Assembly: GCA_963707635.1 (NCBI GenBank)
Contig: OY970173.1
Location: 1,184,001-1,248,000, forward strand
Direction: 5' to 3'
Source of the DNA: Candidatus Latescibacterota bacterium
Lineage (GTDB): Bacteria; Krumholzibacteriota; Krumholzibacteriia; WVZY01; JAKEHA01
DNA: 64,000 nt
Shown here: positions 1 through 64,000 of the stretch, one piece after another
How positions within the stretch are numbered: the stretch's first letter is position 1
How the letters are laid out: each line of letters starts with the position of its first letter
Notes under the pieces: generated by a model
Told to the model about the DNA's origin: nothing
Databases searched by the model: none
What the model saw: the letters and a program-made list of their open reading frames with translations, nothing else
Program-made: the position numbers and the translations under genes

Positions 1-1
1 A

Positions 2-847
2 AGCGGCCCCGGCACGGGGATGCCGACCAAGACCGAACAGGCGGACTTGATGTACGCGATCCATGGCAGCGCGGGCGAGTCGCCGCGGATCGTGCTCGCG
101 GCCACCAGCATCGAGGACTGTTTCTACCAGGCCGTGCGTGCGTTCAATCTCGCCGATCGCTTCCAGATGCCGGTGATCCTCTTGAGCGACCAGTCGATGG
201 GGTATCGAACCATGACGATGTCGACACCCGACCTGGCGCACGTCCGTCACGACGAACGCGCGCAACCGGAGACGAACCGCGATAGCTATCGCCGCTTCGA
301 GGACACGGCGTCCGGTGTTTCACCGATGCTGACGCCGGGGATGCCGGGCAGCACGTTCATCACCACCGGGCTCGAACACGATGAATCCGGAGAGGCGAAC
401 TACACCCCGGAGAACCGAGCGCGCATGGTGGCGAAGCGGTTCCGCAAGCTCGAGACGCTTGCGAAGGAGCTGGTTGCCGAGGGAGACGGCATCTTCGACG
501 CCGGAGACGGCGCGGAGGTGGGCGTCATCGGGTGGGGATCGACCGAGGGTCCGATCCTGGAAGCGATCGCGCAGCTGCGCGCCGAAGGCGCGAAGGTCGC
601 GCAGTACCATCCCAAGGTACTCAACCCGGTGGCGGTTCCGGCGGTCGAAAAGTTCGTCGCGCCACTGAGGAAGGTCGTCGTGCTCGAGGAGAACCACACG
701 GGTCAGTTCGCGCAACACCTGCGCGCGCACGTGGATTTCGGCGGGCGGGAGATCGTCAACGTGAATCAGTGTTCCGGGCTGCCGTTCACGCCCGACGAAG
801 TGTACTCCGCGCTGGCGCCGCTCGTTCTGCGCGGCGCGCGCGTGTAA
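2..847 (+). CDS. korA: 2-oxoacid:ferredoxin oxidoreductase alpha subunit (5' partial, runs off window)
   Basis: SGPGTGMPTKTEQAD, TGLEHDE, GWGST and EENHTGQ motifs; directly followed by a beta subunit. Confidence 0.93.
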   Translation, partial: SGPGTGMPTKTEQADLMYAIHGSAGESPRIVLAATSIEDCFYQAVRAFNLADRFQMPVILLSDQSMGYRTMTMSTPDLAHVRHDERAQPETNRDSYRRFEDTASGVSPMLTPGMPGSTFITTGLEHDESGEANYTPENRARMVAKRFRKLETLAKELVAEGDGIFDAGDGAEVGVIGWGSTEGPILEAIAQLRAEGAKVAQYHPKVLNPVAVPAVEKFVAPLRKVVVLEENHTGQFAQHLRAHVDFGGREIVNVNQCSGLPFTPDEVYSALAPLVLRGARV

Positions 848-859
848 GGAGAAAACCAA

Positions 860-1717
860 ATGGCGGAACCGGTGGCGCTCAAGGCCAAAGACTACAAGAA
901 CGACGTCGAACCCATCTGGTGCCCGGGCTGCGGGGACTACGGCGACCTGGCCGCGTTCACGCAGGCGCTGGCCGCGCTCCAGTTCGAGCCCAAGGACATC
1001 TGCATCGTCTCGGGCATCGGGTGCTCGGGACGATTCTCACACTTCATCAAGAGCTTCGCGTATCACACGGCGCACGGGCGCGCGTTGCCGACGGCGATCG
1101 GCGTCAAGGCGGCGAACCCCAACCTCCACGTATTCGTGGTGGGCGGAGACGGCGACGGCCTCTCGATCGGCGGGGGACACCTCCCGCACGCCGCGCGGCG
1201 CAACCCGGACCTCACGTACATGATTCTGGACAACGCGGTCTACGGGCTCACGAAGGGCCAGACGTCGCCGACGTCGCCGTTCGGGATGGTCACCGGCACG
1301 ACCCCGTTCGGTCTGGAGGACCCGCCGCTCGACCCGCTGCGGATGTTCCTCTCGTACGGGATCAGTTTCGTGGCGCGCGGGTTCTCGTCGGATGTGAAGG
1401 GAACCGCGCGAATGGTGCAGGCGGCGGTGGATCACAAGGGATTCTCGCTCGTGCAGCTGATCTCGCCGTGTCCCACGTTCAACCAGATCATCACCTTCGA
1501 CTTCATGAAGGAGCGCGTCGTCCCGATCCCCGAGACCCACGATCCCACCGACCTGGACGCGGCGTTTCGCCTCGCGCTCGACAAGGAGCACTTCTACACC
1601 GGGGTTTTCTACCGCAACCCGGGGTTGGCGACGATGGAGCAGAAGCTCGACCACCAGCGCAAGCTCACGATGGACAAGCAGGCGCGGACGCTGGAGACGC
1701 TCTTCGCCCAGTTCTAG
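860..1717 (+). CDS. korB: 2-oxoacid:ferredoxin oxidoreductase beta subunit (TPP-binding)
   Basis: WCPGCGD, SGIGCS, HGRALP, GGDGD...DN and YGLTKGQTSPT motifs; AGGAG RBS. Confidence 0.95.
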   Translation: MAEPVALKAKDYKNDVEPIWCPGCGDYGDLAAFTQALAALQFEPKDICIVSGIGCSGRFSHFIKSFAYHTAHGRALPTAIGVKAANPNLHVFVVGGDGDGLSIGGGHLPHAARRNPDLTYMILDNAVYGLTKGQTSPTSPFGMVTGTTPFGLEDPPLDPLRMFLSYGISFVARGFSSDVKGTARMVQAAVDHKGFSLVQLISPCPTFNQIITFDFMKERVVPIPETHDPTDLDAAFRLALDKEHFYTGVFYRNPGLATMEQKLDHQRKLTMDKQARTLETLFAQF

Positions 1718-1833
1718 GCGGACGCGGGCGACTGCGGCCGGGGCACGTTTGCTTAACGCTGTGTGGCATATAGGAATACCACCGGGTGTCGAGTACCCAT
1801 CCAATCTAACCTGCCGCTTGGAAAAACCGCTCA

Positions 1834-1863
1834 TTGACTAAGCGATGCGACATGGAGTACACT
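1834..1863 (+). promoter_or_regulatory. putative sigma70 promoter for the first secreted-protein pair
   Basis: TTGACT-18 bp-TACACT; a matching promoter sits the same distance upstream of the duplicated pair. Confidence 0.6.
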
Positions 1864-2146
1864 CTCCGTGTCATCGAAATTCCGCGTCCGACGTGTGCGA
1901 GTACCCGATGCGATCGGGCAGTTGGGGTGCACCTGAGACGTCTGTCTCAATTGTATAGCGGCAAAAGGCGAGCCGCAGCAGGGCAGATTCGACACGTAAG
2001 GCTGAACAACAGTCTCTCTGGCGCGCGAGTTCCCCCGCCATAAGTCCGGGCTTCATACGGGCTCTTCTCACCAGCGAGACTTCATGTACCGCGCTCGCGT
2101 TCGCGCGTGTGACATGTCCATTGACGAGACTATAAGGAGGAGGAGT

Positions 2147-2862
2147 ATGAAGGCTGTGATCTTGGTTCTTCTCTCCGTTTTGATCGCGGTTCCCGCGTTC
2201 GCGGGCGCACCGGTGAACGGCACCTACAAGTCCACCGACATCGGTGGTCTGATGCTGCCGGGCCGCTACAGCGAGTTGTGGTTCGGAGGCAAATTGGTGG
2301 TCAACAACACGCTCAACGAACAGTCGTGGGACGGCTCGACCCTCGGGCGCGCAGTGGCACTGGTACTGTCCGTGGATCTCCGTCCCACCGGTCTTGCTGG
2401 TCAGCACCGTGAACGTGCGCCGGCAACGGCCAGAAGATCTGGAAAGTGACCTACGTCGGAGGCTATTGCTGGCTGAACGGTCCGGGTGCGCCCTGGGACG
2501 GCGGCGACGCCGCGTACACGGCCACTATCAACACCTGGAATGCGACTGTGACCGAGACGTACTCGGGCTTCGTCGAGGTAGGAACGGTCCGCAACCATAC
2601 CGCGAGCGCCACCTTCGTGGGCTACAACACCAAGTGCATGAACCTCGCCGTGTCGAACATCGAGAAGCAGGGCGATACCAACGGCGGCCCGCTGCCGTCG
2701 AATTACCCCGACTTCTGGAATTGGATCGGCTGCAGCGACGTCGGCACCGCCGGACCCGGCGAGTGGGGCGACATCGACAGCATCACGTTCACGATCAAGG
2801 GTTGCGAGACCGTGAGCACCGAATCGACTTCTTGGGGCGCCGTCAAGGCGCTGTATCGCTAG
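2147..2862 (+). CDS. secreted protein type A with C-terminal SWGAVKALYR tail (two +1 frameshifts, ~2346 and ~2416)
   Basis: AGGAGG RBS and signal peptide MKAVILVLL...AFA; removing two bases gives an ORF colinear with paralogue 4101-4814. Confidence 0.85.
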
Positions 2863-2928
2863 CAAGCATTCAACGCAGGCCGCGCGGGTGGTTCGATCCA
2901 TTCGAGCGACCGTAAGGAGGACGAAAGC

Positions 2929-3615
2929 ATGAGGAATGTGATCTTGGTTTCCATTCTGGCGGTGGTGCTTGCGATGGGTGCCGTGGCCGCGTTTGCCGCC
3001 CCGCCCGTCAACGGGACCTGGAAGTCGTCGGACGGCTGGTTCGACGAAGGGCGTGAGGCATCGTCGTGGCCCGGCGCGAACGGGTTCCTGTCGCCCGGCA
3101 ACGTGTTGCACGCCGAGTCCTGGGACGGTTCGGCCCTGGGCGGCGATTGGAAGATCCTGTGTCCGGTCGTTCAGGACACGCTTCTGATCTTCAGCACGGT
3201 GTCGGCGGGTACCGGGCACATGAGCTACCTGCTCACCTACAAGGGCGGAACGATCGAGCTCGGCGCCGGTCCGTGGGGCGGTCCCTTCACCGGTGTGATC
3301 GACACGTACTACGAGACGCGGTCAATTCAGTTCGTCGACGGAGTGATGGTCGGCTCGGTCAGCGACCATTCCGTCGATGCGCACATCGTCGGTTATCCGG
3401 CCAGCTGCGTGGCGTTCGGTATCGGGAACGGCGTGTGGCTCGGGAGCGGCGCATTGCCCGCGGGTTACCCGGACTACCGGGACGCCAGTTGCGTGGCCGG
3501 ACCGGCCAACGGTCACTATGGTGAGTTCCGTGACCTGACTCTGTCGGTTCAGGGGTGCGAAGTCTCCACGGAACGGTCGAGCTGGGGCGCGGTAAAGGCG
3601 CTGTACAAGAACTAG
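2929..3615 (+). CDS. secreted protein type B with C-terminal SWGAVKALYKN tail
   Basis: AAGGAGG RBS, signal peptide, paralogous to 4938-5631. Confidence 0.9.
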   Translation: MRNVILVSILAVVLAMGAVAAFAAPPVNGTWKSSDGWFDEGREASSWPGANGFLSPGNVLHAESWDGSALGGDWKILCPVVQDTLLIFSTVSAGTGHMSYLLTYKGGTIELGAGPWGGPFTGVIDTYYETRSIQFVDGVMVGSVSDHSVDAHIVGYPASCVAFGIGNGVWLGSGALPAGYPDYRDASCVAGPANGHYGEFRDLTLSVQGCEVSTERSSWGAVKALYKN

Positions 3616-3653
3616 ATTCGCGGCGCCCGCGGCCGTCAGAGTTGTTTGGAATG

Positions 3654-3697
3654 GGATCCTCAGCCCCCTTCGCGGGGGCGAGGGTCCTGTTTCGTTT
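3654..3697 (+). terminator. Rho-independent terminator after pair A-B
   Basis: GGATCCTC-A-GCCCCC/TTCGC/GGGGGC-GAGGGTCC stem followed by TGTTTCGTTT. Confidence 0.65.
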
Positions 3698-3783
3698 GTG
3701 GCGTTTTGGGTCACCGCTCGACTCCAAGATGCGGGCCGTGCACCAGTTTTTTGCTCCTGCCGCCGTTTCCCACCAGCTGTAGA

Positions 3784-3812
3784 TTGATTTTCCGCCCGCT
3801 TCGGGATACAAT
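3784..3812 (+). promoter_or_regulatory. putative sigma70 promoter for the second secreted-protein pair
   Basis: TTGATT-17 bp-TACAAT. Confidence 0.65.
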
Positions 3813-4100
3813 ACCGTGCAATTGACACATTCGAGACGTCTCGCTCGCGCGAATTCCCCGGCGCAGTGAGGCGCAGACAGGGGGTGCACCGAGCGCACCT
3901 GGCCGCGAATGACGCGGCGAAGGGCGAGCCGCAGTTGGTTGTGCCTGACTGGGCAACGTGTCTATCTGGTCCAAGTTCCCACTGGCTTGTTTTTCCATTT
4001 TCCACCGGGCGCTTTCTCACCAGCCGGGCGACGAGCCGACGCGGTCCTATTGAACGGTGCACAAGGGCATTTGCGCACGATCGTGCAAGGAGGAAGCGTT

Positions 4101-4814
4101 ATGAAGTCTTTGATCTTGATTCTCATCTGCATCGCGATGGCGGTTCCCGCGCTGGCCGGACCGCCGGTGGATGGGACCTACAAATCCACCGACATCGGCG
4201 GGTCGATGCTGCCCGGCCGCTACAGCGAGCTGTGGTTCGGCGGCAAGCTGATGGTCAACAACACCCTCAACGAGCAGTCGTGGGACGGCTCGACCCTCGG
4301 AACCCAGTGGCACTGGTACTGCCCGTGGATCTCCGTCCCGCCGGTCCTGCTGGTCAACACGGTGAACGGCGCCGGTAACGGCCAGAAGACGTGGCGCGTC
4401 ACCTACACGGGCGGCTACTGCTGGCTCGACGGCGGGGGTCCGTGGGCCGGCGGCGACGTCACGTACGTGGCGGACATCACCGTCTGGATCGCGATCGTGA
4501 CCGAGACGTACTCGAACTTCGTCGAAGTGGGCACGGTTCGTAACCACAATGCCCAGGCACAGTTCACGGACTACGACAAGAAGTGCATGGACCTCTCGAT
4601 CAGCAACGTGGAGAAGCGCGGCGATACCGACGGCGGACCGCTGCCGGCGAACTACCCGGACTTCTGGAGCTGGTTCGGGTGCAGCGACGTCGGCACGGCG
4701 GGACCCGGCGAGTGGGGCGACGTCGACAGCATCACGTTTACCATCCGCGGTTGCGGCGGCGTCAGCACGGAAACAATGACCTGGGGCGCAGTCAAGGCGC
4801 TCTACCGCGACTAG
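4101..4814 (+). CDS. secreted protein type A' with C-terminal TWGAVKALYRD tail
   Basis: AAGGAGG RBS, ATG at 4101 (MKSLILILICIAMAVPALA signal peptide); long identical stretches with 2147-2862. Confidence 0.9.
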   Translation: MKSLILILICIAMAVPALAGPPVDGTYKSTDIGGSMLPGRYSELWFGGKLMVNNTLNEQSWDGSTLGTQWHWYCPWISVPPVLLVNTVNGAGNGQKTWRVTYTGGYCWLDGGGPWAGGDVTYVADITVWIAIVTETYSNFVEVGTVRNHNAQAQFTDYDKKCMDLSISNVEKRGDTDGGPLPANYPDFWSWFGCSDVGTAGPGEWGDVDSITFTIRGCGGVSTETMTWGAVKALYRD

Positions 4815-4937
4815 TCCAGAGACGTTTTGCCTCCGGGACACGCAACCGTTGTCCGGGCATCCGAGAGTCGTTCCTGGAGTGGTCGGGTGGAACTGGCGCC
4901 GATGCCGGCGCCTGTATGAACCAGGGAGGGTAAGGGC

Positions 4938-5631
4938 ATGAGGAATTCGAAATTGGTGCTGATAATGCTCGTCGTTCTGGCGGCCACGGCGACGGCCGCG
5001 CTGGCGGGCGCGCCGATCGACGGCGTCTACAAGTCGTCGAACGGTGATTTCAATGAGGGTCGCGAGGGATCGTGGTGGGGCGGCGGGAGACTTCCTCGAT
5101 CTAGGCAACGTGCTACACGCGGAATCGTGGGATGGATCGACACTCGGGACCGACTGGAAGATCCTGTGTCCAGAGGTCGTCAGGGTCACGTTGATCGTCG
5201 ACTTGACGTTCGGCGGAACCGGCCAGAAGATCTACCAGTTGGACTACAGGGGCGGCTATCTCGAGTTGAGTGGCGGCGGCCCGTGGGGCAATGGCGATGC
5301 CGTGTATACCAACGTGATCGACACCTACTACGAGTTTCGAACGATTCAGTACGAAGCCGGAGTCAAGATCGGTTCGGTGAGCGACCATTCGGTGACCGCG
5401 CACTCAACTTTTACGGAGAAGTGCTTTACCTGGGGTATCGGCAACGGGGTCTGGCTCGGCGAGAGCGGTCCTGCGCCGAGCGGTTACCCGGAGTACGAGA
5501 TCGGAGCTGCCATGGGGGCTCTGAAGGCCGGTCACTGGGGCGATATTCGGGACCTGACGCTCACGATCGAAGGCTGCACTGTCTCGACCGAGCAATCCAG
5601 TTGGGGCGCCGTTAAGGCCATCTATCGGTAA
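4938..5631 (+). CDS. secreted protein type B' with C-terminal SWGAVKAIYR tail (+1 frameshift ~5086)
   Basis: ORFs 4938 and 5044 join into a full paralogue of 2929-3615 if one G is removed from GGG at 5085-5087. Confidence 0.85.
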
Positions 5632-5648
5632 CGGGCGGTAGCGGCCGC

Positions 5649-5906
5649 CTAGCCGAAGTGACGAAAGATCCGCTCGCCCACCCGAACGGTCCACGCCTCG
5701 GGTAGCCGGCGGAAGGCGGCGGTGAACAGGCGGTACTTGAGCGAATCGCTTTTCACCACGCTCAAGCCTTCGCCGGGCGGATCGAAGTAGTAGGGAAGTT
5801 CCAGGCGGCTGGTTCCCCACCGCCCCTTGAACTCGTTCAATCCGGGGTTGTCGGCGGCCGTGCGGCCGAAATCGTACGCACGGTCGCCGGCGGCAACGGC
5901 GTCCTC
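5649..5906 (-). pseudogene. C-terminal remnant (85 aa) of a FemAB-like GNAT acyltransferase
   Basis: EDAVAAGDRAYDFGRTAADNPGLNEFKGRWG...; the frame has a stop at 5924-5922, so the 5' part is missing here. Confidence 0.75.
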
Positions 5907-5907
5907 G

Positions 5908-6609
5908 TTACTCCATATCCTCTACGTAGAACAAGTCACCCCCCACCTCTCTGCATGAGTTCTGCCTTCCGGTGCCCATCAGGGCCAACAGAGAGTGGGG
6001 ATATGGGAAGAAGTGGAGATGGAGATCGAAAGTGTGCTTGTAGGGTCTCTGCTTGGGGACGACAATAATCAGTCGCCGCCTGGTTACCCTTCGGAGCTCT
6101 TGAATACCCTGAAAGACATTCTGGATGTGCTCCAACGTATGCGTAGCGACGACCGTATCGAAGCAATCGTCTTCAAACGGCAGACGCTCCATGTTTGCTT
6201 CCCGCCAGTCAATCTCGGGGTGTTGATTCCTCAGCTGAGGATCGATCATGATGTCAACCGCGGTTACTCGCGACTGCTTGCTCATCTTCTTGGCGAGAAG
6301 TCCTCTACCGCTGCCGACCTCCAGTACCGTTTGCCCAACGAGATTTCTCAGAATCTCCTCGACGCATTGTGTATTCAGGTCAGTCTCTCTCTCGATGAGA
6401 ACTGGCTGGACCCGCTCGTAAACACCAAGAAACTCCTGCTCTGTCATTGCCATCGCCGTCTGTTTGAATCCGAGGAATGTCGGTGTCGTGGCTCCGAACA
6501 GAACCTTGAAGGGCGGAATGATAAACCACTTTGCATCCCGAATGATTGGTGGGATACAATTGTCCAGTAGAAAATGGATCTTTAGGGAGAGATTTCTGCT
6601 CAATTTCAT
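5908..6609 (-). CDS. class I SAM-dependent methyltransferase
   Basis: VLEVGSGRG, NMERLPFEDDCFD and HTLEHI motifs. Confidence 0.9.
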   Translation of the reverse strand: MKLSRNLSLKIHFLLDNCIPPIIRDAKWFIIPPFKVLFGATTPTFLGFKQTAMAMTEQEFLGVYERVQPVLIERETDLNTQCVEEILRNLVGQTVLEVGSGRGLLAKKMSKQSRVTAVDIMIDPQLRNQHPEIDWREANMERLPFEDDCFDTVVATHTLEHIQNVFQGIQELRRVTRRRLIIVVPKQRPYKHTFDLHLHFFPYPHSLLALMGTGRQNSCREVGGDLFYVEDME

Positions 6610-6672
6610 GGCGCTATCCTATCATCTCGAGTCTGTCGTTTCTAGGGTCACCGTGGAACTGACGAGCTTTCT

Positions 6673-7653
6673 ATGCGCAGGCTGACGATAGTCGGTTCGG
6701 TCTACAACGAAGCCGATGTGCTTCCGATGTTTTTTTCGGAGTTGACCGAACAGCTCCGTCGGATGGACGTCCAGTACGAGATCATTCTGGTCAACGACGG
6801 GAGCACAGATGAAAGCAAGGACCGCCTGGCCGAGTTTGCGGCACAACACCGCGCGGTCAAGGTGGTCTGTTTTTCCCGAAATTTCGGTCACGAGGCGGCA
6901 ATGACCGCCGGTATCGACCACGCCACGGGTGATGCTATCGTCTGCATGGATACGGATCTCCAACATCCGCCGGCTGAGATACCGAGGATGCTCGAAGCCT
7001 GCGCTTCCGGTTCCGAGATCGTGTACATGAAGCGGTTAAAGCGCGAGGACGCAAGCTTCATTCGCCGCGTAACGTCCAGATTGTTCTACCAGGCGCTCAA
7101 TCGGATATCAAAGATCAGGATCGAGCCCGACGTATCGGATTTCTTCCTGATTTCGAGCCGGGTCGCCGGGATCTTGCGCACCAGTTACAAGGAGCGCACG
7201 CGCTTCCTGCGCGGAATCATCCAGCAAGTGGGCTTTCCGACCAGCGTGCTTGAATACACCGCCCCGAGCCGGGCGGCCGGCCACACGAAATATTCTTTCT
7301 GGCGTCTATTGCTTTTTTCTGCGGTTGCGATCGCATCGGTGTCGCAAGCACCGCTGAGGTTCAGTATGTTGGCGGCGTTGGGGTTCATGCTCATCAGCCT
7401 TGCTTTGGGAATATACTCGATCATCATGAAGCTTCTCGGGTCGCCGTTTTCGGGGTACACGACACTTGTTGTGCTCACGAGCTTCGGATTCAGCGTCGTA
7501 CTCCTGATGCTGGGAATTGTCGGCGAGTATCTCGGTAGTGTCTTTGTCGAAAGTAAGCAGCGGCCCGTTTACATCGTAGCGGAGATCATCGACTCCGAGA
7601 CGCTGACGGACTCCGCGCGGATGGTCGTCAAAGGAACCGGCCCAAGACCTTGA
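6673..7653 (+). CDS. GT2 polyprenol-phosphate glycosyltransferase (GtrB/ArnC-like)
   Basis: YNEA, VNDGSTD, SRNFGHEAA and DTDLQHPP motifs; two C-terminal TM helices; QRPVYIV. Confidence 0.92.
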   Translation: MRRLTIVGSVYNEADVLPMFFSELTEQLRRMDVQYEIILVNDGSTDESKDRLAEFAAQHRAVKVVCFSRNFGHEAAMTAGIDHATGDAIVCMDTDLQHPPAEIPRMLEACASGSEIVYMKRLKREDASFIRRVTSRLFYQALNRISKIRIEPDVSDFFLISSRVAGILRTSYKERTRFLRGIIQQVGFPTSVLEYTAPSRAAGHTKYSFWRLLLFSAVAIASVSQAPLRFSMLAALGFMLISLALGIYSIIMKLLGSPFSGYTTLVVLTSFGFSVVLLMLGIVGEYLGSVFVESKQRPVYIVAEIIDSETLTDSARMVVKGTGPRP

Positions 7654-8984
7654 ATGTACTCTCGCTCCTGATTTCCAGTGACCGCCGGGCCATGACGGCG
7701 CTTGCGTCGACGGCGGTTCTGGTCCGACTGCTGTTCGCGTGGGGTGTCGCACCCATTCTGGCACGGCACGGGATCGAAGCGGACGCCTGGCCGGATTCGT
7801 ACTGCCTCTTTTCGGAAAACCTAATCAACGGCCACGGTTTTGCGGTGCAGCCCGGCACCGCGTCGGTGATGCGCGGACCGGTTCAGCCGCTGTTCGGGGC
7901 ACTGATCTTTCTGATCTTTGGCATCCGTAATCTCGTCGGTGTTCAGCTCTTCCATGCGCTGCTGGACAGCGTGACGACGATACTCGTGTTTGCGATCGGG
8001 AAACAGGTCTTTGGCCGGATGGCGGGTTTCACCGCTGCGGTGATGTTCACGTTCTATCCGTTGTCCATTTGGTATAGCGGGAGCATGAGCATGGTGCCGT
8101 TGTTGACTGCGTTGTATTGCCTGTTGTGCTGGGTGGTCCTGCGCAGTGCGGAGGACCCCAGCGCGGCGCGCAGCGTCAGCGTTGGTGTGGCACTTGGCGT
8201 CATAACGCTCACGCTCCCCATAACCCTGCTGTTCCCGCCCATTCTTCTTGCCCTGTGGCTCCTGATGCGGCTGCCCCGGCGCCGCGCCTTGGCACACTGG
8301 ATCATTGTTTGCATCGTCATGGCGGTTGTTGTCGGCCCCTGGACAATTCGCAACTATAGAGTAACGGGCCGGTTCATTCCGGTGTCTGCAGGCGGCGGCT
8401 ATGCATTTCTCTTCGGCGACCTGTTCGCCGAACGGTTCGATGGCTTCTCGCCCTACTCGGACGAGTATCCAGATGAACATGCGCTTCAGCACGTGGAGAA
8501 CGAGCGTGTTGCGGCGCTCCTTCCCCCCGATCTTGCCGCGCGATTCTGGTACCTGGACATGGGGCCCGAGATAACGGGAATCCTCGATCGTCAAGCGGCA
8601 CAGTCCATACTGAAAAGACCGTTCAGGTTCGTCAAGAAGGTGGCAATTCAGACCGTTACATTCTGGTATCTGGGTAACAACCGTATGAAGACGTTCGCCA
8701 TACTGGCGGTTCAGATGGTTTGCGTGGTCCCTTGGTTCCTGGTGGGCTTGTTTCTGAGCTGGAAGCGCCGAATCGCGCCAGCCCTGCCGTTGCTGCTACT
8801 CATCGTCTATCTCAACCTCACGTACGCCGCCACAATAGCGAATGCGCGTCATGGCATGCCGGCTATGCCAATCGCGATTGTCTTTGGCGGGTTCGCACTC
8901 TGCGAACTCTTGCGACGCCGGGTATCCGATCATCCGGCCACCACCAGGCGATCAAATACGCGCACACCGCCGCGGCTGGCCTAG
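7650..8984 (+). CDS. GT-C fold membrane glycosyltransferase (ArnT/PMT-like)
   Basis: multiple TM helices, DSY acidic loop and PWTIRNY motif; TTG start overlaps the GT2 stop (ATG 7692 is an alternative start). Confidence 0.8.
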   Translation: MNVLSLLISSDRRAMTALASTAVLVRLLFAWGVAPILARHGIEADAWPDSYCLFSENLINGHGFAVQPGTASVMRGPVQPLFGALIFLIFGIRNLVGVQLFHALLDSVTTILVFAIGKQVFGRMAGFTAAVMFTFYPLSIWYSGSMSMVPLLTALYCLLCWVVLRSAEDPSAARSVSVGVALGVITLTLPITLLFPPILLALWLLMRLPRRRALAHWIIVCIVMAVVVGPWTIRNYRVTGRFIPVSAGGGYAFLFGDLFAERFDGFSPYSDEYPDEHALQHVENERVAALLPPDLAARFWYLDMGPEITGILDRQAAQSILKRPFRFVKKVAIQTVTFWYLGNNRMKTFAILAVQMVCVVPWFLVGLFLSWKRRIAPALPLLLLIVYLNLTYAATIANARHGMPAMPIAIVFGGFALCELLRRRVSDHPATTRRSNTRTPPRLA

Positions 8985-10001
8985 CTAGAACAGGAGGCGA
9001 CGCAGCGCGGCGTATGCCATCTGGCCCACATACAACCTCGCCGGAGAATAGACTCTCACAAACCGGCCAAAATTGACCAGCTGACCCTGAAACCGGCTCT
9101 TGAATTCCCGAACTCCATACTCGACGTTGGGATCACCCGCCCCACCGAAATCAAATATCTCGTGCCCACCTCTGCATCCCCAGCGGACCATGTCCCAGAC
9201 GAGAAGGGCGTTTGCATTCAGTTTGTCACCTTCCGCACTGCTGCCGGCAAACCAGTCGAAGACGCGCCCGTGGTACACGAGGGCTGCACGGCTGGCAATC
9301 ACGCTGCCATTGTGTCGAGCGAGTGTAATGCGCAGTCGGCCGAGCGGTGCCAGCCGGAGCCATGCCTCTTGAAAGATCTCCTTCGGGAAAAACGGCAAAT
9401 GCGCCCTTGAGTAGATCCGTGATACCAATTCGTGAAAAATATCGATCTGCGTGGGTTCCGACACTTCTGTGATCTCGATGCCGGTCTTCTCGGCACGTTT
9501 GAGCATGCGGCGTTGATCTCCGGAGAAGTCTTCCCAGATGCCGTTCTCGTCCTTTCTCAAATCAACGAGATAGTTCAGGTGCGGTACGAATTTGTACCCG
9601 CTGCGCGTCAACGGAATGATTCGTGATGTCTGGTCGGTCATGTTCCGTATTTCTGTGAAGAGCGCCTGCGTCTTCATAGTGTCGTCGTATGCACTAACCA
9701 GCGTCCCGATATGCTTGTTAAGGTAGCGCTCGGTTACATCGTGTGCGCAGGAAATGCCACCGAAAACGACAGAACGCGATGTGAACCTCGGCAATGACGC
9801 GAAGATCCTTGTCTGCACCGCAACAATACATGCGATTGGCCTGCCGTCTTCCTGAAGGAAGAACACGTGAGGCGTGTACTTGGGAGACCCGGCGAAACAA
9901 TCGACAAATTGCCGCGTGTGAAAGATGTTAGCCGAGGGATTGCTATCCGTGTAGTGATCCCATGCGTCGTGGGGAACCGAGCGAACGACTTCGATGGGCA
10001 T
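8985..10001 (-). CDS. FemAB-like GNAT acyltransferase / peptidoglycan-bridge-like family
   Basis: WDHY...PSANIFHT N-terminus; NALLVW...FDFGGAG...GVREFKSRFQG C-terminus. Confidence 0.85.
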   Translation of the reverse strand: MPIEVVRSVPHDAWDHYTDSNPSANIFHTRQFVDCFAGSPKYTPHVFFLQEDGRPIACIVAVQTRIFASLPRFTSRSVVFGGISCAHDVTERYLNKHIGTLVSAYDDTMKTQALFTEIRNMTDQTSRIIPLTRSGYKFVPHLNYLVDLRKDENGIWEDFSGDQRRMLKRAEKTGIEITEVSEPTQIDIFHELVSRIYSRAHLPFFPKEIFQEAWLRLAPLGRLRITLARHNGSVIASRAALVYHGRVFDWFAGSSAEGDKLNANALLVWDMVRWGCRGGHEIFDFGGAGDPNVEYGVREFKSRFQGQLVNFGRFVRVYSPARLYVGQMAYAALRRLLF

Positions 10002-10109
10002 GCGCTATGTTATTCGGGGATGTTGGGAATGCCAGAGGTAACTACATCGCCCGGCAGGGCCGGACGGCTTGCTCGGTACTTGGTTCATTATATCGCGCGA
10101 AACACCGAT

Positions 10110-10217
10110 CTACAAGCGCTCGCTCTGCCCATGCACCTGCACGGTCGCGCGCGGGTGGGACGCCACGTAGGCGTCCCACCGCGCGTCCGTCCATGGTTCG
10201 ACGATGTGGATCGGCAC
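10110..10217 (-). pseudogene. N-terminal remnant of a FemAB-like GNAT gene (35 codons, below the ORF-track cutoff)
   Basis: GTG 7 nt after the ino1 stop encodes MPIHIVEPWTDARWDAYVASHPRATV, then unrelated QVHGQSERL*. Confidence 0.7.
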
Positions 10218-10224
10218 CGCCGTC

Positions 10225-11539
<1,315 letters not shown>

Positions 11540-11586
11540 GCGTTTCCTCCGTTCGTCGCCCGTGGGCGACTCTTTCGATTCGGGAC

Positions 11587-11652
11587 ATGATAGCGGGCGC
11601 GAGATCATAATTGAAGTTTATTTGAATTATGAATATTATAAGTATTACTTAT
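11587..11652. promoter_or_regulatory. divergent ino1/LysR control region with two LysR boxes
   Basis: ATAA-N7-TTAT at 11607-11621 and ATAAGTATTACTTAT at 11638-11652; minus-strand TTCAAT-17-TATCAT promoter (11615-11587). Confidence 0.7.
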
Positions 11653-12551
11653 GGAAATCACGCTCGCTGCGATACTTCCTCGCTACCGTCCGCCTCGGCA
11701 GCGTGGGCGCCGCCGCCGCCGAGCACTTCGTCACCCAGCCCGCCGTGAGCCTGCAGCTGAAGAAGCTCGAGACCGAACTGGGGCAGAAGCTGCTGGCGAA
11801 GCGGGGCCGGCGCCTGGTCCCCACCGAGGCGGGGTCCGCGCTCGCGGCCCGCGCGGAAGACGTGGTGCGCGCGCTCGAGGAACTGGAAGCGGAGCTCCAC
11901 GGCATGAAGCAGCTCGAACGCGGCTTCCTGCGCGTCGGAAACACGGACGCAGCCAGCGTCTACGTGCTCCCGGAGGTCTATCAGGCCTTCCACCGCCGGT
12001 ACCCCGGCGTTCGCATCGAAATCACGGTCGGAGACACCGGCCGGCTGCTCGAGGCGCTGGCGGCGCGGCGCATCGAACTGGCGACCGCGACGCTGCCGGT
12101 CGACACCCACGGCCTGGTGGTGCGGCCAATATACCGCGAGGAGCTGGTGGCGGTGGCGCACCCGGGCGATCCCCTCGCCGTGAGGCGCGGCGTTACCCTG
12201 GCGGACCTCTCGCGCCACGGCGTCATCGCCTATCCCGCCGGATCGGTGACCCGGCGCATGATCGACGACGTCTTCCTCCGCCACGGCCAGGCGCTGCGGG
12301 CGCGCATGGAGATATCGAGCCCGGAGGCCATGAAGCGGCTCGCCGAGGCGGGGCTGGGGGTCAGCATCCTCCCGCGGCCCGTGGTGGCCGCCGAGATACG
12401 CCGCAAGGTGCTCAAGGTGATCCCGATTGCCGGTGTTCGCTTCGAGCGCGAAATCGGGATGGTGCACCGCGGTGAGAGCACGATGTCCCCGGCGGCGCGC
12501 GCGTTCCTGGAGATGGTGGAGACCCGGTTCCGCGCGGACTTTCGGAAGTGA
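11651..12551 (+). CDS. LysR family transcriptional regulator (+1 frameshift ~11660)
   Basis: removing one base gives MEIRSLRYF...VTQPAVSLQLKKLE HTH; C-terminal effector domain. Confidence 0.9.
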
Positions 12552-12607
12552 ATTCCGGGGCTCGCCCCGTGAGCGCCGGTGTGGCACAATAGCGCGCTCG
12601 GATAGCC

Positions 12608-13445
12608 ATGACTCCATTCCAGCATGAACTCGACGTGGCGTGCGCGCTCGCGCGCGAGGCCGGGGAGATCATTCTCCAGTCGTACTCGCGCCTGGTCGAC
12701 GCGGACGTCGACGAGAAAGGGCGCCACGACTACGTCACGGTGGTGGACCACCGCTCGCAGGAGCTCATCGTCGGCGGGCTGCGTCGGGCGTGGCCGAACG
12801 ACTTCATCGTGGCGGAAGAAACGCTCGCGCCGGGGTTCAACGCGGGGCGCGAGCACAGCCGCCGTCGCTGGTACATCGACCCGCTCGACGGGACGACCAA
12901 CTACATCCACAGCTATCCCATGTTCGCGGTCACACTCGCCCTGGAAGTCGACGGCGACCTGACGGTGGCCGTGACCTACGCCCCGCGCGATCGTGAGCTC
13001 TTCCACGCGGTGCGCGGGCAGGGGGCCCGCTTGAACGGCGCGCCCATGCACGTGAGCCGGATCGAGGACCAGAGCCGGATTCTGCTCGGCACCGGTTTCC
13101 CGTTCCGCGCGCGGCATCTGCTCGACGATCTACCTCAAGTCCTTCTCCCACTTCTTCAACCACGCGCGCGGCATCCGGCGCGGCGGTTCGGCGGCGCTGG
13201 ACCTCGCCTACGTCGCCGCCGGGCGTCTGGACGGATTCTGGGAGATGACGCTCTCCCCGTGGGACATGGCGGCGGGCGTGCTGCTCATCGAAGAGGCAGG
13301 CGGCCGCGTCACCGATTTCTTCGGCGGCGCCACCCACCTGCGTTCGGGACACGTGATTGCGACCAACGGACTCCTGCACGACTGGATGTGCGAGGGCATC
13401 GCCGCCGTATTTCCGCGCGACGGCGACTATTCGCGCCGTTCGTGA
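12608..13445 (+). CDS. suhB: inositol monophosphatase (+1 frameshift ~13127)
   Basis: DYVT, AEE and WYIDPLDGTTNY; after the shift RRGGSAALDLAYVAAGRLDGFWE and WDMAAG. Confidence 0.92.
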
Positions 13446-15268
13446 TGGCCCGCTCGCCGCGTTCGATCCTCTGGCGAGATCTCGGCTTGGTGGCCGGGGT
13501 CGCGCTCCTGGTCCGGCTCGGGTACTTCCTGCTCAACTCGCGCGGCAACCCCGCCTTCGACTACCTCATCATGGACTCGATGCAGATCGATCGCTGGGCG
13601 AAGGCGATCGCGGCGGGAGACGCGGGCGCGGGCGTCTATTTTCGGGGGCCGCTGTACCCGTACCTGCTCGCGCTTGTTTACAAGTGGTCGCACGCCAGCG
13701 TCGCCGCCGCGGTGCTCGTGAACCACGTCGCCGGAGTACTGATGTGCGGACTCGTCTACCTCTTCGCGCGCGAGTACTTCTCGCGCGCGGTGGCGCTGGT
13801 GGCGGGGCTGGTCGCCGCCCTCTACTGGCCGTTCATCTACTTCGAAGGCGAGATCCTCGTCGAGCCGGTGTACATGACGCTCGTGATGCTGGGGCTGTGG
13901 CGAACCGCCCGCGCGCTCGGCCACCCGACGGCCGCGAGGCTCGTGCTCGCGGGCGCGTGCCTCGGGCTCGCGGCCCTCGCGCGCCCCACCGTGCTGGCGT
14001 TCCTTCCCGCGATCCCGGTGTTGTTCGTCCTGATGGAGCCTCGCGGGGACACCGCGCGCACGACGGGGAAGCGGCTCCGCTCGAGCGGAGTGGTGGTGGT
14101 GGCGGCGATCGCGATGCTCGTGCCGGCCACGATCCACAATCTGCGCGCGGGGAATGCATTCGTGCCGGTCGCGTGGTCCGGCGGGCTGAATTTCTACATC
14201 GGCAACAACGAATCCTCCGACGGGCGCAGCGCGTTCATCCCCGGCACGAAAGCCGCGTGGATGGGCGGAGAGGAGGAGGCGCTCGCGATCGCGGCGGCGC
14301 AGGCCGGGCGACCGCTGACGTCGGCTGAAGCGTCGAGCTTCTTCACCCGCGAGGGGCTCGACTGGATCGTGCAAAACCCCGGTGCGGCCGCCGAGCTCAC
14401 AGCGAACAAATTGCACATGTTTTGGGAGGGGCCCGAGCGCTCCAACGAGAAGTACATCTACTTCTTCTGGGACCGTTTCGGCTTCGGACGGGTCCCGATG
14501 CCCGGCTTCTGGTTGGTCTCGCCGCTGGCGCTCGCTGCCATGATTCGACTGTGGCCGCGACGGCGCGAGCTCTCGCTGCCATATCTGTTCGTGCTTTGCA
14601 CCGTGGTGGGGGTAGTGGCGTTCTTCGTGGTCGCCCGCTATCGATTGCCGGCGGTTCCGGTGCTCATCGTTTTTGCGGCGTGGGCGCTGGTCGATCTCTT
14701 CCAGTCGGCGCGCGGGCGCCGGTGGGGGGCGCTCGCGCGGACGGGCATGCCGTTTCTCGTGTGCTTTGCGGTCGTCAATGTGAGCTACCCGAGTTTCCTC
14801 AACCAGCGGACCACGCACATCGCGATTTCTCACTACACGCTCGCCGGTGCATTTCTGGAGCGCGGCGACAAGGGGCGCGCCATCCTCGAGCTGGACGCGG
14901 CGCGCCGCGCGTTCGAGCGAGCGCCCTCGCGCTACTACGCGAACATCGCGGTGGACATCTACCTGAAGCTCGGCGCGCTGTGGTACGAACGCGGGCGGTG
15001 CGACGAGGCGACGAAGGCACTCGGGCAGATTCCGCCCGCCGACCCGCGGGCGCAGACCGCGCGGAGCATGTTCGCGGACTGCTGCGAAAAAACCGGCCGC
15101 ATCGCCGAGGCGGGTCGCGCCTATCAGATGATGCTCAAGGCCGAGCCGGGGAACCGTTCGGCGCTCGAGGGTCTGATCCGGTGCCTGGAGGCGAGCGGCC
15201 AGTACGACGAGGCCGCCAGGATGAAAAAGCAGCTCGACGCGGTGGAGCCGGCGCCCGGCCCGCGTTGA
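13445..15268 (+). CDS. GT-C (GT39/ArnT-like) membrane glycosyltransferase with C-terminal TPR repeats
   Basis: ATG overlaps the suhB TGA; PLYPY, ARP, GGLNFYIGNN and RYRLP motifs; TPR-like tail. The 886-aa ORF in the track is an artefactual fusion. Confidence 0.85.
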   Translation: MARSPRSILWRDLGLVAGVALLVRLGYFLLNSRGNPAFDYLIMDSMQIDRWAKAIAAGDAGAGVYFRGPLYPYLLALVYKWSHASVAAAVLVNHVAGVLMCGLVYLFAREYFSRAVALVAGLVAALYWPFIYFEGEILVEPVYMTLVMLGLWRTARALGHPTAARLVLAGACLGLAALARPTVLAFLPAIPVLFVLMEPRGDTARTTGKRLRSSGVVVVAAIAMLVPATIHNLRAGNAFVPVAWSGGLNFYIGNNESSDGRSAFIPGTKAAWMGGEEEALAIAAAQAGRPLTSAEASSFFTREGLDWIVQNPGAAAELTANKLHMFWEGPERSNEKYIYFFWDRFGFGRVPMPGFWLVSPLALAAMIRLWPRRRELSLPYLFVLCTVVGVVAFFVVARYRLPAVPVLIVFAAWALVDLFQSARGRRWGALARTGMPFLVCFAVVNVSYPSFLNQRTTHIAISHYTLAGAFLERGDKGRAILELDAARRAFERAPSRYYANIAVDIYLKLGALWYERGRCDEATKALGQIPPADPRAQTARSMFADCCEKTGRIAEAGRAYQMMLKAEPGNRSALEGLIRCLEASGQYDEAARMKKQLDAVEPAPGPR

Positions 15269-15293
15269 CCGCGCCGGGCCGTCCTGCTAGCAT
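15265..15293 (+). promoter_or_regulatory. putative sigma70 promoter
   Basis: TTGACC-17-TAGCAT with extended -10 TG. Confidence 0.5.
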
Positions 15294-15317
15294 CCGGCTG
15301 CTTTCGAGGAGGAGGTC

Positions 15318-16043
15318 ATGAGAGAAGGCTCGGCACTGGCGACCGCCACGCTCGCGGTCGGCGTGGCCCTGGCGGGCTGGTTCGTGGGCAACGGCTTCGT
15401 CCGCGGCCGCACGGCGGATCGCTTCGTTTCGGTCAAGGGCGTGGCCGAACGGGACGTGGTCGCGGACCTGGCGCTCTGGCCGCTGCGCTTCTCCTCCACC
15501 GACGACAACCTCGCGCGCGCGCAGGAACGGTTCGACGCGAGCAAGAAAGCCGTGGTCGAGTTTCTGTCGCGCCATGGCATCGAGCCTTCGCGCGCGGAGC
15601 TGCAGGGATTCGAAGTCACCGACGTGCTCGCGAATCCGTACCGCGGGGCGGGCGAGATAACGAGCCGCTACATCATCACCGGGACCTTGATGGTCCGCGT
15701 GGACGACCCGGGCCTGGTGCAGAAGGCCAGCCAGGACCTGGGCGAACTGGTCCAGGGGGGCGTGGTGTTTTCGTCGCAGGGCGGCTTCAGCAGCGGTCCG
15801 ACCTACCTCTACTCGAGACTCAACGATTTGAAGCCCGAGATGATCGCGGAAGCGACCGCGAGCGCGCGCGAAGGCGCGGCGCAATTCGCCAAGGATTCCG
15901 GCAGCCGCCTGGGGAGCATTCACCAGGCCAGCCAGGGAGTGTTTCAGATTCTCCCGCGCGATCGGGCGCCGGGAGTGACCGAAGAATCGCAACTCAACAA
16001 GACCGTGCGCGTCGTCACCACCGTCGAGTATGGGCTCGAGTGA
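15318..16043 (+). CDS. SIMPL/DUF541 domain protein
   Basis: VSVKGVAERDVVADLALW, LKPEMIAEAT, ASQGVFQI and KTVRVV motifs. Confidence 0.88.
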   Translation: MREGSALATATLAVGVALAGWFVGNGFVRGRTADRFVSVKGVAERDVVADLALWPLRFSSTDDNLARAQERFDASKKAVVEFLSRHGIEPSRAELQGFEVTDVLANPYRGAGEITSRYIITGTLMVRVDDPGLVQKASQDLGELVQGGVVFSSQGGFSSGPTYLYSRLNDLKPEMIAEATASAREGAAQFAKDSGSRLGSIHQASQGVFQILPRDRAPGVTEESQLNKTVRVVTTVEYGLE

Positions 16044-16078
16044 GGGCGCGTGGTCGCAACCCAACGGAGGAATGTTTC

Positions 16079-16714
16079 ATGAAAGCAGTCGTGGGAGTGT
16101 TTTGCGCAGCGTTGCTGGTAGTTGCCACCAACGCCGATGCGAAGAAGTACGCGGGCGTCAAAGGCGGGGTCAACATGGGGGACTTCGGCGGCGACGACGC
16201 CCCCGACAACAGCAGCACGCGCACCGGTTTTTCCGGCGGTGCGTTCTACGGGATGGGCATCAACGACCAGTTCGACGTGCGCGGTGAGGTGAACTACGTC
16301 CAGAAGGGCGCGGAGGGTGACGTGGAGGCCGACGACGGCGATATTCACGCCGGCACCTACAAGCTCGACTACGTGGAGATCCCGGTGCTGTTCGTGGCCA
16401 ACTTTGGCGCCGGTGAAAAGTTCGGGTTCAGCCTCTTCGCCGGCCCGACGTTCGCGTTCAACACCACCGCCGAGGCGGAAATCCCCTCGCACAACGAAAC
16501 CGTGGAGCTCGACAACGTAAAGGGCTTCGATTTCGGCGGGGCCATCGGCGGTGGCATCAAGTACATGCTCTCGAAGTTTTCCATCGTGGCGGACGTGCGC
16601 TACGGTATCGGCGCCAGCTCGGTAGTCGAGGACGTGGCCGGAGAGTCGGTCGATGTGAAGAACCAGGGCCCTGCCTTCATGGCGGGAGTGGAGTTCCCGC
16701 TCGGAGCGAAGTAG
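16079..16714 (+). CDS. outer-membrane beta-barrel (porin/PorT-like family) protein
   Basis: signal peptide; GVKGGVN, Y..KG, KLDYVEIPVL, AGP and DVRY.IG motifs. Confidence 0.85.
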   Translation: MKAVVGVFCAALLVVATNADAKKYAGVKGGVNMGDFGGDDAPDNSSTRTGFSGGAFYGMGINDQFDVRGEVNYVQKGAEGDVEADDGDIHAGTYKLDYVEIPVLFVANFGAGEKFGFSLFAGPTFAFNTTAEAEIPSHNETVELDNVKGFDFGGAIGGGIKYMLSKFSIVADVRYGIGASSVVEDVAGESVDVKNQGPAFMAGVEFPLGAK

Positions 16715-16738
16715 TATTTTTCCCAGAGGAGGCAATCT

Positions 16739-17377
16739 GTGAAACGTGAAATCATTTTCGGTGTGGTGGTGGCCGGGCTGTTGGGCGCAACTGTCCAGGC
16801 CGGCGCGGCCACGAATTGTACGTTTGGTGTGAAGGGTGGCGTCGGTATGGCCAATCTGGGCGGAGCCGATGCAGACTCGTTTGCCACCGATTCGCGGAAC
16901 GGATTCGTCGGCGGGTTATTCCTGCAGGCCGACATGTCCAAGAGCTTCGGCGTGCGCCTGGAGGGGCTCTACAACATGAAGGGAGCCTCGGACAGCGAGT
17001 CCGGCGTCGACGCGACGATCAAGCTCGACTACATCGAGTTCCCGATCCTGCTGGTCGGGCAGATGCCCGCATCGGAAACGGTGACGTTGAGTGCCTTTGC
17101 CGGCCCCACCCTGGGCTTCAACATCAATTCGGAAGTGGAAGTCAGCTACCTGGGTGTCTCGGGGAGCGCGGATATCGAGGACGTCGCAGGCTTCGAATTC
17201 GGGCTGGCGTTCGGAGCCGGGGCCGACTTCGACATGGGTTCGTGGTCGATCGTGTTCGACGCACGCTACGCGCTCGGGCTGACGACGATCGATAGTTCGA
17301 GCGACAACGCCGACGTCAAGAACCAGCAGTGGGTCATCATGGCAGGGGTGGGTCTCCCGGTGGGTGGCAGCAAGTAG
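16739..17377 (+). CDS. outer-membrane beta-barrel protein, paralogue of 16079-16714
   Basis: GTG start with GAGGAGG RBS; GVKGG, KLDYIEFPIL and DARY.LG motifs. Confidence 0.85.
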   Translation: MKREIIFGVVVAGLLGATVQAGAATNCTFGVKGGVGMANLGGADADSFATDSRNGFVGGLFLQADMSKSFGVRLEGLYNMKGASDSESGVDATIKLDYIEFPILLVGQMPASETVTLSAFAGPTLGFNINSEVEVSYLGVSGSADIEDVAGFEFGLAFGAGADFDMGSWSIVFDARYALGLTTIDSSSDNADVKNQQWVIMAGVGLPVGGSK

Positions 17378-17402
17378 CGCGACGGGTCGTAGTCGTCCCA
17401 AG

Positions 17403-17430
17403 CGGGGCCGGACGTCCGGCCCCGTTTTTT
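17403..17430 (+). terminator. Rho-independent terminator
   Basis: CGGGGCCGG/ACGT/CCGGCCCCG stem followed by TTTTTT. Confidence 0.85.
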
Positions 17431-17622
17431 CTGCCCAGCGGTGTTCCGAAGATCGCCTGCAACTCGTTGTCCGAATGGCGTATTATCGAACGTTCCGTCG
17501 CGGCCGGACCCCCATCACCCGGCTGTAGATGCGCCGCCCGGGGACCTCACGACCCACCCGGACGCGGCCCGAACCAATATCCTGGTAAGCGGCCGATCTC
17601 CAGCAACGCAAGCAGGTTACAC

Positions 17623-18771
17623 ATGAGCACATGCCCCCGGAGCCTCTCGTTCTATCGCTTCTCGTCGATCGTACTCGCGATCCTGCTGGGCGCTTCGACG
17701 GCGTGCCACAAGGGAGGGAACGCGGGCGCGGCTGGCGGCGGCGGGGCCCCCGGTGAGGGAGGAGCCCCCGGTGCCCCCAAGCAGCCCCCGGTTCCGGTGG
17801 CCGTGGCGATGGCCACCACCGGCGCCATCGCGAGCTACTACACCGCCACGGCGACGCTGGCGGCCGACAAGGAAGCCGAGATTCTGGCCCGCGTCTCGGG
17901 CGTCGTGCAGACGCTCTTTGCGGAGGAAGGCGACGTGGTGGCGGAGGGCGGCCCGCTGCTCCGGGTCGAAAACGGCGAGTATCAGTTCCGACTGGAGCAG
18001 ACGCAGGCGGCGAGAGCGGATCTCGAGACCCGGCTGGAACGCCTCACCGCCATGAGGGAGCAGGACCTCGTCTCGACGGAAGAATACGAGAAGGTGGTCA
18101 ACGACCTCGCCTCCGCACGGGCGGCGGAAGGAATGGCGCAGCTGAACCTCTCGTACACGAGTGTCGAAGCACCGTTCACCGGACGGGTGGTCACGCGCCG
18201 GGTGAACGTGGGACAGACCGTCAACGTCGGCACTCCGTTGTTCGTGCTGTCGGATTTCACGCCGCTGTTGGCGCGGGTGCACGTCCCGTCGAAGGAATTC
18301 AACAAGCTCCAGCCGGACCAGCCCGTCGACCTCGTCCTGGAGAGCAACGGCACCAAGCTGCGCGGACGCATCAAGCTGGTGAGTCCGACCATCGATCCGT
18401 CGAGCGGGACGATCAAGGTGACGATCGAGATCAACGAGTACCCGGCGGGGGTGCGGCCCGGCGACTTCGCACAGGTTCGCATCGTCACCGAGCAGCGCCG
18501 CGGCTCGACGCTGGTGCCGAAGGTCGCGCTGGTGAACGACCGCGGAGAGCAGGTCGTCTACGTGGCCCAGGCGGACACCACCGCCGAGCGGCGGGTGGTT
18601 GAGATCGGGTTCCAGGACGACGAGAACGCCGAGATCCTCCAGGGCGTCGACGTCGGGGAGCGCGTGGTCGTGAAGGGCCAGCGCTCGCTCAAGCACGGCG
18701 CGGCGATCAAGGTTCTCGAAGGGGATGCAACCCAGGTGTCCGACACCGCCCGGGTCGAGGACGGCTCCTGA
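17623..18771 (+). CDS. RND efflux periplasmic adaptor (MFP) subunit
   Basis: lipobox-like ASTAC, EEGDVV, APFTG lipoyl motifs, RPG and GERVVVKGQ; start uncertain. Confidence 0.9.
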   Translation: MSTCPRSLSFYRFSSIVLAILLGASTACHKGGNAGAAGGGGAPGEGGAPGAPKQPPVPVAVAMATTGAIASYYTATATLAADKEAEILARVSGVVQTLFAEEGDVVAEGGPLLRVENGEYQFRLEQTQAARADLETRLERLTAMREQDLVSTEEYEKVVNDLASARAAEGMAQLNLSYTSVEAPFTGRVVTRRVNVGQTVNVGTPLFVLSDFTPLLARVHVPSKEFNKLQPDQPVDLVLESNGTKLRGRIKLVSPTIDPSSGTIKVTIEINEYPAGVRPGDFAQVRIVTEQRRGSTLVPKVALVNDRGEQVVYVAQADTTAERRVVEIGFQDDENAEILQGVDVGERVVVKGQRSLKHGAAIKVLEGDATQVSDTARVEDGS

Positions 18772-21700
18772 TGCGCTGGTTGATCGCAGGCGCCGTCCGG
18801 CGCCGTGTCACGGTCGTAATGGCCTCGCTGGCCGTCACTGCCTTCGGGATGGTCGGCTACCAGCGGCTTCCGATCGAACTCTTCCCCGACATCTCGTACC
18901 CGTCCCTCACCGTTCAGACCGATTTCCCCGATACGGCTCCCCAGGAGGTCGAGAACCTCGTTACCCGCCCGGTCGAAGAAGCGGTCGGAGTCCTGCGGGG
19001 ACTGAAGTCGATTCACTCGGTTTCCCGCCCCGGCGTGTCCGAAGTGACACTCGAGTTCGACTGGGACTCGGATATGGACCTGCTCTCGATGGAGGTGCGT
19101 GAAAAACTCGACCGTCTGATACTGCCCGAAGAATGCGAAGAACCCATCGTGCTCCGCTTCGACCCCTCTCTCGATCCGATCATGCGCATTGCACTCTCCG
19201 GGGGCGGGGAGCTCAACGAGATGCGCAACCTTGCCGACCGCAAGATCAAGCTCGACCTGGAAACCATCAAAGGGGTGGCGGCCGCGCAGATCAAGGGCGG
19301 ACTCGAGGACGAGGTCCACATCGATGTCGACCAGGAGCGGTTGGCCGCGCTCGGAATCCCGATCCAGCAAGTACGTGATGTGGTGGGGGTTTCCAACGTC
19401 AACGTGCCCGGAGGGTCGCTGCGCGGAGCCGACTCCCAGTTTCTGATCCGTACGCTCAATGAATTCGACTCCGTCGATGAGATCGGGGCCGTGACCATCG
19501 CCGAGCGCGACGGGGCCGCCGTGCGTTTGCGCGACGTTGCCACCGTGCGCATGGGCACCAAGGAGCGCGAGGAAATCACGCGCGTGGACGGTAAGGAATG
19601 CGTGGAAATCGCCGCGTTCAAGGAAGGCGACGCCAACACCGTTAAGGTGGCGCGCCTGCTCCGCGAACGAATCGCCGAGTGGCAGAAGAAGCTCCCGGAG
19701 GGCTACCAACTCTCCGTGATGTTCGACCAGTCGCACTTCATCGAGCAGTCGATCAAGGAAGTGCGTGAGTCCGCAATCCTTGGCGGCCTTCTCGCCATCG
19801 GGGTCCTGTTCCTGTTCCTGCGTGAGTTGCGGAGCACGATCATTATCGCGCTGTCGATTCCGATCTCGGTCGTTGCCACGTTCATGTTCATGTACCGGCT
19901 CAACATCTCGCTAAACGTGATGTCGCTGGGAGGGCTGACGCTGGGCGTCGGCATGTTGGTGGATAACTCCATCGTGGTGCTCGAGTCTATCTTTCGCAAG
20001 CGGAAGGCGGGCCTCCCCCTGGCTCGCGCCGCGCTCGAAGGCGCGGACGAAGTCGGGGCGGCGGTGGGAGCTTCCACGCTGACCACGGTGGCGGTGTTCC
20101 TGCCGATTGTGTTCGTCGAGGGCATCGCGGGGCAGTTGTTCCGTGATCAGGCAATCACGGTCAGCATCAGCCTGCTCGCGTCGCTCGCACTCGCGTTGAC
20201 CTTGATACCCATGTTGAGTGCGCTGGGCCAGCCGGTGCGTAAGGCAGACCTTGACGGCCCACCGCAGATGACCATCGACATGGACGAAAACGTCGATCGT
20301 GCGCTGACGCTGGGCAGGTTCTCGCGCGTCTACGACGGCTTCGTGCGGCGTGCGGTGGCGCGGCCACGGACCGCGATCGCGGTTGCCTTCGGGCTCTTCA
20401 TCTTGTCGATCGGGGCCGTGCCCTTCATCGGCACCGGCCTCATCCCGCCGCTTACCGAGGGCGAGTTCTTCTTCGAGGTCAAATTGCCGGAAGGGAGCTC
20501 GTTGGGCGCGACGGACCGCGTTGTGCGGCAGATCGAGGAAGCCGCCGCCGGGGACGCGCGAATCGCTCACAGCTACTCGCGCATCGGGAGCCGTCTGGTG
20601 TCCGGTGGCATGTCGCTCAACTCTGCCGGCGAGCACTTCGGGCAGGTGAACGTCGAACTTTCCAACAAGACCAGCGATGCGCTGGAGGCAGACGTGATCG
20701 AGGGGCTGCGCTCGCGCTTCGACAGCATGCCCGACGTGGTCGCGAAGTTTGGGCGGCCTTCCTATTTCAGCTTGAAGACGCCCGTCGAAGTGATTCTCTA
20801 TGGGGAGGACCTGGAGGCACTGCGCGACTATTCTCTCGATCTCACGCGCGATTTCGCCGCGTTGCCAGGGCTGGTGGACGTCCGCTCGTCGCTCGAAGCG
20901 GGCAATCCCGAGCTGCAGGTGGTCTTCAATCGAGATCAGGTGGCGGCGCTGGGTCTGGACCTGGGGGCGCTGTCATCGACGCTCCAGAGCCGCGTGCAGG
21001 GCGTCGTGCCGACGCGCTACAAGCAGGCGGACCGTCAGGTCGACGTCCGCATTCGCAACCAGGAAAGCGACCGGGCGTCGGTGGCTGACGTGCGTAACCT
21101 CGTGCTGCCGGGGCCGGGTGGTGCGCCGATCCGACTCGTCTCGGTAGCGGACGTCCGCGTGGACACCGGACCGGCGGAGATTCACCGGTTGCAGCAGCAG
21201 CGGGCAGCGGTCATCAGCGCGAACCTCGAGCACCGGAGTCTCGGCTCCGCGGTCGCCGCCATCCGCAGATCGATGGCCGGGAACCCGCCCCCGGCGGGGA
21301 TAAGTTCCGAGATCGGTGGGCAGAACGCGGAGATGCAGGTGTCGTTTGCAAGCCTGCGATTTGCGACTATTCTGGCCATCTTTCTGGTCTACCTCGTGAT
21401 GGCGGCGACCTTCGAATCGTTCATCCATCCATTCATCGTGCTCTTCACGATTCCGCTTGCGATTGTCGGGGTCGTGGCGGGTCTGCTGGCGACCGGCACC
21501 GACATCAGCGTCATGGTCTTGATCGGCGTGGTCCTGCTGGTCGGGATCGTGGTGAACAACGCCATCGTGCTCATCGACGCCATCAATCGGCTGCGCCGAG
21601 CGGGCATGGACAAACGCGAGGCCGTGGTGCGCGCGGGGCACATTCGCCTGCGCCCGATTCTGATGACCACGCTCACGACGGTACTCGGACTGGTGCCGAT

Positions 21701-21866
21701 GGCGGTCGCGTGGGGCGAGGGGGCGGAGCTGCGTGCCCCTCTGGCGATCACCGTGCTCGCGGGACTCTCGATGAGCACGCTGTTGACCCTGATTGTCATT
21801 CCCGCTGTCTATGTTGCGGTGCCGTCGCGCGTGACCGTCGAAAAGATGGGGGCGTCGCTCGCGTAG
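18771..21866 (+). CDS. RND efflux permease subunit 1 (AcrB/MdtB-like)
   Basis: 1031 aa; GMLVDNSIVVLE, GIVVNNAI and RLRPILMTT motifs. Confidence 0.95.
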   Translation: MRWLIAGAVRRRVTVVMASLAVTAFGMVGYQRLPIELFPDISYPSLTVQTDFPDTAPQEVENLVTRPVEEAVGVLRGLKSIHSVSRPGVSEVTLEFDWDSDMDLLSMEVREKLDRLILPEECEEPIVLRFDPSLDPIMRIALSGGGELNEMRNLADRKIKLDLETIKGVAAAQIKGGLEDEVHIDVDQERLAALGIPIQQVRDVVGVSNVNVPGGSLRGADSQFLIRTLNEFDSVDEIGAVTIAERDGAAVRLRDVATVRMGTKEREEITRVDGKECVEIAAFKEGDANTVKVARLLRERIAEWQKKLPEGYQLSVMFDQSHFIEQSIKEVRESAILGGLLAIGVLFLFLRELRSTIIIALSIPISVVATFMFMYRLNISLNVMSLGGLTLGVGMLVDNSIVVLESIFRKRKAGLPLARAALEGADEVGAAVGASTLTTVAVFLPIVFVEGIAGQLFRDQAITVSISLLASLALALTLIPMLSALGQPVRKADLDGPPQMTIDMDENVDRALTLGRFSRVYDGFVRRAVARPRTAIAVAFGLFILSIGAVPFIGTGLIPPLTEGEFFFEVKLPEGSSLGATDRVVRQIEEAAAGDARIAHSYSRIGSRLVSGGMSLNSAGEHFGQVNVELSNKTSDALEADVIEGLRSRFDSMPDVVAKFGRPSYFSLKTPVEVILYGEDLEALRDYSLDLTRDFAALPGLVDVRSSLEAGNPELQVVFNRDQVAALGLDLGALSSTLQSRVQGVVPTRYKQADRQVDVRIRNQESDRASVADVRNLVLPGPGGAPIRLVSVADVRVDTGPAEIHRLQQQRAAVISANLEHRSLGSAVAAIRRSMAGNPPPAGISSEIGGQNAEMQVSFASLRFATILAIFLVYLVMAATFESFIHPFIVLFTIPLAIVGVVAGLLATGTDISVMVLIGVVLLVGIVVNNAIVLIDAINRLRRAGMDKREAVVRAGHIRLRPILMTTLTTVLGLVPMAVAWGEGAELRAPLAITVLAGLSMSTLLTLIVIPAVYVAVPSRVTVEKMGASLA

Positions 21867-21884
21867 ATCTCCTGGAGGAACGTC

Positions 21885-24800
21885 ATGACCCTGCCTGAAC
21901 TTGCCATCAAGCGCCACGTCACGATGCTCATGGTCATTGTGAGTCTGGTCGTCCTCGGCGCGGTCGCGCTGGTGCGTCTCCCGCTCGCCTTCATGCCCGA
22001 CTTCGAGCAACCGCAGCTCTTCGTTCAGCTTCCCTACGAGAACGCGTCACCGGCGCAAGTGGAGCGACTGGTTGTGCGCCCGGTCGAAGAGGCACTCGGC
22101 TCGGTGGGCGGGCTTTCCAACATGTGGTCGCACATGAACGACCGCGGCGGCACGATCGGCATGGAGTTCGACTGGTCGCAGAACATGAAAGTAGCTCGCA
22201 CGGAGGTCTGGGAGAAGCTCGACCGCGTGCGCCGCGACCTTCCCGACGACGTCGGCGACATCATGGTGTCGAGCAACTGGGATGCCCGCGAGACCGAGAT
22301 GCCGGTCATCGAGGGGCGCCTTTCGTCCAAGCGGGACTTGAGTGAGAGCTACGACCTGCTCGAGCGGAGAATTGTGAAGCCGCTCGAGCGCATACCCGGG
22401 GTCGCCAGCGTCCGCCTGGACGGAGTCAATCCGCGCGAGGTGCGCATCAACCTGAACGTCGCGGCGCTGGAACTGCACGGCATCGACGTACGCGACGTGA
22501 TTGCCACGTTGCGCGATTCCAATTTCGATAAATCATTGGGGAGGATCAGCGACGGCGAGTCGCGCTGGTCGCTGCGCGTCGTCGGGTCGTTCAAAACGGT
22601 CGAGGAGATCCAGGCCCTGCCCATCCGTGAGGACGGGCTGCGACTGCGCGACATCGCGGAAGTCCGTTACGAGGAGCCGCCGCTGGAGTATGGCCGGCAC
22701 CTCGACGGTGATTTCGCGATCGGCGTCACTATCGCGCAGGAGTCGAAGGCCAACACGGTGGAGGTCTGCGACGCGGTGGACAAGCGCATCGCCGCGATGA
22801 ATGACGACCCCGAACTGAAGGGTGTGAATTTTCTTACCTGGTTCAGCCAGGGCAAGGAGATCAAGAAAACGCTCAGGGACCTGATGTTCACGGGCGTCTT
22901 CGGAGCCATCCTCGCGGCACTGGTCCTGTATACCTTCCTTCGCCGCGTTTCGACGACGATGGTCTCGGTGTCGTGCATTCCATTTTCGCTCATCGTGGCC
23001 TGCGGCTTTGTGTGGGCACGCGGCGGCTCCATGAACACGCTCGTGCTACTGGGACTCATCGTAGCCATCGGCATGCTCGTGGACAATGCGGTGGTCGTAA
23101 TGGAGAACATTTTCCGCCACCAGGAGTTGGGCGAAGATCAGAAGCAAGCAACGAGCAGAGGCGCGTCCGAGGTGGCAATCGCCGTGACGGGGGCAACCCT
23201 CACGTCGGTCATCGTGTTCCTTCCGCTCATCTTCAACAAGCCGAGCGAGATGAATGTGTATCTCAAGGAACTGGGGATAAGCGTTTGTGTCGTCATTCTG
23301 GCGTCGTTGTTCATCAGCCAAACTCTCATTCCGCTCGCGACGTCGTGGTTCATAAAGTCGCGCCCCAAGCCGAAGACGAGACTCATGTTGAGGACCGAAG
23401 CCACTTACGAGCGTATGCTGGTTTTCAACTTGAAACACCGCTGGCTGGCGCCGGTTATCCTGGTGGCAGCGCTCGCGTCCGCCTACATCCCGTTCACCAA
23501 GGTCGACAAGAACTTCGACACCAGCGAAAACGAGCTCTTCGTCCAGGTGAACTACGACTTCAGCGAAAACATGGGTCTCGACCGTAAGGAGGAGTTTGTC
23601 ACGCGCCTGGAGGCGGCGCTGGAACCGCATCGCGAAGAAATGATGGCGCGTTCGATCTACAGCTTCTGGAGCGACCAGTGGACGATGACGCGTGTGTATC
23701 TCAACGAAGGGAAGGCGAATGAGGAGAACATCGCACAGGTGCGTAAACAGCTGCGCGAGATGCTGCCGGAGATCGCCGGCCTCAAGTTCGAAGTGGCGGA
23801 GAACAACCAGTTCTGGCGTCAGGATCGGGGCAAGCGCATTGCCCTGCAGATCGTAGGCGAAGACTCGGACGTGCTGGCCGACATCGGCGACGAGGTAAAG
23901 CAGCGCCTGGAAGAGATTCCGGGCCTGATCGAGCCATTCGCCGGCGGATGGGGCGGCGACCAGGAGGGGCGCGAAGAAATCCACGTCGAAGTCGATCGCG
24001 ATCTTGCGTCTAAGATGGGGGTGTCGCTCGCGCAGCCGGCGCAAGTGGTGGGCCTCACGTACCGCGGGCAGCGCCTGCAGCGCTTTCGGACCGCGGACGG
24101 CGAGCGCGAGATGCGTGTGACGCTTGACGAGACGGAGAACGAGTCGGTGGCGCAGTTGCGCAACCTCCCCGTGTGGACCCGCGAGGGAGAGAAGATCCCG
24201 CTCGCGTCTCTGGCGTCCTTCACCGAAAAAGTCGGGCCACGCGACATCAATCGTGACAACCGCCTCACCAGCCTGTGGGCGGGCGCGCGCTTCGAAGAGG
24301 GAACTCGTGAGCAGTACATCCCTCTGGTCACCGCCGCGTTGAACGGCATCGAGTTCCCGTACGGGTACTCGTGGACCTTCGGGCGCTGGGAAGAGCGTCG
24401 CAAAGAGAAAACACAAGAGTTCCTGACAAACCTCCTGCTTGCGCTGCTCCTGATCTTTGCGGTGATGGCGTCGTTGTTCGAGTCGGCGCGCCAGGCGATC
24501 ACGCTGCTGCTCGCGCTGCCGTTCGCGCTGGCCGGCGCCTTCTGGACGCTGTATGCGACCGGCACCGACTTCGACCAGCCGGCGGCGGTGGGGTTGCTGC
24601 TGCTGATCGGCACCGTCGTCAACAACGGGATCGTCATGCTGGCGCACGTCAATCACTACCGCAACGGAGGGATGCTCCGCTACGACGCGATGCTCAAGGG
24701 ATGCCGCGAGCGCCTGCGTCCCATCATGATGACGGCACTCACCACCCTCATCTCGCTGGTGCCGATGGTCGTGCAGAGGCCCTCCCTCGGCGGCGTGTAC

Positions 24801-24980
24801 TACTATTCGATGGCGCTCGTCATCATGGGTGGCCTGCTCCTGTCCACGTTCCTGACCCTGATCCTGCTTCCGACCACGATCACGCTGGTGGAGGACGGCA
24901 CCAACTGGGTGGCGCGGATGGTGGAACGGCTGCTCGTACTCGTGCGGCTGCGCAAGAAGCAGGCGATACTCGCCGACTGA
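21885..24980 (+). CDS. RND efflux permease subunit 2 (MdtC-like partner)
   Basis: 1031 aa; GMLVDNAVVVMEN and RLRPIMMT motifs. Confidence 0.95.
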   Translation: MTLPELAIKRHVTMLMVIVSLVVLGAVALVRLPLAFMPDFEQPQLFVQLPYENASPAQVERLVVRPVEEALGSVGGLSNMWSHMNDRGGTIGMEFDWSQNMKVARTEVWEKLDRVRRDLPDDVGDIMVSSNWDARETEMPVIEGRLSSKRDLSESYDLLERRIVKPLERIPGVASVRLDGVNPREVRINLNVAALELHGIDVRDVIATLRDSNFDKSLGRISDGESRWSLRVVGSFKTVEEIQALPIREDGLRLRDIAEVRYEEPPLEYGRHLDGDFAIGVTIAQESKANTVEVCDAVDKRIAAMNDDPELKGVNFLTWFSQGKEIKKTLRDLMFTGVFGAILAALVLYTFLRRVSTTMVSVSCIPFSLIVACGFVWARGGSMNTLVLLGLIVAIGMLVDNAVVVMENIFRHQELGEDQKQATSRGASEVAIAVTGATLTSVIVFLPLIFNKPSEMNVYLKELGISVCVVILASLFISQTLIPLATSWFIKSRPKPKTRLMLRTEATYERMLVFNLKHRWLAPVILVAALASAYIPFTKVDKNFDTSENELFVQVNYDFSENMGLDRKEEFVTRLEAALEPHREEMMARSIYSFWSDQWTMTRVYLNEGKANEENIAQVRKQLREMLPEIAGLKFEVAENNQFWRQDRGKRIALQIVGEDSDVLADIGDEVKQRLEEIPGLIEPFAGGWGGDQEGREEIHVEVDRDLASKMGVSLAQPAQVVGLTYRGQRLQRFRTADGEREMRVTLDETENESVAQLRNLPVWTREGEKIPLASLASFTEKVGPRDINRDNRLTSLWAGARFEEGTREQYIPLVTAALNGIEFPYGYSWTFGRWEERRKEKTQEFLTNLLLALLLIFAVMASLFESARQAITLLLALPFALAGAFWTLYATGTDFDQPAAVGLLLLIGTVVNNGIVMLAHVNHYRNGGMLRYDAMLKGCRERLRPIMMTALTTLISLVPMVVQRPSLGGVYYYSMALVIMGGLLLSTFLTLILLPTTITLVEDGTNWVARMVERLLVLVRLRKKQAILAD

Positions 24981-24991
24981 CCGCCCGCGTT

Positions 24992-25021
24992 TTGACAGGA
25001 CGCGCGGCTATCTGGTAGGCT
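24992..25021 (+). promoter_or_regulatory. putative sigma70 promoter
   Basis: TTGACA-18-TAGGCT, about 50 bp before the ATG at 25071. Confidence 0.5.
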
Positions 25022-25070
25022 TCGCGGGCGACGGCGGCGCGCGGCGCCTCGACCGGCCGCGACCCATCCG

Positions 25071-27389
25071 ATGACCGCGACGCCCTCGACGTCCTCGACC
25101 CCCTCGCACGCCGTCTACGGCGGCATCTTCGCGGTTTCCGCGGCGACGCTGCTGTTCCAGGTCACCTTCGTCCGCATCTTCTCGGTCTCGATCTGGTACC
25201 ACTTCGCGTTCCTGGTGGTCTCGGTGGCGCTGTTCGGCATCGGCGCCAGCGGCGTGGCGCTCGCTCTGGTCGCGCCGGGTGAGCGCGACCGGAGCTATCG
25301 CGCCCTCGCCCCCGCGTGCTTTTCGCTCTCGGCGCTGGTCGCATACGTGGGCATCAACGCGATTCCGTTCTCGCCCTTCCGGATCCTGCAGGAGCCGGTC
25401 CAGGTGCTGCGCTTTCTCGCGTACGACGTGCTCCTCATGCTCCCCTTCTTCTTCTCGGGCGCGGCGGTCGCGCTGATCCTCCGCGCCTTCCCCGAGCGGG
25501 CGGGACGGCTGTACGCCTTCGACCTGGTGGGAGCGGCGGTGGGCACGCTGCTGGTATTCGTGCTGCTGCCGTGGGTCGGCGCCCGCGGTGCGGTTGCGGG
25601 CGCGGTGGTGCTCGGCCTGGTGTCGTCGGCGTGCCTCGCGCCGTCGCGCCGCTGGCGCGCCGGGTTCGGTGCGGCCACGCTCGCGGCGATCGCGCTGGTG
25701 GCGCGCCCCACGCTCCTGCCCGACGTTCGCATGGACGACAGCAAGCCGGTGCGCGTCGAGCTGGACCAGCGCGGCGGCCGGCTCGCGTTCAGCCGCTGGA
25801 ACGCGCTGTCGCGGATCGACGTGGTCGAGGGACAGGCCGACCCGATGATCTTCATCGATGCCGCGGCGGCAACGCCGGTGACGCCGCCGCAGGACTCCAC
25901 GCGCGCGGCGCGCGACTTGAGCACGATCGCGTACGGAATGCGCGGCGGGGCCGACGTGGCGGTGATCGGGTCGGGGGGTGGCATCGACGTGCAGAACGCG
26001 CTGGCCCTGGGCGCGCGCTCGGTCACCGCGATCGAGATCAACCCGATCATCGTCGAACTGGTGACGGGACCGTATCGCGATTACGTCGGCAATGTTTTCT
26101 CCGACCCGCGCGTGCATCTGGTGCGCGACGAGGGGCGCAGCTGCATCGCGCGCAGCCGGGATCGATTCGGTGTCATTCAGATCACGCTCATCGACACGTG
26201 GGCAGCCAGCGTGTCGGGCGCGTACAGCCTGTCTGAAAACTACCTGTACACGACCGAGGGCTTCGCCGAGTACCTGTCGCACCTCGCCGGCGACGGCATC
26301 CTGTCGGTAACGCGCTGGCACTACGAGATGCCGCGACTGGTATCGCTGGCCCGCGCGGGGCTCGAAGAGATCGGGGTCGAGAGCCCGGCGCGGCACGTGA
26401 TGGTGTTTCAGCAGAAGGTCCGGTCCCTTCTCCTCGTCAAACGCTCCCCGTTCACCGCCGGGGAAGTGCAGTGGGCGCGCGCGCGCGCGGCGGCGATCGG
26501 GGCGACGCTGCGCTATGACCCGACGGAGCCCCGGCCCCCGGAGTTGTACGCGATCCTGCTGACGCACCCGGACCCCGAGGCCGTGTTCCAGGACGCGCCG
26601 GTGGCGCTCGACCCGGTGCGCGACGACAGCCCGTTCTTCTTCCAGATGACGCGCTGGCGGAAAATCGACCTCGCGGCGCTGCGCAAGTTCGGCAAGGGAG
26701 GCGTCCTGGAGCCGCTGGCGTTGCCCGTGGCCCAGATCACGCTCTTGAGCGCGCTGTTGCTTTCGGTCGTGATGTCGCTGGTCCTGCTCGCGGTGCCGCT
26801 GGCGGCGCGGGTGATTCCGCGCGCGCGACGCTGGACGTGGCTCGCGTACTTCTTCGCCCTCGGCGTTGCGTTCATCACCGTCGAAGTCGTGCTCATGCAG
26901 CGGATGGCGCTGTTCCTCGGCCACCCGACCTATTCCGTCACCGCGGTGCTCTTCGCGATCCTCCTGTTTTCCGGTCTGGGCGCGGCGTGGTCGGACCGCC
27001 GCACCGGGACCCCCGCCGAGGTCACCCGCATCGCGCGGTGGGGGCTCCCGGTGGTGATCGTGCTGCTGGTGTTTGCGGTTCCGCCGTCGCTGCGCGCGAT
27101 GATCGGGCTGCCGCACGCGGTGCGCCTGCTGATCGCGGTGGCGATCATCGCGCCGGCGGCGTTCCTCATGGGGATCCCGTTTCCCGCCGGGATCCGCACT
27201 ATCGCCGCCACGGGCGGCCGTCACATTCCGTGGGCGTGGGCGGCCAACGGGTGCGCCAGCGTCGTGGGCTCGGTGTGCGCGGTGCTCGGCGCCATGCTGA
27301 CGAGCTTCAGTGTCATGCTCCTCTTCGCGGGCGTGGTGTACGTGGGGGCGCTCACGCTGATCGCGCGTGTGCGCACCCGGCTCACCTGA
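25071..27389 (+). CDS. integral membrane protein with central spermidine-synthase-like SAM-binding domain
   Basis: N- and C-terminal TM bundles; VIGSGGGIDV, EINP, DEGR, ENYLYT and DDSPFF motifs. Confidence 0.85.
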   Translation: MTATPSTSSTPSHAVYGGIFAVSAATLLFQVTFVRIFSVSIWYHFAFLVVSVALFGIGASGVALALVAPGERDRSYRALAPACFSLSALVAYVGINAIPFSPFRILQEPVQVLRFLAYDVLLMLPFFFSGAAVALILRAFPERAGRLYAFDLVGAAVGTLLVFVLLPWVGARGAVAGAVVLGLVSSACLAPSRRWRAGFGAATLAAIALVARPTLLPDVRMDDSKPVRVELDQRGGRLAFSRWNALSRIDVVEGQADPMIFIDAAAATPVTPPQDSTRAARDLSTIAYGMRGGADVAVIGSGGGIDVQNALALGARSVTAIEINPIIVELVTGPYRDYVGNVFSDPRVHLVRDEGRSCIARSRDRFGVIQITLIDTWAASVSGAYSLSENYLYTTEGFAEYLSHLAGDGILSVTRWHYEMPRLVSLARAGLEEIGVESPARHVMVFQQKVRSLLLVKRSPFTAGEVQWARARAAAIGATLRYDPTEPRPPELYAILLTHPDPEAVFQDAPVALDPVRDDSPFFFQMTRWRKIDLAALRKFGKGGVLEPLALPVAQITLLSALLLSVVMSLVLLAVPLAARVIPRARRWTWLAYFFALGVAFITVEVVLMQRMALFLGHPTYSVTAVLFAILLFSGLGAAWSDRRTGTPAEVTRIARWGLPVVIVLLVFAVPPSLRAMIGLPHAVRLLIAVAIIAPAAFLMGIPFPAGIRTIAATGGRHIPWAWAANGCASVVGSVCAVLGAMLTSFSVMLLFAGVVYVGALTLIARVRTRLT

Positions 27390-27404
27390 TCGGGGGGAGG
27401 GCAC

Positions 27405-28799
27405 GTGGCCAGCCTGCGCCGCACGCTGCGTGATCTCGCCGACGCCGTCCGCGGCAGCGAGCAGGACTACACCGAGGGCAGCCTCGGCCGCGCCGTCCTC
27501 CTGCTGTCGGTCCCGATGGTGCTCGAGATGGCGATGGAGGCGCTCTTCGCCGTCGTCGACGTGTACTTCGTCTCCTCGCTCGGTCCGTCGGCGGTCGCGA
27601 CCGTCGGCCTGACCGAATCCGTCCTCACACTCGTCTACGCCGTCGCCATCGGGCTCGCCATGGGAACCACCGCGATGGTGGCGCGGCGGATCGGGGAAAA
27701 GCATCCGGCCGGCGCCGCCGACGTCGCGGTGCAGGCCATCGTCGTGGCCGCGATCGCGTCGATCCCGGTGGCCGTGGTCGGGCTCTGCTTCGCAAAGAAG
27801 GTGCTCGTGCTCATGGGGGCGGACGCCTGGGCGTTGGAGCACGGCTACCGCTACACCCGCTGGATGCTGGGCGGAAACGTCGTCATCATGCTGATCTTCG
27901 TGATCAACGCGGTCTTTCGCGGCGCGGGTGACCCGGCGATGGCGATGCGCGTGCTGTGGATTTCGAACGGAATCAACATCGTGCTCGACCCCGCGCTCAT
28001 TCGCGGGTGGGGCCCGTTGCCCGCGTTCGGCGTCGAGGGAGCCGCCATCGCGACGACCATCGGCCGCGGCGTGGGCGTGGCGATCCAGCTCGCCGTCCTG
28101 TTTCGCGGAGCGAAACACATCCGCGTGCTCCGCTCGCAGCTGCGCATCCACGCCGACGTGATGTGGCGCCTGGTTCGCCTTTCCCTCGGCGGGATCGCCC
28201 AGCTCATCATCGCCACCTCGAGCTGGGTCGGGCTCATGCGCATCATGTCCGAGTTCGGCAGCGTGGCGCTCGCCGGCTACACCATCGCGGTGCGTATCAT
28301 CATATTCACGTTCCTGCCGGCGTGGGGGCTGTCCAACGCGGCCGCGACCCTCGTGGGCCAGAATCTCGGCGCGAAAAAGCCCGAGCGCGCGGAACGCTCC
28401 GTGTGGCTGACCGGCCTGGCGACCATGATATTCATGGCGGTGGTGGCGGCGGTGTACATCGCGTTCAACCAGGAGTTGGTCCGAATATTCAGCCGCGAGC
28501 CCGGGGTGGTCGCCGCGGGCGCGGAGTGCCTTCGGATCGTCTCCTACGGATATCTGTTCTACGCGTGGGAGCTAGTGATCATCCAGGCATTCAACGGCGC
28601 GGGCGACACCATCACACCCACCAAGATCAACTTCGCCTGCTTCTGGCTGATCGAGATCCCGGTGGCATACGTCTTCGCGCTGAAACTGGGCGCGGGCGAG
28701 CGCGGCGTGTACTGGTCGATCGTGATCGCGGAGTCGATCGCCGGCCTGGTGGCGATCGTCTTGTTCCGGCGGGGCAGGTGGAAGGAGCGGGTGGTGTAG
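27405..28799 (+). CDS. MATE family efflux transporter
   Basis: DYTEG, FRGAGD, NIVLDP and GQNLGA motifs; about 12 TM helices. Confidence 0.93.
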   Translation: MASLRRTLRDLADAVRGSEQDYTEGSLGRAVLLLSVPMVLEMAMEALFAVVDVYFVSSLGPSAVATVGLTESVLTLVYAVAIGLAMGTTAMVARRIGEKHPAGAADVAVQAIVVAAIASIPVAVVGLCFAKKVLVLMGADAWALEHGYRYTRWMLGGNVVIMLIFVINAVFRGAGDPAMAMRVLWISNGINIVLDPALIRGWGPLPAFGVEGAAIATTIGRGVGVAIQLAVLFRGAKHIRVLRSQLRIHADVMWRLVRLSLGGIAQLIIATSSWVGLMRIMSEFGSVALAGYTIAVRIIIFTFLPAWGLSNAAATLVGQNLGAKKPERAERSVWLTGLATMIFMAVVAAVYIAFNQELVRIFSREPGVVAAGAECLRIVSYGYLFYAWELVIIQAFNGAGDTITPTKINFACFWLIEIPVAYVFALKLGAGERGVYWSIVIAESIAGLVAIVLFRRGRWKERVV

Positions 28800-28884
28800 G
28801 TCGCTTGCCCGGGATCCGCCGCCAGGGTGTAAACTCAGCGCGCGGCCTCGTCAGTCCGCAGGTCTCGATCGGGGAGGTAGCCAG

Positions 28885-29637
28885 ATGACACTCAAAGGCA
28901 AAGTAGCGATGGTCACCGGCGCGTCGTCCGGGATCGGTAAGGCGATCGCGCAGCTGTACGCGCGCGAAGGCGCCGCCGTCGTTCTCGCGGACATGAACCG
29001 GGAGGCGGGCGAGAGCGCCGCCGAGGAGATTCGCAAAGCCGGCGGAGACGCGTTGTTCGTGCCCGCCAACGTCGCGGAGGCGGCCGACGGCGAGCGCACG
29101 GTGAAAGCGGCGGTGGAACGCTACGGCCGCCTGGACTGCGCGTGCAACAACGCCGGCATCGGGGGCGAACCGAACCTGACCGCCGACTATTCGATCGAAG
29201 GCTGGTCGAAGGTCATCGCCATCAATCTTTCCGGCGTCTTCTACGGGATGAAGTACCAGATTCCCGCGATGGTGAAGAGCGGGGGCGGCTCGATCGTCAA
29301 CATGGCCTCGATTCTCGGGCAGGTCGGGTTCTCGGGTGCGAGCGCGTACGTCGCGGCCAAGCACGGCGTGGTGGGCCTGACCAAGAATGCCGCGCTCGAG
29401 TACGCGAAGAGCCGGATCCGCGTCAACGCGGTCGGCCCCGGGTTCATCAGCACGCCGCTCATCAAGGCGCTGGAAGACGACCCACGCGCGATGGAAACAC
29501 TGGTCTCGATGCATCCGATCGGACGGCTGGGGAGACCGGAAGAGGTGGCCGAACTGGTGGTGTGGTTGAGCTCGGAGAAGGCGTCGTTCGTGACGGGAAG
29601 CTACTACGCGGTGGACGGGGGGTATCTTTCTCGGTAG
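28885..29637 (+). CDS. short-chain dehydrogenase/reductase
   Basis: TGASSGIG, NNAG, YVAAKHG and VDGG motifs. Confidence 0.95.
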   Translation: MTLKGKVAMVTGASSGIGKAIAQLYAREGAAVVLADMNREAGESAAEEIRKAGGDALFVPANVAEAADGERTVKAAVERYGRLDCACNNAGIGGEPNLTADYSIEGWSKVIAINLSGVFYGMKYQIPAMVKSGGGSIVNMASILGQVGFSGASAYVAAKHGVVGLTKNAALEYAKSRIRVNAVGPGFISTPLIKALEDDPRAMETLVSMHPIGRLGRPEEVAELVVWLSSEKASFVTGSYYAVDGGYLSR

Positions 29638-29738
29638 CCAGGCTCGGTAGCTTGGCTCGCTAGATCGATTTCGCGGTCTCGTCGGACGCGGCGACGCCGC
29701 GTGTGTCGGCACACGCGACGTCGCGCACGTCCTCTAAT

Positions 29739-30836
29739 TCAAAGAGTGGCCGGCGTTGGGGGGCAACGCGTCGCCCAGACGCCGCGGAAGAATCCACACT
29801 CGCGGTTCGCCTCGCCGGTGCCCCACACACCCTTCAGTCCACCCATGGCGCGCAGCTCGCGCGAGAACCACACGCCTTCGAACCAGCCGTCCGCTTCACG
29901 GGCGTTGGTGGAAGGAAGCACGCCGTAGGTGCCCTTCAAGAGGCCCTTGAAGCGGCCGTTCTCGCTGATCCACTTGCCGAAGAACACGTGGCGGCCTTCG
30001 CCGTTCTCGCCGTAGACGCCGCGCAGATAGCCCATGTGCACGCCGTTCTCGCTCACCCACTTGCCGCGGAACACGCCGGCGTAGCGCTTGTCTTCGACGT
30101 TGCGCCACTGGCCCGCGAGGAAGCCCTGCGGGCACTGACCCGGCATGACCATTACGGTGTTGAAGGCCACGGCGTTGCCCGCGTCGTCGACGGGAATCAC
30201 CTTGTGCAGGTTGGCCAGCTCGTCCTGGGTGAAGGTCACGGTGAGCGGGCCGGTCTTGAACGTGACCGAGAGCGGCTCGTCGCAGAGAGAATCAACCACT
30301 CCCGCCGACGTGCGCAGAGAATCGCAGCGCGTCTTCAGGAGCGACACGATCACGCCATCGAAGTGAGGCTGGGTGTGAGACACCCACTCGACGCACTGGC
30401 GCGAGGTGCGCGGCAGGAGGTAGTCGCGCGGCTCGAACTGGATGGTCCGCCGCACTACCATCACGCCGTTGTCGGCGCACAGCGATCCCGTCCAGTCGGT
30501 CGAAAAGTCGATCAGAGTATCCGCGCGCAGGTTTCCCCAGGTGACCATGAGGAAACGGTGCGGGCGCCGGCGATCGACGCGGGTGGTGTCGACGTCGTCG
30601 ACCACGGCCACGTCGGTCGCCGGGCCGTAGTCGGCCTCCAGCACCGCCTCGCCGAAGGCGGGGGCCTCGTCGGCTGTACTGAAGCCGCCATATGGATCGT
30701 CGAGGTTCACGGTCTGCTCACGGCTCGACACGTCGTTGGACAGGTCGGCGTCGGCCGCGTTGTCACAGCCGGCGAATACCCACGCTGCCAAGAGCGCAGG
30801 TAGCACGAGGTTCAGGACAGGTTGGATGCGTTTCAT
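29739..30836 (-). CDS. lipoprotein with C-terminal G-x-[FL]-x-G-x-[WY] repeats
   Basis: AAGGAG RBS, lipobox FAGC, eight Gly/aromatic repeats. Confidence 0.8.
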   Translation of the reverse strand: MKRIQPVLNLVLPALLAAWVFAGCDNAADADLSNDVSSREQTVNLDDPYGGFSTADEAPAFGEAVLEADYGPATDVAVVDDVDTTRVDRRRPHRFLMVTWGNLRADTLIDFSTDWTGSLCADNGVMVVRRTIQFEPRDYLLPRTSRQCVEWVSHTQPHFDGVIVSLLKTRCDSLRTSAGVVDSLCDEPLSVTFKTGPLTVTFTQDELANLHKVIPVDDAGNAVAFNTVMVMPGQCPQGFLAGQWRNVEDKRYAGVFRGKWVSENGVHMGYLRGVYGENGEGRHVFFGKWISENGRFKGLLKGTYGVLPSTNAREADGWFEGVWFSRELRAMGGLKGVWGTGEANRECGFFRGVWATRCPPTPATL

Positions 30837-30947
30837 CGGAAGTCACTCCTTGTTCTGGCTTCCCACTTCTTGGCGGCTTCGTGCCGCTGCACGCGGGGCG
30901 CGTCTAACGGGTGGCGGCGCGGGTGGCGTCGCCTCAATCCGGGTATG

Positions 30948-30962
30948 GCAACGCCCGTGCCG
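30948..30962 (-). promoter_or_regulatory. sigma54 (-24/-12) promoter upstream of the repeat lipoprotein
   Basis: minus strand CGGCAC-GGGCG-TTGC. Confidence 0.6.
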
Positions 30963-31127
30963 GGGCCGGGGTTGCATCGGTTGCTCTCGTAAGCTAAAGT
31001 GCCGGCATCGGTTTGGCGCTCCGGGTCGGCTCGACCTCCGGCCCCCTCGACGCCCGGGCTGTCCCTGTGGGTTCACACCGCGTACGCACGGGGACACACG
31101 GAAACCAGGTCCACGAGATAGGGACGG

Positions 31128-32993
31128 ATGACGAAGAAGCATTCCCTCCACTGGCAGGACGTTCTGGCGGCTGCGGCCGTGACCGCGTTCGCGACGGCCA
31201 TCGTCGTGCGGCCGCTCCCGAACCTCGACCTGTGGTGGCTGCTCGCCGTCGGCCGCCGCATCGTCGAGACCCACCGATACATCTACACGGACCCGTTTTC
31301 GTTCACGCTCGCGGGCGCGCCCTGGTCACCTCAGGGCTACGCCTCCGCGATCCTCTTCTTTCTGCTGCACAAGGCGGGTGGGATGGGCGCGATCGGGGTG
31401 CTCCGGGTCGCCCTCGTCGGCGTGACGGTCGCCCTGTCGTTTCGCTCCTTGCGGTCGATCGGCGCCTCGTGGGCGATGGCCGCGCCGCTGGTGATGGTGG
31501 CCGTGATCACCTCGCACTCGCGCCTCACCGACCGCGGCCAGCTCTTCGAGTACGTGTTCATCGCGTGGCTGATGGGGTTTCTCCTCACGTCGCATGAGCG
31601 CCGCGGCAGATCATTCTTCGTCCTGCCGGCGCTGGTTCAGCTGGCGTGGGTGCAGCTGCATTCGAGTTTCCTGCTCGGCCCGGCCCTGACCGCGATCTTC
31701 TTTGCCGCCGAGTGGATCGCATCGCGCGTTCCCGCGTTCCAGGACCCGAAGCGTCACGATTTTGGGCGCGCGGCGAAGCTGGTGCTCCTGATGGCGCTGG
31801 TCTGCCTGGTGAATCCGAATCCGAAGGCGTTCTTGATCCAGCCGTTCGACCCCGCGCAGCGGGAGCTCCTGTCGCAATTCACCCTGGAGTGGAAGTCGCC
31901 CTTCGACCCCGCGATCGCCGCGGGGAATTTCCATCCGTATTATGAAGTGCTGCTGGGGCTCGCGGCGCTCGCCGTGCTCCTGAACCTGGCCAGGCTCCCG
32001 CTGGCGCCGGTGGCGCTGCTCGCGGCGACGGCGTATCTGTCGCTCCAGTCGCACCGCTTCCGCGTCGAGTTCGCGCTGGTGGCGGTGCCGATGATTGCGA
32101 CGCTGGTGATGTCGGCCCCCGCGTTGGGCTCGTTCGCGCGGCGCGGGAAGCGCGCGCGGGCGGCGTGGGCGACGGCAGGCCTCGTGACGGCACTCGTCCT
32201 GGCCGCGATCGGGCGCGACCGCTTTCTCGCGTCCCACGACAATCCGAGGCTGTATCCGGACGGCGCGCTCGATTTCGTGGCGCAAAACGGCGTCGCCAGG
32301 CGGCCGTTTCACTCCATCGGCTTCGGCTCGTACCTCATGTGGGACCTGTACGGAAAACGGCAGACGTTCATCGACGGGCGCAGTTTCGACCCGGGCCTGT
32401 ATCGCGAATTCATTGCCGCGCAGACGAACGTTGCGGGCTTCCAAGCGGTGATCGACAAGTACCGGATCGATTCATTCGTGCTTCCCGCGCCCTCGCGGCC
32501 GGATCCCGGGATGCGCAACGTGCACCACGCGCTGCTCGCGGCGCGCGACCGCTGGGACATGGTGTACCTCGACGAGAATGCGGCGGTGTATGTGGCGCGC
32601 GCGCAGGCGGATTCGTCGTGGCTCGCGGCGCACGCGCTTCGTGCTTACCACCCGCTGACGTTCGGGAGCCTGCCTTCGCCGGAGGCGATGGCGGCGGCGA
32701 TCGTCGACATGGAGCGCATCGTCACCGCGACCCCGGTGTCGACGCAGGCGCTCAACGATCTGGGAATCGCGCTCTTCTCCCAGGGGCGTTTCGACGAGTC
32801 CATCGCCGTGTTCGAACGGCTCGCCCCTCTCCGGCCGCACAGCGCCGACGTCTACATGAACATGGCCCGGGCCTGCGTGGGCAAGGGGGACATCGAGTGC
32901 GCGCTGCGCGCGTGCAACCGCGCGCTGCAGGCCGACCCGGGAAACGCGCAGGCGACGCAGGTGCGCGACGTGTTAATGAGGAGGGGAAAGTAG
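31128..32993 (+). CDS. multi-TM membrane protein (GT-C-like N-terminus) with C-terminal TPRs
   Basis: DLWWLLAVGR...DPFSFT, WVQLH, EW and FIDGR motifs; TPR tail. Confidence 0.8.
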   Translation: MTKKHSLHWQDVLAAAAVTAFATAIVVRPLPNLDLWWLLAVGRRIVETHRYIYTDPFSFTLAGAPWSPQGYASAILFFLLHKAGGMGAIGVLRVALVGVTVALSFRSLRSIGASWAMAAPLVMVAVITSHSRLTDRGQLFEYVFIAWLMGFLLTSHERRGRSFFVLPALVQLAWVQLHSSFLLGPALTAIFFAAEWIASRVPAFQDPKRHDFGRAAKLVLLMALVCLVNPNPKAFLIQPFDPAQRELLSQFTLEWKSPFDPAIAAGNFHPYYEVLLGLAALAVLLNLARLPLAPVALLAATAYLSLQSHRFRVEFALVAVPMIATLVMSAPALGSFARRGKRARAAWATAGLVTALVLAAIGRDRFLASHDNPRLYPDGALDFVAQNGVARRPFHSIGFGSYLMWDLYGKRQTFIDGRSFDPGLYREFIAAQTNVAGFQAVIDKYRIDSFVLPAPSRPDPGMRNVHHALLAARDRWDMVYLDENAAVYVARAQADSSWLAAHALRAYHPLTFGSLPSPEAMAAAIVDMERIVTATPVSTQALNDLGIALFSQGRFDESIAVFERLAPLRPHSADVYMNMARACVGKGDIECALRACNRALQADPGNAQATQVRDVLMRRGK

Positions 32994-33032
32994 CGGCGCC
33001 ACCCGCTCGAGCGGTATCCAATAGGCTCGTAG

Positions 33033-33872
33033 TCACTCCTGCCGCCACGGCGGATCCATGACGCAGCGGAATCCTATGTAGACCCACCGCTTGCCCGGTG
33101 ACGTGCTCTCGCGGTTGGCGCAGCGCAGGTACTTCGGAAACGTGTTCCAGGAGCCGCCGCGGTACACGCGCCGGTTGCTGCTGAACTGCTCGTTGCGATC
33201 CGGAATCCCGCGTGGAAGGACGTCGTTCGGGCCCCGTGGATAGGCTTCGTACTGATCGCTCACCCATTCCGCCGCGTTGCCCGCCATGTCGAAACATCCG
33301 TACGGACTCGTTCCCGACGGGAAGCTCATGACCGGCATGAGCCGGTCGGAGTTGTTGGCGCGGACGCGGTCGAAGCCCTCGCCCCAGGGGAACTCGCGCC
33401 CGTCGGTGCCCCGCGCGGCCTTCTCCCACTCGGCCTCGGTCGGCAGCCGCTTGCCCACGAACCGCGCGTACGCGGCCGCTTCCTCCCAGGTGATGCTGAC
33501 GATCGGCAGCCCGTCTTCGCCGATGCCGTAGCTCCCGTCGAGCCATTTGGGCGGGGCTTCCACCTTCATCGAGTCCATGTAGGCTTTGTACTCGGCGTTG
33601 GTCACTTCGTGGATGTCGATATAGAAATCGTCGACCCACACGTGCCGCTGGGGAAACTCGTCGACCTCGGCCTGCGTGCCAGTTCGGCGCGCCGAACTGC
33701 CCATCAGGAACTCACCCGCGGGAACGAAGACCATGTCCTGGACGGTCGGAACCGGGTCGGGCCGAAACGGTTGCGAAGACCCGGCCGGGGGGTCCGCCGC
33801 CCCCCGGTTCGCCTGCCCGATGGCGGCGCAGAGGAAGGCGGAGACGGCCAACAACAGGAGGACGGGTCGCAT
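33033..33872 (-). CDS. formylglycine-generating enzyme / SUMF1-domain secreted protein
   Basis: FLMGS, EVTN, RLPTEAEWEKAARG, DMAGNAAEW, RGGSW and GFRC motifs. Confidence 0.92.
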   Translation of the reverse strand: MRPVLLLLAVSAFLCAAIGQANRGAADPPAGSSQPFRPDPVPTVQDMVFVPAGEFLMGSSARRTGTQAEVDEFPQRHVWVDDFYIDIHEVTNAEYKAYMDSMKVEAPPKWLDGSYGIGEDGLPIVSITWEEAAAYARFVGKRLPTEAEWEKAARGTDGREFPWGEGFDRVRANNSDRLMPVMSFPSGTSPYGCFDMAGNAAEWVSDQYEAYPRGPNDVLPRGIPDRNEQFSSNRRVYRGGSWNTFPKYLRCANRESTSPGKRWVYIGFRCVMDPPWRQE

Positions 33873-34051
33873 AGGATCGGGGGGTCAGGACCTCCGGCGG
33901 GGTTGGAAGCGTCCGAATTGGGACACTCTAACGGCGCCGCGGCAGGTGAGTAAACCGTAATTCATCGTTCGTGTTATGGAGTCGGAACGGGTCACCGGAC
34001 TCCCGACGCCCGGCGTCGGCCGCCAGGCAATGGGTGGTGCACGGGTTGGGC

Positions 34052-34258
34052 CTAAAAGACTGGAAGGCAGCGCATCTTTCGACACGCTGCCTTCCTCTGG
34101 TGGGGACTAACTGAAAACGACGCGTTTTGGGACTAGGGACGCCGTTTCCTCTTCCTGACTTGGCTTTGCGATAAATTCTGTGAAGCCGATACCGTCCGCC
34201 TCAACCCATCCTAGTATCCGAACGGTTGCCGCATGTTCTTCCCACGGTACCGGCTTCG
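34052..34258 (-). ncRNA. candidate small RNA divergent from LysR
   Basis: promoter TTTACG-17-TATATT (34293-34265), 14-bp 5' stem, GUCCC repeats, terminal 15-bp GAAA-capped stem plus U tract. Confidence 0.6.
34054..34095 (-). terminator. terminator-like hairpin of the candidate sRNA
   Basis: GGAAGGCAGCG-UGUC-GAAA-GAUG-CGCUGCCUUCC followed by AGUCUUUU on the minus strand. Confidence 0.65.
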
Positions 34259-34328
34259 AGGATCAATATAGATCGGGTCTTGATATGCGTAAAATAGAAA
34301 ATGTATATTCTAGTTATAAGAAAAACAT

Positions 34329-35255
34329 ATGGCAGCCATCAACCTGAATCACCTGTTCTATTTCTACGAGGTCGCCCGTCACGGGAGCTTCACGCGGGCG
34401 GCGCGCGAGCTGCTGGTGTCCCAGTCCGCGTTGAGCGTACAGATCAAGTCGCTCGAGACCTCGCTGGGAGCCGCCCTCTTCGACCGCCGTCGCGCCGGCG
34501 TGTCCCTCACGGACGCGGGCCAGCGCGCCTTCACGGCTGCCGAACGGATTTTCGCGGACGTCGATCAACTGGTCGCCGATTTTCGCCAGGACGGCCGGCG
34601 CCTCCCGGGGACGGTGAACGTCGGGACGGTGAACAGCATCGGGATCTACATGCTCCCGGACCTGCTGACCGCGTTTCGGACCCGGTACCCGGATGTTCGC
34701 GTCCGTCTCGACTTCCGCGAGTCCGAGCGGGTGATGGATCAGCTCTACCAGGGAAAAACCGACCTCGCCCTCGTGCCCTGGCAGCGCGCGTATCCCGACC
34801 TCGCGCCGACGGTCCTGACACGACAGAAGCTCTTTCTGGTGGCCCCGCCCGATCACCCGCTGGCGGGTGCGGAAACGCTCTCCCCCCACGACCTCGAGGG
34901 GCACTCGTTCGTGGGGTACCACGAAGGCATGCACACCCGGGCGATGATCGACGCGCTGTTCAAACGCATGTCGCTCAACGTGGAGTACTCCATCGAGTCC
35001 TCCAACGCGGCGACGATCAAGCAGATGGTGCTGGCGGGGATGGGGATCGCTTTCCTGCCCGAGATGGCGGTGGTGGGCGAGTTGCGGCGCGGGCACCTCG
35101 TGCGCCTGGACGTGCCACCGCTGGTGATGCACCAGGACGTGACCCTCTATGTGCGTCGCAACCGCGCGCTCTCGCGCACGGCGACCGATTTCGTGAGCTT
35201 CCTGCAGGAATACTTCGACACGAAGAAACGGGTTTCGGAGAAGCGCGGGCACTGA
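34329..35255 (+). CDS. LysR family transcriptional regulator
   Basis: NLNHLFYFYEVARHGSFTRAARELLVSQSALSVQIKSLE HTH. Confidence 0.95.
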   Translation: MAAINLNHLFYFYEVARHGSFTRAARELLVSQSALSVQIKSLETSLGAALFDRRRAGVSLTDAGQRAFTAAERIFADVDQLVADFRQDGRRLPGTVNVGTVNSIGIYMLPDLLTAFRTRYPDVRVRLDFRESERVMDQLYQGKTDLALVPWQRAYPDLAPTVLTRQKLFLVAPPDHPLAGAETLSPHDLEGHSFVGYHEGMHTRAMIDALFKRMSLNVEYSIESSNAATIKQMVLAGMGIAFLPEMAVVGELRRGHLVRLDVPPLVMHQDVTLYVRRNRALSRTATDFVSFLQEYFDTKKRVSEKRGH

Positions 35256-35269
35256 CCCGCCTCCTCGTG

Positions 35270-35464
35270 GCGGGCGGGATGCGCTCCCTCTATCGCCGTC
35301 CTCCCGCGCACATTGTTGAAATGCGCGACTGCGGATTGGCGTGCGAGGGAGCGCACACCGCCCCTGGGCAGGCGATATATCGGGCGAAGCGCGATCTCGC
35401 GAGTCGCGCGTAGCAACTTGTGCGCGCGAGCGCATGAGCGCGGAGTCCGATATATCGCCTGTCC
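35270..35464. repeat. palindromic intergenic repeat copy 1 (module A 35270-35363 + module B 35366-35464)
   Basis: module B ends GGCAGGCGATATATCGG...CCGATATATCGCCTGTCC; near-identical inverted copies at 51253 and 58283. Confidence 0.9.
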
Positions 35465-35553
35465 GGTTTACGCGGGAGCGGTGGCGGAGGGAGTGTATCC
35501 AGCCCGGACTACTCTTGCAGGCACGCGCCGACCAGAGTGCTATACTCCGGCCC

Positions 35554-36621
35554 ATGCGCATCCTCCACACCGCCGACGTTCACCTGCGCAGCGCCCGCGA
35601 CGAGCGCTGGGAGGCCCTCGGCGCGGTGCTCGACGTCGCGGCGCGGGAGCACGCGGACGTGCTCGCCATCGCGGGGGACCTATTCGACCGCGACGTCGAC
35701 GCGCACGCGCTCAAGACCGAGTTGCGCCGGCGCTTCGAACGCTTTCCCGGCCGCGTGGTGCTCATCCCGGGGAATCACGACGACGGCGGCATTCGTCCCG
35801 GGGATTTCTTCGGTGCGAATGTCCACGTGCTCGCCGGGCACGACCTGGTGGCCGACATCGGCGGCGTGCGCTTCGTCGGCGTGCCGTTCGAGGATGTCGG
35901 CGCGGACGAGACGCTGCGGCGCCTGCGCGACGCGGCGAAGCTCCGGGCCGAGGGCCCCAACGTGCTCCTCTTCCACGGCGAGTTGCTCGACGTCTCTCCC
36001 CTGGGCGGCGCGTACGGCGACGAGGAAGGGCGCGACTACATGCCCGCCCGGCTGGCGGATCTCGGCGAGCTCGGTTTCGACTACGTGCTCGCGGGCCATT
36101 TTCACCGCGCCCACGACGTGCGCGCGTGCGGCCGTGGCTACTTCGTGTATTCCGGGTCGCCGGTTTCCATCACGCGCCGCGAAACCGGGTGCCGTCACGC
36201 GAACCTCGTGTCGATCGGGAGCGCGCCCGAACCCGTCGCGCTGGACACCCACCACTACCAGGCCATCGACGCGCGCCTCGCGCCGGACGACGCCGAGCAC
36301 CCGCTGGCCCGCATCGAGCGCGAACTCTCGGGTGCCGACCCGCGCGCCCGCGTGCTCATGTCGATCCGGGGCTTCACCGATCTCGAGAAATGGGGACTGC
36401 GCGAGAACGAATTCCACGCCGCGCTCAAGGTGCTGGTGGCGCGCTTCAACGTCGAGACGCTCGACGCCGGCGAGTGCCTGGACGTGACCGGGATCGTCGA
36501 AGGCGACCTGTTTCGCCGCTTCGCCGCCCGGCTGGAGGACTCGGCGCTCCCGGAGGACGAACGCGCGCTGGTGCGCGAGATGGCCATCCGTGCCATGATG
36601 GAGGTGCCGGGTGCACGTTAA
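35554..36621 (+). CDS. Mre11/SbcD-like metallophosphoesterase (DNA repair exonuclease)
   Basis: MRILHTADVHL, AGDLFD, PGNHD, FHG, GHFH and YSGSP motifs. Confidence 0.9.
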   Translation: MRILHTADVHLRSARDERWEALGAVLDVAAREHADVLAIAGDLFDRDVDAHALKTELRRRFERFPGRVVLIPGNHDDGGIRPGDFFGANVHVLAGHDLVADIGGVRFVGVPFEDVGADETLRRLRDAAKLRAEGPNVLLFHGELLDVSPLGGAYGDEEGRDYMPARLADLGELGFDYVLAGHFHRAHDVRACGRGYFVYSGSPVSITRRETGCRHANLVSIGSAPEPVALDTHHYQAIDARLAPDDAEHPLARIERELSGADPRARVLMSIRGFTDLEKWGLRENEFHAALKVLVARFNVETLDAGECLDVTGIVEGDLFRRFAARLEDSALPEDERALVREMAIRAMMEVPGAR

Positions 36622-39001
36622 GCGCGTCGTCGTGTCCCGCTACGGACCGCTCGAGCCGATCGACGCCTCCTTCGCGCCGTTTACCGTGGTGCACGGCCCC
36701 AACGAGAAGGGGAAGACGCTGCTGCTCGACGCGCTCCTGCGCATGTTCTTCAAGGACGAGCTCAAGCGGCACGTCAAACTCTTCGGCAATCTCTCTCGCG
36801 TCTCGGAGACCCCGGAAGGGTACGTGGTGGTTGCCACCCACGCGGAGGAAGTCAAACTCGCCGCCGACGCCACGCTGGCGACCGTCGCGCCCTCGCCGAT
36901 TTCCCCCGAGGATTTTCGCAACGTGTTCCTGATCCGGGACAGCGACCTCGACATCCACAACGAGACCGCATACTACGGCCGCGTCACCGAGCAGCTCTGC
37001 GGCACGCGGTCGCGGCAGATCGAGAAGATCCTCGCGGCGCTAAAGATATTGGGACGCCTGCGCAGCGCCACCCCGGACAGCGTGCTTACCAGGAGCAAGG
37101 GCACGCGACGGGTCGGCGAACGCCTCGAGACCGCGGAGGCGCTGCTCGACGAGATGAACGCCGCGCGCACCCGCCTCGACGCGGTGGGGTTCGACGCCGC
37201 CGATCGCCGGCTGGTGGACCGGGTCGAGCGCCGGGCGCAGCTCGAAGTCGAGCGCGAGCGGTTCCGCGCAGCGGAACGGCGGGCACGCTTCCTCGACGCG
37301 CGTTCGATCGTGGCCGCGGCGCGCGAACGTCTGGATGCGCTGGCGCCGCTCACACGCCTCGACGAACGCGACCTGGCGTCGTGGAGAAGAATTGCGGCGG
37401 AGAGAACAATGCTTTCGACCGACATCGAGCGGTTGGAAGGCAATCGCGTGAGCATGGCGGGCCGGGTGGAGGAAGCGCGGGCGTCGCTCGAAAAGGCGCG
37501 CTCCGCCGTGGCGGGGGTCGAGGCACGGCGGGATGCCGCGCGCTCGGAGATCACGCCCGCGTTGGAACGGTGGCTGCGCGACCGCGACGCGCGCGAACGG
37601 GACGAACGCGCCGCGCCGGCCCGTCTCGGAGCCATGATCGCGGCGGCGGTCATCGGCGCGGCCGCGGCGATCCTCGCCTTCGTGATCCGGGAGCCGTTCG
37701 TCGTGGGTGCGGTGGTGGCGTGCGCGGCGGTGGCCGGCGCGTTCGGCTTCGTGCTCTGGCGCGCCGGCCGCGAGCGAGCCGCATTCACCGTTCGCGGGCG
37801 CGACCTCGAGGCCACGGCGCTGCGGCTGGGCTTCGCGGTCGCCACCAACGACGCGCTCCCCGACGCGGTGGCATTCCTGCAGACCGAGCTCGAGCGCGAG
37901 CTGGACCGCGCGCGCGACGCGGAGGCAGCGGTGCGCGCGATCGAGGGCGAAGTGGCGGCGCGCGTGCAGGAACAGGACGCCCGCCGCGCGCGGGTGCAGG
38001 AGCTGGCGGTGGAGGAAGCGACCATTCGCGGGGAATGCGGGTGCCCGTCGATCGACGCGCTGGAGGCGAGCATCGGAGAAAAACGAAAACTGGAGGCCGA
38101 GGTCGACGCCAAGCTGGTCGCGTTGCGCGCGACGCTGCCGTCGGTCGGCGAGCGCCAGCCGCCCGCCGCCCTGGTCGCGTTCGAGCGCGAGATCGAACGG
38201 CGCCTGGCCGAGATCGCGGACGCGGGTGTCCCCGACGATCCCGACGCATCGGCGGCGACCGAGCAGGAACTCGCGCACGTGGTCGAAGAGGAGCGCGCGC
38301 TCCGGCGCGCGCTGGAACAGGGGCGCCACGATCTCAAGCACATCGAATTCAAGCTCGCCGAACTGGGCGTCCTCGACGAAGCGCCGCGCTGCCGGACCGC
38401 GCGGGAACTGTCGATGCTGGGCGATCGGGTCCGGGAGTTCTGCGAGGCCGTGCGCCGCGACCAGCGCCTCGCCCACGAAGCGATTCGGATCTTCCAGGAG
38501 CTCGACGCCGAGGAACGCGAGCGCGTGGGCGAACTCTTCGGCGAGGGGTCGATGGTGTCGAAGTGGTTTCACGAGATCACCGACGGACGCTACCGGGCGG
38601 TCTACTTCGACGCGGAAAACGGGGAGGTCGAGGTGGAGCGCGCGGACAGGAAGCGCCTGCCGGCCGCGTCGCTCTCCGGCGGGGCGTTCGACCAGCTCTA
38701 CCTCGCCATCCGGGCGAGCATCGCGGAACGGATGCTTCCGGAGTCGAAGGGCTTCTTCCTGCTGGACGATCCCTTCCTCAAGGCGGACCGCGAGCGACTG
38801 CGGACGCTCATGCGGATGCTGCGCCGTCTGGTCGAGCGGGGGTGGCAGGTGATCTACTTCACCGCGAAGGACGAAGTGGTCGACGCGCTCGAGGCGGACG
38901 CCCGCGCGGGCAACGTGTCCATCATCGAGTTGGAACGCCCGCTGTTCGCGCGGCCGCTTCCGCAACCGCCGCAGCGGCCGGACCTGCCCGGTCTCTTCTA
39001 G
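36611..39001 (+). CDS. Rad50/SbcC-like (YhaN-type) coiled-coil ATPase with internal TM hairpin
   Basis: Walker A GPNEKGKT, signature LSGG, Walker B LLDDPF, long coiled coil. Confidence 0.88.
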   Translation: MHVKRVVVSRYGPLEPIDASFAPFTVVHGPNEKGKTLLLDALLRMFFKDELKRHVKLFGNLSRVSETPEGYVVVATHAEEVKLAADATLATVAPSPISPEDFRNVFLIRDSDLDIHNETAYYGRVTEQLCGTRSRQIEKILAALKILGRLRSATPDSVLTRSKGTRRVGERLETAEALLDEMNAARTRLDAVGFDAADRRLVDRVERRAQLEVERERFRAAERRARFLDARSIVAAARERLDALAPLTRLDERDLASWRRIAAERTMLSTDIERLEGNRVSMAGRVEEARASLEKARSAVAGVEARRDAARSEITPALERWLRDRDARERDERAAPARLGAMIAAAVIGAAAAILAFVIREPFVVGAVVACAAVAGAFGFVLWRAGRERAAFTVRGRDLEATALRLGFAVATNDALPDAVAFLQTELERELDRARDAEAAVRAIEGEVAARVQEQDARRARVQELAVEEATIRGECGCPSIDALEASIGEKRKLEAEVDAKLVALRATLPSVGERQPPAALVAFEREIERRLAEIADAGVPDDPDASAATEQELAHVVEEERALRRALEQGRHDLKHIEFKLAELGVLDEAPRCRTARELSMLGDRVREFCEAVRRDQRLAHEAIRIFQELDAEERERVGELFGEGSMVSKWFHEITDGRYRAVYFDAENGEVEVERADRKRLPAASLSGGAFDQLYLAIRASIAERMLPESKGFFLLDDPFLKADRERLRTLMRMLRRLVERGWQVIYFTAKDEVVDALEADARAGNVSIIELERPLFARPLPQPPQRPDLPGLF

Positions 39002-39014
39002 AAAAAACCCTGCA

Positions 39015-39044
39015 TTGACAGGTGGGGCGTCGTCACGCTAAATT
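39015..39044 (+). promoter_or_regulatory. putative sigma70 promoter
   Basis: TTGACA-18-TAAATT. Confidence 0.5.
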
Positions 39045-39108
39045 ATAAGACGTTAACGGGTTCCCCCTGACGGCCGATCCACCCCTCTCGTCAATCCAGC
39101 GGTACTCG

Positions 39109-42100
39109 ATGCTGACTCGTTTTCCCGTTCCCCGCGCTGCGTGCTTCGCCGTGCTGGTGGCCATGGGTAGCATTCGCCGCGGGCGTGGCCCGGGCGACGA
39201 CCAACCCGCGTCTCCACTGGAAGACGATCTCCACCGAGCATTTCGACGTCCATTTTCACGAAGGCGAGGAGTGGACCGGTCAGGAAGTCGCGAAGATCGC
39301 CGAAGAGATGTACGGCCCCATCACGCGGCTCTATGACTACGAGCCCAAGCGCTGTCATTTCGTGCTGCTCGACACCGAGGACTACGCCAACGGCGCCGCG
39401 TACTACTACGACAACAAGATCGAAATCTGGGCGACCAATCTCGAGTTCCAGTTGCGCGGCACCACGCCGTGGCTGCGCAACGTCATCACCCACGAGTTCA
39501 CCCACATCGTCTCGATCCAGTCGGCGATGAAGATGCCGCTGCGCATCCCGGCGCTCTATTTCCAGGCCGTCGGCTTCGAGTCCGAAAAGCGCCCGGACGT
39601 GATCAACGGCTACCCCGACATGATCGTGTCGTATCCCGTCACCGGCACGGTCGTGCCGGGCTGGTGGGCCGAGGGCGTCGCCCAGTATCAGTCCCCGAGC
39701 TTTCAGACCGACTGCTGGGACACCCACCGCGACATGATCCTGCGCGCGGCGGTGGTCGAGGATCGCATGCTCTCCTACGACGCGATGGGGTTTCTGGGCC
39801 ACAGCGGTCTCGGCAACGAGCAGGTGTACGACCACGGCTTCGGGCTGGTGCGCTACATCGCCGCCACCTACGGGCCCGGGTCGCTCGACACGATCAGCAC
39901 CTACATGGGCAAGTGGTATCGCCTGACCATCGACGGGGCGCTCAAGCAGGCCACCGGCAAGAAAGGCGAGCAGCTCTACGACGACTGGAAGGCATCGCTG
40001 CAGCGGCGCTACGACGCCATGCTGATCCCGGTGCGCGCGAATCCGCGCGCGGGCGTGATTCTCTCCGATGCCGGGTTCATGACCCATTCGCCGTCGTTTT
40101 CTCCCGACGGCAGGACGGTCGCGTTTCTCTCTAATGAGGGGAGCGACTTCGCGAAGACGAGTCTCTATCTCTCGAACCGCGACGGAAAGGCGCCCCGGGA
40201 GCTCGAGGGTGGCGTATCGTCGCGCGCGGTGTTTTCACCCGACGGCAAGCGCCTCGTGTACGGCAAGCACACGAAGGTGGACAAGTACGGCGCGATGGTG
40301 AGCGATCTCTACGTCTACGAGCTGGCGTCCCGGAAGGAGAAGCGGCTCACGCGCCACGCGCGCGCGGCCGAGCCCCAGTGGTCGCCCAACGGGCGCACGG
40401 TCGTGTTCGTGCTGAACAGCGACGGGACGCACCGGCTGGCGACGATCGACGCCGGCGGCGGGGAGCTACGCATCCTGCTGGCCGGAGAGCCGGGGCGGCA
40501 ATTCTACGCGCCGCAGTTTTCGCCCGACGGAAGCCGCGTCCTCTTCGGCGTGTTCACCAGCGGGACCCGCGATCTCGCCTCGATCGCCGCCGATGGGAGC
40601 GATTTCCGCTACGAGCTGCGCACGATCAACGACGAGCGCGACGCGCGCTGGACACCGGACGGGCGCGGCATCGTGTTCGCGTCGGACCGCACCGGCATCT
40701 TCGACATCTACCGGATGGACGCCACCACGCGCGAGGTGGAGCAACTCACCAACGTAATCGGCGGCGCATTCATGCCCGATCTCGCGGCGAGCGGCGAGCT
40801 CGTGTACTCCGAGTACGCGGCGACCGGCTACCGCGTCTCGATACTCGATCCCGCCTCCGAGCCGGTCGCGCGTCTGACCGAAAGCGAGTATGCGGCGCGC
40901 GCGACCGGAGAGTTCGAGGAGTGCGGACCGCTCAAGGGCGGAAGCGATCTGAGCGAGGCCGCGTTCTCCCCCGACCTCTCGGCGGCGACTCTGTCGGCCG
41001 GGACCGGGGCCGGCCAGGGGTCCGCGCCCGCGATCACCGCCCCGGGGCTGGTGAGCTCCGAGGCCAAACCGTACAAGTGGGACTACACCGGCTTTCAGTT
41101 CTACCCGCGCGTGGTGATCTGGGACGGGACGCCGCGCCTGGGCCTGTTTGCTTCCAGCAACGAAATCCTCGACCGCCAGAGTCTCTTCTTCGGGGGATCC
41201 TACGGCGTCGACGGCGAGTTCGACGCGATCGTCAATTTCGAGCTGCGGCGGCTTTTTCCCGTGCTGTTCATGCAGTACTACCGCGTGCGCCAGAACTACG
41301 AAGACCAGTTTCCGATCGAGGATCTCGCCCGCTACTACTACGTCGACTACAAGTACGACGTGTGGTCCGCAGACCTGGGGCTGCGCTTCGAATTCGAAGA
41401 CCCCTACAGTCTCACGCGCCGCAACGACATTTCCATCTGGTGGAACCACAGCGAGTACAGCATCCACCTCGACCCCGAGTACGTGCCCATCGACGACCTG
41501 GACGCGCCCCGCAGCCCCGACCAGAAGGTGTCGTGGAAGTATTTCATCGGTAACGAGGCGCACCTGCACTGGCACTACAAGTCGATCACACGCGCGGTCG
41601 ACAGCGACATCAATCCGCGCGGCGGACGGCAGATCGACGTCGAGCTGACGTACGCGAACGACGATCTGTTCGAGAGCGGTGAGTTCGAGTACGGGGTGCG
41701 ACCGGACTTCACGCGCAATCAGTTCGGGCAGTACACGGTGGACTGGCGGGAGTACCTGGCGCTGCCGGCGTGGCGGCACACGCTGGAACTGCGGTTGATG
41801 GGCTCGTTCATCGACAACGACGTCGACGACTTCTTCTGGGTCTACATGGGCGGCATGGACCGGCTGCGCGGGTACACGTACTACGCGATCGGCGGGCGCA
41901 AGGGCGCGCTCGCGAGCGCCACCTACCGGTTTCCCATCTTCCGGCAGATCGCCCGGCAGGCGTCGTGGCTCACCTTCAAAGACCTGTACGGGGCCGTGTT
42001 CTACGCGGTGGGGAGCGCGTGGAACCAGGGCAACACGCCGAGCGACGACCCTGCGCTGGCCCGAGACTACTACACCTCGGCGGGCGGCGAGCTACGGCTC

Positions 42101-42256
42101 AACCTCGGCTCGTTCTATTCCTATCCGACCACGATCGATTTTTCGGCCGCCTACGCGCTCGACCAGGCCGAGTACGTCAACCCGATCTTCGACGTGCCCG
42201 CGGTCGTCTACGACCCGCAGTGGCGCTACTATCTCCTGGTCGGCTTCACATTCTGA
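39109..42256 (+). CDS. outer-membrane protein: HEXXH peptidase-like domain + TolB-like beta-propeller + C-terminal beta-barrel (+1 frameshift ~39166 in the signal peptide)
   Basis: HEFTH...WAEG, repeated P.FSPDG, RLRGY loop motif and terminal F. Confidence 0.85.
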
Positions 42257-42258
42257 CT

Positions 42259-42519
42259 TCAGGCCCCGGCTGCCGGCTTCTTCTTCTTGAGGAAGCTGCC
42301 GATCAACGTGAGCACCACGCCTCCGACCGCGCCGGCGCCCAACTCTCCGCCCACGCCGCCGCTGCCCATCACCTGACCGCCGAGGAGCCCGCCTGCCGCG
42401 CCGAGCAGGGTGTTCCACATCGGGCCCATGCTTCGATTCTTCATCAGCGCGCCGAGGGCGTTGCCGCCCACGCCGCCACCGAGCAGACCCATCAGCATAT
42501 TCATCAGACTGCTATCCAT
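42259..42519 (-). CDS. small Gly-rich membrane protein (GlsB/YeaQ/YmgE-like)
   Basis: AAGGAGG RBS; three Gly-rich hydrophobic segments; basic C-terminus. Confidence 0.75.
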   Translation of the reverse strand: MDSSLMNMLMGLLGGGVGGNALGALMKNRSMGPMWNTLLGAAGGLLGGQVMGSGGVGGELGAGAVGGVVLTLIGSFLKKKKPAAGA

Positions 42520-42691
42520 GTGACCTCCTTCGAACCGCGAGGTGGTGCTCGCCAAAACGGGTGCGCGGCGCGGGGTGCGGGCAAGCGCGTTAAGTGTGAG
42601 TCGAACCGCTGACGTTGGCAAGCGACATTCGTGGCGCGAGGAGCGTGCTGGTCGTGCTAAGGTTCACAAGCGAATCGGAGGTCACACTACG

Positions 42692-43231
42692 ATGATCGAG
42701 ACTCCGCGCCTGCTCCTGGTTCCAGCCACGATCGAACTGTGCCGGGCCGAGCTCGAAGACCGCGCGCGTTTCGCGCGTCTGCTCGACGCGGACCTGCCCG
42801 CGGACTGGCCGCCCCCGCTCAACGACGACAACACGATCCGCTGGGTGGTCGGCCACCTGACCGAGCACCCCGACGCGGCGCTGTGGACGATGTGGTATTT
42901 CCTGCTGCGGCGTTCCGGCGAGCGAGCGCTCGCCATCGGCAAGGGCGGGTTCACGGGAGCGCCCGCGCCCGACGGCACCTGCGAGGTCGGGTATTCCGTG
43001 GCGGAGTCCCACCAGCGGCGCGGGTACGCCACCGAAGCCACGAACGGGCTGGTGGGCCACGCCTTCGAGGATCCTCGCGTCAGCCGCGTCATCGCCCACA
43101 CGCTCCCCGACCTGACGCCTTCGATCCGCGTGCTCGAGAAGTGCGGGTTCGTCTTCGTGGGAGACGGCGAAGAGGCGGGGACGATACGTTTCGAGTTGCG
43201 ACGCGCTACAGCTCCGCGTACGGCACGCTGA
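42692..43231 (+). CDS. GNAT N-acetyltransferase, RimJ/RimL type
   Basis: MIETPRLLL, EVGY, QRRGYATEA and SIRVLEKCGF motifs. Confidence 0.9.
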   Translation: MIETPRLLLVPATIELCRAELEDRARFARLLDADLPADWPPPLNDDNTIRWVVGHLTEHPDAALWTMWYFLLRRSGERALAIGKGGFTGAPAPDGTCEVGYSVAESHQRRGYATEATNGLVGHAFEDPRVSRVIAHTLPDLTPSIRVLEKCGFVFVGDGEEAGTIRFELRRATAPRTAR

Positions 43232-44057
43232 ACGTGTCGCCCTGCGTGAGGTCTCCGGTCTCGAAGCCGCTACGGAACCAGGCCGCGCGCTGCGCGGAGG
43301 TGCCGTGCGTGAACGAGTCCGGAACGACGTGACCGCTCGACGCCTTCTGGAGGCGATCGTCGCCGACCGCGGAGGCCGCGGCGATCGCTTCCTCCAGGTC
43401 CCCGGCCTCGACGACGTCGAGCGACGCGCGTGCGAAGTGGGCCCATACGCCGGCGAGAAAGTCGGCCTGCAACTCGAGCCGCACCGACATCTGGTTGTAC
43501 GCCTCCTCCGTCATGCGCCCGCGCATCGCGTCCATGCGATCCGTGATTCCCATCAGCTTCTGGACGTGGTGGCCGACCTCGTGCGCGACCACGTACGCGA
43601 TCGCGAAGTCGCCGGGAGCGCCGAAGCGCGTTTGCAGCTCGTCGAAGAACGAGAGATCGATGTACACCTTCTCGTCGGATGGGCAGTAGAACGGTCCGGA
43701 CGCCGTGCTCGCCCACCCGCAGGCGGATTCGACCTGGTCGCTGTACAGCACGACCCACGGCTTGCGGTACGCCATGCCTTCCTCCGCGAGCAGCCGGCCC
43801 CAGATGTCTTCGGTATCCGCCAGCACCACCGACACGAACTGCTTCATTTCTTCCGCGTGTGCGTCCACCGGCGCGTCGGCAGCGGGTTCCAGCTGCGTGG
43901 TCGCGACCTGGTTCAGCAGGTCCCGCGGATCCGCGCCGAATAGCAGCGCCACCACCAGCACCACGATCGCGCCGAGCCCGCCGCCCACCACCATCCGGCC
44001 GCCCCGCCCGCGCTGGTCGTCGACATTGCCGCTCTGACGCCTTCCGGTCCATTTCAT
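43206..44057 (-). CDS. neutral zinc metallopeptidase (YpfJ-like)
   Basis: GPFYCP.D.KVY, AHEVGHHVQ, ELQAD and DSFTHGTS motifs. Confidence 0.93.
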   Translation of the reverse strand: MKWTGRRQSGNVDDQRGRGGRMVVGGGLGAIVVLVVALLFGADPRDLLNQVATTQLEPAADAPVDAHAEEMKQFVSVVLADTEDIWGRLLAEEGMAYRKPWVVLYSDQVESACGWASTASGPFYCPSDEKVYIDLSFFDELQTRFGAPGDFAIAYVVAHEVGHHVQKLMGITDRMDAMRGRMTEEAYNQMSVRLELQADFLAGVWAHFARASLDVVEAGDLEEAIAAASAVGDDRLQKASSGHVVPDSFTHGTSAQRAAWFRSGFETGDLTQGDTFSVPYAEL

Positions 44058-45406
44058 GGCGAACTCCTCGTTACGGGTTGACGCGCATGCGCCGCGATCG
44101 CGTCGGCCAGGAGGTCGGCGACCACGCGGTGCCCCTCGATCGACAAATGGTCGTGGTCGAGAAAGAGACGCTCGGGTGCGACGTGTGTGCGGTGAGTATA
44201 CTCCACCAGCGGAGGGAGCAAGTCGATCAGCGGAATGCCCCGCGCCGCCGCGTACGAGGCGATCACGCGCTGCGGCGCCGAGAGGCGTTCAGGATCCGAG
44301 AGCTGGACGGTGAACGGAAGTACTACCACCAGCACCGGGATCCCGTGCGCGCCGCAGCCGTCGACGATCGCCTGCAGATCCGCCAGCGCGTAGTCCCACG
44401 CCATTTTCACGTTGGGCTGCTCGGGATGCGCCATCAGGGTCTCGACCTCGAGCATCTCCTGATGCAAGGCGCCCAGCCGCAGGTCCGCGCCGAGGCGCCG
44501 CCTCGCCTTGATCTCGAGGATCAGGTTCTGGATTTCGTAACAGAGCGCGCTCTTCGACACCAGGCGGTCGAAAATGGACACGTAGGAATGTCTTAATTGA
44601 AAACCCTCGTCGGAGCCGCCGAAACGGGCCAGGTGAAACATCTCGGTCACGTCGTTGAGCACGAACCCGACCACGACCAGGTCGGGGTTGTACCCGTACC
44701 CCTCTTGTTCCAGCAGGATCCGCTGCTGCCACTGGGAGTAGCCTTCGACCGCCAGATTCACCGTCTCGGTCGGAATCGAGTCGCGCGCCTCCAGCATCGA
44801 TCCGATCACGTACGGGTAGGTGTCCTCCCAGCGCGCGATGCGATAGCCGAACGTCACCGAGTCGCCGAGGTAGAGGACGCGCCGCGTTCCGCCGGCGCGC
44901 GGGTAGGGGACGACCGGGCCGCGGAAGCCCCGCTCGTTGACGTGCACCTCGACGCCGCCCCACTCGTCGACGGCGTTGGCGCGCAGTTTCCACCCGAGCG
45001 TGTCGTCGCGCACGAAGAGCGTCGTCGTCTTCTCGTGCGGGGGGACGAACGCGCGCAGCGCGAGTTCGAGCCATCCCACCGGCACCGCGATCACGAACAG
45101 GGAAAGCAGGATTCGCTCGACGAGCGCGCGGCGGAACCAGCGATCCAGCGGGGCGACCCGCCCGACGAGCCACGCGGCGGCCAGCAGCGCGGCGCCGGTG
45201 CCAAGAAATGCGAGCTGCATCGCGTGCACGCGGGCGGGGTCGGGCTCGGCGATGCCGGGGCGGTGCAGGAGCGAACGCGCCGTGCGGACCGCGAGCGAAA
45301 CGAACCAGGTGTTGTGCACGGCGGCGCCGGTCACGAAGATGACGCCGGCGATCGCGAGCAAGGTCCGGCTCGCGCCGCGGCGGGCGACGGGGGAGGGAGT
45401 CGCCAC
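44054..45406 (-). CDS. membrane-anchored SGNH/GDSL hydrolase/acyltransferase
   Basis: LGDSVTFG, N.A..GY, LND and DHDHLS.EGH motifs. Confidence 0.85.
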   Translation of the reverse strand: MATPSPVARRGASRTLLAIAGVIFVTGAAVHNTWFVSLAVRTARSLLHRPGIAEPDPARVHAMQLAFLGTGAALLAAAWLVGRVAPLDRWFRRALVERILLSLFVIAVPVGWLELALRAFVPPHEKTTTLFVRDDTLGWKLRANAVDEWGGVEVHVNERGFRGPVVPYPRAGGTRRVLYLGDSVTFGYRIARWEDTYPYVIGSMLEARDSIPTETVNLAVEGYSQWQQRILLEQEGYGYNPDLVVVGFVLNDVTEMFHLARFGGSDEGFQLRHSYVSIFDRLVSKSALCYEIQNLILEIKARRRLGADLRLGALHQEMLEVETLMAHPEQPNVKMAWDYALADLQAIVDGCGAHGIPVLVVVLPFTVQLSDPERLSAPQRVIASYAAARGIPLIDLLPPLVEYTHRTHVAPERLFLDHDHLSIEGHRVVADLLADAIAAHARQPVTRSSP

Positions 45407-45413
45407 GCGGGGT

Positions 45414-45908
45414 CTACCCTTTCTCGATCTGGCGAACCGAGCCCGACCAGTCGAACTCGAAGACCTCGTACTCGGCCTTCGACATGCCGACGGCCTGGTA
45501 GGTCTTCTGCGCGCGCTCGTTGAGGCGGTGGACGTACAGGCGCAGGCCCCTCACGTCCCGCTGCGCGCGCGCCACCGATTCGATGTGGCGATAGATCGCG
45601 CGGAACACGCCGTGCCGTCGCGCGCCCGGTTCCACGTACACGCTCTGCAGCCACCACAGCACGCCGTCGCGCCAGTCCGTCAGCTCGAAGGTGACCATGG
45701 TGCCGCCGACAACCTTGCCGTCGATCTGGGCGATGAAGTACCGGCACAGCTCGGGGTGCGCGAAGCCACGCCGCACGCCCGCGGTGAGGGTCGGGTTGTC
45801 GAGCACCCTGCCCTCGGATTCCAGCGCCAGGCGGCGGTTGAAATCGACGAGCAGCGGCAGGTCGAGCTCGTTGGCATCGCGGACGGTGATTTTCGTTCGC
45901 CTGGGCAT
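45414..45908 (-). CDS. GNAT N-acetyltransferase
   Basis: WWLQSVYV...RRHGVF and LRLYV...NERAQKTY motifs. Confidence 0.88.
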   Translation of the reverse strand: MPRRTKITVRDANELDLPLLVDFNRRLALESEGRVLDNPTLTAGVRRGFAHPELCRYFIAQIDGKVVGGTMVTFELTDWRDGVLWWLQSVYVEPGARRHGVFRAIYRHIESVARAQRDVRGLRLYVHRLNERAQKTYQAVGMSKAEYEVFEFDWSGSVRQIEKG

Positions 45909-45966
45909 GTCGGGTGGAGGCCCGGGATGGGCGTACCCGAATCCTAGCAGGTCGGCCGGCGGGCGG

Positions 45967-47409
45967 CTACTCGTGAAGCGCGAAGGAAGGGCGCGAGAAC
46001 TCGCGGGGGTTGATCTTGAAGCGGGCGAGCCGGTTGCGAAGCGCACCGCGACTGACCCCCATCAGCTCGGCGGCGCGCGACACGTTGCCGCGCGTGCGCT
46101 TGAGTGTCGCCTCGATCAGCGCGCGCTCCACCTCGTCGAGCGTGACCGCGCCGGTGGGGAGCTCCATCTCGATGCGGCCCTCCGTGCGGCGGAGCGCAGC
46201 CGCGCGGGGCGCCGCCGTCGACGGAACCGCGATCGGGAGGTGGGACGCCTCGATCCGGTCCCCCTGGCAGAGCAGCACGGCGCGCTCGAGCACGTTGACC
46301 AGCTCGCGCACGTTGCCGGGCCACGGATAGGCGCGGGTCATCGCCTTCGCCTCGGGCGAGAGCACGAGCCCGGGCTTGTTGAACTTCTTCTTGAAGGATT
46401 CCAGGTAGTGGGCGGCAATCGTGTCGATGTCCTCGATCCGCTCGCGTAGCGGCGGTACGCGGATCTCCACCACGTTGAGCCGGTAGTAGAAGTCCTGGCG
46501 GAAGCGTCCCTCGCTCACCTGCTCCCGGATCTCGCGGTTGCTGGCGGCAATGACGCGCGTTTCGACCGTGACCTCGCGCTCTCCGCCCAGGCGGCGGAAG
46601 CGTTTCGTGTCGAGAAACTTGAGGAGCTTCGCCTGGGTCACGGGTTCGATCTCGGTGATTTCGTCGAGAAACAGAGTCCCGCCATCGGCCAGCTCGATCA
46701 GTCCGACCTTCTGGCCACGCGCGTCTGTAAACGCCCCCGGCTCGTAGCCGAACAGCTCGCTTTCGAGCAGGTTGTGCGGAATCGCGGCGCAGTTGATCTC
46801 GATGAACGGACCGGTGGAGGCGCGTGAGCGCTCGTGGATGGTATGGGCGAATAGGCTCTTTCCAACGCCCGACTCGCCCAGCAGCAGGACGGAAGTGGTG
46901 GCACCTTCCGCGACCCGGTCGATCATCTCGAGCACATGGCGAATCGGCTCGCTCGTGCCGACGATCTCGTCGACTTTCGCGGAGCGCTTGGTTGCGCGCG
47001 TGTGTTCGACCCGCTCGCGGCGCAGGTGGATCTGGGCGAGCGTCTGCTCGATGAGTGCGTGAAACGTCTCCCCCTCGACGGGCTTGAGCACGAACGCGCG
47101 CGCCTTGAGGCTCAAGACCTTGCGATCGAGGTCCGGGAGCTCGCGGGGAACGCACAGGATCAGCTGCGCGAGCGGGTTCGCCGCGCGGGCCTTTTCCAGC
47201 GTGGAGCGGGACGTCTCCAGCGATACCGCGTCCGTGAACCCCAGCACGATCAGGTCCACGCGCACGACTTCGCCGTCGAGGTCGGCGGCGCGAAGCACGC
47301 GCACCGGCTTCGAGAGCCCGCGCAGGTAGCCGCGGATATGCTCGGCATCCCAGTCGTTCGAGTCGACGACGAGGACGTGGTATGGATCGCGCGCGGTTCG
47401 TTCGCTCAT
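45967..47409 (-). CDS. sigma54-dependent NtrC-family regulator with degenerate receiver domain
   Basis: [33 protein letters not shown] and Fis-type HTH. Confidence 0.92.
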   Translation of the reverse strand: MSERTARDPYHVLVVDSNDWDAEHIRGYLRGLSKPVRVLRAADLDGEVVRVDLIVLGFTDAVSLETSRSTLEKARAANPLAQLILCVPRELPDLDRKVLSLKARAFVLKPVEGETFHALIEQTLAQIHLRRERVEHTRATKRSAKVDEIVGTSEPIRHVLEMIDRVAEGATTSVLLLGESGVGKSLFAHTIHERSRASTGPFIEINCAAIPHNLLESELFGYEPGAFTDARGQKVGLIELADGGTLFLDEITEIEPVTQAKLLKFLDTKRFRRLGGEREVTVETRVIAASNREIREQVSEGRFRQDFYYRLNVVEIRVPPLRERIEDIDTIAAHYLESFKKKFNKPGLVLSPEAKAMTRAYPWPGNVRELVNVLERAVLLCQGDRIEASHLPIAVPSTAAPRAAALRRTEGRIEMELPTGAVTLDEVERALIEATLKRTRGNVSRAAELMGVSRGALRNRLARFKINPREFSRPSFALHE

Positions 47410-47452
47410 CCTGGAATCCCCCGATAATCAGACGGAGCTTGCGCCCGGACTC

Positions 47453-47468
47453 TGCAAGTCCTGTGCCG
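47453..47468 (-). promoter_or_regulatory. sigma54 promoter upstream of the NtrC-like gene
   Basis: minus strand CGGCAC-AGGAC-TTGCA, 44 bp before the ATG. Confidence 0.65.
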
Positions 47469-47564
47469 GGTGGGCCAGGATGCGGCTTGCCGTTCCCGGG
47501 TGGTTTCGGCTAGCGTCAGCGCGAACCGACGGCCGAGCGTGCCGCGGAAGGGGAGAGGACCGGT

Positions 47565-49359
47565 ATGCACAGACTCGGAGCCGTTTTCCTGGGGCTGGGC
47601 GCGTGCGCGCTCGCCGCGGTCTCGTGCGGCGGGGATGACCCGGCCGCGCCGCCGCCGGCGGATCCGCCGATCGTGAGCAGCATCAGCGCCTCCATCGCGT
47701 CTCCCGGCGACACGCTGCTCATCAGCGGCTCCCGCTTCGGCACCCCGGCGAGCACGAACCGCGTTCGCTTTTTCAATTCGCTGGCGGTGGCCACGCCGTT
47801 CGCCGGGAGCGAAACGGAGCTGTCGGTGGTGGTCGACAAGGACGCGACCAGCGGTGCAATCACGGTGACGTCGAACGGGCTCTCCGCCCAGGGGCCGGCG
47901 CTCGAGGTGCGTGCGCGAAGTCGGCGACGTGTTCGTGTTCGGGGGGCTGGGGGCGAACCAGCCGCTCGTGCTCCCGAACCCGACCGCGACCACGCAGTAC
48001 CTGGTAATTCCGCACTCGGTCAACGCGAATTGGTCGTATAAGACAAATCATTCGTATCGCATCAGCTCGACGCTGGTACCGCCGATCGTTGCTGCGCAGG
48101 CAACCGGAGCGGGAGCCTTCCGGCCCGGGAAGTTTACGCTCCGTGAAGAATTCGAGGCGTGGCGATGGGAGCAGGCGCGCCACATGATCGAGCGCGTGGG
48201 GTTTCCTGAGCCTGGGGAAGCGCCGGCACCGCAAGCAACGGTCGTGTTGCCACCGTTCCGGCAGTTCAACGTGCTCAAGTCGGCGAACCGGGACGTCGAC
48301 GTGTCATCTCCGTCGAGCTATCAGCGCGTGACAGCCGAGCTTCGCTATTCAGGAACGAAATGCCTGGTCTACGCAGACGTCGACACGCTCGCGACGGGCA
48401 ACTTCACGCAGACCGAATTCGACGCTTTCGGCCAGGCGTTCGACAGCTCGATCGAGACCACCAATGTGACCTATTTCGGCAACTATTCCGACGTCGACGG
48501 TAACGGCAAGATGTTGGTGCTGATCACGCCGGTGGTGAATAACCTCACACCCGATGACAACATTCAGAAACACAAGGGGTTTATCGCCGGGTTCTTTCTG
48601 GCCACCGATCTGCGTTTTCCACCGGCGATGCCGGTCGGCACCACGAACCAGGCGGAGATCATTTACCTCCTCGCGGCCGATCCGAGCGGGTTCTGGGGAA
48701 ATGTTTTTCCAGTCGCTGCCACCGCGCAGGAGAACATCAACACGACCGCGCACGAGCACGAGCACTTGATAAGTTTCTCGAGACGCCTGTTCATCGAGCG
48801 CGGACCCTCCCAAGAGACCTGGCTCGAGGAAGGCATGGCGCACATGGCCGAACATTTGAACGGAATTGACGGCGCCAACAAGAACCGCGGCGCGCTGTAT
48901 CTCGCCTGCCCCGACAGCATTTCGCTCGAAGACAACAACGCGCCCCTCGACCAGCGCGGCGGCATCTACCTGTTCTTACAACTTATGGTGGACCGCTACG
49001 GCACTGACATCCTCAAGAGCATCGTGCAGAGCAAGTGCACTGGCCGCGCATGCATCCAGAACGTCACTGGAGAAAACTTCTACGAACTGTTCGCGGAATT
49101 CCTGGCCGCGCTGTACCTGACCGGCCGGGGCATCACCGGTGACCCGCGCTTCAACTTCGCCTCGATCGACCTGGCGGACTTCGGGACGCTCGCCACAGCG
49201 TTCCACGTTGCCGGCACCGCCGATGTGACGGGGTCGGTGCGCCGGACCGCGGGCGATTTCCATATTTTCAGCGGCGCGCTCAACCAGGAGACGCGCTTCA
49301 CGTTCACCAATCCGGGCGGAAACGCGCGGCTGCGGAACGTGGTCGTGCGCATCCAATGA
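47565..49359 (+). CDS. lipoprotein: IPT/TIG-like Ig domain + HEXXH metallopeptidase domain (+1 frameshift ~47910)
   Basis: lipobox AVSC; PGDTLLISGSRFG; DVDGNGK, GFF and TAHEHEH...WLEEG motifs. Confidence 0.8.
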
Positions 49360-49964
49360 GGCCGACCATGTCACGGGCTGGCGGGGTGATCGTGCTGCTA
49401 CTGGGAGGAGTCTTGCTCTACGGCTGCGGGGGAAAGAGCGCGCGTGCCGTGAACGACTTGAACGGGATCGCGGATGGAGAGTTCGTGCGAATCGAAGGCG
49501 AGCTGGCGCTCCGCGGCAGTACCCCGTTTCCCACCCTCGTCCTGGTGACGCCGAGCGGCGCCGCGGTGACGGTCGATTCGCGCTCGTCGGAAGTCCAACA
49601 CGAGCTCAAGGGACTCGTGAGCATGCGCGTCGCGGTCGAAGGGACCGTGATCACGAGCACCGACCCCACGCTGTCCCGTCTCGACGCGGCGGGCTACGAT
49701 CTCCTGCCGCTGCCCGGGGGTGAAGTCCCGATCGTCGGCGCCCTCACCATCGAAGCCGACCAGCTCGTGCTCACCGCGAAGGACGGAACGCGCTACTGGA
49801 TTCGCGGCGATCTCGTTGGCGCGATTCGCGAATACGACGGTGCCCGCATCTGGGTGGTCGGATCCGCCGAGGACACCACCGCTCTGGAACGCCCGAAGCA
49901 GTCCACCCCGTTTACGCCCACCGGCTACGGCGTCATCAACGAAGTTTCTCCGCGTGTGAACTGA
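49356..49964 (+). CDS. hypothetical lipoprotein
   Basis: lipobox LYGC; ATG overlaps the upstream stop (49368 is an alternative start). Confidence 0.7.
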   Translation: MRPTMSRAGGVIVLLLGGVLLYGCGGKSARAVNDLNGIADGEFVRIEGELALRGSTPFPTLVLVTPSGAAVTVDSRSSEVQHELKGLVSMRVAVEGTVITSTDPTLSRLDAAGYDLLPLPGGEVPIVGALTIEADQLVLTAKDGTRYWIRGDLVGAIREYDGARIWVVGSAEDTTALERPKQSTPFTPTGYGVINEVSPRVN

Positions 49965-50154
49965 ACGCACTGTCGAAGTCTCGACAGGGAGGCGCGCGGC
50001 ACGGTCGCGACGCAACTGTCGGCGCGCTCGCGCACTAACCTCGTCGATTCCACCCGCCGAGCCGGCCCTCCACCGGCGGGGCGTTGCCAACCCGATCCAC
50101 TCACGAGGCCCGACAGTCGTTGCGCCACCGCTGCTTACGCGCGTTCGCGCCGCG

Positions 50155-50169
50155 TGGCACCGCACTTGC
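50155..50169 (+). promoter_or_regulatory. sigma54 promoter upstream of the stand-alone enhancer-binding protein
   Basis: TGGCAC-CGCAC-TTGC, consensus match and spacing. Confidence 0.75.
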
Positions 50170-50230
50170 CGTGATAGCGCGACGTTGGATCGATCCCGAT
50201 CGCACGACGGACCGAAAGGAGAACATTGTC

Positions 50231-51238
50231 ATGAAGCCTCTTCGCCCCGACCCTCGACCCGACTTCGATCCGCCGATCGTCGGCGCCTCCGCGGGCGCCC
50301 ATCGCCTGCGCGACCTGGTGCTCACACTCGCCGAATCCGACGTGAGCGTGCTGATCACCGGGGAGAGCGGCACCGGCAAGGAAGTGCTGGCGCGCAACCT
50401 CCATCGCTTTTCGCGCCGGCGGGACTCGGCGTTCGTGTCGGTCAACTGCGCGGCACTCGCGCCCGGCATCCTCGAGAGCGAGTTGTTCGGACACGATCGC
50501 GGGGCGTTCACCGGTGCCGTGCGCGCCCACGCGGGGTTGTTCGAGGAGGCCAACGGCGGGACCCTGTTCCTGGACGAAATCGGTGAGATTCCGCCGTACA
50601 TCCAGGCCAAACTGCTCCGCGTCCTCCAGGAGGGCGAGGTGCGGCGCATGGGCGAGGGTGGCGTGCGGCGGGTCGACGTTCGGCTCGTCAGCGCCACCAA
50701 CGCGAACCTCGCCGCCATGGTGGAGGAGGGTACCTTCCGCAAGGACCTGTTCTACCGTATCAACGTGGTCGATGCGCGGATTCCATCCTTGCGGGAACGG
50801 CGGGAGGACGTCGCCGGGCTGGTGGCGCACTTCTTCCAGCGCCGGGGGCTCGTGTGCCCGGAGATCCACGAGGAGGCGGCGCGCGTGATGATCGCCTACT
50901 CCTGGCCCGGCAACGTGCGCGAACTGGAGAACGAAGTGGAACGCATCGCCGCGCTCCACGGTACGCCGCGGGCCCTTACCGCCGACATGCTCTCGGAGCG
51001 GATCGTGAGCGACGCGACCGGGGCCGCTCTCGACGTCGCGCTGCTTTGCGAGGCACCGCTCGCGCGGGCGGTGAACCACCTGGAGGTGAACCTGCTCAAG
51101 AAGACCCTGGTCCAGACCAACTGGAACAAGTCGCAGACCGCACGCCGGCTCGGGCTCTCGCGCCAGGGCTTGCTCAAGAAGATCAAGCGCTACGGGATCG
51201 TGCGGGAGACGGCGGCGCGGGATGAATCGACGGTGTGA
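50231..51238 (+). CDS. sigma54-interacting activator lacking an N-terminal sensor domain
   Basis: [39 protein letters not shown] and HTH. Confidence 0.92.
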
Positions 51239-51252
51239 CGTGCGAACAAGGC

Positions 51253-51452
51253 GGCAGGCGATATATCGGACTCCGCGCTCATGCGCTCGCGCGCACAAGT
51301 TGGTATGCGCGACTCGCGAAATCGCGCTTCGCCCGATATATCGTCTGCCCCGTTCCAGGGCGGTGTGCGCTCCCTCAGACGCCAATCCGCAGTCGCGCAT
51401 TTCAAGAGTTTTGCGCGGGAGGACGGCGGCAGAGGGAGTGCACACCGCCCGC
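51253..51452. repeat. palindromic intergenic repeat copy 2 (module B 51253-51350 + module A 51358-51452), inverted relative to copy 1
   Basis: reverse complement of 35270-35464 with scattered substitutions. Confidence 0.9.
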
Positions 51453-51509
51453 ATGGATGGCGATAACACCGCGTGACAAGCCGCGGCGGCGTGCGCTACC
51501 ATGCCGGCT

Positions 51510-52529
51510 ATGGCGGCCGAAAAGACGCGAATCGCCGTGGTCGGGGCCGGGCACGTGGCCCAGGTCGCCCACATTCCTTCCTACCGCTCCAACCCCGACG
51601 CGGAGCTGGTCGCGATTGTCGACTACGACCCCGTGAAGGCCAAGCGCATCAAGGCGCAGTTCGGCTTCCACGAGTGGTACGACGACTTCAACACCATGCT
51701 GCGCAAGTCCAACGTCCACGCCGTCGACATCTGCACGCCGAACTATCTGCACGCCCCCATGGCCATCGCCGCGCTGCGCAGCGGCCGCGATGTCATGTGC
51801 GAGAAACCGATGGCGCGAAACGCGAAGGAAGCGCAGCAGATGGTGGACGCGGCCGAGTCGAACGACCGCATCCTGATGGTGGCGATGAACAACCGCTTCC
51901 GCGAAGATGCGCTCACCCTGCAGAAATTCGTCGGCGGCAACGAGCTGGGGGACATCAATATCGTCAAGGCCGGGTGGCTGCGCCACGCGACCGATTGGAA
52001 GGACCGCGCCTGGTTCACCGAGCGCGGCAAGGCCGGCGGCGGTGCGCTCCTGGACCTCGGCACCCCGCTCGTCGACCTCTCGATGTGGATTTCGGGATTG
52101 AAGAAAACCACCGGTGTTTCGTGCAGCGTGTTCGGCAAGAAGGGCAAGGACGCGGTCGAGGATTCCGCGTGCGCGATGGTGCGCTTTGCCGGCGGCGCGT
52201 GCCTGATGCTCGAGGTGAACTGGAACCTGCGCGACCCGCGCGACGTGGTCTACCTGCAGGTCTACGGCGCTCGGGGTGCGGGCGTGTTGAGCCCGCTCCA
52301 GGTCCACAAGTCGATCCAGGGCGTGCTGGTCAACGTCACCCCCGCGCTCGGCAAGCAGAAGAACTACTACAAGGACAGCTATCAGGCTGAAATCGATCAT
52401 TTCATCCAGTGCGTGCGCAAGCAGAAGGCACCGCTCACTTCCGGTAAGGACGCGCTCACCGTCATGAAGATAATGGACGCGATGTACGAGTCGGCGTCCA
52501 CCGGCAGGGAAGTCGAACTGACCGGATGA
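51510..52529 (+). CDS. Gfo/Idh/MocA family oxidoreductase
   Basis: VVGAG, ICTPN..H, CEKPMA and GGGALLDLG motifs; start at 51501 or 51510. Confidence 0.93.
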   Translation: MAAEKTRIAVVGAGHVAQVAHIPSYRSNPDAELVAIVDYDPVKAKRIKAQFGFHEWYDDFNTMLRKSNVHAVDICTPNYLHAPMAIAALRSGRDVMCEKPMARNAKEAQQMVDAAESNDRILMVAMNNRFREDALTLQKFVGGNELGDINIVKAGWLRHATDWKDRAWFTERGKAGGGALLDLGTPLVDLSMWISGLKKTTGVSCSVFGKKGKDAVEDSACAMVRFAGGACLMLEVNWNLRDPRDVVYLQVYGARGAGVLSPLQVHKSIQGVLVNVTPALGKQKNYYKDSYQAEIDHFIQCVRKQKAPLTSGKDALTVMKIMDAMYESASTGREVELTG

Positions 52530-54089
52530 AGTTCAAACCCCCGGGTCGGATCCTGCCACCGCTCCCGCTCATCCTCCCGGCCATCCTCTCGGGTGGTCTG
52601 GTCACGTTGTGTTTTCCGGTGGCGTCCCTGGGCCCGGTCTCGTTTCTCGCGCTGGCGCCGCTGTTCGCCGCGCTGCTGCGCCACCGGCCGGGGCGCCGCG
52701 ACGCGTTCCGCGCCGGCTTCCTGATGGGATCGACGTGCTTCGTCACCATGCTGTGGTGGATCGTGAAGCTGATCCCGTCGGCCGACGTCACCATTCCCGT
52801 GGCTCATGACGCCGGCGCTGCTCCTGCTCGTGTTGTATCTCTCGCTCTACCCGGCGTTTCACCTCCTTGTGCTCGCCGCGGTGACGCGCTGGCGCCCGAT
52901 AGCCTTCACCCTCGCCGCTCCGGCGGTGTGGGCGCTCTTCGAGGTCGCGCGCTCGCGCGGAGAGCTTGCGTTCCCGTGGGAGCTCCTCGGCTACACGCTC
53001 TCCGGTCACCCGTCGCTGATCCAGACCGCGGAGTTCTGGGGCGTGTACGGGTTGTCGTTCCTGATTGTGCTGGTCAACGCGCTGGTTGCGGTCGGAGTGG
53101 CCGTGCACGGCCCGCGCCCGCGCGCGATCTGCGGCCTGCTGGCGGGCATGATCGCGGCGGGGATCCTGCTCCAGGGCGGTCCCCGGGTGGAGCGGGAGCG
53201 CGCGCTGCGCGGGGAACGCCTGCGGATCGCGATCGCGCAACCCAACATCGATCTCGCCATCAAGTGGGTGCCGGAATTCAAGGATTCTTCATTCCGCCAG
53301 ATCGAGCGGCAGGCGGCGATCGCGCACGAGGAAAACGCCGAGCTGGTGGTGTTCCCGGAAACGTGCGCGCCCATGTACGTCGAGAACGACCCGCGGCAGA
53401 AGGCCCGGCTCCGGGATCTCGCGCGCTCGCTGGGGATGCCGGTCTTCCTCGGGTTTCTGGACCACCGATTCGACGGCCCCAATCACGCGCTCAACATCTA
53501 CAACTCGTCGGGGGTGTTTCGCGCGGACGGCGAGCTGGAGAAATACGACAAGCGCCACCTGCTGCCGTTCGGCGAAGCGCTGCCGCTGAGCACGCGCTGG
53601 CGCTGGCTGCGCAAGGTCCAGTTCGGCCAGGCCAATTTTCAGCCGGGACCCCCGCGGCGTCCGCTGGACACGGGGGCGGCGCGCATCACGCCGCTTATCT
53701 GTTTTGAATCGGTGTTTCCCGAACTGTGCCGGGACGGCGTGCGCGCCGGCGCGCAGTTGTTCGTCAACATCACCAACGACGGGTGGTTCGGAGACACGCC
53801 GGGGCCGTATCAGCACGCCCAGATGTGCATCCTGCGCACGGTCGAGTTCAGACGCTACCTCGTCCGCAGCGCCAACAGCGGGGTCTCCATGGTGGTGAAC
53901 CCCGCCGGAGAGGTAACGCACACGATCGGGCTCTACCAGGCGGAGGTGCTGACCACCGAGGTCGAGCTCCTCTCCGGGGAGACGTTCTACTCGCGCCATG
54001 GGGACGCGCCGCTCGTGGCCGGCTCGTTGTTGATCGTGCTGTCCGCCGGTTTCCTCGCGCGGCGGCGTACGGGAGCGACGGCGCCGTAG
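52526..54089 (+). CDS. lnt: apolipoprotein N-acyltransferase (+1 frameshift ~52798)
   Basis: FPW..LGY, QPNI, FPET, YNS, YDKRHLLPFGE, LICFE, TNDGWF and RSANSG motifs. Confidence 0.93.
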
Positions 54090-54105
54090 CCTTCCGGGCA
54101 CGGCC

Positions 54106-54134
54106 TTGTGCGGGGCCCGCCAGGCGGGTATGAT
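54106..54134 (+). promoter_or_regulatory. putative sigma70 promoter for panD
   Basis: TTGTGC-17-TATGAT. Confidence 0.5.
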
Positions 54135-54161
54135 ACGGGGCGGAGGCAAACGGGAACGCCC

Positions 54162-54527
54162 ATGGAGCTGCTGCTTCTCAAATCCAAGATTCACCAGGCG
54201 ACCGTGACGGGGGTCGATATGCACTACGAGGGCAGCATCGTGGTCGATACCGCCCTCATGGACGAAGTCGGCCTGCACCGGTGGGAGAAGGTGCTCGTCG
54301 CCAACATGAACACCGGCGACCGCTTCGAGACCTACGTCATCCCCGCGCCGGCGCGTTCGGGGCGCATCGAGCTCAACGGCGCCACCGCCCGGCTGGGCCA
54401 GATCGGGGACCGCGTCATCATATTCTCGTTCGCCGCCTACACGGAGGCGGAAGCGCGCACCCACGCGCCCCGGATCGTCCAGCTCGACGAAGAGAACCGC
54501 GTGGTGCGCCGCTCGTTCGCGGCGTAG
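54162..54527 (+). CDS. panD: aspartate 1-decarboxylase
   Basis: KSKIHQATVT, YEGSI autocleavage site, RFETY and NGATAR motifs. Confidence 0.95.
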   Translation: MELLLLKSKIHQATVTGVDMHYEGSIVVDTALMDEVGLHRWEKVLVANMNTGDRFETYVIPAPARSGRIELNGATARLGQIGDRVIIFSFAAYTEAEARTHAPRIVQLDEENRVVRRSFAA

Positions 54528-54556
54528 GCGACTCCTTCGACGCGGCGTCTCAATTC

Positions 54557-55753
54557 ATGACTGAGAAAACCTACCTCGAAGAGCCCTATCAGACGGCGTT
54601 CGAGGCGAAGGTCGTTTCATCGCGCGGGCTGCCGGACGGTTCGGGGCACGCGGTCGTGCTCGATCGGACGCTCTTCTACCCCGAGTCCGGGGGGCAGCTC
54701 GCGGACGCCGGGACCCTCGGCGCCGGGCGCGTGACCGACGTGCAGGAAGGGGAAGACGAAACCGTGGTCCACACCGTGGCGGGGGCGGAGCCGGCCGCCG
54801 GCGTGGTGCGGGGCGCCATCGACTGGGCGCGCCGATTCGACCACATGCAGCAGCACACGGGGCAGCACGTCCTCTCGCGCGCGTTCATCGAGACAGCAAG
54901 CCTGCACACGGTGTCGTTCCACATGGGGGACGAGACGTGCACGATCGACCTCGAGGGCGCGGGCTTCGACGAACGCGCGCTGGTGCGCGCCGAGGACCTC
55001 GCCAATCGCATCGTCGAGGAGAACCGGCCGATCGATGTGGCGACCATGCCGGTCGAGGCGCTCGACGCCCTCGACTTGCGCCGCAAGGTCCCCGAAGGGG
55101 TCCGCATCGCCCGCGTGGTGTCGGTGCACGACTTCGATTCGATACCGTGTTGCGGCACCCACGTGCGCTCGACGGGCGAACTCGGGCTGGTCAAGGTGTT
55201 GAAGAGCGAGAAGGTCCGCAACAGTCAGCGCGTCCACTTCAAGGTGGGGCGGCGCGCGCTCGACGACTATCGCGAGAAGCACGCGGTGGTGCAGTCGCTG
55301 GCCGGCCGGTTGACCACCGCGCCCGCCGACGTGGCGGCGCGGGTCGAACGGCTGGTCGAGGAAACGCAGGCGGGGGCGAAGCGGACCAGGACGCTGCTCC
55401 AGCGCCTGGCGGCGGCAGAAAAACCCCGGCTGCTGGGCGAGGCGGCGCGAGTGGGCGCGCATCGCGTGGTGGTGTTCCGGGACGCCGACCCGGCCTACAT
55501 CCGCGCACTCGCCGGCGAGTTTCAGGCCGAGACGGGAGTGGTCGCGATTCTGGGCGCCGCCGATGGGTCGGTGGTGTGCGCGGCCTCGCGCGACCTGACC
55601 CTCGACCTCGCCGCCGACGTGGCCGCGATCGCGCGCGAGCTCGGCGGCAGCGGCGGCGGCAAGGGAGGGTTCGCGCAGCTGAAGGTCGACGCGGCCCGGG
55701 TAGACGAACTGTTACGGAGGATCGACGCCCATGTACGAACCCGACTGGCGTAA
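54557..55753 (+). CDS. alanyl-tRNA editing protein (AlaX-like, with DHHA1 domain)
   Basis: FYPESGGQ, MQQHTGQH, CCGTHV and GGSGGGK motifs. Confidence 0.9.
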   Translation: MTEKTYLEEPYQTAFEAKVVSSRGLPDGSGHAVVLDRTLFYPESGGQLADAGTLGAGRVTDVQEGEDETVVHTVAGAEPAAGVVRGAIDWARRFDHMQQHTGQHVLSRAFIETASLHTVSFHMGDETCTIDLEGAGFDERALVRAEDLANRIVEENRPIDVATMPVEALDALDLRRKVPEGVRIARVVSVHDFDSIPCCGTHVRSTGELGLVKVLKSEKVRNSQRVHFKVGRRALDDYREKHAVVQSLAGRLTTAPADVAARVERLVEETQAGAKRTRTLLQRLAAAEKPRLLGEAARVGAHRVVVFRDADPAYIRALAGEFQAETGVVAILGAADGSVVCAASRDLTLDLAADVAAIARELGGSGGGKGGFAQLKVDAARVDELLRRIDAHVRTRLA

Positions 55754-56483
55754 CCAGGTGGCAGTGTGGGCCGCGGTCGCGTGCGCCGCTGGCACGATGG
55801 CGGCGACCCCGATGCACGCGCAGAAGGCCGTGAAGCTGCTGGCGACGTCGAAGTCGACGTTCAAAATCGTTCAGGGCGACCACGAGGCCGGCAAGGAGTC
55901 CTTCGAGCGCCGGACCTACAGCAACAACACCATCGTGATCCAGGGAAACGTCTTGCTCGAGCCGGGGCCCGATGTGCGCGTGAACGACAAGATCGACCTC
56001 ACGCTGGAAGAAGAGTCGTATTTCCCGCGGTCGCTTCAAAGCGTCCGAACCGTGACCCGTGGCACCGAGTCGTTCGACCACAAGATCAGCGTGGAAATGT
56101 TCGCGAACGTCGCGGTGATCGGAAGCGAGATACGCGGGCTCGGGGACACGCGTCGTGTCATCGTACCGACGGGACTCGCCCTGCAGAGCGTCGGACCGGT
56201 GTTGTATTGGTATCAAACGTTGTTCTGGTACGACCGCGAGCTGGGCGGGCGCCAGCGATTCCAGTGGCTCGACCCCACGACGGGTGCGGTGGGCTCGGGC
56301 GAAATCCGGCTGGTGCGCGAAGACACGCTGAACGTGATGGGGAAAAAGACGAAGGTCTCGGTGTTTTCCGCGGAGCGCGAGGGGATGGACGAGGCGGCCC
56401 TCTACGTGAACGCCAAGGGGCTCATCGTCAAGTGCGAGCAGAACCTGTCGACGTTCGAACTCGTGGAACAATCGGATAACTGA
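55731..56483 (+). CDS. hypothetical exported beta-rich protein
   Basis: GGAGG RBS, signal-like N-terminus, operonic position. Confidence 0.7.
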   Translation: MYEPDWRNQVAVWAAVACAAGTMAATPMHAQKAVKLLATSKSTFKIVQGDHEAGKESFERRTYSNNTIVIQGNVLLEPGPDVRVNDKIDLTLEEESYFPRSLQSVRTVTRGTESFDHKISVEMFANVAVIGSEIRGLGDTRRVIVPTGLALQSVGPVLYWYQTLFWYDRELGGRQRFQWLDPTTGAVGSGEIRLVREDTLNVMGKKTKVSVFSAEREGMDEAALYVNAKGLIVKCEQNLSTFELVEQSDN

Positions 56484-56498
56484 CCAACGGAGTCCAAC

Positions 56499-57779
56499 AT
56501 GAACTGGAGTATGAAGGTAGTTGCATTTGCAGGGCTGGTTTTCGCGGCGGCGCTGGCGTCGTGCGGGAAGCAGGGGGCGCGGTACGACGTGAATCTGCTC
56601 AAGAACAGCTCATTCGAGACGATCGCCTCCGACGGACTTCCGGAGGGATGGGTGCTCGAGCCCTTCCGCGGCGACGAGAATCAGTCGGAGGTCCAGTACG
56701 GAAACGACGGCAACGTCCACATCGACGGCCAGAACGCCTGGTACTTCCGCGGTGATCCGGGGACGCGCCGCTGGTACATGCTCTCGCAGGAAGTGCAGGT
56801 CCCGGAAGGATCCGACCGCATCCGGATCCAGGGATGGATCCAGACCGACGGCACGCGGATGGCGGGCGACCAGTTCATGCAGGCCAATTATCTGCTCACC
56901 TTCTACGATGAGAAACGCCAGCGCTTTCACGCGGAGCGCATCGCCGATCAGCGCACCCCGTTCCGACACGGCACCAACCCGTGGATGGAGGAAGACCAGC
57001 AATACCGTCTACCGCCCGGCACCAAATTCGTAAAGGTATCGTGCGTTCTCGGAGCAAACGGCCAGGTCTGGTTCGACAAAGTCGCGCTGTCTGTGCTGAC
57101 GCCGATTCATTGGGAGACGGCGACCACCGAGAATTTCGTGTTTCACTGGCTCCCCGGTCACCCAATGCCGGAAGGCGCGCCGCAGGCGCAGCAGCAGATC
57201 TTCGACTACATCGATTCGCGCCTCGACCTCAAGAGCAAGCTGGTGATCGGCTACTATTTCTACCCCGACACAGCGACCATCCGGCAGATGTTGAATACCA
57301 AGGCGTATCAGCAGGTGAACTGGGAGAGCGCGGAGATTCACTCCATCAACGCGAACGACAATCATGAGGTCGTCCACCTGATGACGGACACGCTTGGGCG
57401 GCCGCCCCAGGCGATCACGGAGGGAACGGTGTACTGGATCCAGGACGAGTGGAACGGCAAGCCGATCGTGGACTGCATGCGGGAACTCGCCGACAGGCGA
57501 ATGATCCCCACGCTCGCCAGCTTGCTCGACGCCGCAGTATTCGCGAGAGCAGACCCAAACCTCACCATGCCCGCATCCGCATCGTTCGTCGGGTTCCTGG
57601 TGAAGCGCTGGGGACCGGGCAATCTCATCAGCCTCTACAGCGCGCTGGACGGGGCCAAAGACTTCGAGACGGTGGCTCCCGCGTTCGAAAAGGTCTACGG
57701 GCTCCCAATGCCGCAGATCGAGGACGCGTGGCGCCGGGCACTGGCCGCCGAACTCAGCCCCTCCGCCGGCGCCAAATGA
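56499..57779 (+). CDS. lipoprotein: carbohydrate-binding-like domain + HEXXH peptidase-like domain
   Basis: lipobox LASC; NLLKNSSFE...W...FDKV; HEVVH...ITEG. Confidence 0.75.
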   Translation: MNWSMKVVAFAGLVFAAALASCGKQGARYDVNLLKNSSFETIASDGLPEGWVLEPFRGDENQSEVQYGNDGNVHIDGQNAWYFRGDPGTRRWYMLSQEVQVPEGSDRIRIQGWIQTDGTRMAGDQFMQANYLLTFYDEKRQRFHAERIADQRTPFRHGTNPWMEEDQQYRLPPGTKFVKVSCVLGANGQVWFDKVALSVLTPIHWETATTENFVFHWLPGHPMPEGAPQAQQQIFDYIDSRLDLKSKLVIGYYFYPDTATIRQMLNTKAYQQVNWESAEIHSINANDNHEVVHLMTDTLGRPPQAITEGTVYWIQDEWNGKPIVDCMRELADRRMIPTLASLLDAAVFARADPNLTMPASASFVGFLVKRWGPGNLISLYSALDGAKDFETVAPAFEKVYGLPMPQIEDAWRRALAAELSPSAGAK

Positions 57780-58279
57780 GCGACGACATTCGTTTCTGCT
57801 CGCGCTGCGGAGGCCCGATGTCCCAGAAGCGCGTCGACGATCGTGTGCGGGCGGTCTGCGATCGCTGCGGTTTCGTCGCCTACCGAAACCCGGCGCCCGC
57901 GGCGGGCGTGATACTGGTCGAAGACAACGGCGTGTTGCTGGTCCAGCGAAAATTCGAGCCCCGGCGCGGGCTATGGACGTTGCCGGCGGGTTTCGTGGAG
58001 TACGACGAGTACGTTGCCGATTGCGCCGTGCGCGAGACTCGGGAAGAGACCAACCTGGATGTGGAATTGGGGCCACTCTTCGGCGCCTACATGGCCATGG
58101 ACGACCCGCGGGTCCAGGTGGTGCTGTTGTTGTACACGTGCCGCCGCGTCGGGGGGGAGCTTCGAGCCGGCGACGACGCCATCGAGGCTCGCTTCTTTCC
58201 GCTGGACGCGGCGCTGCCCCCGATTGCCTTCAAGGCCCACGAACAGGCACTCGCTGACTTTCGCCGCACTCGCGTGTAG
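57776..58279 (+). CDS. NUDIX hydrolase with N-terminal zinc ribbon
   Basis: FCSRCG...CDRCG, YRNP and LPAGFVE...RETREETNL Nudix box. Confidence 0.92.
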   Translation: MSDDIRFCSRCGGPMSQKRVDDRVRAVCDRCGFVAYRNPAPAAGVILVEDNGVLLVQRKFEPRRGLWTLPAGFVEYDEYVADCAVRETREETNLDVELGPLFGAYMAMDDPRVQVVLLLYTCRRVGGELRAGDDAIEARFFPLDAALPPIAFKAHEQALADFRRTRV

Positions 58280-58282
58280 ATT

Positions 58283-58381
58283 GGGCAGACGATATATCGG
58301 ACTCCGCGCTCACGCGCTCGCGCGCACAAGTTGACACGCGCGACTCGCGAGATCGCGCTTCGCCCGACATATCGTCCGCCC
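58283..58381. repeat. palindromic intergenic repeat copy 3 (module B only)
   Basis: GGGCAGACGATATATCGG...CCGACATATCGTCCGCCC; fills the gap between convergent genes. Confidence 0.88.
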
Positions 58382-58387
58382 CGCTGA

Positions 58388-60379
58388 TTACTCGAGGATC
58401 TTCACGTCGAACGTATCCGCCTGGTCGAGCTTCCACACCGTATCCATCCCGTTGGTCACCCGCCCGAAGACCGTGTAGCGGCCGTCCAGGTGCGGCTGGG
58501 GCGAGAGCGTGATGAACCACTGGCAGCTCCCGGTGTCCTTGCCCGCGTCGGCGATGCCGAGCACGCCTTCCATGTAGCGGTGCGGCGAGACCTCGGCGGG
58601 AATCGCAAAGCCCGCGTCGCCGGAGCCGTCACCGCGCGGGTCGCCGCCCTGCACGACGAAGTTCGGGACCACGCGATGGAGGGTGAGCCCCTTGTAGAAA
58701 CCTTCCTTGGCCAGTTTCACGAACGTCGCGACGGTCTGGATTGCGTCGTCGCCGAACAGTTCGACATCGATGTTGCCGTGCTTGGTGGTGATGACGGCGC
58801 GAACGATCCCGCGCGGCGGCGCCAGGGCCTTTCGGCGTGAGCGGTCGAACGCCGCCTCGTGAAACTGCCGGTCGGCGGGTATCGGCGGGGGCTGCAGCCC
58901 CAGCTTGGTGATCGCTTCGACTGCGGCGGAGCGCACGCGGGGGTCCTCGTGGCGGGTCGCGTGAAACAGCAGACTGTCCGCCGCTGTGACGCCCATCTCG
59001 CCGAGCACGTGGATCACTTCGATCTTGAGGTCGACGAACTCGCGTTCGTCGTGTGCGTCGTAGGCCTGCATCAACGCCGGCGCCGCGTCGCGGAACTCCT
59101 GCGCGCCGATCGCCTCGGCCGCCGCGGTCGCCACCGTGAAGTCGGGGTCGCGCAATGCGGGGACGAGCAGCGGCGGGACGGACTCGTCCTTCAGTTTCCC
59201 GAGGGCGCCCACCGCGGCCGCGCGCATCATCGGGTCGTTGTCCGAGTGGGCGATCTTCTCCAGCTCCTTGACCCGGGTCGTGATCCCGGCGCTCCCGTAG
59301 CACGCAATCGCTTCCGCCCGCACGAGCCGTTCCCCGTCGCGCCGCATCTGGTCGCAGTACATCTCGCTGTTCGTCCCCAGCGAGGCCGCCATCGCGCGGA
59401 TCGAATGGATGCGGACCATCGTGCTGCGGTCCAGGAGGCCCTGCATGAGGGCGTCGCGCGCGCTCTTCTGGCCGATGTTCTCCAGCGCCATGGCGGCCTG
59501 GGCGCGCGCGTGTTGGGAGGCGTGTGTCATCAGCACGTCGCCGAGGGGCTGGATCGCGTCGTGGGACTTGATCTCGCCGAGCGCGCGGGCCGCGTTGACC
59601 ACCACCCGCAGGTCCTTGTCCTTCAGCGCCGCGATCAGCGCCTTCGTGGCCCCCGCGCACGCGAGCTTGCCGAGGGTGCGCGCCGCGTACGCGCGCACCA
59701 GCGGGTCCTTGCTTTCCAGGAAGTCGGTCACGGTGTCGCACGTGCGCGGCAACGCGTCCTGCTTCTCGAGCGCATAGATGGCGCGCCACGCGACCCCCGC
59801 GTCCGGGTCGTGTACGGCCAGCAGCAGGGAGTTGGCCGCCGCCGGATCCTTGCAGCGCGCGAGCGCCAGCGCCGCTTCGGCACGCGGCCCCGCGTTGAAG
59901 TCGCGCAAGAGATCCGTCAGGCACACGATCGCCTCCTCGCCGCCGATTTTTCCCAACGCCTCGGCGAAATGCGGGAGCTCGGCCGGCAGGGCCGCCGCGC
60001 GCGCCTTGACCAGCGGAGCCACGGCGTCGCGGTTGCCGAGCTGGCCGAGCGTGAAGACAGCCGACCGCCGCACTTCGGGACGGCGGTCGCCCAGCGATGG
60101 GATCACCTTCGGCGCGTCGCTCGGATCCTGGATCCGGCCGATGGCTTCGAGCACGCGAACCCGCACCAGCGGAGTGCCTTCCGCCAGGTACTCGAACAGT
60201 TTTCCGTCTCCGGTCACACGCTGCTCTTCCCACAACGCGATGTTCTTGAGCGTGTCCTGACCCGAGGTGGTCGATAGCAGGGGCGCGTACCGGCTCGACG
60301 CGCCCCGAGCGGGCGACATCGAAAGCACGAGCCCGACGGCAAAATACCAGGAGAGACTCCGTGCGAGTTTGGTGTTCAT
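58388..60379 (-). CDS. exported HEAT-repeat protein fused to a cyclophilin-type PPIase
   Basis: signal peptide; repeated L.D....VR..AA.ALG; HRVVPNFVVQGGDP and QPHLDGRYTVFGRV motifs. Confidence 0.9.
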   Translation of the reverse strand: MNTKLARSLSWYFAVGLVLSMSPARGASSRYAPLLSTTSGQDTLKNIALWEEQRVTGDGKLFEYLAEGTPLVRVRVLEAIGRIQDPSDAPKVIPSLGDRRPEVRRSAVFTLGQLGNRDAVAPLVKARAAALPAELPHFAEALGKIGGEEAIVCLTDLLRDFNAGPRAEAALALARCKDPAAANSLLLAVHDPDAGVAWRAIYALEKQDALPRTCDTVTDFLESKDPLVRAYAARTLGKLACAGATKALIAALKDKDLRVVVNAARALGEIKSHDAIQPLGDVLMTHASQHARAQAAMALENIGQKSARDALMQGLLDRSTMVRIHSIRAMAASLGTNSEMYCDQMRRDGERLVRAEAIACYGSAGITTRVKELEKIAHSDNDPMMRAAAVGALGKLKDESVPPLLVPALRDPDFTVATAAAEAIGAQEFRDAAPALMQAYDAHDEREFVDLKIEVIHVLGEMGVTAADSLLFHATRHEDPRVRSAAVEAITKLGLQPPPIPADRQFHEAAFDRSRRKALAPPRGIVRAVITTKHGNIDVELFGDDAIQTVATFVKLAKEGFYKGLTLHRVVPNFVVQGGDPRGDGSGDAGFAIPAEVSPHRYMEGVLGIADAGKDTGSCQWFITLSPQPHLDGRYTVFGRVTNGMDTVWKLDQADTFDVKILE

Positions 60380-60525
60380 GGCGCGATGCTTCCACCGATC
60401 CACGCCGGTGTCAACACTCGTGTGCGGCCCGCCCGGGCGTTCGCGCGTCCTGGTTGTGCGGGCGCCCCCCCGCGCGGTATTCTGGTCGTGCCGGCGCGTC
60501 CGCAAGCGAGCGCCGTGAGCACCCG

Positions 60526-61296
60526 ATGACAACGTCCACCGCATCTCCACCGTCACCGGTGCGTCGCTTCGACGCGCGCGTGATGGCCGCCGCCACCGTC
60601 GCCGTGATCGTGGCTTCGATGACCACGCTCCGGAGCACCCCCGCCATGCTGGGGCTGCTGGGGTTTGTGTGCCTCGGGCACGTGTTCGTGACCCGCGACG
60701 TCGATGCCACCGCGAGACGCCTCGCCCGGATAGCGCCGTTCGCCCTCGTGATCGTGCTTGTCAATACTCTGCTGGTGCCCGGCGAGGCGTTGCTCGCCCT
60801 GGCGAGGCACCGGGTCGGGTCGCGCGAGGGGCTGGTGGACGGCATCTTCTTCGCGCTGCGTTTGGGCGTGATGCTGATGGCCGTTTCGGTCCTGCTCGCG
60901 GCGACCACACCCGAGGCCCTGGCGCGCGCGGCCTACGGCCTGGTGCGGCGTGCCTCGGAGCGGGCCGCGACGCAGGTGGCACTGTTCGTCTTTCTCGCGA
61001 TGGGGTTCGTGCCGCTCTTCGTCGATGAGTTCGAGCGAATCCGCGTCGCGCAGGCATTCCGCGGCGGTGATTTCTCGGGCGGCATGCGACGGCGCGTGGG
61101 CGCGGTGCACGCGTGGCTCGTGCCGCTCCTGTTGTCGGCGATTCATCGCTCGGGGCAACTCGCGTTCGCAGTCGAACTGCGCGACGTGCGCCACCGACTG
61201 CCGCGGACGATCGACCCTCCGCGGGCGCGCGCGCTGGACGTCGCCGTACTCGTTGTCACCGCGGCCGTGATCGTCGCCGCATCGATGGCCCGGTGA
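60526..61296 (+). CDS. ecfT: energy-coupling factor transporter T component (CbiQ/EcfT family)
   Basis: FDARV N-terminus, TTPE, FVPLF.DE...AQAFRG and AVELR motifs. Confidence 0.8.
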   Translation: MTTSTASPPSPVRRFDARVMAAATVAVIVASMTTLRSTPAMLGLLGFVCLGHVFVTRDVDATARRLARIAPFALVIVLVNTLLVPGEALLALARHRVGSREGLVDGIFFALRLGVMLMAVSVLLAATTPEALARAAYGLVRRASERAATQVALFVFLAMGFVPLFVDEFERIRVAQAFRGGDFSGGMRRRVGAVHAWLVPLLLSAIHRSGQLAFAVELRDVRHRLPRTIDPPRARALDVAVLVVTAAVIVAASMAR

Positions 61297-62030
61297 AACG
61301 CGTGCGCAACCTGCGCCTGCTTCTCGAATACGACGGCACCGAATTCTGCGGCTGGCAGAAACAGCCGGGGGCGCGAACCGTGCAGGGAACCGTCGAGGAG
61401 GCGGTGACGACGGTGGTCCGCCACCCGACGATCGTGTGGGGATGCGCCCGAACCGACGCCGGCGTGCACGCGCTCGGCTATGTCGCGCACTTCCACACCG
61501 AGAGCGACTTCTCGGTCGAACGTCTCACCGCGGCGCTAAACGGCGTGCTCCCGGAGGACGTCGTGGTGCGACGCGTGGACGAAGCCGCCGCCGGCTTCCA
61601 CGCCCGCTTCGACGCGGTGGCGCGCCGGTATCAGTACCGGATCGCCACCGAGCCGACCGCCGTGTGGCGGCGCTTCGCGTACCGCAGCCGCCACCGGCTC
61701 GACCTCGACGCCATGGCGGCCGGCGCGGCGCCGCTCGTCGGCGAGCACGACTTCACCGGCTTCACCGCGGTCACCAATGACTCCCAGCCGGTGTGCCGGC
61801 TGCTGGGCGCGGCCGTGGCAGCGGAGGGCCCGTTCATTCTCATCACCGTGGAGGCCAACCGCTTCCTCTATCACATGGTGCGCGTGATCGCCGGCACCCT
61901 GATGGAAGTGGGCCGCGGCCGCATGCGGCCGGAACAGGTGGGCGTCGCGCTGCGTACAAAGGATCGTCGGGCGGCCGGGCCGACGGCGCCGGCGCACGGG
62001 CTGACGCTGCTCTCGGTTCGCTACGAGTAG
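61293..62030 (+). CDS. truA: tRNA pseudouridine(38-40) synthase
   Basis: EYDGT.F.GWQ.Q, RTDAGVHA, FHARF, GEHDF, FLYHMVR and TAPAHGL motifs. Confidence 0.96.
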   Translation: MKRVRNLRLLLEYDGTEFCGWQKQPGARTVQGTVEEAVTTVVRHPTIVWGCARTDAGVHALGYVAHFHTESDFSVERLTAALNGVLPEDVVVRRVDEAAAGFHARFDAVARRYQYRIATEPTAVWRRFAYRSRHRLDLDAMAAGAAPLVGEHDFTGFTAVTNDSQPVCRLLGAAVAAEGPFILITVEANRFLYHMVRVIAGTLMEVGRGRMRPEQVGVALRTKDRRAAGPTAPAHGLTLLSVRYE

Positions 62031-62115
62031 GGGGATGCCGGGCCCGCGGACTCCGTGCTACTATGGAGGCGAGTCGCACGAACCGGCCTTCCGGCCCGAA
62101 AGGATCAAGTCGGCC

Positions 62116-62784
62116 ATGAAGATCTTTCTCGATACCGCGAACCTCGACGAGATCCGCGAAGGCGCCGCGCTGGGCGTCGTGGACGGCGTCACCACCAATC
62201 CGTCGCTGATGGTGCGAGAGGACGGCGACTACAAGGACATGCTCAAGGAAATCTGCGACATCGTGCGCGGTCCCGTGAGCGCGGAGGTCGTGGCCGAGGA
62301 CTGCGATGAGATGGTCCGCCAGGGCCGCGATTTTGCGCGCTTGAGCGAACACATCGTGGTGAAGATTCCACTGGTTCCGGAAGGAATCAAGGCGGTGCGC
62401 AAGCTCACCGCCGAGGACATCAAGACCAACGTCACCCTCTGCTTCTCCGCGAATCAGGGTTTGGTGGCGGCGAAGGCGGGTGCTACCTACATCAGCCCGT
62501 TCGTCGGGCGGCTCGACGACGCGGGGATGGACGGGATGCAGGTGGTCGCGGACCTGGTCGACATATACGAGCGCTACGCCTACGCCACCCAGGTGCTCGC
62601 GGCGAGCATTCGCCACCCCATGCACGTGATTCAGGCGGCCAAGCTCGGCGCCGACGTCTCCACCATGCCGTACAAGATCTTTCAGCAACTCTTCAAGCAC
62701 CCGCTCACCGACGTCGGGATCGAATTGTTCAATCGAGACTGGGCGAAGGTGATGGAGAAACGTAAGGCGCATGTACGACGATGA
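62116..62784 (+). CDS. tal: transaldolase (FSA/TalC family)
   Basis: FLDTA, GVTTNPSL, VSAEV, VVKIP and YISPFVGR (Glu/Phe pattern of transaldolases). Confidence 0.92.
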   Translation: MKIFLDTANLDEIREGAALGVVDGVTTNPSLMVREDGDYKDMLKEICDIVRGPVSAEVVAEDCDEMVRQGRDFARLSEHIVVKIPLVPEGIKAVRKLTAEDIKTNVTLCFSANQGLVAAKAGATYISPFVGRLDDAGMDGMQVVADLVDIYERYAYATQVLAASIRHPMHVIQAAKLGADVSTMPYKIFQQLFKHPLTDVGIELFNRDWAKVMEKRKAHVRR

Positions 62785-63985
62785 CGTAGTTACGCCCAGG
62801 TCGCGCGCGCGCGTGACGCCGCTCGTGTTCGGGGGGTTGACCGGCGCGTCCATCGCGCTGGTGATTCTCGCGGTGATCCTGCTGAACCGGAATTCCGCCG
62901 TCACGACCGGGACCTCGCCGGACGGTGGGGCGGGGATGCCCGTCTATCGGACGGCGAACACGCAGTCGGCGGGGGATATCGACGACACCCGCCGCAACGC
63001 CATCGTGCAGGCCACCGAGCAGGTCGCACCCGCGGTGGTCACCATCACCGCCACCAGCACGCAGCGCACGCGCCCCGTCTACGACTGGTTCTGGAACCGG
63101 TACTATCCGGGACGCGAGTTCCAGCAGTCGAGCCAGGGCTCCGGCTTCATCATCGACAAGTCCGGCTACGCGTTCACCAACTACCACGTGGTGCAGGACG
63201 CCTCGCGCCTGCAGGTGACGCTCTGGAACGGGAGCGATTTTCCGGCCAAGCTCATCGGGACCGCGCCCAGCTACGACCTGGCGCTCATCAAGATCGAGGG
63301 CCAGGAGTTCCAGGCGGCGCCGCTCGGCGACTCCGACGACCTCATGATCGGCGAGTGGGCCATCGCGATCGGGAGTCCGTTCGGAACCTACCTGGCCGAC
63401 ACCCAGCCGACCGTCACGGTGGGCGTCATCAGCGCCATCCACCGCGACATCCGTCAGGAAGAAGGCAGCGCGCAGATCTTCAACGACATGATCCAGACCG
63501 ACGCGGCCATCAATCCCGGCAACAGCGGAGGGCCGCTGGTCAACTCGCGGGGTGAGGTGATCGGGATCAACACCATCATATTCTCCGGCGGCACCGGCGC
63601 CAACATCGGCATGGGCTTCGCGATACCGGTCAACCGCGCGCGCCGCGTGTTCGACGAAATCGTCAAGCACGGGCGCGTGCGCGACGTGTGGCTCGGCATG
63701 ACGGCGGCGTCGATCAACCGGCAGCTGCAGAGCGCGCTCGACCTGCCGAGCGCGAACGGCGTGCTGGTGCAGAGCGTCGAAGAGGGCGGCCCCGCCGCGA
63801 AGGCCGGCATCAAGCCCGGCGACCAGATCATCGCCATCAACGGCGTGGCGGTGGAAAGCCGCGAGCAGGCGAATCGGATGATCTTCGGGTCGGGCGTGGG
63901 CGAAACGCTCGAGATGACCATCAATCGCAAGGATAACCTGGTGAAGATCAAGATCACGCTCGAAGAGCGGCCCGGGAACATCTGA
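62771..63985 (+). CDS. htrA: HtrA/DegP-family serine protease with one PDZ domain
   Basis: N-terminal TM; GSGF, TNYHV, DLA and QTDAAINPGNSGGPL motifs; PDZ. Confidence 0.93.
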   Translation: MYDDDVVTPRSRARVTPLVFGGLTGASIALVILAVILLNRNSAVTTGTSPDGGAGMPVYRTANTQSAGDIDDTRRNAIVQATEQVAPAVVTITATSTQRTRPVYDWFWNRYYPGREFQQSSQGSGFIIDKSGYAFTNYHVVQDASRLQVTLWNGSDFPAKLIGTAPSYDLALIKIEGQEFQAAPLGDSDDLMIGEWAIAIGSPFGTYLADTQPTVTVGVISAIHRDIRQEEGSAQIFNDMIQTDAAINPGNSGGPLVNSRGEVIGINTIIFSGGTGANIGMGFAIPVNRARRVFDEIVKHGRVRDVWLGMTAASINRQLQSALDLPSANGVLVQSVEEGGPAAKAGIKPGDQIIAINGVAVESREQANRMIFGSGVGETLEMTINRKDNLVKIKITLEERPGNI

Positions 63986-64000
63986 CCCGGGGCTGCTTGA

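Follow-up and report, generated by a model that had tools for sequence, protein, structure and literature searches.

The leaders of two neighbouring operons in the window, by which we mean the whole 64,000-nucleotide stretch analysed from a Candidatus Latescibacterota genome, belong to an apparently undescribed family of structured leader RNAs with a narrow range. Each is best read as the 5′ leader of an operon of two genes that encode predicted secreted proteins, and sequence comparison predicts that it folds into several helices. The initial annotation had proposed a structured, cis-located leader, and covariation in the homologous leaders that we collected supports this fold. Among the genomes searched, the family was found in one genus and not elsewhere.

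The source genome is a single contig of 3.2 Mb with 66% G+C. Two units follow downstream of korAB-type genes; in each, a promoter and its leader precede a pair of paralogous genes (A and B), all on the forward strand, as are all features given below. The first sigma70-type promoter (1834..1863) has a -35 element TTGACT (1834-1839), an 18-nt spacer and a -10 element TACACT (1858-1863), and the second (3784..3812) has TTGATT (3784-3789) and TACAAT (3807-3812) separated by 17 nt. These were the only two promoter-like sites between 1700 and 5900, where shuffled sequences gave 0.9 ± 0.8, and they lie 313 nt (copy 1) and 317 nt (copy 2) before the ATG, in agreement with the distances and positions in the initial annotation. 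In 26 of the 30 homologous loci a promoter was called 281-320 nt 5′ of the ATG, and contig ends truncate the remaining four; the pattern applied to these loci was permissive, and TTGAC was nevertheless present in 21 of the 26. The spacer letters are unrelated between genomes. With a predicted +1 at about 1869-1870, leader copy 1 extends from 1869 to the base before the ATG (1869..2146) and is of a variant type without helix P2 and with a weak P3, and leader copy 2 (3818..4100) is of the main type. An A-tract lies just 5′ of the first promoter.

Gene A1 (2147..2862) encodes a predicted secreted small beta-barrel protein with a WGxVKxLY tail. In comparison with a close relative, its frame is broken by one extra base near 2345 and another near 2416; contigs from RNA libraries lack a base at both places, and therefore these breaks are probably assembly errors. 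It is followed by its paralogue B1 (2929..3615; 36% identical to A) and by a terminator-like hairpin (3667..3690). Gene A2 (4101..4814) encodes 237 amino acids with a signal-peptide-like start, a predicted small beta-barrel and a C-terminal helix carrying WGAVKALY, and the frame of B2 (4938..5631) is broken near 5085-5100. Signal-peptide-like starts and WGxVKxLY ends are found in the A and B proteins generally, and about 38 of the genome's open frames carry this tail (of 41 matches to the pattern, three are artefacts). The frames scanned against Pfam and NCBIfam, A2 included, gave zero matches, and no named Atlas family was found for the gene A product, whose nearest Atlas clusters are hypothetical proteins that are commonest in Krumholzibacteriota. 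The predicted structure of A2 (pLDDT 86.6) is all-beta with a C-terminal helix. A Foldseek search with this model found no match at E≤0.001. The model resembles the DUF3224-like or dirigent-like barrel PDB 2q03 (Z 8.9, rmsd 2.8 Å over 114 residues, 7% identity), with which it has in common an antiparallel beta-barrel (predicted in A2), but the Z score is barely over the common range and the fold gives no hint of function.

Six sequence blocks had been described in the same order in the two leaders, and all of them are present at the positions given for them: block 1, GGGGTGCACC (1924..1933 and 3881..3890), in which GTGCA and the last C are invariant; block 2, GCGGC-RAARGGCGA-GCCGC-AG (1958-1978 and 3914-3934); block 3, GTCTMTCTGG (from 2012 and 3960); block 4, AGTTCCC (2028 and 3974); block 5, CGGGC (2058 and 4006), a 5-mer that also occurs at 1915, 2047 and 4025; and block 6, TTCTCACCAGC (2065 and 4014). 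The 19-nt hairpin pattern is found at these two places only in the 3.2-Mb genome, even allowing one mismatch. Taking the columns shared by both window copies and scoring them in the 20 leaders outside the window's two lineages, we found 954 of 1126 cells conserved in the blocks (85%) against 254 of 508 (50%) outside them. Five of the blocks hold in these outside leaders, and TTCTCACCAGC does not, being lineage-specific (91 of 167 cells, 54%). In a comparison of 185 gene pairs below 80% amino-acid identity, blocks picked on the same alignment were 87% identical, compared with 50% for fourfold-degenerate sites (random 36%) and 46% for the rest of the leader. Between blocks 1 and 2 of copy 1, a TGAGAC/GTCTCA hairpin (1934..1949) was seen in the copy 1 lineage and, by eye, in leaders L013 and L031.

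The collection of homologues came from a three-block pattern search, which gave 87 matches in species genomes and 101 in metagenomes, 188 in total. A sequence profile split these into 26 matches above 80 bits and 162 at or below 18 bits, and the latter were set aside as chance. Gene A lies directly downstream, with the leader in sense, in all 26 true matches, and the removal of four duplicates from 30 loci leaves 26 distinct leaders. A search of viral contigs gave 35 pattern matches, none above 11.8 bits. Relatives in which the locus recurs carry Candidatus Krumholzibacteriia or Latescibacterota in their titles. Relatives of gene A were present in 120 of the 201 phylum genomes searched, and close orthologues in 12 of the 16 other genomes of the genus and in one genome of the next genus. 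The covariance model matched strongly in exactly those 12 of the 16 genomes that have the orthologue, with three weak matches at E 0.008-0.09 besides, and it gave none in the 19 other genomes of the order, nor in 139 genomes of the phylum sample outside the genus, a search run with stricter filters on many incomplete genomes. In the source genome the only strong matches are the window copies, with two more at E 0.1 and 0.8; model R1 covers 1922-2092 of copy 1 at 109.7 bits and 3879-4042 of copy 2 at 99.5 bits, both being training sequences. Against shuffles, L013 and L031, which had been omitted from the sequence profile, scored z 5.3 and 6.6. The 280-nt leader from the next genus (L014, genome G011) contains block-like words in order by eye; it has no model match and scored z 1.8. 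Six more distant homologues and the second gene A copy of genome G172, which has a short leader without the motif, gave z from -1.7 to 2.2.

In the tree, the A1 and A2 types group together (support 91/92), as do the two copies of genome G144 (97/88), and these groupings imply two separate duplications, after each of which both copies retained the motif. Thus the conserved blocks are not explained as relics of the duplication, the homologues keeping them across 12 other genomes in single or separate copies.

The proposed fold comprises helices P1, P2 (GGUGC/GUACC), P3 (UGCCG/CGGCA), P4/P5 and P7. P1 is a hairpin at 1886..1919 in copy 1 and 3837..3873 in copy 2. The core domain of copy 2 (3881..3945) contains block 1 (3881-3890), P2 (3883-3887 with 3941-3945), the P3 hairpin (3902-3907 with 3913-3918) and GGCGAGCCGCA (3923-3933); the copy 1 lineage lacks P2, and in L013 and L031 this helix is weak. 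The long irregular P4/P5 helix pairs AGUCUC..CUGG..AGUUCCC with GGGYRCU..CCAG..GAGAYU, and it spans 2011..2081 in copy 1 (2011-2034 with 2059-2081), where it holds blocks 3-6, and 3959..4030 in copy 2 (3959-3980 with 4007-4030). P7 is a variable hairpin without a U-tract (2083..2116 in copy 1).

On an unfitted alignment of 26 rows, the 27 core pairs were paired in 87.7% of cells, while slid-partner controls reached 34-50%. Changes on both sides were found in seven core pairs (9 of 500 shuffles as high) and in 12 cells (0 of 500 shuffles). A tree-aware null, in which columns were simulated independently, gave 2.3 both-side-changed pairs against the seven observed (p=0.002) and p=0.017 for covariation, values that are optimistic, like the others given here, because the sequences used for testing had also served to draw up the structure. 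When single helices were put to the tree-aware test, P4a alone reached p ~0.04, and none of P2, P3, P4b and P5 was significant. In a clade of nine members, P1 gave p 0.006-0.026 and P7 gave p 0.001-0.009 on three measures and 0.18 on a fourth. An alignment-free test, asking in eight lineages whether each 5′ arm has its own 3′ arm as best partner, was significant for P4 (p=0.0003) and P1 (p=0.003) and gave 0.16 and 0.23 for two control segments. Counts on alignment A5 were excluded from all this, that alignment being fitted to the structure and holding the probable chance matches L245 and L248. Folding z scores of the separate segments were negative in 22 of 25 leaders for P1, 23 of 26 for the core and about 24 of 26 for the P4/P5 region, with means of -1.2 to -1.4. 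Whole leaders taken singly did not exceed shuffles in stability (z 0.15 and -0.01 for the two copies), and therefore the case for structure rests on comparison; plain RNAalifold on the full alignment returned 11 pairs, none of them compensatory. A helix at the 5′ end (P0) that looked compensatory by eye was rejected at the lineage level (p=0.32). A possible kissing or pseudoknot contact between the P1 loop and either the P3 loop or block 1 was seen by eye in one clade only.

The hairpin singled out in the initial annotation, GCGGC/GCCGC (1958..1977 in copy 1, 1958-1962 pairing with 1972-1976), holds the near-invariant GGCGAGCCRCA (1967-1977), and it did not stand as a conserved helix. It shows no compensatory pair, a score at least as high was reached by 500 of 500 shuffles, two of its five pairs are broken in four leaders (L002, L005, L009 and L216), and the rival upstream hairpin P3 is cheaper in 19 of 26 leaders and so usually outcompetes it. 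We therefore rejected it as a conserved helix. It does dominate the ensemble in window copy 1 and in L179 and L224, and since copy 2 is of the main type, the window holds one leader of each subtype.

Transcription was checked with RNA-library contigs of related strains, from four RNA runs belonging to four studies and chosen among 23 listed runs, in all of which the related-strain shares are small, at most 0.17. Among the contigs listed, those on copy 1 start at 1896, 1897 and 1925 and those on copy 2 at 3833, 3837, 3843 and 3902, and all the listed leader contigs extend at least 31 nt into gene A. With 17 further letters, the piece at 3833 would come to about 3816, close to the predicted +1. 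None of the four runs had contig cover in the bin 3660-3803, and three of them had none in the bin 1644-1787. Transcription was thus not seen to begin past the blocks, which lie within contigs that run on into the gene. As these contigs carry no strand or start information, they give a weak hint of joint transcription of the blocks and gene A.

We looked for the usual signals of leader-mediated control. No terminator-like site was found near the 3′ end of the 26 leaders, with two scattered matches elsewhere, and there is no shared upstream open reading frame, start codons led by a ribosome site being found in six of the 26 leaders and none being common. Transcription attenuation is therefore unlikely. 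The features of a leader-peptide attenuator or T-box were absent, and Rfam gave no T-box match. Control by CsrA/RsmA was rejected because no CsrA gene was found, PF02599 being absent from this 96% complete genome; the same search found it in three of 14 control genomes. The Shine-Dalgarno sequence AAGGAGGAGGAG lies with the start codon and codons 8-10 (CTT CTC TCC), which are able to pair with it, at 2134..2176 in copy 1, and in 19 of 26 leaders the coding start is its main predicted partner. In 23 of 26 the eighth codon is CTT, which makes up 9-14% of leucine codons in control genes. The median cost of opening the Shine-Dalgarno was 8.7 kcal/mol, against 5.0 for 118 signal-peptide genes and 5.2 for 14 B genes. 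The effect is suggestive only, since the cost was still 7.0 kcal/mol after synonymous recoding and the first codons are conserved in the B genes too, and for the two window copies the costs are unremarkable (6.8 and 4.6). A hairpin hiding the ribosome site is thus no more than suggestive.

From these observations we give an even chance to the reading in which each leader is a cis-acting, probably protein-bound platform that sets mRNA lifetime and translation. The sigma70 promoter would give one transcript, from about 1869 or 3818, whose leader would fold into four parts, the P1 hairpin, the P2/P3 junction core, the long P4/P5 helix and the P7 hairpin. The near-invariant GUGCACC, GGC, GGCGAGCCRCA and AGUUCCC would serve as a tertiary core or as a surface for binding, as helix formation alone fails to explain their invariance. 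Acting on its own mRNA, such a protein-bound platform would govern transcript lifetime and ribosome access, with translation start or decay as the control point, and the hairpin between the Shine-Dalgarno and codons 7-10 may need opening.

A new small-molecule riboswitch, in which the P2/P3 junction and its invariant linkers are the aptamer and a ligand shifts the partner of GUGCACC and access to the ribosome site, seems to us unlikely, while having several points in its favour. The constant position upstream and in sense (26 of 26), the invariant bases in the junction strands and a Shine-Dalgarno predicted to be mostly paired would all suit it. So would the two possible partners of GUGCACC, namely GUACC (P2) or GGGYRC, which competes with P5, 143 of 155 cells being able to pair in this second state. 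However, the second state is without compensatory change, and forcing either state leaves access to the Shine-Dalgarno the same (median unpaired 0.16 versus 0.18). Moreover there is no terminator, P2 is lost in one lineage, and association with one gene without assigned function in one genus gives no hint of a ligand. The roughly 230 nt of multi-domain structure behind a promoter of their own, and a P7 that could guard a processed 3′ end, might instead point to an independent RNA, co-transcribed with gene A and then cut off the message. This is improbable given that the element never occurs apart from gene A in the 26 matches and only as these two copies in its own genome, that it has no terminator, and that the RNA-library contigs run on into the gene.

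We give little credence to the leader being the landing site of a trans-acting small RNA that pairs with the blocks and remodels it. A conserved RNA led by a sigma-54 promoter is present in 32 of 36 genomes of the order, and for pairing with its G-rich loop the copy 1 leader comes 7th among 537 start regions, but copy 2 ranks 114th, the median percentile over the 26 leaders is 0.32-0.72 with 1-6 of 26 in the top 10%, and the sites move about. This RNA was rejected as the partner in view of this lack of a conserved top-ranking pairing site; at the start sites of A and B, pairing with eight sigma-54 candidates never exceeded background, and other small RNAs were checked by exact complements only. 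It is more doubtful still that transcription factors use the blocks as operator boxes in the DNA, with incidental folding. Block 1 is palindromic (GGTGCACC) and the distance from the promoter is fixed; against this stand the covarying helices over 70-nt spans, block-to-block spacing that varies by several bases, and the occurrence of GGGGTGCACC at nine other places in the genome where the other blocks are absent. Neutral relics of tandem duplication are the most improbable explanation, for although the two units do derive from a duplication, the blocks are kept in 12 other genomes, far above the level of synonymous sites.

Whichever function is correct, the leaders constitute a structured RNA family not yet catalogued, which offers 26 natural variants, a fold that can be tested and, within one genome, two structural subtypes. 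If a protein-bound or stabilising role is true, this is a new control element for a predicted secreted family present in 120 of 201 phylum genomes and without known function. Metabolite binding, if true, would make it a new class of riboswitch, with a two-domain RNA in which the invariant junction senses a signal and the GUGCACC swap opens the ribosome-site hairpin, a possibility that we rate as rather small; an uncultured phylum would then tune a tail-tagged secreted beta-barrel family by direct RNA sensing. The general impact is limited by the narrow range of one genus and one gene.

The initial annotation had recognised no known riboswitch consensus in the leaders, and this is consistent with the Rfam 15 covariance models, which gave zero matches at gathering score in the window and none at E≤10 on its two leaders. 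On 13 homologous loci they gave ten sub-threshold matches, none credible for the motif. We found no riboswitch paper on Krumholzibacteria and, among the titles and abstracts listed for this group, none on a comparable RNA motif, and the texts of the motif-discovery papers listed do not mention Latescibacteria; their supplements may list motifs outside Rfam.

The mRNA of Escherichia coli ompA has a long, structured, stabilising 5′ UTR with a stem at the very 5′ end. In the leaders described here P1 begins about 10-19 nt past the predicted (unmapped) +1, and the 5′-end helix has the p=0.32 given above, so that a classic 5′-end shield fits poorly. Lactobacillus S-layer (slpA) mRNAs are likewise stabilised by long structured 5′ UTRs, as described in PMC3666127, and our leaders are similar in being long and structured, in preceding a protein that is exported (here by prediction), and in having a consensus-like promoter and ribosome site. 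They differ from both slpA and ompA in a predicted unpaired 5′ end of about 10-19 nt and in their many invariant bases. Furthermore, the slpA product forms an S-layer, whereas the A proteins are known from sequence and predicted fold alone.

A second comparison is with the orphan cis-regulatory motifs or weak riboswitch candidates ilvD, potE and icd-II (PMC8632094). By the criteria in that paper our leader is at most a weak riboswitch candidate: it is upstream and in sense in 26 of 26 cases and its sequence and structure are robustly conserved, the individual core helices not being significant alone, but the ligand-pointing gene association is lacking, as the one associated gene belongs to no Pfam, NCBIfam or named Atlas family. 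The leader differs from these orphans in having no Rfam 15 match, a gene without known function and about 230 structured nucleotides in four parts. In common with them, it is rare, limited to a genus and found upstream of one gene, with conserved junction bases, modest covariation and no clear expression platform.

Upstream of the paralogous operons A1/B1 and A2/B2, the leader motif combines conserved blocks with predicted helices, and leaders of the L007 type, which belong to one clade, have complementary loops in P1 (UCCUC) and P3 (GAGGG). A kissing contact between the two loops is possible in these leaders, and the complementarity is not evident in clades other than the L007 type. In a genome of the next genus (G011), a candidate leader was found on the minus strand at L014:2209-2482. 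It lies at a promoter distance of 280 nt, as in the genus of the window, and carries block-like words in matching order, with a candidate P5-like helix among them; the covariance model of the motif gives no hit there, and against shuffles this leader scores z 1.8. A third A/B-family gene, distant and 34% identical, is encoded in the same genome as the window (G000:C1 1646534-1647190); its leader differs and the motif is absent from it.

Gene B opens with 7 to 8 codons whose DNA sequence hardly differs genus-wide (window 2929-2955; B genes of L002-L013), and a similar hairpin is often present in the A-B spacer. Perhaps this region represents a second control site. The reading frame of A1 is broken near window positions 2345 and 2416, breaks that are absent from close relatives and RNA-library contigs, and that of B2 at about 5085-5100; the breaks in both genes are probably assembly errors. 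Directly past B2 begins a block of lower G+C content (window 5908-10001), with part of a gene ahead of it at about 5649-5900. The block carries methyltransferase, glycosyltransferase, PMT-type and GNAT/FemAB genes, and looks like an inserted surface-polysaccharide region.

Another RNA, of about 270 nt and led by a sigma-54 promoter, lies on the minus strand of G000:C1 at about 2569000-2569300 (also L284:3860-4310 and L285-L309) and has a match in 32 of 36 genomes from the order. Its 5' segment and a hairpin-loop segment are near-invariant among the order genomes compared, and it has a terminal helix with a U-run.

Across the whole genome, about 38 open frames close with the tail [ST]WGx[VI]KxLY, many of them with signal-peptide-like starts. 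Four frames scanned against NCBIfam and Pfam gave no model match. In the predicted structure of the A2 product the tail forms a helix, and it looks like an undescribed tag for sorting or anchoring.

Follow-up and report, generated by a model that had tools for sequence, protein, structure and literature searches.

A short C-terminal helical tail as a likely uncatalogued address label of exported proteins, probably read by machinery related to type IX secretion

The window, i.e. the whole 64,000-nucleotide stretch of DNA that was analysed (Candidatus Latescibacterota bacterium, contig OY970173.1, positions 1,184,001 to 1,248,000), contains two pairs of genes, A1-B1 and A2-B2, whose products end in the same short tail. 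The features are as follows:

1834..1863, + strand: promoter-like by consensus match alone, ahead of the A1-B1 pair
2147..2862, + strand: gene A1, encoding a signal peptide, a small β-barrel passenger and the TWG tail; frameshifts at ~2346 and ~2415
2800..2859, + strand: tail 1, GCETVSTESTSWGAVKALYR, then stop
2929..3615, + strand: gene B1, 228 aa, intact
3553..3612, + strand: tail 2, GCEVSTERSSWGAVKALYKN, then stop
3667-3684: terminator-like hairpin ahead of the A2-B2 promoter-like consensus
3784..3812, + strand: promoter-like by consensus match alone, ahead of the A2-B2 pair
4101..4814, + strand: gene A2, 237 aa, intact, same family as A1 and B1
4749..4811, + strand: tail 3, GCGGVSTETMTWGAVKALYRD, then stop
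4938..5631, + strand: gene B2, another member of the family, with a single frameshift at ~5056-5095
5572..5628, + strand: tail 4, GCTVSTEQSSWGAVKAIYR, then stop

The four tails are as quoted in the original prediction, and the N-termini of all four proteins look by eye like the Sec signal peptides that it assigned to them. Its count of four genes stands for the intact B1 and A2 and has to be qualified for A1 and B2, which carry two frameshifts and one, respectively. The A1 frameshifts are probably assembly errors, since in relatives the contigs are one base shorter at 2344-2349 and again at 2416; the rows compared cover these breaks and not that of B2. The promoter-like element at 1834..1863 is followed by a non-coding leader of ~280 nt. 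RNA-library contigs start at 1823 and 1896-1897 and, in three studies, at 3832, 3833 and 3843, which are weak hints of the A1-B1 and A2-B2 promoters, respectively; these contigs come from relatives and are no proof of transcription. The leaders had no match in Rfam, no sequencing run contained half of the region's words, and no relative of B1 was found in viral contigs.

Types A and B had been treated as separate. Judged by their sequences they are one family, with 36-37% identity over the whole length and 14 identical residues among the last 21. A fifth paralogue lies at G000:C1:1646258 (G000 being the genome of the window). Since all of these proteins belong to one family, portability of the tail cannot be demonstrated from the window alone. 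B1 consists of a signal peptide, a predicted soluble 8-stranded-type β-barrel, a coil linker and a C-terminal helix. The PDB contains no sequence relative of the passenger, nor of the candidate barrel and lipoA described below, and Foldseek gave no match for the passenger model at E 0.001. The best VIA-align hit (7x80; Z 8.6, rmsd 4.1, 125 aligned) is close to what small barrels of a common type usually reach, so no function was assigned, and ESM Atlas matches were all under 0.9.

In the structure model, the tail is a separate helix of lower pLDDT beyond the barrel, carried on the coil linker, and is thus predicted to lie outside the domain core. It comprises ~15 residues in one predicted helix with an i, i+3, i+7 pattern. 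The nearly invariant W, G/S, K and Y lie on one helical face (moment peak at 110 degrees), mean hydrophobicity is ~0 over 204 tail cores, and neither a transmembrane segment nor a basic cluster is present. The last amphipathic strand with an aromatic end that characterizes the BAM β-signal is also missing, the tail being a predicted helix, and tail passengers are unrelated and mostly not membrane barrels.

A six-frame scan of G000 with the motif [ST]W[GS].[VILM]K..[YFW] gave 44 matches, of which 43 are followed by a stop codon within 5 residues (5.5% expected); in these 43 copies only 1-5 residues follow the Y, which places the motif at the extreme C-terminus. In one lipoprotein the motif is internal, flanked by two repeats. 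The same pattern scan found the tail in 185 of the 201 phylum genomes, and the reversed DNA pattern had 0 matches in all 201. The carriers in G000 fall into 26 unrelated protein groups, so the motif extends well beyond one paralogue family, as had been anticipated. The proposed GC-plus-VSTE consensus is present in all four window tails but does not generalize: the GC is specific to the window family, and the linker is a looser P-[VT]-[PAS]-[VT]-E, of which VSTE is merely one form. Carriers are small, with a median frame of 236 aa versus 656 aa for cargo of the C-terminal domain (CTD) of type IX secretion (T9SS), and a few have frames of 750-840 aa. Their passengers include CHRD, lamin-tail and DUF7450 domains, which are typical extracellular passengers; the cohesin-like tail proteins match a CTD protein, 1324692, of the same genome. 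The predicted enrichment in signal peptides is seen with a crude heuristic (34/44 carriers versus 436/1285 in the comparison set) and weak with a stricter one (11/38 versus 485/2540). For one tail-bearing cupredoxin, the same genome also encodes a paralogue that lacks the tail. The four window proteins and 65 tails had no match in Pfam or NCBIfam, and a literature search covering the main text of openly accessible articles returned no description of the tail.

The window β-barrel domain has 142 homologues, and 92 of them end in the tail. In 13 others the end is a PEP-CTERM signal by pattern (10 over the TIGR02595 cut-off), which begins at the alignment column where the tail begins. One homologue, P0044, ends in a T9SS CTD (TIGR04183, over cut-off); there, 680 further residues separate the domain from the CTD, so this is not a junction swap. 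Such a swap is found in the adjacent paralogues G000:C1:1065854 and 1066653, which are 41% identical up to DDVYF...VP and then continue, from the same residue, as an LPTE-tail in the former and a TGVGD-CTD in the latter. By eye, six long window-domain homologues end in dockerin-like repeats, for which there was no NCBIfam match. In G000, neither the 101 CTD frames nor the 2674 called genes include a case of a tail placed ahead of a CTD. As PEP-CTERM and CTD replace the tail on homologous domains, the tail is a portable module and not part of the fold; it forms the C-terminus of many small proteins that are unrelated to each other and have signal-peptide-like starts. The exchange of the tail with these two signals on the window's own domain and in an adjacent paralogue pair is new here.

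These swaps support the export or anchoring role originally proposed, and it is very likely that the tail serves for addressing or docking in some form. Its action might be confined to the envelope, as a periplasmic retention, chaperone or protease signal on carriers that never reach the surface. The tail-less cupredoxin paralogue would fit such a role, and the surface location of the carriers is itself something that we infer; but elsewhere these domains terminate in surface or extracellular signals, namely PEP-CTERM and T9SS CTDs, and this, together with the CHRD, lamin-tail and DUF7450 carriers, makes confinement to the envelope very unlikely.

Two further readings, that the tail belongs to the structure of the window-family fold or serves as substrate for the exosortase of G000, are largely refuted. 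Among complete order-level homologues the tail is indeed kept in all but one, which is probably frameshifted; this is what a part of the fold would show, but the 26 unrelated passenger groups, the replacement by PEP-CTERM and the position of the modelled helix argue otherwise. Tails had no TIGR02595 match and contain no PEP motif, transmembrane helix or basic cluster. G000 does encode one exosortase, but it has its own PEP-CTERM target. An exo/archaeosortase (TIGR04178) is present in 17 of 30 genomes and was not found in the tail-rich G008, G013 and G205; several tail-rich genomes without a TIGR04178 match are 97-100% complete. Exosortase was therefore rejected as the tail reader, being patchy in the phylum and not found in several tail-rich genomes.

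T9SS is a more widespread candidate. G000 encodes SprA, PorU beside PorV, and 102 CTD matches; SprA and PorV occur in 30 of 30 phylum genomes, and a PorU-family match was obtained in 60 of 62 genomes reached via the tail pattern alone (44 over cut-off). GldM (TIGR03517) had no match in G000, nor in any control genome. Since T9SS is universal in the phylum, co-occurrence does not distinguish it from envelope genes that are also universal, the barrel operon described below among them. Family f3 had been considered as a tail-less group (3/12 by the first pattern) and was rejected as such when a looser pattern found SWSx[VI]KxLY-stop; the phylum thus offers no natural negative, and a phylogenetic profile cannot pick the reader. 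As the original prediction held, the tail itself is not a CTD: it has no TIGR04183/PF18962 match and, as one predicted helix, does not form the β-sandwich of a type A CTD. The linker appears similar to the stretch preceding CTDs. On a tail-linker weight matrix from other genomes, 90 pre-CTD stretches average 4.16 bits, compared with 1.3-1.7 bits for upstream windows and 3.06 for shuffles of the same windows (p 1e-5), so the likeness is partly one of composition. The distance of tail genes from CTD genes is no smaller than that of other genes (p 0.28), and clustering of the two was rejected as not significant.

No processing enzyme is encoded in the window, in line with the original prediction; candidates lie elsewhere in the genome. 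The best lead is a second PorU-like C25 protein, present in 30 of 30 genomes, with intact His and Cys, which align to the PorU dyad of G000 in 20 of 20 rows. Three full-length orthologues score 50-149 bits on NF052324 (cut-off 450) and 115-215 bits on NF033707 PorU (cut-off 420), which places the protein, by profile score, in a subfamily separate from PorU and PorU2. In 15 of 20 genomes, tail genes lie directly upstream of it and have the same orientation, these genomes being kin and not independent, and 5 of 20 have none. The neighboring genes apparently all belong to a single family of cohesin-like cargo, and their synteny may therefore point to a partner subunit and not to substrates.

Our preferred reading, to which we assign a probability of roughly 45%, is that the tail is a short sorting signal read by T9SS-related machinery. 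Carriers would leave the cytoplasm by Sec export, their predicted amphipathic helix would be recognized by this machinery, possibly with passage through SprA, and the second C25 protein would cut in the P-V-x-T-E linker upstream of the tail and anchor or release the carrier at the cell surface. Against this route, the tail as modelled has no β-strand of the kind that PorV reads. The tail could instead be an uncleaved docking helix that holds small proteins at the surface through non-covalent binding to a receptor in the envelope (a barrel of the PorV/PorP type, a lipoprotein or a scaffold; cf. dockerins and type B CTDs). The near-invariant residues on a single helical face would suit such binding, as would the internal motif of the lipoprotein, where an export signal is unneeded, the dockerin-like ends seen by eye on the six long homologues, and the 7 places over the PorV cut-off in G000. 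We nevertheless consider docking rather unlikely, given the extreme C-terminal position of 43 of 44 copies and the CTD-like linker; docking alone would also leave the outer-membrane crossing of carriers unexplained.

The second lead for the reader is a single-copy operon encoding a predicted plugless barrel (G000:C1:374862-376823) and two NTF2-like lipoproteins, lipoA and lipoB. The barrel model has 28 strands, pLDDT of 90.7 and no plug, and its nearest solved fold is MtrB (TM 0.49), which encloses a protein. The barrel was found in 30 of 34 genomes, and as a profile in 23 of 25, with conserved barrel-lipoA-lipoB gene order. LipoA ends, after a variable linker, in a related [ST]WGxLR helix with invariant G and near-invariant LR. 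The operon might be a separate translocon for which the tail is the export signal: the lipoA helix would plug the cargo-tail site, and small cargo would pass via the barrel and large cargo via SprA. Consistent with this are the profile comparison of the tail with lipoA (E 0.0039; lipoB E 0.38), the full tails on extra NTF2 paralogues in the operon in this genus, and the small size of carriers. The hhalign probability for tail and lipoA is, however, 8.7%, and lipoA orthologues score a median of -4.7 bits on the tail matrix versus at least 24 for true tails. Moreover, cargo tail and lipoA helix do not co-vary across families (WS in cargo tails and WG in lipoA in f3; WG and T[LM]G or TSG, respectively, in others), some carriers have frames of 750-840 aa, and clusters resembling lipoA are present in Cloacimonadota, Rhodothermota and Bacteroidota as well, groups in which no tail was seen among the 80 titled loci. 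A separate translocon is thus clearly unlikely. Its fuller version, in which the TWG tail and an undescribed translocon, with the ancestral lipoA helix as built-in plug and a dedicated PorU-like sortase for anchoring, would export small folded proteins parallel to T9SS in Krumholzibacteriota, Eisenbacteria and related lineages, is likewise improbable.

To our knowledge, the known C-terminal sorting signals of diderms are either membrane-spanning (PEP-CTERM and its kin) or folded domains (T9SS CTD), and a soluble helix of 15 residues that takes the place of both on one and the same domain would add a third design to these. We regard the tail as a likely address label, so far uncatalogued, with T9SS-related machinery as its probable reader; it would serve tens of proteins in each genome throughout entire uncultured phyla. 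If it is a sorting signal, thousands of hypothetical proteins could be annotated as envelope cargo. It also poses the question of how T9SS outside Bacteroidota selects cargo, with two testable readers named, the second PorU-like enzyme and the uncharacterised barrel-lipoprotein operon.

Among known systems, Slam/T11SS offers a possible functional analogy to the barrel operon. MtrB (PDB 6R2Q) is likewise a large plugless outer-membrane barrel beside lipoprotein partners, whereas the candidate has 28 predicted strands, a TM-score of 0.49, 10% identity and no cytochrome partner. PorU2 (NF052324), a putative second T9SS sortase, resembles the phylum's enzyme as a second PorU-like C25 protein with its own CTD, but the latter scores under the cut-off of 450. 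PEP-CTERM/exosortase (TIGR02595/TIGR02602) has in common with the tail that its signal is short, C-terminal and borne by many small exported proteins of unrelated kinds, and it takes the tail's place at the same column of the window domain; it differs in having a transmembrane helix and basic cluster, and exosortases are patchy in the phylum. The T9SS type A CTD (TIGR04183/PF18962; FlgD_ig PF13860-like here), for which PorV acts as carrier and the sortase PorU (NF033707) as cutting enzyme, is also C-terminal after a Sec signal peptide, with unrelated passengers, a similar-looking P/T-small-V linker, the same genomes and paralogue exchange. It is, however, a β-sandwich of 70-80 aa, compared with ~15 residues in one predicted helix, and tail cargo is about one third the size of CTD cargo. 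According to PMC11969387, CTDs are cut within such a linker, before a small residue, and the shortest described, in Prevotella intermedia, have 40-55 aa and three strands. These short CTDs, as described there, keep motifs B, D and E, of which the TWG tail has none, and set a precedent for one T9SS with two signal lengths, both cleaved and anchored.

The four tail genes of the window all terminate in the ~15-residue C-terminal peptides quoted for them in the original prediction. They form two A-B pairs, with a promoter-like site and then a leader of ~280 nt ahead of each, and types A and B belong to a single family (36–37% identity). The genes and their surroundings are as follows, the last three being named by eye:

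Window 2147-2862, same orientation as genes 2-4: tail gene 1 (type A), frameshifted in the assembly
Window 2929-3615, same orientation as genes 1, 3 and 4: tail gene 2 (B1)
Window 4101-4814, same orientation as genes 1, 2 and 4: tail gene 3 (type A)
Window 4938-5631, same orientation as genes 1-3: tail gene 4 (type B), frameshifted in the assembly
Window 1-1717: 2-oxoacid:ferredoxin oxidoreductase alpha/beta-like genes
Window 5908-10001: methyltransferase/glycosyltransferase cluster
Window 10225-11608: inositol-3-phosphate synthase-like gene, frameshifted

Frameshifts are common in this assembly, and at both breaks of gene 1 one base is missing in the contigs of relatives. The long non-coding leaders (window 1870-2146 and 3820-4100) have the short blocks GGGGTGCACC, GCGGCRAARGGCGAGCCGCAG and TTCTCACCAGC in common and are covered by relatives' contigs at >80% identity; an Rfam search with them gave no match. 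No Pfam or NCBIfam model fits the four proteins. The AlphaFold2 model of B1 (45-sequence alignment) comprises an all-beta core (pLDDT about 95), whose likeness to small 8-stranded barrels is at a non-diagnostic level, followed by a coil (residues 185-195) and a helix (residues 196-204, pLDDT 77-79).

The tail is very probably a real, uncatalogued and portable C-terminal signal. A regex scan of the proposed kind was run on the 3.2-Mb single-contig host genome (G000), where the window spans G000:C1:1184001-1248000. There [ST]W[GS].[VILM]K..[YFW] was matched 44 times across 48,065 six-frame ORFs, 43 of them within 5 residues of the stop (5.5% expected); the sole internal copy lies between two repeats of one lipoprotein. 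The carriers proved largely unrelated, as the 43, which include some frameshifted fragments, fall into 26 single-linkage groups (27 listed when lipoprotein A, described below, is counted). Among 33 tail ORFs, Pfam cut-offs were exceeded by two CHRD domains, a lamin-tail, DUF7450 and one cupredoxin, and by no domain in the others. A crude signal-peptide rule allowing any ATG was satisfied by 34/44 tail proteins, 66/101 proteins with the T9SS type A C-terminal domain (CTD) and 436/1285 size-matched others; with called starts only, the counts were 11/38, 25/96 and 485/2540. The median frame is 236 aa for tail carriers versus 656 aa for CTD proteins, so the carriers are small, and outside G000 4/59 exceed 450 aa. 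The consensus, P-[VT]-[PAS]-[VT]-E-x-x-[TS]-W-G-x-[VI]-K-x-L-Y-R, has a helical moment maximal at 110 degrees and a mean hydrophobicity of ~0. A degenerate C-terminal tail, TMSEIKALYR (matrix score 15 bits), occurs at G000:C1:2808950-2810014. Paralogues with and without the tail (G000:C1:927270-928070 and 180895-181659, 57% identity; 2858708-2859385 and 1910931-1911482, 30%) provide natural controls for localisation tests. Searches with 65 tails gave no Pfam or NCBIfam match, and no description was found in searches of the openly accessible main-text literature; the 'PorU2' passage in PMC12365241 is unrelated.

The nearest Atlas clusters, taken as leads, suggest that the phylum is Krumholzibacteriota. 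Across it, the stop-ended DNA pattern is present in 185/201 genomes and its reversed control in 0/201. One family, f3, was ruled out as a tail-less gap, as it has a WS variant. An all-species scan returned at least 122 stretches; the 80 titled matches listed carry the submitters' labels Eisenbacteria, Krumholzibacteriota, Latescibacterota, Gemmatimonadota, Zixiibacteriota, 'Fibrobacteraceae' or unclassified bacteria, with no Bacteroidota among them. Tail-bearing proteins, several with signal-peptide-like starts, also occur on eight viral contigs, which may represent phage cargo or host DNA.

The tail-less B1 domain matched 142 proteins among 1.84 billion representatives. Their ends are tails (84 strict, 8 variant), PEP-CTERM-like (13, of which 10 exceed the NCBIfam cut-off), a CTD (1; TIGR04183 confirmed by NCBIfam in homologue P0044) and fragments or others (28), and eight are long proteins, six of them judged by eye to have dockerin-like ends. 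When the homologues are aligned, the PEP motif begins at the column where GC-x-VSTE begins. Similarly, the G000 neighbours 1065854 and 1066653 share a domain (41% identity) to the same residues, past which the former has the tail and the latter a linker plus CTD. Nothing else speaks as strongly for the tail being an address, with the surface as its inferred destination, as this exchange with PEP-CTERM and CTD. A periplasmic signal is improbable beside this exchange.

The most likely reading, at a probability of about 0.45, is that the tail is a short CTD alternative within a T9SS-related pathway that would have a dedicated sortase for it. G000 encodes SprA, PorU adjoining PorV, several PorV paralogues and 102 CTD matches; GldM gave no match in a search in which no control genome matched. 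SprA and PorV occur in 30/30 phylum genomes, and a PorU-family match in 60/62 genomes reached through the tail pattern, a part of those behind the all-species scan in which kin are not independent. The tail's linker is similar to the stretch preceding CTDs, in which PorU cleaves according to two reports (PMC4804311; PMC11969387). An uncleaved docking helix, with which the helical moment would agree, is less likely but next in order. For the T9SS-related reading, the candidate reader is a second PorU-like C25 protease:

G000:C1:2725491-2732762: second PorU-like C25 enzyme locus, enzyme gene frameshifted in the assembly

It is present in 30/30 genomes and scores below the cut-offs of both PorU models. 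In G000 it is preceded by three tail genes and by one whose product weakly matches a GC-type dockerin. His and Cys are kept in 20/20 aligned sequences. Among regions from 20 of the 30 genomes, picked for longer contigs and family spread, tail genes are directly upstream in 15/20. Two observations count against a reader role: the adjacent genes resemble a single cohesin-like family, and tail genes overall show no proximity to CTD genes. An exosortase as reader is excluded by its patchy distribution. G000 has one, whose polysaccharide locus (G000:C1:2030129-2037381) also contains a PorV-like gene, and, away from it, a single PEP-CTERM protein (G000:C1:3019684-3020307); exosortase and PEP-CTERM sorting are thus found in the same genome as T9SS and the tail.

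A second lead is an operon for which no family model exists:

G000:C1:371617-376823: conserved operon region following rsmA, with a predicted outer-membrane barrel and two NTF2-like lipoproteins
G000:C1:374257-376823: barrel, lipoprotein A and lipoprotein B operon, in that gene order, single copy

The 653-aa protein was modelled as a plugless 28-strand barrel (pLDDT 90.7), with MtrB as the nearest fold (TM 0.49), and the lipoproteins were judged NTF2-like by paralogues' weak Pfam matches and Atlas neighbours. The operon is near-universal among tail-bearing genomes and single copy across the phylum, and clusters like lipoprotein A occur in Cloacimonadota, Rhodothermota and Bacteroidota. Lipoprotein A ends in a variable linker followed by [ST][WFLMS]GxLR, a helix whose likeness to the cargo tail is real but weak; no co-variation between the two was found, and the link is therefore kept as a bold case. 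Lipoprotein A may have given rise to the tail, may plug the site that binds it, or may have reached a similar helix by convergence. A separate barrel translocon reading the tail is improbable.

In summary, the tail would work like the CTD and PEP-CTERM signals, yet it is a member of neither class.

Follow-up and report, generated by a model that had tools for sequence, protein, structure and literature searches.

A Conserved Small RNA Gene Divergent from a LysR-Family Regulator Gene in Candidatus Krumholzibacteriia, and Its Predicted Pairing with Three Unrelated Small RNAs

Results

A Stand-Alone RNA Gene beside a LysR-Family Regulator Gene

The window that we analyzed is a stretch of 64,000 nucleotides (contig OY970173.1, positions 1,184,001 to 1,248,000), to which all coordinates lacking a genome label refer. 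A non-coding RNA gene, here called RNA1, lies in it between the divergently oriented gene for a LysR-family regulator and a gene for an FGE-domain protein. The features of the region are as follows.

34329..35255, plus strand: gene for the divergent LysR-family regulator, 308 aa (PF00126 and PF03466)
34272..34308: predicted LysR-type binding region, with dyads of the T-N11-A kind, over the RNA1 -35 box and the lysR upstream region
34265..34293, minus strand: sigma-70-type promoter of RNA1, TTTACG-17-TATATT, with a spacing and a TAnnnT pattern shared by 28 of 28 loci
34258-34052, minus strand: RNA1, about 205 nt, with predicted ends; the 3' end may reach beyond 34036
34182..34257, minus strand: 5' domain of RNA1, closed by stem P1 (34257-34244 with 34195-34182), supported by covariation
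34128..34140, minus strand: C-rich loop of stem P2, holding two GUCCC copies and conserved at the family level only, which can lengthen the duplex with RNA2 (see below)
34052..34095, minus strand: 15-bp GC-rich hairpin and short U-run of RNA1, supported by covariation
33925..33954, minus strand: predicted own promoter of the FGE-domain gene (33872-33033), separate from RNA1 and conserved in the genus

The original prediction, made from the letters of the window, had proposed a small RNA with this promoter and two long stems, and its main elements withstood analysis. The promoter is present at 34293-34265, promoter-like sites numbering three in 1.5 kb as against 0.4 in shuffled sequence. The 14-bp stem, with its one G-U pair, had been said to be specific to the minus strand. 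Indeed, the minus strand from 34262 to 34045 folds at -82 kcal/mol (z -3.56), which none of 200 shuffles equaled, whereas the fold of the plus strand is no better than chance (z -1.83; 10 of 200 shuffles). The 15-bp hairpin at 34095-34062, with two G-U pairs and a GAAA loop, and the three GGGAC sites of the plus strand (34103, 34129, and 34136) are likewise as described. Two details fared less well. In place of a small hairpin at 34114-34128, which is not kept in relatives, the predicted fold has an 11-bp stem with a 15-nt C-rich loop; and the UUUU said to follow the 3' hairpin does exist but lies 4 nt past the stem, and the RNA may extend farther. About 35 nt beyond this U-run, other members of the genus form another hairpin, in most cases with a U-tract, and the 3' hairpin and U-run of RNA1 are likely to be a terminator or a processing boundary.

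Alignment of the regions upstream of LysR orthologs, which had been put forward as a check, revealed covariation. Both sides had changed at nine of the 13 pairs of stem P1, in which 97% of alignment cells are paired, and at 12 of 13 pairs of the 3' hairpin. For the 5' stem and the 3' hairpin together, 22 of 30 pairs had changed on both sides and 95.7% of cells pair, a level reached by none of 500 shuffles, with slid controls at most 48% paired.

A cmscan search, also suggested at the outset, matched RNA1 to no Rfam family: with Rfam 15 there were no matches at the gathering score anywhere in the window and none over RNA1 at E values up to 10. No paralog of RNA1 was found in the host genome by blastn, and RNA1 is neither 6S RNA nor SRP RNA, both of which are encoded elsewhere in that genome. 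Thirteen nucleotides of RNA1 (34103-34091, minus strand, running from the end of site E3, described below, into the hairpin) are identical to a stretch at G000:C1:1535008, which we take to be 16S rRNA; the match is probably fortuitous.

A 179-nt contig from a soil metatranscriptome spans 34036-34211 with three differences and ends 16 nt past the U-run. It is weakly suggestive of RNA1 expression, coming from one study that offers contigs only, with neither strand nor ends and with DNA not excluded. No contig of the same RNA run covers 34232-34539 or 33539-34000, an absence that proves nothing.

RNA1 Is Conserved across One Order

The host genome (G000, 96% complete) belongs to an order of Ca. 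Krumholzibacteriia for which 36 genomes were searched, and 32 of these yielded RNA1. This tally consists of 28 loci, from the 30 best LysR loci among 41 genomes, and four further copies. RNA1 was divergent from lysR at 28 of those 30 loci, the other two being cut by contig ends. As for the four genomes of the order in which RNA1 was not found, one has its lysR gene cut at a contig end and three, which are 84-88% complete, have no close lysR match. A model of the 3' half of RNA1 scored 56-97 bits in 23 of 26 genomes of the order but no more than 26 bits elsewhere in the phylum (125 genomes), and two matches outside the order that we inspected proved to be hairpins lacking the motifs described below.

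Outside the stems, three segments of RNA1 are kept throughout the order: E1, which lies within the 5' domain; E2, which is rich in purines; and E3, immediately ahead of the 3' hairpin. The original prediction had instead singled out the repeated GUCCC motif as the functional unit. Order-wide conservation of this motif is limited to its last copy, within GUCCCCACC, and the two others are confined to one family. One copy of RNA1, that of genome G025, was found last and is absent from every alignment, so that it served as a held-out case.

RNA1 is thus a real, discrete, and conserved stand-alone RNA gene. Its conservation across the order and its covariation, together with the partners elsewhere in the genome to which we now turn, agree with the proposal of a trans-acting RNA divergent from a LysR gene.

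The LysR Neighbor

LysR-family proteins recognize dyads of the consensus T-N11-A, and the AT-rich dyad region over the -35 box of RNA1 is kept in 28 of 28 loci with sequence. In the host genome this box turned up at one other place, a gene end; in G025 none was found in the 120 nt available before RNA1. From this position and the conserved box we infer that the LysR protein activates RNA1. At the NCBIfam cut-offs the 308-aa protein belongs to no named subfamily. A second LysR gene, about 30% identical, lies at approximately 11667-12530 of the window (plus strand), and its ortholog is found 3-8 kb from the RNA1 locus in several genomes of family f2.

Three Conserved Sites Complement Three Small RNAs

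Candidate partners were sought by scanning the host genome for complements of the RNA1 motifs, and the matches in that genome are therefore selected ones. About 45 intergenic complements of at least 11 nt were obtained, of which five sites were examined in relatives. Because intergenic DNA is often conserved within a genus, we gave weight to order-wide cases only. The sites on RNA1 and the RNAs that they match are as follows.

34219..34235, minus strand: site E1 (AUGCGGCAACCG), complementary to a conserved loop region of RNA5
34144..34157, minus strand: site E2 (CAGGAAGAGGAAAC), complementary to the invariant apical loop of RNA2; its motif is common to RNA3
34097..34107, minus strand: site E3 (GUCCCCACCAG), complementary to two RNA4 G-boxes; 10 nt are identical to a C-box in the leader of a TonB-dependent receptor operon
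34161..34170, minus strand: linker site (CGCAAAGCCA), complementary to a conserved RNA4 segment, at the genus level only
G000:C1:2332710-2332830, plus strand (locus L052): RNA2, a rod of about 115 nt after rpmB, with an invariant CU-rich loop
G000:C1 ~313345-313075, minus strand (locus L103): RNA3, about 270 nt, with a sigma-54-type promoter
G000:C1 ~2569270-2568995, minus strand (locus L179): RNA4, about 275 nt, with a sigma-54-type promoter and a terminator
G000:C1 ~2008533-2008400, minus strand (locus L294): RNA5, a rod of about 130 nt with a near-invariant 25-nt segment

RNA2 through RNA5 are discrete genes, each with its own promoter and terminator, and like RNA1 they have no match among the curated families of Rfam 15.

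The longest intergenic complement of RNA1 is 14 nt and falls in the 24-nt apical loop of RNA2, whose gene carries a U-run and the promoter TTGACG-17-TAGACT. Searches recovered RNA2 from 29 of the 36 members of the order and from none of 125 other genomes; its loop core is invariant in 27 of 27. Across 25 genomes, 95% of alignment cells between this core and E2 are paired, and the calculated net pairing, after both RNAs are opened, is favorable in all 25. Watson-Crick swaps between RNA1 and RNA2 occur in G026, in the clade of G012 and G015, and between families (f2). RNA1 and RNA2 from one genome match each other better than when partners are exchanged between genomes (p 0.0002 over 23 genomes, among which kin are not independent); by group, p was 0.014 for family f2, 0.08 for the genus (not significant), and 0.33 for three others.

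The longest complement of RNA2 in the genome, at 16 nt, is not RNA1 but RNA3, which bears the same E2 motif. RNA3, whose promoter was recognized by the sigma-54 consensus, occurs in 36 of 36 genomes of the order and in none of five others. Several columns of its flank covary with the flank of RNA2, one of them being A-U in 16 and G-C in 11 of 28. No partner was found for its most conserved loop, which has two GCCCUU repeats, and a possible 8-9 bp pairing with RNA4 through a C-rich tract was rejected as no better than shuffles. Separately, a 15-nt match to the 5' hairpin of RNA3 lies at G000:C1:1369004 (plus strand), between genes and ahead of the promoter of the TonB-receptor operon.

RNA5 contains the longest intergenic complement of E1 in the host genome (13 nt). 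It has the promoter TTGACA-17-TATACT, a closing stem, and a U-run. Of the 36 genomes of the order, 32 yielded it, as against none of five others. In a 14-column helix between E1 and RNA5, 96% of cells are paired across 27 genomes; there is a compensatory swap in G026, and one flanking column has two Watson-Crick types (permutation p 0.013). The modeled net pairing after opening costs is favorable in 25 of 27 genomes. G025 has lost E1, and in G023, G026, and G034 the site is weakened. No partner for RNA5 other than RNA1 was found.

RNA4 is the best-scoring intergenic site for E3. Its gene lies directly downstream of a gene for a sigma-54 activator, its likely activator, and occurs in 32 of the 36 genomes of the order and in none of five others. 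One G-box (site a) is between hairpins, and the other (site b) is an invariant 7-nt loop. E3 itself contains a 9-mer that is invariant in 28 of 28 loci, and 99-100% of cells between its core and the G-boxes are paired across 25 genomes, with up to 11-12 bp at site a. Compensatory swaps between RNA1 and RNA4 were seen in G033 and G026, and net pairing is predicted to be favorable in 24 of 25 genomes. The linker site adds 9-12 bp with RNA4 in 14 of 14 genomes of the genus that have both RNAs; in the other 11 genomes it was not found at the same register. The held-out G025 copy keeps the C7 core of E3, with 10 bp at RNA4 site b, and 13 bp with RNA2.

Specificity of the Pairings

The pairings stand out when RNA1 through RNA5 and the TonB-receptor leader are compared all against all. 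Among the 15 pairs, five have perfect complements of at least 10 nt in most genomes: RNA1-RNA2 (22 of 25), RNA1-RNA5 (24 of 27), RNA1-RNA4 (17 of 25), RNA2-RNA3 (25 of 25), and RNA4-leader (10 of 16), compared with 1-5% for shuffles. The other ten pairs are near the shuffle level, the highest being RNA1-RNA3 (5 of 28) and RNA2-RNA4 (4 of 24). As modeled, opening E2 and E1 costs about 6-7 kcal/mol, and the costs for the three sites of RNA1 are nearly additive (median coupling 0.5 kcal/mol). The cores are nearly invariant, so that independent compensatory events are few, at about one to four per RNA1 pair, and kin are not independent. We consider it very probable that the pairings take place in the cell.

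These partners differ from those first proposed, namely targets carrying GGGAC or a protein. We found no convincing target for repeated GUCCC seeds at a ribosome-binding site among 2666 called genes, some of whose starts are wrong. The partners that are conserved prove instead to be small RNAs, and of the three binding motifs two fall outside those that had been named. Nor was an order-wide mRNA target of the RNA1 seeds found in gene scans of the host genome, and scans with the seeds of RNA2, RNA3, and RNA5 gave no outstanding match; all of these scans rest on our own gene calls, in which some starts are misplaced (that of the sigma-54 activator gene, for one, was called wrongly).

mRNA Candidates for RNA4 and Sequences Related to E3

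RNA4, in contrast, has predicted mRNA targets of its own. Ten nucleotides within codons 3-6 of the neighboring sigma-54 activator gene are complementary to the 5' loop of RNA4; 30 of 30 loci keep them without change, synonymous positions included, whereas the preceding codon varies. The G-boxes of RNA4 are complementary to a pair of C-boxes in the structured leader of an operon for a TonB-dependent receptor and a PorV-like protein, and these C-boxes persist in 25 of 36 genomes, with both families represented.

G000:C1:1369250-1369430, plus strand (locus L209): structured leader of the TonB-dependent receptor and PorV-like operon, containing both conserved C-boxes

The true start codon lies farther upstream than our own gene call puts it. 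RNA4 thus looks like an mRNA-targeting small RNA with predicted feedback on its own activator. E3 shares 10 nt, in the same sense, with the second C-box of the leader, and because of this identity RNA1 would copy a predicted target of RNA4. How RNA4 would act on the leader is less clear: the idea that the C-boxes hide the ribosome-binding site until RNA4 frees it was set aside, since no consistent change in opening energy was seen in 15 of 16 leaders and modeled pairing leaves predicted access to that site unchanged. A complement of the CCUAGUCC loop in the same leader was rejected as a target because it is not conserved.

Several other sequences deserve mention. About 100 nt before the start of the sigma-54 activator gene is a second conserved motif, which may pair with the 5' stem of RNA4. 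A copy of GUCCCCACC at G000:C1:16929 (minus strand), 22 nt before a start codon and beside the ribosome-binding site, is a candidate direct target of RNA4. An intergenic leader of about 370 nt before a gene for a large protein (locus L050, minus strand) has two complements of the CCUAGUCC loop, at G000:C1 ~2539419 and 2539246. At locus L385 (G020:C15:29087-29192, minus strand) a 3' UTR has an E3-like motif directly before the terminator and is a possible 3'-UTR-derived mimic directed at RNA4.

Finally, a 13-nt complement of E3 was found in an element upstream of a transketolase gene.

G000:C1 ~928215-928345, plus strand (locus L325): structured element ahead of the transketolase gene, bearing this complement

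The complement is invariant in the 13 aligned genomes of the genus, in some of which a terminator follows. The element has no Rfam match, and no homolog was found outside the genus among 17 pattern matches that we inspected. It may be riboswitch-like, another small RNA, a fourth partner of RNA1, or a target.

Discussion

A Model for RNA1

RNA1 is a discrete non-coding RNA with conserved and, by prediction, accessible complementarity to other small RNAs, as would be expected of a sponge. In sponges of the RosA and SroC kind the region of the partner that is bound is also the one used on mRNA; this is predicted for the G-boxes of RNA4, no mRNA target having been found for RNA2 or RNA5. On balance we favor the interpretation that RNA1 is a LysR-induced, target-mimicking sponge that titrates several small RNAs by base pairing. 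According to this model, the divergent LysR protein would switch RNA1 on through the box overlapping its weak -35 element. E3, joined by the linker site in the genus, would then capture the G-boxes of the sigma-54-type RNA4, and in so doing would free the leader of the TonB-receptor operon, whose C-box RNA1 copies. Meanwhile, RNA2 and RNA5 would be held by their loops, at E2 and E1 respectively, through stoichiometric pairing, and RNA3, bearing the same E2 motif, would compete with RNA1 for RNA2. The near-consensus promoters of RNA2 and RNA5 suggest constitutive expression, and if so these RNAs would set a threshold on free RNA1; given that no mRNA target was found for either, they may equally be thresholds against RNA1 and RNA3. 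The chaperones Hfq (PF17209) and ProQ (PF04352), as well as CsrA (PF02599), were not found in the 96% complete host genome. Because Hfq was not found, the burden would fall on exposed loops and duplexes of 10-17 bp. The genome encodes RNase III, by which the duplexes could be cleaved.

A bolder formulation, which we advance tentatively and think likelier to be wrong than right, makes RNA1 the hub of a chaperone-free, all-RNA layer of logic, in which three address sites would read or silence three unrelated small RNAs and so link a LysR signal to sigma-54 signaling and to outer-membrane receptor expression. RNA2 and RNA5 would then regulate only small RNAs, and in its strongest form the layer would be one multi-RNA particle.

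Alternatives

The direction of control could be the reverse of the one we propose. RNA1 would then be an mRNA-targeting small RNA and RNA2, RNA5, and perhaps RNA4 dedicated anti-small RNAs, with RNA2 restraining RNA3 as well, much as RosA is described as acting on both RoxS and FsrA. The rods themselves invite such a reading: RNA2 and RNA5 are compact, have near-consensus sigma-70 promoters, and show one main conserved pairing segment, which RNA1 and RNA3 explain fully and for which the mRNA scans offered nothing; and the transketolase element could be a leader targeted by RNA1. But that element is confined, as far as our searches reached, to the genus, the scans for order-wide mRNA targets of RNA1 came up empty, and E3 has the sense of the TonB C-box, which fits mimicry, while RNA4 has predicted mRNA targets of its own. 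We therefore regard the reversed direction as improbable.

It is considerably less likely that RNA1, RNA2, RNA4, and RNA5 are built into a stable multi-RNA particle, with all sites jointly occupied and a function other than titration. That the sites lie in separate domains with nearly additive opening costs, and that all five RNAs are found only in the same order, would suit a scaffold. Against it, RNA1 and RNA3 would compete for one loop of RNA2, as would RNA1 and the TonB leader for RNA4; the promoter types differ among the RNAs; no pairing was found among RNA2, RNA4, and RNA5; and E1 is lost in G025.

Nor do we put much weight on a protein decoy, in which the C-rich and GGA motifs would bind an RNA-binding protein that also acts on the TonB C-boxes, making the complementarities secondary. 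That RNA1 and the TonB leader share GUCCCCACCA in the same sense, and that E2 has two GGA motifs, would suit such a decoy, but compensatory changes between separate genes are unexpected under protein binding, and the host genome, 96% complete, yielded no CsrA, Hfq, or ProQ. RNA1 also differs from the decoys CsrB and RsmZ in having just two GGA motifs, both in one tract, in a genome in which PF02599 was not found.

Scarcely credible, lastly, is a role for RNA1 as leader or attenuator in front of the FGE-domain gene, perhaps encoding a 7-codon leader peptide: that gene does follow on the same strand in most loci, the U-run behind the hairpin is short, and an alternative stem overlapping the hairpin can form in some members of the genus, but the FGE gene was not found beside RNA1 in seven genomes (G024, G027, G028, G030, G031, G033, and G035), in three of which (G024, G028, and G033) the next gene is a convergent TPR gene, and it has its own conserved promoter in the genus, with a second terminator ahead of it in relatives. 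The original prediction had named such read-through as grounds for abandoning a small RNA; yet RNA1 does not hold the fixed position before a co-oriented regulated gene that a riboswitch or attenuator would. Its statement that there is no open reading frame beyond seven codons is right for AUG starts and wrong for GUG and UUG starts, from which frames of 21-66 codons overlap RNA1 on the minus strand, none of them conserved. In relatives the AUG frame stops after six to about 100 codons, and the AUG is missing in three of 28 loci, so that a small peptide was ruled out by the poor conservation of its frame.

Comparison with Known Systems

Small RNA genes that adjoin LysR genes are familiar from GcvA-GcvB and OxyR-OxyS, and the LysR-linked small RNAs AbcR, GcvB, and OxyS repress mRNAs in an Hfq-dependent manner. 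The predicted partners of RNA1, by contrast, are small RNAs, in a host in which Hfq was not found. An adjacent LysR gene with a box at the promoter of the small RNA, the arrangement typical of such systems, is present at 28 of 28 RNA1 loci. It also characterizes VtlR/LsrB-AbcR, for which the published account (PMC7486931) places abcR1 downstream of vtlR, whereas RNA1 is divergent from its LysR gene. In its predicted pairing with the mRNA of its own activator, RNA4 resembles the Vibrio Qrr RNAs, which repress luxO (PMC3262071), but there is no sequence relation, and RNA4 is about 275 nt with separate seeds.

Among the closest parallels to RNA1 is RosA of Bacillus subtilis, described (PMC8216469) as a stand-alone sponge of about 229 nt under CcpA that binds RoxS and FsrA through their mRNA-pairing regions. 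Both are stand-alone RNAs under a transcription factor (predicted for RNA1) with several small RNA partners, and RosA, too, has a potential 7-codon open reading frame. RosA, however, uses G-rich tracts against the C-rich tracts of two similar small RNAs, whereas RNA1 has three unrelated motifs for three unrelated RNAs. RNA1, unlike RosA as there described, adjoins its likely regulator, and it matches no Rfam family. RsaI of Staphylococcus aureus has independent pairing domains and binds RsaG, RsaD, and RsaE; as reported (10.1101/278127), a G-tract serves for small RNAs and a CU-rich domain for mRNAs, whereas the order-wide motifs of RNA1 all have small RNA partners. In enteric sponges of the SroC type, as summarized in one account (10.1101/2025.09.11.675593), a copy of a target site titrates one specific small RNA, and most are cut from mRNA or tRNA precursors; E3, as a copy of the TonB leader C-box, is comparable, but RNA1 has its own promoter and three predicted partners.

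In the open literature we found no account of RNA1 through RNA5 or of a sponge for three small RNAs in uncultured bacteria, although supplements to surveys of non-coding RNA motifs could list them. RNA1 appears, then, to define a new RNA family and, somewhat more probably than otherwise, a new three-site kind of RNA sponge. Its predictions specify the pairing bases exactly and come with natural compensatory alleles, for what would be multi-layer RNA regulation without a known chaperone. Complement searches with conserved non-coding RNA motifs can, it seems, map small RNA networks in uncultured phyla. The sponges compared here are described in the cited accounts as having either a single small RNA partner or several that resemble one another and are bound through one kind of tract, and it was ligation or pull-down experiments in model bacteria that revealed them; the three-site sponge predicted here, with a network of at least five new RNA families, emerges from genome comparison alone in an uncultured lineage.
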